Shown here one piece after another: positions 1 to 28,734 of a DNA stretch of 28,734 nt. The stretch is from Candidatus Eiseniibacteriota bacterium (GTDB lineage Bacteria; Eisenbacteria; RBG-16-71-46; SZUA-252): the NCBI GenBank assembly GCA_046716305.1, contig JBKJXM010000380.1, positions 1 to 28,734 of the forward strand, written 5' to 3'. A program made the translations under genes and the position numbers. Below the pieces are notes generated by a model. That model made no database searches and was not told the origin of the DNA. It saw only the letters and a program-made list of their open reading frames with translations. How positions within the stretch are numbered: the first letter of the stretch is position 1; each line of letters opens with the position of its first letter.

Positions 1-2
1 TC

Positions 3-2636
3 GCCGCTCGCTCCGTGCCGGCCGCCGCTGCGTCCCGGGCGCCGGACATCCGCGGTAGCGCGAAGGTGCGGCCGCGGATGATCGACAGTTACCCGCGCGA
101 AGGGGACACCCGCGTGCCGGTCACCGCGGAGCTGCGCTTCGTCTTTGACCAGCCGACGCAGAAGTCTGGGATCTTTTCCGTGGCCGACATCGATTCGGGG
201 ATCGGCGTCCTCTTGAACCTGGACCCTCCCCGATGGTCTTCGGCGGGCGACACCGTCTACCTGAAGCCGTCGGTTCGTATGGCCATGGGTCATCAGCACG
301 GAATGAAGGTCAACGCGATCGTGGGCTTTCCGTCATTTCCGGGAGATCCGGACACGATCGCGGGTGACCAGGGACTCATCTACTTCAAGACTTTCCCGCC
401 GTCACGGCTGGAGCGCACCTCCGCCTCGACCTGGCTGACGCTCGTGCCCGAGTCCCCCACGCCCGTGGAGACCGCGGTGCGCGAGCTGGAGGGGAATGCC
501 GCGACGCTCACCTCGGTGCGGGTTCAGATGTGGACCAATCCGGCGGCGCTCGGCCCGCCCGCCTACGACGCCACGTTCCCCTACTACGCGGTCGTGCCCC
601 GGCGGGGCGCGGCACTCCTGTCCGCGACGGTCACGGTGCCCCGCGATATGGCGCGCCAGGCGCCGCAAGGGAGGCTGGCGCTCCAGATCACCTACACCGG
701 AACCGACGAGACTGGATTGACGGTGTCCTTCGACGCCTTCTCGGGCTCCGTCGCGGTGGCCGCGCTCACCCCCGCGATCGCGGGTAACGCCACCGTCCGC
801 TCCGCCGTGCTCGAGTGGCCGCTTCCCGGCGCCGTCTTCGCGGCGGGCGACACGCTCCGGCCGCGCGCGACGGTCATGGGCGACGGAACCGGCCCCTTCC
901 GCGCCGTCTTCTATCTGGACGGAGAGGCCGTGGCGTTCGAGGAGGGATTCTTGGAGTCGGGGCGTCCGGTCGTGGTCGAGACGCGCGGCCCCATTCCCAC
1001 GCGACGCTTCGGCGAGCACCGGCTCCAGTTCGTCGTCGAAGCGCCGCAGAACGTGGCCTCCCAGCCGATCACGTTTCTTTCGACTCCGCCGGCCAGCGGT
1101 TTGAGCCCGCCCGAGACGGGACCGCTTCCGACCGCGGCGGACAGCGTGGCGTCCCGCCTCCACGTCGAGAGCACCTGGCTTGCGGATGCGCGATCGCGCT
1201 TCCGTTCGGAGGAAGCCTCCGCGACCGGATGGGCCGCCTGGCGCGCGAGCTATGCGCTCTCGTCCACGCGGGCGATCGAAGCCCGTGTCACCAGCCGCGT
1301 GCGCTTCGACGACACGAAGAACGGGTCTGCCTCGCCCGAACAGCTTCTGCTCCGCTATCACGCCCCGCGCGCGACCGTCGAATGGGGGGACGTGGCCCCC
1401 GCCCTCGCCGCGGGCGCGCCGCTTTTCGCGAGCCCGGTGCCGCGTCGCGGCGCCCAGGCGGTGCTGCACCACGATCATCTGGGCACCTTCGAGGGATACG
1501 CCGCGCTCGAATCCCACCCACGCTCCGCGGGCGGGCCGCTCCGCGAGATCCGCTCCGATCTCTACGCCGCGCGGCTTTCGCGCGTGTTCGTGCGCGACCG
1601 CCTCCGCGCGTCCCTATACGGCGGCTACACCCACGAGGACCCGACCGCCGGCGGTATCGAGACAGCCACGAGGGCACGGGTCATCTACGGTGGCGCGGCC
1701 ACGCTCCTTTTCGCGAAGAGCTGGACCTTGGTGGGCGACGCGGCGAGCGTGCGCCACCGCGCGATCCCCGGAGTCGAGACGGGCCGCACGCGGACCGGCG
1801 TGCGCGGAGAGCTTTCCGGCACCGCGGCCCGGTTCCGCGCGCGCGCGGAGGCCTTCCGTTACCAGCCCGCGCTCGCCACCGCGCTCAATCCCTACGCGAT
1901 CTCCGACCGGCGGGGCTTCTCGGTGGACCTGGCGCGGCCGGTGCTCCGGTGGCAGGCGTTCGGCGGCTATCGGCGGGAGCGCCCGGAGGACGCCTCGTCG
2001 GGCGCTCCGTCGGTCACCGCCGAGCGACTCACGGCCGGCGCCTCGTTCTCGCTGAACCAGGATAGCTGGGTCACGCCGTCGCTCATCCGGATCCGAAACA
2101 GGGGCCCGCAGACCGACTTCACACAGACGCGAATCGCGACCGAGTTCACGACCTCCGAAAAAATGGGGGGCCGGACGACCGCCCACTTTGACGCGGGAAC
2201 GTTCGAGGACGAGCTGGGCGTGAACTCGAGGCGGCGGGTGTACGCGGGCTCGGTGGTGACGGTCCGCCGCCATCCGGGGCGCGTGACCAGCACCATCTCG
2301 GGAGGCGTCGAGCGCGACGAGAACCGCGACCTGCGCGCGCGCAACATGACGATCCAGGGCGCACTGGAGGCGCGATGGGAGGCGTGGGCCCGGACGCTTC
2401 TCGTCTCGCCCTTTGTCTCGTACATCAGCCGCGACTACGAGCTTCACGGCACGCGCGAGGACCGTCTGGGCGGGCGGCTCCAAATCTCTCTTCTTAAAGT
2501 TCCAGGGTTGGGCGACGCGGCGCTCTCCATCCAGGGACGCCTCGAGCGGATCTGGCATCGCATCCCGCAAGGGACCCGCGACACCGAGGGAGCGGTCGAG
2601 CTCTCGCTGGGGAAGCGCGTCTCCCTCCTGCCGTAG
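3..2636 (+). CDS. Large exported protein: N-terminal Ig-like (Big_5/SbsA-like) domains plus a predicted C-terminal outer-membrane beta-barrel; 5'-partial
   Basis: The frame is open from the window edge (no stop before GTG at 15) to TAG at 2634-2636. 'MIDSYPREGDTRVPVTAELRFVFDQP' resembles the start of a Big_5 Ig fold. From about aa 380 onward the sequence is alternating amphipathic strands rich in R/Y/F/W/G, typical of OM barrels. The fold assignment is inference. Confidence 0.65.
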   Translation, partial: AARSVPAAAASRAPDIRGSAKVRPRMIDSYPREGDTRVPVTAELRFVFDQPTQKSGIFSVADIDSGIGVLLNLDPPRWSSAGDTVYLKPSVRMAMGHQHGMKVNAIVGFPSFPGDPDTIAGDQGLIYFKTFPPSRLERTSASTWLTLVPESPTPVETAVRELEGNAATLTSVRVQMWTNPAALGPPAYDATFPYYAVVPRRGAALLSATVTVPRDMARQAPQGRLALQITYTGTDETGLTVSFDAFSGSVAVAALTPAIAGNATVRSAVLEWPLPGAVFAAGDTLRPRATVMGDGTGPFRAVFYLDGEAVAFEEGFLESGRPVVVETRGPIPTRRFGEHRLQFVVEAPQNVASQPITFLSTPPASGLSPPETGPLPTAADSVASRLHVESTWLADARSRFRSEEASATGWAAWRASYALSSTRAIEARVTSRVRFDDTKNGSASPEQLLLRYHAPRATVEWGDVAPALAAGAPLFASPVPRRGAQAVLHHDHLGTFEGYAALESHPRSAGGPLREIRSDLYAARLSRVFVRDRLRASLYGGYTHEDPTAGGIETATRARVIYGGAATLLFAKSWTLVGDAASVRHRAIPGVETGRTRTGVRGELSGTAARFRARAEAFRYQPALATALNPYAISDRRGFSVDLARPVLRWQAFGGYRRERPEDASSGAPSVTAERLTAGASFSLNQDSWVTPSLIRIRNRGPQTDFTQTRIATEFTTSEKMGGRTTAHFDAGTFEDELGVNSRRRVYAGSVVTVRRHPGRVTSTISGGVERDENRDLRARNMTIQGALEARWEAWARTLLVSPFVSYISRDYELHGTREDRLGGRLQISLLKVPGLGDAALSIQGRLERIWHRIPQGTRDTEGAVELSLGKRVSLLP

Positions 2637-2761
2637 ACATTCCCGCCGCACGGACCCCAGCCGCAGTTCCGTAGAGATCGCTCTCCGCCGCTGACGGGCC
2701 TCCGACGCGGCAACAACGCGGCCGCGGCCCCCGTTCCCCACGTCGGCGCCCGGGCGCCGCT

Positions 2762-2787
2762 GGAACGCTTCGTGCATCCCACGTGTT
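2762..2787 (+). promoter_or_regulatory. Possible ECF-sigma promoter (GGAAC-N18-GTT)
   Basis: GGAAC at 2762-2766 and GTT at 2785-2787 lie upstream of the lipoprotein gene. The motif is short and could be chance. Confidence 0.15.
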
Positions 2788-2848
2788 CGTCCCCACCCCT
2801 CGGCGCCCACGTGCGCGGCCAGCCGCGCATCATCGAAGGGGGTGCTTC

Positions 2849-3571
2849 ATGAAAAGGACTCGTCCGGGGTTTCATCGGGGGCTCGCCGCCGTCCTCCCGC
2901 TTCTCCTGCTCGCGACCTCGTGCTCGCGCGACAGCGAGAAACGGGTGGTCGCGCCCGAACCGCCGCTCGATCCGCCTCACGTCGCGACGGGGCGGTGGAT
3001 CTGGGAGCCCGACGGACTGGCCGGAGCCGTGCGCGAAGCGAGGTCGAACCCGCTCGTGCAGCGCGCCCTGGCGACGGCGACGGTGACCGGGCTCACGCCG
3101 CGCAACGACCTCGCGGTCCGTGCAGTCGGCGTGGACAGCCGGGGCCTCCCGGTGGGGCTCACCATTCTCCCCTTCTCGGTCGGACACGACTCCTCGCACG
3201 CCGCCTTCATCTCGGTGGCGGAAGGCTCCGGACGGCAGGCCGCGGAGTTCGCGGAAATGATCGTGGGGCGGGAGCCGCGCCCGGACGAGATTGGGTTTAC
3301 GCAGATGACCTGGGGGAACCGGCTCGTATGGGTGCGCACGGGGGACGCCTACGAGCTCGCGCCCGGCATGGCCCACCCCGCGCCCATGAAGCGGAGTTGG
3401 GCCAAGCTCTTCACCTGCCTGGCCGAGCGCATGCCGGTGGGCTGCGCGGCCGGAGCCGACATCGCCGATGACTTCGCGCCCGGAAATCCGAGGGCGGCCG
3501 CGGTCGGCTGCGCGATCGGCGCGGCAGCCGGCGGGCTCTCCTGCGCCCTCGAATTCATGGGATCGAAATGA
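2849..3571 (+). CDS. Lipoprotein with a C-terminal Cys/Gly/Ala-rich bacteriocin-like domain
   Basis: SD-like GAAGGGGG precedes ATG 2849. Signal MKRTRPGFHRGLAAVLPLLLLATS-C has a lipobox-like end. The C-terminal ~60 aa after KR contain 4 Cys and GxxxG/AxxxA motifs. Confidence 0.75.
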   Translation: MKRTRPGFHRGLAAVLPLLLLATSCSRDSEKRVVAPEPPLDPPHVATGRWIWEPDGLAGAVREARSNPLVQRALATATVTGLTPRNDLAVRAVGVDSRGLPVGLTILPFSVGHDSSHAAFISVAEGSGRQAAEFAEMIVGREPRPDEIGFTQMTWGNRLVWVRTGDAYELAPGMAHPAPMKRSWAKLFTCLAERMPVGCAAGADIADDFAPGNPRAAAVGCAIGAAAGGLSCALEFMGSK

Positions 3572-3897
3572 CCATGCCACGGACCAGACTTTGGCTCCTC
3601 TTCCTGTCCGTCGGCGCCGGCGTGGCACTCTCGCTCGCCGCTCCCCCGTCCTGGAACGTGGCCCCGTTCCACGGAGTGCTCTTCGGGTCAGCGTTCTACA
3701 TTTGCGCGCTCAGGCGTCCTGGCGGCGAGCTGTGGCGGGCGGGCGTGTTCCTCGCGCTCGCCGTCACGCAAGCCTACGTCCTCTTCGAGACGACTCCGGG
3801 GGCGGACGTGCGGGCGACCTTCGTCATCCTGTCGACGTGGATCGTGCTCGAGTCGGTGGGGAGAGCGCGGACGGCGCCGGCGGGCGGGAGAGGATGA
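3568..3897 (+). CDS. Small integral membrane protein (about 4 hydrophobic segments), candidate immunity protein
   Basis: 109 aa and strongly hydrophobic. Its start overlaps the upstream stop (ATGA at 3568-3571), which indicates translational coupling. Confidence 0.7.
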   Translation: MTMPRTRLWLLFLSVGAGVALSLAAPPSWNVAPFHGVLFGSAFYICALRRPGGELWRAGVFLALAVTQAYVLFETTPGADVRATFVILSTWIVLESVGRARTAPAGGRG

Positions 3898-3910
3898 GCG
3901 CCGCGGGCAG

Positions 3911-6496
<2,586 letters not shown>

Positions 6497-6567
6497 GCGG
6501 TCCCTTTCCCTACGAATCTGAGGCGGCGGCTTTGATGCTAGGGCAGCGGCTTGGGAGACGACCGGCC

Positions 6568-6576
6568 ACGGTACCA
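6568..6576 (-). promoter_or_regulatory. Putative extended -10 promoter for lon (TGgTACCGT)
   Basis: TGnTAnnnT lies about 70 nt upstream of the lon ATG. The same motif type occurs upstream of the M16 and S11 genes. Confidence 0.3.
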
Positions 6577-6600
6577 CACACCCCCGCCGCTAGGCCAGCC

Positions 6601-6740
6601 GCCCCCCTGGAATCCGTTCCGCCGCCACCGACAAAACGACGGGCCACCAGGGGGGCTTCTTCCGATGGCCCATCGGTCCGCCTCTCCCGCCTCCAGGGGT
6701 TCGCCCTCCCTGCAGACGGCGCCGCGTAGTGAGCGCGGCG
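6601..6740. other. Cluster of inverted repeats (structured intergenic segment)
   Basis: GCCCCCCTGG 6601-6610 / CCAGGGGGGC 6647-6656 (perfect 10 bp); CCGATG/CATCGG 6662-6676; GGG-TTCG-CCC near 6698-6707; CGCCGCG 6720-6726 / CGCGGCG 6734-6740. Confidence 0.5.
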
Positions 6741-6755
6741 TTGCTGCTTACCGGC

Positions 6756-6827
6756 TTACCAGCCGGCCTTGCCGCCGTCTGGATTTCCGAAGGACAGGAA
6801 GATCGCGATCAGGATCAGGGCTTCCAC
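6756..6827 (-). CDS. 23-aa hydrophobic micropeptide, downstream copy (MEALILIAIFLSFGNPDGGKAGW)
   Basis: GTG start at 6827 after SD GAGAGGGGGTG, TAA at 6756-6758. The protein is identical to the copy at 6901-6972 despite 7 nucleotide differences. Confidence 0.8.
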   Translation of the reverse strand: MEALILIAIFLSFGNPDGGKAGW

Positions 6828-6900
6828 GCTGTCACCCCCTCTCTTCTGTTTCGGGTTCGCTGCGTTAGCTACGGGCACTGCGTTTCGACTTGCTTGCTGC

Positions 6901-6972
6901 TTACCAACCGGCCTTGCCACCGTCCGGGTTTCCGAAGGACAAGAAGATCGCGATCAGGATCAGAGCTTCCAT
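6901..6972 (-). CDS. 23-aa hydrophobic micropeptide, upstream copy (MEALILIAIFLSFGNPDGGKAGW)
   Basis: ATG at 6972 after SD GAGGTG, TAA at 6901-6903. It is the last 23 codons of the track ORF 6901..7119. Confidence 0.8.
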   Translation of the reverse strand: MEALILIAIFLSFGNPDGGKAGW

Positions 6973-7043
6973 TTGCCACCTCATCTGGTTTGGGTTTGTC
7001 GCCTTGCCTCGCGGCTGCGAGGGCTTCGACGCGAGGGTTACAA

Positions 7044-7059
7044 AGCAGTCGCCGTGCCA
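7044..7059 (-). promoter_or_regulatory. Sigma54 (RpoN) -24/-12 promoter upstream of the micropeptide pair
   Basis: The minus strand reads TGGCACG-GCGA-CTGCT against the consensus TGGCACG-N4-TTGCW: one mismatch, correct 10-nt spacing between GG and GC. Predicted +1 is near 7033, about 60 nt before ATG 6972. Confidence 0.65.
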
Positions 7060-7289
7060 TTTGCAAATCACGGGAATTCTGAAGCCATAACCACTTATCA
7101 TTACGAGTGTTACGGGCATCGCGTTTTGCGAGGTGATCGAAGAGGGCGGGGGGCGAAAGTGTCTGAATCAGGTTACTATTTCGAATTGGCGCCGTAAGTG
7201 GCTTGGTTAACGAACGTTATGGATGTCGTTGAATCTTGACGGCACCTGTCCGCGCCGCTTGTCTCCCCGGGGGTGGCTCTGGCGGAGGA

Positions 7290-9167
7290 TCAGCTAGCGA
7301 GCGAGAGGGGCACGTCGCCCCCTGGCGACTCTTCCGATTCGGCGGGAGGGAGTGGGAGCACGATGGTGAACGTGCTTCCCCGTCCGACTTCGCTCTCCAC
7401 GCGGATCTCGCCGCCGTGGGCCTCCACGATGCCGCGCGCGATGGACAGGCCCAGGCCCAGGCCGGACGAGTTGAACTGCGTCGTGCCGGAGGAATGCAGG
7501 TTCACGTCCTTCAGCTCGACGATCTTGGCGAAGATCTTCTCGAAGTCCTCCTTCGAGATTCCGATCCCGGTGTCGGTGACGTAGATCTCGACGCCGCCGG
7601 CCCCTGCTCCGGACTCGCCCCCCGCTCCGCGCCGCGCCCCGATCTCGATCGATCCGCCATCCTTGGTGAAGCGCACGGCGTTCATGGCCAGGTTGGTCAC
7701 GGCCTGCTTCAGGTAACCGGCATCGATCCGCGGGTGCTTCAGGTCGGGCTCGATGGCGATGGAGACGATCTGGCTCCGGTCGGCGGCGAGCGAGACGGTT
7801 TGCACGGCGACTTCCTCGACCAGCGCGCCCACGTCGACCGCGGCGAGCTGGACCGGCAGCCGGCTCCGGTCGATCAGCGACATGTGGGTGAGGTCCCGCG
7901 CGAGCCGCGTCAGCACGTCCGCCGCGTTCTTGATCGCCCGAAATCCCTCCCGCTGCATGTCCGAGACCGCGCCCGCCGTTCCGTCGCTCATCAGATCGGC
8001 GTAGGCGCGGATGGTGGTGACGGGCGTGAGGATCTCGTGCGAGGCGATGGCGATGAAGTCGGACTTCATGCGGTCCACCTCCTCCAGGCGCTCGATCTCG
8101 TGCCGCTGCGACTCGCGCATCGCCTCGAAGTGCGAGGCCAGTAGGCCCATTTCGTCCTGGGAGGTGACCGCGAGCGGGTAGTCGTAGTCTCCCTCGCGCA
8201 TCGCGGTCGCCGCTTCCACGATCCGCCGCACGGGACGCGTGATGCCGCTGGAGACCAGGAAGCCGATGAGGAGCGCCATCACGATCAGCGCCGCGGCCGC
8301 GAAGGTGAGGTCGCGGCTGATGCGCCCGAGGACCGCGGTTTCCTCGTCGAGCACCCGAAGGAGAACGAACCCGACGCTCCCGCCCGAACTGGGGCCGTCG
8401 AGCCGCCCCGACAGCGTGAGGAACCGGCTGTCCCCGTCATCCACGCGGGCCACGCCCGCCCGGGCCGGCTCCGAGGCGAGCCGTTCCGCCAGCCCGCTCC
8501 GAAGGGTCGTCCGGATCAGGGTCTTCCCGTCCACCACGAAGATGACGTCGCTGCGCGTCGTGGCCCTCAAACGCTCGGCGAGAGGCTGGTCGATGGTGCG
8601 CCCCAGGGTCAGGGTCCCGGCCAGCTCCCCCTGAACCAGGATCGGGACGGTCGCGACGCGGTAGGCACGGTCTCCTTCGACCAGGTATCCGCGCCCCGCG
8701 CGCCCCGCGATCGCGTTCTTGACGAGCGTCCAGCGCGACCGGTCCGCGCCGGGAGGGTCGGCTTGCCCGGCCCGGGCGAGCACGACTCCGTGCTCGTCGG
8801 TCACGTCGAAGAGAGGCGCCTCGGCGTCGTGCTGGAAGTCGCGCGCCACTCCGAGGAGGGTCTGGTAGAAATCGGCGTCCTTGCGATCGGCCCGTGGCAG
8901 GATCAGGAGGGCGAAGAATTTCGGATCTCGCGCCACGACCACGCCGATCCGCTCGAGGTTCTCTCCCTCGCGGGCCATCTGGTTCTCGAACGCGAGGGCG
9001 GCGCGGGAGAGGTCGGCCGTGACGGTGTGGTTCACCTCGTCGGCGAGGCGCCGGTTCACCACGAAGAGCGCCGCCACCATCACGCCCAGGATCGGCAGCG
9101 AGGTGAGCGCCGTGATCTTGAGAAGGAGGGAGATGCGCGGGCGCCGGGTCACGGGCCTCCCCGTCAC
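7290..9167 (-). CDS. Membrane-bound sensor histidine kinase (TM - Cache-like periplasmic domain - TM - HAMP - HisKA - HATPase_c)
   Basis: H-box FIAIASHEILTPVT, N-box QAVTNLAMNAVRF, G1 DTGIGI, G2 SGLGLGLSIARGIVEAHGG, HAMP 'ITRPVRRIVEAATAMREGDY...DEMGLLA'. Start placed at GTG 9167, which overlaps the upstream TGA; GTG 9152 is an alternative. Confidence 0.95.
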   Translation of the reverse strand: MTGRPVTRRPRISLLLKITALTSLPILGVMVAALFVVNRRLADEVNHTVTADLSRAALAFENQMAREGENLERIGVVVARDPKFFALLILPRADRKDADFYQTLLGVARDFQHDAEAPLFDVTDEHGVVLARAGQADPPGADRSRWTLVKNAIAGRAGRGYLVEGDRAYRVATVPILVQGELAGTLTLGRTIDQPLAERLRATTRSDVIFVVDGKTLIRTTLRSGLAERLASEPARAGVARVDDGDSRFLTLSGRLDGPSSGGSVGFVLLRVLDEETAVLGRISRDLTFAAAALIVMALLIGFLVSSGITRPVRRIVEAATAMREGDYDYPLAVTSQDEMGLLASHFEAMRESQRHEIERLEEVDRMKSDFIAIASHEILTPVTTIRAYADLMSDGTAGAVSDMQREGFRAIKNAADVLTRLARDLTHMSLIDRSRLPVQLAAVDVGALVEEVAVQTVSLAADRSQIVSIAIEPDLKHPRIDAGYLKQAVTNLAMNAVRFTKDGGSIEIGARRGAGGESGAGAGGVEIYVTDTGIGISKEDFEKIFAKIVELKDVNLHSSGTTQFNSSGLGLGLSIARGIVEAHGGEIRVESEVGRGSTFTIVLPLPPAESEESPGGDVPLSLAS

Positions 9168-9844
9168 TCGCCGCCGAGGACGAGCGGAGTCGTTCCCTCC
9201 GCCGAGACGTCGACCGCGGCGGTCCGCTCCCCGCGACGCGGGAGCCACAGAACGACGGTGTGTTTCCCCGCGGGCGCGTCGTCGATGCGGAAGCGTCCGT
9301 CCGCGCCGACGTAGCCGAAGCGGCGGCCGGGCACGACCACGATGTCGGAGCGCATGTCCGAATGGATGTCGCAGAAGACCTGGACCAGCCCGGCCTTCTG
9401 GAACGTCAGCCGCTTCGATTTTCCCCGCGGGTATCGCCCGAGATCGAACCGCTTGGGCGGGGAGTACGAGAAGACGTTGTGGAAGACGTTGTCGCTGTTC
9501 CGGAACTCGACCGCCTGCCCCACCACGACCGCAAGAATCCGAGGAATGAACCTCTGGCCCTTCTGGTCGAGGAGGATGGGCGGGGGCGGGGGCTCCTGCG
9601 CGGACGCGACGTCGGCGAGATAGGCGACGCCGTAGGTGGTGTCGGATGGAACCACGGATCCGGAATTGCCGGCGCTTCCGCTGAGCTGTCCCACGTACGC
9701 ATTCGGTCGAGGTCCTCCGCGGAACGAGAGGTCGGCCGGGGCGAGCGTCACCGTCCCCACGATCGTTCCGGCAACGGCTGGGTTGGCCAGGAGCAAGCTC
9801 AGGAGCACGGCCCCGGCCTTTGGGTTGAACCGCATGCGCCTCAT
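9164..9844 (-). CDS. Secreted cupredoxin-like protein with a C-terminal carboxypeptidase-regulatory-like beta-sandwich
   Basis: Signal peptide MRRMRFNPKAGAVLLSLLLANPAVA, 'LDQKGQRFIPRILAV', and type-1 copper-like ligands H (VFHNV) and C-x2-H-x2-M (FCDIHSDM). SD GAGGG precedes ATG 9844. Only this 3' end of the 1055-aa track ORF looks like a real gene. Confidence 0.85.
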   Translation of the reverse strand: MRRMRFNPKAGAVLLSLLLANPAVAGTIVGTVTLAPADLSFRGGPRPNAYVGQLSGSAGNSGSVVPSDTTYGVAYLADVASAQEPPPPPILLDQKGQRFIPRILAVVVGQAVEFRNSDNVFHNVFSYSPPKRFDLGRYPRGKSKRLTFQKAGLVQVFCDIHSDMRSDIVVVPGRRFGYVGADGRFRIDDAPAGKHTVVLWLPRRGERTAAVDVSAEGTTPLVLGGE

Positions 9845-9910
9845 ATCGGCCCTCAAACGAGCTACCCTAAGCCCGTTCTTGGGGTTTGGCCGGTGGTGTA
9901 AGATCGGCCG

Positions 9911-11374
9911 GTGACCCACAGTGAAGCGTCCGCACCCCTGTCCCCAACCACCACCGAGGCCGGCGCCGGAGCCGCCGGGGCCGGCGGCGTAGCCCCCGTC
10001 GTGGCCGCGGCCAACGTGCGCCGGGGGGCCACTCTGGAGCTCACGGTGGAGGACCTCGCCTTCGGCGGGGCGGCACTCGCCAAGGTGGACGGACTGGTGG
10101 TTTTCGTCGAGAACGCGCTGCCCGGAGACCGCGTCGTGGCAACGGTATTCCGGAGAAAGCGCCAGTACGCCGAGGCCCGGGCCGAGCGCATTCTCGTGCC
10201 CTCGCCGGTTCGGGTCGCGGCGCGCTGCGAGCACGTCGGCATCTGCGGCGGGTGCCGGTTCCAGGATCTCTCCTACCCGGAGCAGCTCCGCCACAAGGAG
10301 CGCCAGGTGGAGGAGTGCCTGGCCCATCTCGGCGGGATCACGACCGCCGCCCGGCCGGTTATTCCGGCGCCGTCCCAGTTCCACTACCGGAACAAGATGG
10401 AATTTTCCTTCGGCAAGGACGCGGGAGGGGCGCTCACCCTGGGGCTCCACCGTCGCGGCTTCTTCGACCGCACCTTCGACTTGGTGCGCTGCCACATCGC
10501 CACCCCCATAGCGAGCGAGATCGTCGCCGAAACGCGCGCCTGGGCGGTGGACGAGGGATTGACGCCCTACGACACGAGGCGCCACGCCGGTCTCCTCCGC
10601 TACTTGGTCGTCCGCGAAGGCGTCCGCACCGGCCAGGTCATGGTCAACCTGGTCGCCAGCGAGCCGCACCCCGCGATCGATGCCTTCGCCCGTCGCATCA
10701 CGGGCCGCTTCCCCGCGGTGGCGAGCGTCCTCCTGAACCTGACGCGCCGCAAAGCCCAGATCGCGGTCGGCGAGGAGGAGCGGGTGCTCGCCGGGAAAGA
10801 CCGCATCGAGGAGCGCCTGGGGGGGCTGACTTTCGAGATCTCCTCGGCCTCGTTCTTCCAGACCAACACCGAGCAGGGGGAGCGCCTGCTCGAGACGGCG
10901 CTCGAGGGGCTCGCGCTCACGGGCGGCGAACGCGTGCTCGACCTCTACTCGGGGACCGGCACCTTCACGCTTCCGATCGCGCTCCGATCGCGCGAGGCGA
11001 TCGGGGTCGAGTCCAACGAGGCGGCGGTGCGGGACGCCGAGCGGAACGCGGCCCGGAACGGAATCGCGAACGTGCGGTTCGTAAGAGAGGAGGCCGTGGA
11101 GGCGCTCCGCGACCACTTCGGAGAGGAGCCCACCGCCGTCGACGCAGTCCTGGTGGACCCGCCGCGCGCGGGTCTCCATCCCGGCGTCGTCAGCCGGCTG
11201 ATCAACATGGGGGCGCCGCGGCTCGTCTACGTCTAGTGCAATCCGGCCACGCTCGGGCGCGACCTGGCACTCTTCTGCGAGTCCCGCTACCGGCTCGAAT
11301 GGGTCCGCCCGGTGGACATGTTTCCGCACACGCCCCACATCGAATGCGTCGCGACGCTGGTTCGGGCTTCGTGA
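9911..11374 (+). pseudogene. rlmD: 23S rRNA m5U1939 methyltransferase RlmD, interrupted by an in-frame TAG at 11234-11236
   Basis: TRAM domain, [4Fe-4S] motif CEHVGICGGC, SFFQTN, LDLYSGTGTF, DPPRAG. After LVYV the Ser codon is TAG, and the same frame continues [10 protein letters not shown]...[16 protein letters not shown] to TGA 11372-11374. Confidence 0.85.
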
Positions 11375-11407
11375 AGCCCGCTCTCCGGCCGCGGCGGCAC
11401 TATCCCA

Positions 11408-11416
11408 TGCTACGCT
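11408..11416 (+). promoter_or_regulatory. Putative extended -10 promoter (TGcTACGCT) for the M16 protease gene
   Basis: TGnTAnnnT about 25 nt upstream of ATG 11441, followed by SD GGGAGG. Confidence 0.35.
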
Positions 11417-11440
11417 TGGGCGCCCCGGCGCCAGGGAGGA

Positions 11441-14329
11441 ATGATGCGACACCCCTCGACTTGGCTCCTGGCCGTCCTGGCTCTCACGACGACGATGCCG
11501 GCCTCGGCCGGCTCCACATCCCCGAGTAAAGGAAAAGCGATGACCATTTCCACCGAGGCTGCCGCGGCGCCGGCGCCCGTTTCCGAGACGACCCTCGACA
11601 ACGGGCTCACGGTGCTGATCCAGGAGGTCCACACGGCGCCGGTCGCGGCGTTCATGGTCTGGTACAAGGTCGGCTCCCGCAACGAGACGGCCGGCATCAC
11701 CGGCATCTCGCACCTGCTCGAGCACATGATGTTCAAGGGAACGCCGACGTACGGGAAAGGGGAGATCGCCAAGCTGCTCCAGAAGAACGGCGCCACCTTC
11801 AACGCCGGCACGTCGCTCGACTACACGAACTACTACGAAGTCCTCGCGAGCGACCGCCTCGAGCTGGCGATGAAGATCGAGTCCGACCGCATGGTGCACG
11901 CGACGATCCCCGAGGAAGAACACCGCCTGGAGATGACGGTGGTCCGGTCCGAGCTGGAGCGGAACGAGGACAATCCCGAGCGCGCGCTCTACATCGAGGC
12001 GATGTCGCAGGCGTTCAAGGCGCATCCGTACCACTGGCCCACGATCGGGTGGCGGACGGACGTGGAGCAGATCCGGACCAGCCAGATCCGCGACTACTAC
12101 AAGAGCCACTACATGCCGAACAACGCGACGGTGGTCGTCGTGGGAGACGTCGACAAGGACGCGGTGCTCGCCATGGTGAAGCGCCACTTCGGGGCGATCC
12201 CGCGCGGACCCGATCCCGCGCCCGTGAGCACGGTGGAGCCGCCGCAGATGGGAGAGCGACGGTTCAAGATCCGGAAGCCGGGAGATACCCGTTACTTCCT
12301 TGTCGGCTACCGGAACGCGCCCCTCTTGCACGCGGATACGTACGCCCTCGACGTCCTCGGAATCATCCTCGGGGCCGGACAGACCTCACGCCTCTATCAG
12401 GGGCTGGTCGAGAAGAAGGTGGCGACCGACGTCGACGCGTCGAACGATACGGGGCGCGACCCCATGCTCTTCATGGTGCAGGCCACCGCCGCGGCGGGGT
12501 CCACCCTGGACCAGGTGGAGACCGCCGTCGCCGCGGAGATCGACCGCCTGAAGCGGGAACCGGTCACCGCCAAGGAGCTGGCCCGGGCGAAGAAGCAGGT
12601 GGAGGCCGGGTTCGTCTACTCCAAGGATTCGATCCGGAGCCTGGCGCAGCAATTGGGGTATTACAACACCGTGTCCTCCTGGCGCTATCTGAGCACCTAT
12701 CTCGAGCGAGCGCGCGCGGTGACGGCGGCCGATCTGCAGCGCGTGGCAGCGACCTACCTGACCGAGAACACCCGCACGGTCGGGTGGTGGGACCCGTCCG
12801 AGGAGGCCCAGGCCTCCGGGGGCAGCGGACGCGCCGGCGGCTCGAGCGTCGCGACCCCGTCCCGTTGGGTCGAGCACTACCGCCCCGAGGGGCACGAAGC
12901 TGGCTGGATCCCCGGCGCCCCGGCGCTGGGCGCTCCGGCGCTGGGCGGGGACGCTGCGGCCCAGCCGGCAACCGCCGCCGCTGCGCCCGCCGGCGCCGCC
13001 CGAGTGAAGGGCGCCCCCGCGTATCGGACGGTCCTCCCCAACGGTCTCACGCTCATCGTGCGGCGGAATTCCGCCAACCCGACGATCTCGCTCCAGGGCC
13101 TCGTTCGGGCCGGAGGGATTTTCGATCCCCCGGCGAAGAGCGGGGTGGCCGGCTTCGTCGCGGCCATGCTGGACCAGGGAACGGGCAAGCGCAGCGCGCT
13201 CGAGATGGCGGAAGCCGTGGAGAACGTGGGCGCCCGGCTCGGCTTCGACGGTGGCTCCGAGACGGCGTCCTTCTCGGCCGCCATGCTCTCCCCCGATCTG
13301 CCCATCGTGCTCGACGTGCTGGCGGACGCACTCAGGAATCCGGCGTTTCCGGCGGACAAGGTGGACAAGGTCCGCGCCGAGCGGATCACCGACTACCAGA
13401 TCGCGGAGAATTCCACGGCGAGCGTGGCCGCGCGCCGCGCGAATAAGCTCCTCTACCCGGCCGGGCACCCGTACCACGACCATCCTCTCGGGACCGACTC
13501 GACCCTCCGGGTGATCACCCGCGAGGACCTGACGGCCTTCCACGCCCGCCACTATGGGCCGAACAACACGATCATCGTGCTCGTGGGGGACGTGGATCCG
13601 AAGCAGGCGACGGAGCTGGTGCGCGCAGCGTTCGGCGGGTGGGCCAAGCTTCCTTCGGCCCCCGCCTTCCAGGTGCCCCCGGTGAGCGCGCCCACTGCCG
13701 TCCTCGATCTCGCCGTGCCGATGCGCGGGAAGTCGCAGACCGATCTGGTCTACGCCGTTCCGGGCGTGGCCCGCACGGCGCCCGACTACGACGCCGCGAT
13801 GATGATGAACTACGTGCTGGGAGGCGGCTCCCTGTCGAGCCGGCTGATGACCAACCTCCGCGACGAGCAGGGTCTGGTCTACGGCGTCTACTCCAACCTG
13901 GCGTCGGGGGTCGGCGCGGGCCCGCTCTCGATTCGCGCGGGGACCAACCCGGCCAACACCGACCGGGCCATCTCGAGCATCCTCGAGCAGGTGCGCCGCA
14001 TGTCCGAAGAGGGACCGACCGAGCGGGAGATGGAGGACGCGAAGGACTACCTGACCGGCGTCTTCCCCGTGCGGCTGGAGACGAACTCCGGGGTGGCCTC
14101 GCAGCTCTTGAGCGCCGAGCTCTACGGTCTGGGTCTGGACTATATCGAGCGTTATGCCTCGATCGTGCGCGGGATCACGCGGGATGCGGCCACGGCGGCG
14201 GCGCGCGCGTACCTGCGCCCGAAGACCGGCTATGCGCTGGTGGTCGCGGGCTCGATCGGCGCGCCGGGCACCGCGGCGCCCAACGCGGCGCCCCAGTCGG
14301 CGACCCCGGGGAGCGCGGGTGGCCCTTAG
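11441..14329 (+). CDS. Secreted M16 (pitrilysin/insulinase family) zinc protease with both halves fused
   Basis: Signal peptide, 'YKVGSRNE..GITGISHLLEHMMFKG' (HxxEH), FNAGTSLDYTNY and downstream EVVRSE. The second half starts at 'RTVLPNGLTLIV' and lacks HxxEH. Confidence 0.95.
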   Translation: MMRHPSTWLLAVLALTTTMPASAGSTSPSKGKAMTISTEAAAAPAPVSETTLDNGLTVLIQEVHTAPVAAFMVWYKVGSRNETAGITGISHLLEHMMFKGTPTYGKGEIAKLLQKNGATFNAGTSLDYTNYYEVLASDRLELAMKIESDRMVHATIPEEEHRLEMTVVRSELERNEDNPERALYIEAMSQAFKAHPYHWPTIGWRTDVEQIRTSQIRDYYKSHYMPNNATVVVVGDVDKDAVLAMVKRHFGAIPRGPDPAPVSTVEPPQMGERRFKIRKPGDTRYFLVGYRNAPLLHADTYALDVLGIILGAGQTSRLYQGLVEKKVATDVDASNDTGRDPMLFMVQATAAAGSTLDQVETAVAAEIDRLKREPVTAKELARAKKQVEAGFVYSKDSIRSLAQQLGYYNTVSSWRYLSTYLERARAVTAADLQRVAATYLTENTRTVGWWDPSEEAQASGGSGRAGGSSVATPSRWVEHYRPEGHEAGWIPGAPALGAPALGGDAAAQPATAAAAPAGAARVKGAPAYRTVLPNGLTLIVRRNSANPTISLQGLVRAGGIFDPPAKSGVAGFVAAMLDQGTGKRSALEMAEAVENVGARLGFDGGSETASFSAAMLSPDLPIVLDVLADALRNPAFPADKVDKVRAERITDYQIAENSTASVAARRANKLLYPAGHPYHDHPLGTDSTLRVITREDLTAFHARHYGPNNTIIVLVGDVDPKQATELVRAAFGGWAKLPSAPAFQVPPVSAPTAVLDLAVPMRGKSQTDLVYAVPGVARTAPDYDAAMMMNYVLGGGSLSSRLMTNLRDEQGLVYGVYSNLASGVGAGPLSIRAGTNPANTDRAISSILEQVRRMSEEGPTEREMEDAKDYLTGVFPVRLETNSGVASQLLSAELYGLGLDYIERYASIVRGITRDAATAAARAYLRPKTGYALVVAGSIGAPGTAAPNAAPQSATPGSAGGP

Positions 14330-15596
14330 GCCCACGCGCCTCCTTCTCCTCGCGCTCCTCGTTCTCGCCGCCGCGCCCGCCGAGGCCAGGCGCCTCTTCG
14401 TGCCCCGCGAGCACCGGACGCTCCAGGGCGCGCTGAACGCCGCGGCGCCCGGCGATACGATCTGGGTGGCCGCGGGCGTCTATCCCGGACCTTTCGAGAT
14501 GCGGAAACGCGTGGTGCTCTTTGGCGACGGCGGCCCGGACAGCACCATCCTCGACGGCGGCGACAGCGTGCGTGTGCTCCGCGTCGAGGGCGTGCGGGGG
14601 GGCGCCATCATCGGCTTCGGGATCCGCCGCGGCAAGGCGAACGGCGCAGGCGGGATCCAGTGCGTGCGCGATTCGTCCTTCGAGATCCGCGACTGCACCT
14701 TCACGAAGAACTGGGAATCGGCGGTGGGCGTCTGGGAGTCCGAGGCCGTTTCCCTGGCCGGGTGCCGCGTGCGTGAGAATAAAGGAAGCGGCGTCCGCTT
14801 CAACCATTCCACGGGGGCCATCTTCTCGTCGGAGTTCGTCGAGAACGAGGGATACGACGGCGCCGGCCTGGCGCTCGTGCATAGCCGCCTGGTCATCCCG
14901 CTCCGGCTGGTTCTCTTCGAGCGGAACCAGGCAAAGGGATCCACGGGGGGCGCCTTCAACGCCACCGACTCGTCGGGGGCCACCATCGTGAACTGCACGT
15001 TCCGGGAGAACTCGTCCGACGTGGCGGGCGGCGCCCTGGCGGTGATGCGCGGATCCTCGGTGAACGTGTCCCGGTCGATTTTCGAGGAGAACCGCGCGGC
15101 ATCGGGGGGCGCGCTTCATGCGGACGAAGGGGCGATGAATGTGGGATACTCGACATTCGACCGCAACACGTCGGCCGGAGCGGCCGCCGCGATCGGCATC
15201 CTGAGACGCAAAATTGCGAACGTGAACCCGATCCTCTCCAACAACACGTTCTACCTGAACGACGTGAAGGGAGACGGGGCCACGCTCTTCTTCGTCGATG
15301 TTTCACCGGATGTGCGCCAGAACATCTTCGTCTTGAACAAAGATCAGCGCGCCGTCACGGGGCTCAAATCATCCCCGCGTTACGACTGCAACCTCATTTG
15401 GGATCGTTCCGGAGGGTCCATTGGTGCGCTGCCCTCCGCCAACACCTGGGTCGGGGACCCACTTTTCTGCGACGCGGAGCATGGCAATTTCAAGCTCCGC
15501 GACCTGTCGCCCGCGCTGCGCGCTCCGTGTGGTCCGATCGGCGCGCTCTCCGAAAAGGCGGGCTGCGCTTCATTCCGGCTTCAACCGGCCAACTAG
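14319..15596 (+). CDS. Secreted right-handed parallel beta-helix (pectin-lyase-like) repeat protein
   Basis: GTG 14319 after GGGGAG, signal MALRPTRLLLLALLVLAAAPAEA, 'VP..HRTLQGALNAAAPGDTIWVAAGVY', repeated 'F.EN.A..GGA' turns, and C-terminal 'DPLFCD...NFKL...SP'. Confidence 0.88.
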   Translation: MALRPTRLLLLALLVLAAAPAEARRLFVPREHRTLQGALNAAAPGDTIWVAAGVYPGPFEMRKRVVLFGDGGPDSTILDGGDSVRVLRVEGVRGGAIIGFGIRRGKANGAGGIQCVRDSSFEIRDCTFTKNWESAVGVWESEAVSLAGCRVRENKGSGVRFNHSTGAIFSSEFVENEGYDGAGLALVHSRLVIPLRLVLFERNQAKGSTGGAFNATDSSGATIVNCTFRENSSDVAGGALAVMRGSSVNVSRSIFEENRAASGGALHADEGAMNVGYSTFDRNTSAGAAAAIGILRRKIANVNPILSNNTFYLNDVKGDGATLFFVDVSPDVRQNIFVLNKDQRAVTGLKSSPRYDCNLIWDRSGGSIGALPSANTWVGDPLFCDAEHGNFKLRDLSPALRAPCGPIGALSEKAGCASFRLQPAN

Positions 15597-15617
15597 TCCT
15601 CCCGTCCAACGGAGGCG

Positions 15618-15646
15618 GGAACTTCGGCCGGTCCTCGCTGGTAGAC
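15618..15646 (+). promoter_or_regulatory. Possible sigmaE-type ECF promoter (GGAACTT-N16-GTAGAC)
   Basis: The -35 box matches the RpoE consensus GGAACTT with a 16-nt spacer; the -10 box matches only partly. It lies upstream of a DegP-type PDZ protein. Confidence 0.3.
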
Positions 15647-15698
15647 CGGAGTGATGCGCGGCATACCCCACCCCTATCCGGTACGGAGGTAACAACAG

Positions 15699-16439
15699 AT
15701 GAGATGGTCTCAGGCATTGCGGCCGACCTGGAGCTTGGCGGCTCTGGGGTTGGCGCTGTCGCTCCTGGTCGCCCCCATGGCGGCGAGGGCGCAGGATGAT
15801 GATGAGGACGACCAGGACAACGGGCGTTCCGGTACGGTTCGGATCTACGAGTCCCCCGGGTCACGAGACGACAATTCCGCCGCCCAGAGAGGCGGCTACC
15901 TCGGCGTTCAGGTGCAGGACGTCACCCGCACGCTCCAGCGGGCGCGAAACCTCCCCACCGAGCAGGGGGCCATGGTCAGCCGCGTGGAGCAGAACAGCCC
16001 CGCGGACCGGAGCGGGATCCGCCGCGGCGACGTGATCGTCGAGGTGAACGGAGACAAGATCGAGGATTCGGCCGATCTGATCCGCACTGTCCGGCGGCTC
16101 GACACCGGCGAAAACGCTCGTATCACGTTGTGGCGAGGCGGCTCCCTTCGGACGATCACCGCCGAGCTGGGTGAGCGCCCTCCTCAAAGCCGGCCGGACA
16201 TGCCGCCCGACATGGGCCGCCGATCGGGCAACGACGAGGACATTCCGATGCCGCCGAGGCAGCCGTCCATGGGCGATCGCGGTTTCGGCGATCGCGACCA
16301 GGTTCGGCAGCAGATCCGGGAGCTCCAAGATCAGCTCCGGCAGCTTCGCGAGGAGATGCGGGCGCTCCGCATGGAGCTCAGCCCGGTACGCGATAACGGA
16401 GACGACGACAGCCGCACGCGCAACGATCGGGACGACTAG
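15699..16439 (+). CDS. Exported single-PDZ-domain protein (DegP/HtrA-type PDZ without a protease domain) with a C-terminal coiled coil
   Basis: SD GGAGGT and a signal peptide ending ARA-Q. PDZ: 'GGYLGVQVQDVT...GAMVSRVEQNSPADRSGIRRGDVIVEVNG'. Heptad segment: 'VRQQIRELQDQLRQLREEMRALRMEL'. Confidence 0.88.
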   Translation: MRWSQALRPTWSLAALGLALSLLVAPMAARAQDDDEDDQDNGRSGTVRIYESPGSRDDNSAAQRGGYLGVQVQDVTRTLQRARNLPTEQGAMVSRVEQNSPADRSGIRRGDVIVEVNGDKIEDSADLIRTVRRLDTGENARITLWRGGSLRTITAELGERPPQSRPDMPPDMGRRSGNDEDIPMPPRQPSMGDRGFGDRDQVRQQIRELQDQLRQLREEMRALRMELSPVRDNGDDDSRTRNDRDD

Positions 16440-16504
16440 AGGAACGCCAGCGCCACGCTCCCCCGGTCGCGGGTAGTGCCGCAAGCAGTTGGGAAACAGT
16501 TGAT

Positions 16505-16550
16505 TGGAGGGGGTGCGCAGATTGTCTGCGCGCCCCACTCTCCCCCTCCA
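16505..16550. terminator. GC-rich hairpin downstream of the PDZ gene
   Basis: Inner stem GCGCAGA-TTG-TCTGCGC, outer TGGAGGGGG / CCCCCTCCA. There is no U-tract, so a terminator role is uncertain. Confidence 0.3.
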
Positions 16551-16571
16551 GCCAGCCGGGGCATCCAGGAA

Positions 16572-16601
16572 TGGACTCGCCTTTATGCCCCGTGCTATGA
16601 T
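16572..16601 (+). promoter_or_regulatory. Sigma70-type promoter for the S11/M23 operon
   Basis: TGGACT (16572-16577), an 18-nt spacer ending in TGc, then TATGAT (16596-16601). Confidence 0.5.
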
Positions 16602-16604
16602 GAT

Positions 16605-16705
16605 GGTCGGTTGAAGCTTCCGAGTCCTTCGGGCACGAACTACCCCTTCAGTTCTGCCTGCCCGAAACCGATAACTCAAAGAGGGGCGCCTTCCCCGCCC
16701 TTCTG
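16605..16705 (+). ncRNA. Candidate structured cis-regulatory 5' leader (riboswitch/attenuator-like)
   Basis: Nested stems TCGGTT/AACCGA, TCGGGCA/TGCCCGA and GAACT/AGTTC, then hairpin AGGGGCG/CGCCCTT followed by CT. Pairings were found by eye. Confidence 0.35.
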
Positions 16706-16751
16706 CTACCCGCCGTCCAGAGGTTACTCACGGATGAGGGCTGACCATTCT

Positions 16752-17747
16752 ATGACACCTCCTCGTCTCCTCCGAAAAATCGCCTTTATCCTGTGCGCCG
16801 TCATGGCCTTCGGTGCTGCCGCCGAGGCCCGGGACGCCGAGGCTGCCGCGCGCGCCACCCGGGCGAAGAAGACAACGCGCCTGCACGCCACGTCGACTAG
16901 CCGTGTCGCGAAACGCCGTCCCCGCGTGCGCCGCCGCCGCCGGGCCGCGGTGCTTCGCCTCCCGGCCATCACGCCGTACGGGATTCCCCGCCTCCATGTG
17001 AAGGCGGCCTACGTCGAGGACGCGAGCGGGCAGGTGCTCTTCCAGAAGAACCAGGAGCGCCTTTATCCCATCGCCAGCCTGACCAAGCTGATCACCGCCA
17101 TGGTGCTTTTGGACACGCAACCTGACTGGGACCGGGTGGTGGAGATTCTTCCCGAGGACAAGCGCAAGTCCAGCCGCTCCCACATCCGATCCCACGAGCA
17201 GATTTCCGTCCGCGACCTCGTCCATGCCTCGCTGATGGCCTCGGACAACGTGGCCACGAAGGCCCTCGCCCGAACGTGCGGCGTCGATCGCCTCGAGTTC
17301 GTGCGGCGAATGAACGTGAAGGCGGAATCGCTGGGTCTCACGGGGGCCCACTTCGTCGAGCCGACCGGACTGAGCGAGCACAACGTCGCGACCGCCCAGA
17401 GCGTCGCCAAGCTTCTTCGCGCCGCGGCCAGCAACCCGGTCGTGAGCACGATCATGCAGAAGGAGCAGTACACATTCACGTCCAACCGCCGCCTGCACAC
17501 CCTGGGCAACACCAACCGGCTCTTGAAGAGCAAGTGGCGCGTCACCGCGGGCAAGACGGGCTTCATCAGCGAGTCGGGCTACTGTCTCGCGACCAACATC
17601 CAATCCCCGTCTGGAACGGAAATCACGGCCGTCCTCCTGGGGGCGCCTAGTAACGCCCTCCGGTTCGCGGAGGCGCGGAGGATCCTCGACTGGACCTTCC
17701 GCTTCGCCCTCCATCGCGATATCGACCCCGCCGTGGAGACCCAATAG
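16752..17747 (+). CDS. Peptidase S11 D-alanyl-D-alanine endo/carboxypeptidase (PbpG-like)
   Basis: SxxK (ASLTK), SxN (ASDN), KTG (GKTG) and 'HFVEPTGLSEHNVATA'. Signal peptide and basic linker. Start uncertain: ATG 16734 or 16752. Confidence 0.93.
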   Translation: MTPPRLLRKIAFILCAVMAFGAAAEARDAEAAARATRAKKTTRLHATSTSRVAKRRPRVRRRRRAAVLRLPAITPYGIPRLHVKAAYVEDASGQVLFQKNQERLYPIASLTKLITAMVLLDTQPDWDRVVEILPEDKRKSSRSHIRSHEQISVRDLVHASLMASDNVATKALARTCGVDRLEFVRRMNVKAESLGLTGAHFVEPTGLSEHNVATAQSVAKLLRAAASNPVVSTIMQKEQYTFTSNRRLHTLGNTNRLLKSKWRVTAGKTGFISESGYCLATNIQSPSGTEITAVLLGAPSNALRFAEARRILDWTFRFALHRDIDPAVETQ

Positions 17748-17749
17748 GG

Positions 17750-19294
17750 TTGCCGCTCGCGCGGCGCACACCGGCGCGGACTCCGCGTCACCGGCGGCGC
17801 TGGGCCCTGCTCCATCCAGCGCGGTTTCTCCTTGCCCTTCTCGCCGCCGCGCCCCTCATGGTCGCACCGCCCGCGCTTGCCGAAGACCGCGCCACTCCTG
17901 TCGCCGGCGCCTTCGTCTATCCCGTGGGAGATGAGCTCGACTTCACCCTGCCCCACCGGGGCGAGGCCAACGGGTTCCACGTCTCCGACTCCTACCTGGT
18001 ACGCCGCGGGAAGCGCGGCCAGCGCGCTCACAAGGGGGTGGACCTGACGAATGGCACCGGCGGCGCTCCCGTCCGCTCCGTCGCCTCCGGGGTGGTCGTC
18101 GTCTCCGACGCCCGGGCGATGATCAAGGTGCGCCGGGCGCACCAGGTCAAGGTGGCTCAGCTCGTGAACCAGAAGCGCGTCTACAAGACCGTCACCCGCT
18201 ACAAGTGGGTGTACAAGTGGCGCACGGGATGGGGAAACTACGTCGTGATCCGCCATGTGCTTCCTTACGGCGAGACGGTGCACTCCCTCTACGGCCATCT
18301 GAAGCCGCGCTCGGTCCTCGTGAAGAAGGGAGATGTGGTCGCGGCCGGACAGACGATCGCCCAGGTCGGGAAGACCGGGCGCGCCACCTCGCCGCATCTC
18401 CATTTCGAGATCCGGAAATCGTTCGCGACGGCGGACGGCGAAGAGGCGGACACCGAGGGCGCCGACGAGCCAACCGTGGAAGATCGCACCTTCGCGCTCC
18501 TGGCCACGGTGGATCCGGTCTCCTTCCTGAGCCGGCACGTGCGCCGGTTCGACGACCTGGACCCGCGGGGCTGGCAGGCGCCGTACGCCCTCGCGGCATG
18601 CCGCGACGGCATCGTGCGGGGCGACGAGGATGAGTTCGAACCCGACGATTCGATCACCCGCTCCGATTTCTATGCGGCGCTCGTCCTGGCGTTCCGGCTG
18701 AACGACTCCCGGACCCGCCCTTCCTTCGTGGGGCTTCAGTCCGTTCTCGCCGGGGCCGGGGTGCTCCCCTCGGAAGAGGGGGAAGCGGGCGACCATCTGA
18801 GCCGCAAGGAAGCCCTCGCGATTCTCCTTCGCTGCCTGGAGAAGTCGGCCGCCTACGGCCAGAACCTCGCCTCCTTCGACCGGGAGCGGCTCTGCGGCGA
18901 CTTCAACCGGGTCTTCGCGAGCCCCGAGGCGGCGGCGCGGGCTGACCGTGAAGCGCGCGAGGCAGCGATGGCCGAGACCGCCGCGAAGCGGAAGGCGGCC
19001 GAGGCGGAATACGCCCGGGCCATCCGCGCCGCGTCCACCTCGGCCAAAGTGACCTCAGCCCCCGGCGCTACCGGGGTTGCGGTGACGAAGAAGCGGATCA
19101 AGCGCCGAGTGATCAAGGCGGTGGCGCCGGTTCCGCGCCTGGATCCTGGCTTCGAGGCGCTCTCGCGCTCCGACCGAAGCCTCACGCGTGCCGAAGCCTG
19201 CCTCCTCCTCGCGTCCGCGTTCCGCATCGGCCACGAGCGCACCTCCGCGCTCCAGCGCGCGGCGGCCCGCGTGGCCACCGCATCCTCGGGGTAA
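17750..19294 (+). CDS. M23 (LytM-like) metallopeptidase with C-terminal SLH-like repeats
   Basis: HxxxD (HKGVD), 'GWGNYVVIRH...SLYGHL' and HxH (PHLHFEI). SLH-like 'FDDLDPRGW...GIVRGDEDEFEPDDSITRSDF', 'LSRKEALAIL' and 'LTRAEACLLL'. TTG start 2 nt after the S11 stop. Confidence 0.9.
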   Translation: MPLARRTPARTPRHRRRWALLHPARFLLALLAAAPLMVAPPALAEDRATPVAGAFVYPVGDELDFTLPHRGEANGFHVSDSYLVRRGKRGQRAHKGVDLTNGTGGAPVRSVASGVVVVSDARAMIKVRRAHQVKVAQLVNQKRVYKTVTRYKWVYKWRTGWGNYVVIRHVLPYGETVHSLYGHLKPRSVLVKKGDVVAAGQTIAQVGKTGRATSPHLHFEIRKSFATADGEEADTEGADEPTVEDRTFALLATVDPVSFLSRHVRRFDDLDPRGWQAPYALAACRDGIVRGDEDEFEPDDSITRSDFYAALVLAFRLNDSRTRPSFVGLQSVLAGAGVLPSEEGEAGDHLSRKEALAILLRCLEKSAAYGQNLASFDRERLCGDFNRVFASPEAAARADREAREAAMAETAAKRKAAEAEYARAIRAASTSAKVTSAPGATGVAVTKKRIKRRVIKAVAPVPRLDPGFEALSRSDRSLTRAEACLLLASAFRIGHERTSALQRAAARVATASSG

Positions 19295-19349
19295 CTCTCC
19301 GCGGGCGATCGGGCTGGCGCCCGCCCCGCTTCACTGTCATCTTCCCGTA

Positions 19350-20705
19350 GTGAGCAGGCCGCCGGTCACTCCTCCGCGGCCCACGCTGGAACGGGCCCAC
19401 GGACTCTACGTCTGGGATACAGCCGGGCGCCGCTATCTCGACGCCACTTCCGGCGCCTTCTGCATGCAGCTCGGCTACACCCGCCCCGACCTTGTCGCCG
19501 CCATGGCCGAGACCGCGGCCCGCCTCCCGCACGCGCGTCCCTCGGCGTTCGACTCCCCCGAAGCGGAGGGCTATCGCGAGGCGCTCCTCCGTGCCGCGGG
19601 CCCGCCCTTCACCCGCGCCCTCCTCACCTCGTCGGGCAGTGAAGCGGTGGAGGTGGCGATCAAGGCGGCGTGGTGGTTTCAGCGCGCGCGCGGCGCCCCC
19701 CAGCGGCGGGAAATCCTGTCCCTCGCGGGCCACTACCACGGCGCGACGCTCGCGGCGCTGGACGCGACGGGCTACGCCCCGCGCCGCGCCCCGTTCGCCG
19801 GCCTCCTGGGGGAGCGCGCCTTCGGACCCGCGGCCTTCTGCGTTCAATGCCTCCGGGGACTCCCGCATCCGTCCTGCGACCTCTCGTGCGCCGACGCGGC
19901 GCTGGAGAAGGCGGACCAGGCGGCGGCGTTCCTCTGCGAGACCATCCCCGCGGCCGGGCTCGCCGCCCCCGTGCCGCCGCGCGGCTGGATGGCCCGGATC
20001 CGCGAGCGCTGCGACGCGGCGGGAGCGCTCTGGATCGCGGATGAAGTGCTCACGGGATTTGGGCGGACGGGCTCCCTGTTCGCGTGGCCCAGGATCGAGG
20101 AGCGCGACGGCGCGAAGTCCGCGCCCGATCTGGTCGTCTTCGGAAAGGGGGCGAGCGCCGGCTTTTACCCTCTCGCCGGCGTCCTGGTATCGGAGCGCGT
20201 CGCGGCCGCTTTGGAGGACGAGGAAGGCGGCGTGTTCCACCACGCCCAGTCGTTCGGGGGCAATCCCGTCGCGTGCGCCGTCGGCAAGAAGGCGCTCCAG
20301 GCCTATGAAGAGGAGGGCGTCTTCGAGCGCGTCCGTCGCGCGGAAGCGGAGGCGCGCCGCGCGCTGGAGCCGCTCCTCCAGAACGAGTCCGTTCTCGACG
20401 TGCGGGGGATGGGCTTTCTCTGGGGGGTGGAGCTGGCGGCGCCCGGAGAGGGACGCCCCTCCTTCCCTCGCGCCCGGAGCGTCGCCGAAAAGGTCGTCAA
20501 TGGATGTCGCGCGCGGGGGATCCTGGTCCACGCGGCCACGGGCTTCAACGCGGACGGTAGCGGCGACGCCATCCTGATCGCGCCGCCCCTGATCGCGGAG
20601 CCCGAGGCGCTGAACACGATCGCGGAGGCGCTGACGGAGGCAGTTGACGTGTTGCTGCCGCGCGGTGACAAGCGGTCTTGGGTTGAGGAATGGGAGGACC
20701 GGTGA
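19350..20705 (+). CDS. Class III PLP-dependent aminotransferase
   Basis: 'LERAHGLYVWDTAGRRYLDATSG', SSGSEAVEVAIK, YHGAT, 'WIADEVLTGFGRTG', PLP Lys in FGKG and 'HAQSFGGNP'. Start uncertain (GTG 19350). Confidence 0.92.
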   Translation: MSRPPVTPPRPTLERAHGLYVWDTAGRRYLDATSGAFCMQLGYTRPDLVAAMAETAARLPHARPSAFDSPEAEGYREALLRAAGPPFTRALLTSSGSEAVEVAIKAAWWFQRARGAPQRREILSLAGHYHGATLAALDATGYAPRRAPFAGLLGERAFGPAAFCVQCLRGLPHPSCDLSCADAALEKADQAAAFLCETIPAAGLAAPVPPRGWMARIRERCDAAGALWIADEVLTGFGRTGSLFAWPRIEERDGAKSAPDLVVFGKGASAGFYPLAGVLVSERVAAALEDEEGGVFHHAQSFGGNPVACAVGKKALQAYEEEGVFERVRRAEAEARRALEPLLQNESVLDVRGMGFLWGVELAAPGEGRPSFPRARSVAEKVVNGCRARGILVHAATGFNADGSGDAILIAPPLIAEPEALNTIAEALTEAVDVLLPRGDKRSWVEEWEDR

Positions 20706-20805
20706 GCGCTGTGGGTCCGTTCCCATGAATCCAAACACGCCGATCCAGAGTACGCGCTGCATGGCGCGACAATGCCCCGTCCCGCTTCGAACGGGCACGC
20801 CGCTT

Positions 20806-21624
20806 GTGCGCCGCGCGGCGCAGGCATGGAGCGTACGGTGGGTTTTGGCGGTGCTGGCCGCCTGGGCGGTTGCCACCGGCTGCGCCACCGAGTCGAAGTT
20901 GTTGCGCGAGGACCCTGGCTTCAGCGCCGAGTCGCTGCGGAAGGAGGGCCTCGCCGTGCTCGGGGTCGTGCAGGTGGACGAGGTGGCTCAGGCGCGCCCG
21001 CCGCTCATCGCCGCGCTGGAGCGCGTGCTCACGGGAGCGCGAAAGGACATTCCCCTGGTGCGGGCCGAGCAGGTCCGGGCGGCGCTGCCGGACTCGGCCA
21101 CGCGCCTCTTCCTTCTCGGCTATCAGATGCGCGGAGACCCCGATTCCCTCTGGCTCGCCCGCGCGGTCTCCGCGGTGCGCCCTCTCGCGCGCTACGGGAT
21201 TCTCGCCCGCGTCGAGGCGACCTCGATCCGCTACGGCACTCGGAATATGCCGTCGAGCATCGCGACCGGCGAAGGGGGGCAGGACCTGCGCGTGACGGGG
21301 CGCGACGTCCGGGTCCAGGCCACAGTCTACGATCTGGCCACGGGCGCCATCGTCTACCGCGGCAAGTTCATCGGCGGCGCGGACGAGGCCCCCACCTTCA
21401 GGCCCCCGCCGGCAGACACGCTGAACCCCGATTCGCTCCCACCGATGCAGCCGGCTCGCGGCCCCAGCCAGACGTTCATGCCGGGGATCAACTACCCGAT
21501 TCCGGGACCCGGCGATTCTCCATACGACCTCGGCTATCCCGAAGCGCCCTCGGTCGCGCGCGCGGCGGAGAAGGCGTTCCTCATCCTGGCCCGCTCCCTC
21601 CCGGGAGGCCCGGCTCCGCCCTGA
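20806..21624 (+). CDS. Hypothetical lipoprotein
   Basis: Lipobox-like 'VLAVLAAWAVATG-C' followed by a globular alpha/beta region and a Pro-rich segment. Start uncertain: ATG 20725, ATG 20761 or GTG 20806. Confidence 0.7.
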   Translation: MRRAAQAWSVRWVLAVLAAWAVATGCATESKLLREDPGFSAESLRKEGLAVLGVVQVDEVAQARPPLIAALERVLTGARKDIPLVRAEQVRAALPDSATRLFLLGYQMRGDPDSLWLARAVSAVRPLARYGILARVEATSIRYGTRNMPSSIATGEGGQDLRVTGRDVRVQATVYDLATGAIVYRGKFIGGADEAPTFRPPPADTLNPDSLPPMQPARGPSQTFMPGINYPIPGPGDSPYDLGYPEAPSVARAAEKAFLILARSLPGGPAPP

Positions 21625-22495
21625 CGCGCCGGCGCTCGCGCCACCACTTCTGTGCCGGCCGCCACAGCTCGCTCACGATGACGCCCATCAAGATCAGCGC
21701 CGCGCCCGCCAGTTCCCGCGGCGTCATACGCTCGCTGAAGAAGGCGGCCGCGAAGAGCGCCGCGAAGATGGGCTCGGTGGCGTAGAGCACCCCCGCTTTC
21801 ACCGAAGAGGTACGGGCGAGCGCCCACGTCTGGAGCACGAGGATGATCGCCGTCGCCACGACCGACAGATAGAGGAGGGCGCCCCACGGGATATCCCGGG
21901 GGGCGACGGCAAGCCCGCCGCGCCCGGCGACGAGCGCCCAGCCGGCTACGGCCGCGACGGCCGCCTGCATCACCGTCAGCGGAATCGCGGGGTTTCGCTT
22001 CGCGAGGATGCTCGTCAGGACGATCTGAACGGCGAAGGCGGCCGCGCACCCAAGCGTCCAGAGCTCCCCGGGCCGAGCCGCGAAGCCCGCGTCGGCCGAG
22101 AAGAGGACCAAGCCCCCCACCGCCAGGACCACCCCGAGCGCCTCCCCCACCACCGGCCGGGTCCGAAGAAGCAGGAAGGCCACGAACGGAACGATCGCGA
22201 TGCTCATCGATGTGATGAAGGCGGAGCGCGAGGCCGAGACGAACTGGAGCCCGATCACCTGGGTGAGGTAGCCGGCCGCGAGCCAGGCGCCCAGCCAGAG
22301 GCCGTCCACGACCCATCGCCGGCGCGGCGGCCCCAGGCGGCGCCAGTAGACCGCGGCAAGGAGCACCGTAGCGATCGTGAAGCGGAGCGCCATCAGCTCG
22401 AAGGGGTGGAGGACCTTCATCATGTCGCGCATGAGCGCGAACGTGGTCCCCCAGACGGCGCAGACGAGGAGAAGGACCAGGTCGGCGCGCGTCAT
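21581..22495 (-). CDS. EamA/DMT family transporter
   Basis: About 10 hydrophobic segments in two repeats: 'VCAVWGTTF', 'ALRFTIA', 'GLQFVSASRSAFITS' and 'SSVKAGVLYATEPIFAALFA'. Confidence 0.93.
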   Translation of the reverse strand: MTRADLVLLLVCAVWGTTFALMRDMMKVLHPFELMALRFTIATVLLAAVYWRRLGPPRRRWVVDGLWLGAWLAAGYLTQVIGLQFVSASRSAFITSMSIAIVPFVAFLLLRTRPVVGEALGVVLAVGGLVLFSADAGFAARPGELWTLGCAAAFAVQIVLTSILAKRNPAIPLTVMQAAVAAVAGWALVAGRGGLAVAPRDIPWGALLYLSVVATAIILVLQTWALARTSSVKAGVLYATEPIFAALFAAAFFSERMTPRELAGAALILMGVIVSELWRPAQKWWRERRRVRAEPGLPGGSGPG

Positions 22496-22549
22496 GGTCT
22501 CGGCCGCGCCCGCCCCGCCGGCCCGGCCGGCCCCGCGCGCGTCATGCGC

Positions 22550-23203
22550 TCACCGCTTCTTCGCCCTCATCCCTCTCGCGTTCAACGCCTTGATCTCGAA
22601 GGCGAGGCTTTCCAGCTCGATGGAGAGATTGACCGTGCGGAGGGCGACGCTAGGGGGGACGGAGATGCGGCGGTGCGCGAAGTTCAGGATCCCGCGCATC
22701 CCGGCCGCGACCAGCCGGTCGGCCACGCTCTGCGCGGCGCGCGCCGGGACCGCGATCACGCCGATCTCCATCCCCAGGCGCGTCGCCTCGGATTCCAGGT
22801 CATCGATGTGGCGCACCTTCAGGTCGCGCCAATCCTGCCCGACCCGGTCCGCGCTCACGTCGAAGACGCCGGCGAAGTCGAACCCCTGGCGGTTGAATTC
22901 CTTATAGGAGAAAAGGGCCGAGCCCATGTTCCCGGCTCCGATCAGGGCCACCCGCCAGCGGCGGTTCAGGCCCAGGATCAGCCGGATCTCCTTCTTCAGC
23001 CGCTTGACGGCGTAGCCCAGGCCGCGCTTTCCGAAATTGCCGAAGTAGGAGAGGTCCTTTCGGACCTGGGCCGAGGTGACGCCGCTCTCGCGCGCGAGGC
23101 CCTGGGAGGATACGGTGCGGTGGCCCTCGCCCTCGAGGTCTTCGAGGACGCGGTAGTATGCGGATAGACGCCGGACGGTCGACGTCGGAATGCGAGGCTC
23201 CAG
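22550..23203 (-). CDS. rex: Redox-sensing transcriptional repressor Rex, apparently CTG-initiated
   Basis: Winged helix 'IPTSTVRRLSAYYRVL...VSSQGLA...QVRKDLSYFGNFGKRGLGY' and Rossmann 'LIGAGNMGSAL', 'GILNFA'. The track ORF captures only the C-terminal part. Confidence 0.93.
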   Translation of the reverse strand: MEPRIPTSTVRRLSAYYRVLEDLEGEGHRTVSSQGLARESGVTSAQVRKDLSYFGNFGKRGLGYAVKRLKKEIRLILGLNRRWRVALIGAGNMGSALFSYKEFNRQGFDFAGVFDVSADRVGQDWRDLKVRHIDDLESEATRLGMEIGVIAVPARAAQSVADRLVAAGMRGILNFAHRRISVPPSVALRTVNLSIELESLAFEIKALNARGMRAKKR

Positions 23204-23204
23204 C

Positions 23205-25655
23205 CTACGCCTCCTCGCCTACTTCCGCTTCTTCGACCGTCTCCTCCACCTTCGCCACGTCGATAAGCTGGTCGCCCGGCTCGAGATTCACCAGGCGCAC
23301 GCCCTGCGTGTTCCGCCCGATCTCGGAGATACCCTTCACGGGCATGCGGATCACCATCCCGCCGCGCGTGATGAGCATGACCTCGTCGTCGCCGACGACC
23401 TCGATCGCCGCCACCACGCGGCCATTCCGCTCGTTGGCCTGGATGGAGATGATCCCCTTCCCGCCGCGGCCGGTGATCCGGTACTCGCTGATCGGAGTCC
23501 GCTTCCCGTAGCCGTTCTCGGTCGCGACCAGGATCGAGGCCTCGCGGCGCACGGCGAGCACGCCGATGACGGCGTCGTCCCCCTCGATCGTCACCCCGCG
23601 CACGCCGTAGGCCGTGCGTCCCATGGGGCGAACGTCTGTTTCCTTGAAGCGGATCGCCTTGCCGTCCTTCTTGGAGAGGATGATCTCCTGCGTCCCGTCG
23701 GTCAGCACGGCGTCGATCAGCGTGTCGCCGCCGTCCACCCCGATCGCCACGATGCCGCCGCGGCGCGGGTTGGAGTAGGCGGAGAGGGGCGTCTTCTTCA
23801 CGGTGCCCTGCGCGGTGGTCATCAGGATGAAGTGCTTGTCGTCGAACAGCTTCACCGGCAGCACCGAGGCGATGCGCTCCTGCTGCGACATCTCCACCAG
23901 GTTGACGACCGCCTTCCCCTTCGCGGTCCGGCCCGCCTGCGGGATCTCGTGCACCTTGAGCCAGTACACGCGCCCCTTGTCGGTGAAGACGAGGATGTAG
24001 CTATGGGTCGAAGCGATGAAGAGGTGCTCGATGAAGTCCTCTTCGCGCGTGCCCGCGCCGGTCACTCCGCGCCCGCCGCGGCGCTGGCTCCGGTACGTGG
24101 TCACGGGGAGCCGCTTGATGTAGCCGGCGTGGCTGATCGTGATCACCATGTCTTCCTGGGCGATCAGATCCTCCACGTCGAACTCGCCCGTGGCCAACTC
24201 GATGCGGGTCCGGCGCTCGTCGCCGAAGCGCTCGCGCACACTCCCGATGTCTCCCTTGATGATCTCGAGCACCTGGGTCGGGCTATCGAGGATGCCGCGC
24301 AGGCGCGCGATGAGCTGGATGACCTCCAGGTACTCGTCCTCGACCTTCTTCCGCTCCAGCCCGGTCAGGCGCGAGAGGCGCATCTCGAGGATGGCGTTGG
24401 CCTGGAGCTCACTCAGGCTGAACGTGGCGATAAGCCCCTGCCGCGCCGCCTCCACGTTGGCGGAGGCCCTGATGAGCGCCACGATCTCGTCGATGTGGTC
24501 GAGGGCGATCTTGAAGCCCTCGAGGATGTGCGCCCGCTGCTCCGCCTCGTTCAGGTCGAAGCGCGTGCGCCGCACCACCACTTCCTGCCGGTGCGCGATG
24601 TAGTACTGGATCATCTCCTTCAGCGTCAAGGTATGCGGCCGGTTCCCGACCAGCGAGAGCATGTTGGCGCCGAAGGTGGTCTGCATCTGAGTGTGCTTGA
24701 AGAGCTGGTTCAGGATCACGCGGGGCTGGGCGTCGCGCTTCAGCTCGATGACGATGCGCATCCCCTCGCGGTCCGATTCGTCCCGAAGATCCGAGATGCC
24801 GTCCACAGTGCCGTCCTTGACCAGGTCCGCGATCTTCTCCAAGAGCGCGGACTTGCTCACCATGTAGGGGATCTCGGTGACGATGATCGCGCTCCGGTCC
24901 TTCTTCAGCTCCTCGACCGTGGCGGCCGAGCGCACCGTGATGTGGCCGCGGCCCGTGGTGTAGCAGTCGATGATCCCCTGACGCCCGTAGATGATCCCGG
25001 CGGTCGGAAAGTCGGGGCCCTGGACGAACTGGAACAGATCCTCGACGGAGCAGTCGGGATTGTCGATGACGTGGACGATGGCGTCGGCGATCTCGCGCAG
25101 GTTGTGCGGCGGTACGTTGGTCGCCATCCCCACGGCGATCCCCGATGATCCGTTCACGAGGAGATTCGGGACCGCGGACGGAAGAACGACGGGCTCCTCG
25201 CGGGACTCGTCGTAGTTCGGCCGCATGTTCACCGTGTCCTTCTCGATGTCGCGGAGCATCTCCTCCGCGAACTCGGTCAGGCGAGCCTCGGTGTACCGCT
25301 CGGCCGCGGGAGCGTCACCGTCGACCGAGCCGAAGTTCCCCTGCCCGTCCACGAGCGGATAGCGCATGGAGAACGGCTGGGCCAGGCGGACCATCGTCTC
25401 GTAGACGGCGGCGGTGCCGTGCGGGTGGTAGTTGCCGGTCACGTCGCCGGTGATCTTGGCGGACTTGCGGAAGGGTCGGTCGTGGAAGAGGTTCAGCTCC
25501 CGCATCGCGACCAGCACGCGGCGATGCACGGGCTTCAGCCCGTCCCGGACGTCGGGCAAGGCGCGCGAGACGATGACCGACATCGAGTAATCGATGTAGG
25601 AATTCCGCATCTCGTCTTCGACGTAGATCGGGATCACTCTCTCACGCGTGGCCAT
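23205..25655 (-). CDS. gyrA: DNA gyrase subunit A
   Basis: '[16 protein letters not shown]', YHPHG, catalytic Tyr in RYTEARL, GyrA-box QRRGGRG and CTD beta-pinwheel repeats. Confidence 0.98.
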
Positions 25656-25700
25656 GCGACGTTCTCTCCCTCCTGGGACCTAGAATCGAGACTGGGCGGA

Positions 25701-28028
<2,328 letters not shown>

Positions 28029-28032
<4 letters not shown>

Positions 28033-28733
28033 GCCGCCTCGACCCCCGCGCCGGCGCCCGCCAGTGCGGTGAGCGACTCGATCGGGAGCGCCACCATCCG
28101 TGCCGGCACGGCCGAAAGCGGACGGCAGGCGGTCACGATCATCTGGCTCGACTCGGGGACCAGGGCGAGAAGCGCGCCGATCCAGCGCGCGTCCAGCTCC
28201 GACTCGGGATCGTCCAGGAGAACGACCGGAGCTTCGTCGAGCCGCTCCTCCAGCACCCGCGCGAGCGCGAGCCGGAGGAGAATCGAATAGAGGCGCGAGT
28301 AGCCGCGCGAAGCCCCTTCGGCCAGCTCCATGCCGCCGATTTTGCAGATCAGGCGAGCACGGTGGGGGCCGTCTCCGGTCCACCCCAGGCGCTGGTCCCG
28401 GCTCCGGGACGCCGCGAGTCGCTCCGCGCGCTGCTCGACGGTCGGGATCCCGGGGGCCCCGGTCCCAGTGCCCTCGCCGCCGGAAGTCACGTACTCGAGC
28501 AGGGGCGCGAGTGCCGGATCGACGCGCGCCGACAAGTCGCGCATGACGGCGTGCAGATCGCGGGCGAGGCCCTCGCGGCGACGGTCCAGCTCCGCGCCCG
28601 CGCGGGCGAGGATCGCCTCCCACACGCCCAGCTCCTCGTCGGGCGCCCCGGCCCCGCGGTGGGCGCCGCTTAGCCCGCCCGGAAAAAGGAGCCGATTACG
28701 CTGCTTCAGCGCGGACGTGTAGTCGCGCAGAAA
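28029..28733 (-). CDS. recF: DNA replication/repair protein RecF, C-terminal part (5'-partial)
   Basis: The frame is open to the window end: 'YTSALKQRNRLL', 'GPHR', 'VVLLDDPESELD'. It lies directly upstream of dciA-gyrB. Confidence 0.9.
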
Positions 28734-28734
28734 A

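Follow-up and report, generated by a model that had tools for sequence, protein, structure and literature searches.

Two minute open reading frames on the minus strand of the window (the whole 28,734-nt stretch of Candidatus Eiseniibacteriota DNA analysed here) encode the same peptide, which raises the question of whether frames this short are genes at all and, if they are, what their products might act upon. The first of them, pepA (6901-6972), begins with ATG and the second, pepB (6756-6827), with GTG; each is 72 nt long, ends in TAA and is translated as the 23-aa peptide MEALILIAIFLSFGNPDGGKAGW, and the two starts lie 145 nt apart. Besides the start codon the copies differ at six third codon positions (A3 GCT/GCC, L11 TTG/CTG, N15 AAC/AAT, P16 CCG/CCA, G18 GGT/GGC and G22 GGT/GGC, pepA before pepB), all six of them synonymous, so that the identical products and the lack of any non-synonymous change reported in the initial annotation are confirmed both by the coordinates and translation and codon by codon. 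By the Nei-Gojobori method 6 of the 16.7 synonymous sites of the pair differ and none of the 49.3 non-synonymous ones (pS 0.36, pN 0); on the assumption that roughly one random change in four is synonymous, six out of six would arise by chance with P ~2e-4. The strong Shine-Dalgarno sequence claimed for each copy is likewise present, GAGGTGG at 6982-6976 for pepA and AGGGGGTGA at 6840-6832 for pepB, and the spacer between them (6828-6900, minus strand, 73 nt) has diverged as described over most of its length but not in a CA-rich tract and the Shine-Dalgarno sequence, which are both kept. These are the only two copies in their own genome, a 2.43-Mb MAG that is 93% complete. A perfect palindrome, GATCGCGATC, lies inside both ORFs at 6947-6956 and 6802-6811.

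The tandem pair is a feature of the family to which this genome belongs, a search of 60 relatives having found it in all four genera, and 48 homologous ORFs from 24 related loci made up the set for the coding analysis. Exactly two ORFs with a KAGW-stop end are present at every one of the 24 loci, and GKAGW followed by the stop codon forms the C-terminal end of all 48. The residues of this motif are invariant whilst their codons are not (GGC, GGA, GGT or GGG for the first Gly, GCC, GCT, GCA or GCG for Ala, GGC or GGT for the second Gly); over all pairs the motif has a pS of 0.38 and a pN of 0, and for paralogs within a genome the values are a pS of 0.43 and a pN of 0.115. A start codon with an upstream Shine-Dalgarno site of the GAGGTG- or AGGAGGTG-type is found in 48/48. 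Because variation at the invariant residues is confined to wobble positions, pS is far greater than pN and each ORF has its own Shine-Dalgarno sequence, we conclude that the peptide is translated and selected and, as judged from the sequences, that pepA and pepB are real protein-coding genes under purifying selection. The first ten codons of the peptide ORFs have nearly the same nucleotide sequence throughout the genus, which may be due to strong codon bias or to partial gene conversion. It was also observed that the two paralogs of one genome often have a common linker (LADGSGG, TTLPPPGG or DNTGGG) despite many synonymous differences, which points to parallel or concerted evolution, with simple recent gene conversion not being a full explanation.

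The design that had been recognised in the window, a hydrophobic stretch followed by a polar tail with a terminal Trp, is kept across the family, with peptides ranging from 18 to 28 aa in length. The two parts evolve very differently; the hydrophobic half and the linker are fast-evolving and variable in length, whereas the GKAGW tail does not change. The uncharged core has 10-17 residues (median 13) and a mean Kyte-Doolittle hydropathy of 2.5, and is short for a full span of the membrane. The linker that joins it to the tail is short, flexible and rich in Gly, Pro or Asp, its polar part being 0-5 residues long, such that some peptides carry the tail directly on the helix with no linker. Outside the motif there is no Lys or Arg, Cys is absent altogether and the GG pair ahead of the Lys is not found in every peptide.

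The stop codons of these ORFs are as distinctive as their last residues. TAA is used by 42 of the 48, TAG by 6 and TGA by none, in contrast to the confident ORFs of the window's own genome where TGA accounts for 53% of stops, TAG for 35% and TAA for only 12%; the loci are related and formal probabilities would therefore overstate this bias, which is nonetheless large. Of the three stops it is TGA, when it follows TGG, that tRNA-Trp most readily reads through, and we read its avoidance here as probable selection for exact termination after the Trp.

The two ORFs belong to a bicistronic unit of ~400 nt that was shown to be self-contained, sigma-54-dependent and bounded by a terminator. On the minus strand the region from the stop codon of the upstream kinase gene to the promoter (7060-7289, alignment of 23 loci) is AT-richer, with conserved repeats of the GTCA..GACA type as well as a palindrome (GCA-N-TGC) and an IHF-like tract of A/T, and from this composition we infer a putative enhancer region. 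It is followed by a sigma-54 promoter, TGGCAC-N5-CTGCT (7044-7059), with the -24 GG and -12 GC at the correct spacing and a predicted transcription start near 7033. The promoter is found at the same distance in 23/23 related loci with upstream sequence, in 37 of 39 metagenome contigs and also in a copy of the unit from a genome outside the family (G050, described below). A strict scan of the window's own genome for sigma-54 promoters identified 13 sites, that of the unit included and others at genes such as those for pilin and a pilM-like protein, and the upstream motif of the unit was present at none of the other sites. The same genome encodes rpoN and ~17 enhancer-binding proteins, all on contigs other than this one. 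The 5' leader (6973-7033, minus strand) is made up of a small stem-loop (~7022-7007), an unpaired tract rich in CA and the GAGGTGG Shine-Dalgarno sequence of pepA.

Downstream of pepB, RNAalifold on 18 loci together with the alignment revealed a conserved hairpin with a GGGCGAAC loop (6691-6715, minus strand) in all of the four genera but g3, which has a different hairpin in its place, and the distance from the pepB stop to the first hairpin varies widely between genera. Next comes an intrinsic terminator (6631-6680, minus strand), a GC-rich stem of GGGCCATCGG and CCTGGTGGCCC that is extended at both ends and followed by a GTCGTTTTG tail, whose consensus structure has compensatory changes between genera (RNAalifold and alignment); a simple terminator scan missed it since its loop exceeds the 8-nt limit of that scan, and it is the consensus fold that supports the assignment. 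A 27-aa ORF in the terminator region, beginning MGHRK, was rejected as a further gene, as it is not conserved and has a stop within it in one relative. The alignment shows a further highly conserved block before lon, GGCTGGCC ... GTGTGGTACCGTGGCCGGTCGTC (6556-6606, minus strand), ending in GTGTG(A/G)TACCGTGGCCGGTCGTC; this is probably a promoter of the extended -10 type that belongs to lon itself, or else an operator.

The unit also appears to be expressed in nature. Contigs from relatives ~92% identical were found in four soil metatranscriptomes; two of these contigs run from 7002 through the unit and its terminator into the first ~100-130 nt of lon, and two others end at 6620/6621, just past the T-tract of the terminator. 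Position 7002 is a contig end ~30 nt downstream of the predicted sigma-54 start, and no metatranscriptome contig covers 7003-7400. One run had a word depth of 17 on the unit against 2.9 on a piece of lon, and part of the unit occurs in 19 RNA-type runs. As the contig boundaries are sharp these data argue for a real and abundant transcript in soils, the contigs being strandless and DNA carry-over formally possible.

In keeping with its presence in all four genera, a phylum-wide scan for the tandem tail pattern matched 35 of the family's 40 species genomes but only 1 of the 166 outside it, with no match for the reversed-pattern control. The sole genome outside the family, G050, is 4.5 Mb in size and belongs to another family. 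A collection of species genomes gave 22 matching records, nearly all labelled Candidatus Eisenbacteria, and the architecture recurred in 39 contigs of soil or sediment origin from a metagenome collection. Six soil MAGs that carry the unit (L038, L045, L048, L050, L053 and L058) are labelled Omnitrophota, Thermoanaerobaculia, Dormiibacterota, Acidobacteriota, Limnocylindrales or Binatia; five of these six loci also have a Lon 74-93% identical to that of the window, L045 being too short to show lon, and these public labels are probably wrong.

Annotation has passed the family by, as the initial annotation had supposed when it proposed purifying selection on a translated peptide that gene callers would miss; the wobble pattern, the pS and pN values and the unnamed database entries all agree with that proposal. 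A protein database of 5.8 billion clusters, searched with a 54-aa extended ORF, returned only three extended-ORF calls, one being the window's own contig, and the sole source name among the three is 'hypothetical protein'. Neither Pfam nor NCBIfam contained a family matching the peptides or the extended ORFs, and a CydS-like match to one member of 40 (E 0.063) was taken as noise. There were no Rfam matches at the gathering threshold over the whole window, and a search of the full-text literature for 'GKAGW' gave irrelevant matches only.

What the peptides might act upon is first suggested by their neighbours. Downstream, with its start 150-260 nt from the unit in most loci, lies the gene for a divergent LonA paralog (3911-6496, minus strand, Pfam), the true and conserved start of which is MSKRTPAE at 6496; its N-domain has the motif LMST..QVRIEQS and an exact-protein look-up returned no record. 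After the proteolytic domain this Lon has a C-terminal tail of ~70 residues (3911-4130) that is extremely rich in Lys and Arg, unusual for LonA, and which could bind nucleic acid or polyphosphate. Three proteins with a LON N-domain are encoded by the window's own genome (the window itself and contigs C269 and C236; loci L164 and L165), namely the divergent Lon just described, a canonical LonA on contig C269, in which the LPLRD...PLLVGR motif is kept, and a protein of ~226 aa that consists of the N-domain alone. Among 70 genomes sampled the divergent LMST..QVR type was present in 17/17 of the family, and one other family, represented in the sample by a single genome, has a 47%-identical relative. 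Upstream is a sensor kinase gene with the domains dCache_3-HAMP-HisKA-HATPase (7290-9248, minus strand, Pfam; 9167 is a possible alternative start).

The unit can occur apart from either of these neighbours. In two genomes (G015 and G018), as in further species and contigs from their genus-level group, a distance of 4.6-6.3 kb separates lon from the unit; it is filled by genes for outer-membrane proteins, of which one is on the opposite strand, and the sensor gene, promoter, both ORFs, hairpin and terminator are kept together; the GTGTATGAT-type block instead accompanies lon. The intervening island encodes an OMP beta-barrel, a FadL/TodX-like protein and Omp85 (L084 2700-7300; L085; L042 1471-6623; L045). 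In total the unit persists without an adjacent lon in at least five lineages. The divergent copy in G050 sits between MFS and MatE transporter genes, the MatE exporter gene being divergently adjacent, with no kinase or lon nearby and no gene downstream of its terminator, yet it has the sigma-54 promoter, two 23-aa ORFs with the GKAGW-TAA end and, in the same place, a classical terminator of different sequence. Across the loci examined the neighbours are the kinase, Lon, and outer-membrane proteins or transporters; the kinase is upstream at each family locus that extends far enough to show it, and no gene for a maturase, receptor or protease-exporter is conserved nearby.

Since the tail is invariant and the hydrophobic half drifts, it would seem that the peptides have a specific docking epitope rather than a simple membrane activity, and they probably dock on a partner protein by way of the tail, with the Lon protease as the leading, unproven candidate. 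The N-domain of Lon binds a C-terminal aromatic residue together with its carboxylate, by Arg29 and a pocket of Leu12, Ile15 and Leu25, and it has been proposed that docked degron peptides provide hydrophobic surfaces that activate the protease (PMC11882793). Our tentative reading, plausible though short of an even chance, is therefore that of a trans-acting micro-protein whose Trp-COOH tail would dock in this pocket. Induction from the sigma-54 promoter would yield two peptides acting in trans; the invariant tail with its free carboxylate would be the docking epitope, inserted into the pocket for C-terminal residues, the oily half would supply a Lon-activating hydrophobic surface or tether Lon at the membrane, and the target could be the divergent paralog next door or the canonical Lon. 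A more particular form of this proposal, in which the peptides are encoded 'free degrons' with the tail plugging the pocket and the oily half either activating the protease or anchoring a specialised Lon paralog to the membrane, is slightly more speculative again; the outcome would be a sigma-54-inducible quality-control protease, and the peptides would be the smallest known dedicated regulators of an AAA+ protease.

There is a precedent in LarA, the heat-shock activator of Lon in Caulobacter (PMC10665427, PMC11882793), which is also a small product of a stress promoter with an aromatic C-terminal residue, from an organism that like those studied here has LonA. LarA inserts its terminal side chain and free carboxylate into the conserved N-domain pocket of Lon, after which proteolysis is stimulated by a hydrophobic surface that LarA exposes. 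The Trp-stop found in 48/48 ORFs and in both of those in G050 is what the class of LarA-type and degron peptides requires, and the probable selection for exact termination would fit a need for Trp-COOH. LarA, however, is a folded protein of 89 residues that is not encoded in tandem and of which only the last residue is specifically bound, whereas the peptides have 18-28 residues, are largely membrane-like, end in five invariant residues and are under sigma-54 control, and their binding to Lon is an inference only. There is no sequence homology between the two and 23 aa cannot share an 89-residue fold.

The Lon proteins themselves provide evidence in both directions. In a HMMER alignment to 9jwa_B (Caulobacter Lon numbering) the columns of Leu12, Ile15, Leu25 and Arg29 are occupied in the adjacent Lon by Leu, Thr, Ile and Ile, and an Arg one column before the Arg29 position is invariant across the family. 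The kept Leu12, the hydrophobic residue at position 25 and the neighbouring invariant Arg, together with the pocket motif of the canonical LonA and the proximity of lon in most loci, favour docking on Lon; the Ile at the Arg29 column and the Thr at the Ile15 column count against it. So too do the five invariant residues, against the single one of LarA, which suggest a more demanding and possibly different receptor, the lineages in which the unit has no adjacent lon, and the lack in G050 of a Lon N-domain of the family type. Furthermore, adjacency to lon within one family may be no more than inherited gene order instead of functional coupling, and a 13-residue uncharged stretch would be expected in the membrane, where other partners are plausible. 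A coupling of the family-type Lon N-domain to the peptides was considered and rejected, G050 having only N-domains of the canonical type.

Such a membrane partner could be the sensor kinase next door, and that the peptides are small membrane-protein modulators of it, with feedback in the manner of MgrB or SafA, is an unlikely explanation but the one that survives best after Lon. MgrB and SafA are small membrane regulators of the kinase PhoQ (PMC2789325, PMC8404706), and as small hydrophobic single-helix proteins that modulate a sensor kinase they resemble peptides whose genes adjoin a sensor kinase gene. The hydrophobic half would then pack on the transmembrane helices of the kinase and the tail would touch its juxtamembrane or sensor surface, which accords with a peptide that is hydrophobic and uncharged but for one Lys, and with the linkerless tails, which suggest action close to the membrane. 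At every family locus long enough to show it, moreover, the gene immediately upstream is that of the dCache_3 sensor, even where lon has been displaced. Against this, the unit of G050 has no kinase nearby and the homolog of the sensor domain in that genome is weak (E 8.5e-9), many families without the peptides having better ones; a phyletic coupling of kinase and peptide was rejected accordingly, as homologs of the dCache_3 sensor are widespread in such families. No regulatory loop can be drawn either, since homologous kinases adjoin SpoIIE-type phosphatases and not sigma-54 activators (in three other families, two of the three kinases and none of the three, respectively). MgrB itself differs in being 47 aa long, in having a functional periplasmic domain that contains Cys and in belonging to the regulon of the kinase that it inhibits; the peptides have no Cys, their unit also occurs without a kinase and their regulatory loop is hypothetical. 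A complex prediction for kinase residues 28-400 with the peptide gave a score of zero, which counts neither way.

Two further observations concern the kinases alone. Orthologous dCache_3 sensors are present in genera g3 and g4 (L100, L102 and L084), the kinase domains falling below Pfam detection in some genera, and these may be degenerate or fast-evolving kinases. In other Eisenbacteria families dCache_3/HAMP kinase genes are followed directly by a gene for a SpoIIE-type PP2C phosphatase (L157 1832-5814; L158 3785-7636), which suggests a kinase-to-phosphatase signalling pair.

If the membrane itself were the target the peptides might be toxins. The Ibs/Sib, Ldr/Rdl and TisB/IstR systems encode hydrophobic peptides of 19-35 aa, often in tandem and of narrow distribution, and type I toxins in general have an antisense RNA, repressed translation and constraint on the membrane-active helix. 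Tiny hydrophobic tandem peptides within a narrow taxonomic range, with one copy in a foreign genomic context, bear a likeness to such loci, and would on this account depolarise the membrane when a stress promoter is induced; we consider this improbable. The constraint falls on the polar tail and not on the hydrophobic half, a conservation pattern that argues against the type I toxin offered in the initial annotation. The Shine-Dalgarno sequences are strong and unsequestered, folding of the whole transcript is unexceptional (z = -0.6), and the spacer, a possible site for an antisense RNA, has diverged; no conserved element was found on the opposite strand at the unit, where the RNA contigs are strandless, and no sigma-70-type promoter on either strand of it. 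It is also a fixed core locus in 35/40 genomes, with a transcript that is abundant in situ.

It is marginally less probable still that the peptides are precursors of an exported signal or of a RiPP or cofactor, with the KAGW tail cleaved, or its Lys and Trp cross-linked as in streptide, by an enzyme encoded elsewhere. In streptide the Lys-Trp cross-link is made by a SPASM radical-SAM enzyme, and pqqA is a gene of ~23 aa with its own hairpin and a high transcript level. Very short peptides with an invariant K-x-x-W flanked by Gly residues, a short and highly expressed transcript with its own terminator and, in G050, the adjacent MatE exporter gene all recall such systems. The proposal of a RiPP with a K-x-x-W tail was nevertheless weakened by the analysis, as SPASM radical-SAM proteins (PF13186) have no match in the window's own genome and match in only 1 of 41 family genomes, and no gene for a maturase, protease-exporter or receptor occurs in any neighbourhood examined. 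In contrast to streptide-type precursors and PqqA there are no adjacent biosynthetic genes, the hydrophobic 'leader' is atypical for such precursors, there is no basic N-region and no Cys, and the GG pair before the Lys is not universal. A pheromone of the SHP/Rgg or ComX type, which had also been suggested, lacks the hallmarks of its class, there being no basic N-terminus and no receptor or modification gene (Rgg, ComQ) or exporter among the neighbours. Of the four hypotheses first put forward the best fit is that of a small modulator acting on Lon or on the kinase, although adjacency to either neighbour has turned out not to be obligatory.

The unit precedes lon on their common strand, a terminator separating the two, and this position invites the explanation that these are cis-acting leader peptides, such that their translation, or a stall at GKAGW-stop, would govern how often transcription passes the terminator into lon. 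Two metatranscriptome contigs do cross the terminator into lon, and an invariant C-terminal motif beside the stop codon resembles arrest peptides. We regard this as very unlikely. Lon has its own conserved promoter-like block that moves with it, an oppositely oriented gene may separate lon from a unit that is still whole, G050 has nothing downstream of the terminator, the distance from the pepB stop to the hairpin differs widely between genera, and stalling would not need a conserved hydrophobic character. Leaders of the TnaC and SecM type are ORFs obligatorily upstream in the transcript of the gene that they regulate, whereas the peptide unit has its own terminator and lon its own promoter block; the two peptides are the only conserved cargo of the transcript, and a purely cis-acting role is therefore excluded at least for G050 and the genomes with a displaced lon.

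That the conservation is due to an sRNA or to a gene on the opposite strand is the least credible explanation, for which there are the opposite-strand frame a1, open in 45/48 cases, and the precedent of sigma-54-driven sRNAs beside two-component genes (Qrr, CrcZ), and against which stand the wobble-only variation at invariant residues, the conserved start codons and Shine-Dalgarno sequences, stops in all other reading frames of either strand in at least 3/48 cases, and the lack of an Rfam match or of excess folding energy, so that RNA structure or the opposite strand, named at the outset as what might better explain the pattern, is most unlikely to do so. A dual function of the RNA beside its coding role is possible.

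The remainder of the probability lies with partners other than Lon or the kinase. A remote candidate is encoded at 15699-16439 on the plus strand, where a cell-wall operon that includes genes for an S11 carboxypeptidase and an M23 peptidase begins with the gene for a PDZ-domain protein of 246 aa; since C-terminal tails are what PDZ domains bind, this protein could be an alternative receptor for the Trp-COOH tail.

Whichever partner is the true one, this is a conserved, expressed and strongly selected family of micro-proteins that gene callers have wholly missed, in a phylum that has no cultured member. With an invariant C-terminus of five residues, a leaky stop codon that is strictly avoided and a sigma-54 promoter in control, it presents an unusually well-defined target for further work. 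Should docking on Lon prove to be true, the role of the C-terminal-residue pocket of the Lon N-domain would be extended to dedicated micro-peptide regulators; should it fail, the tail would still be a bait for the true partner.
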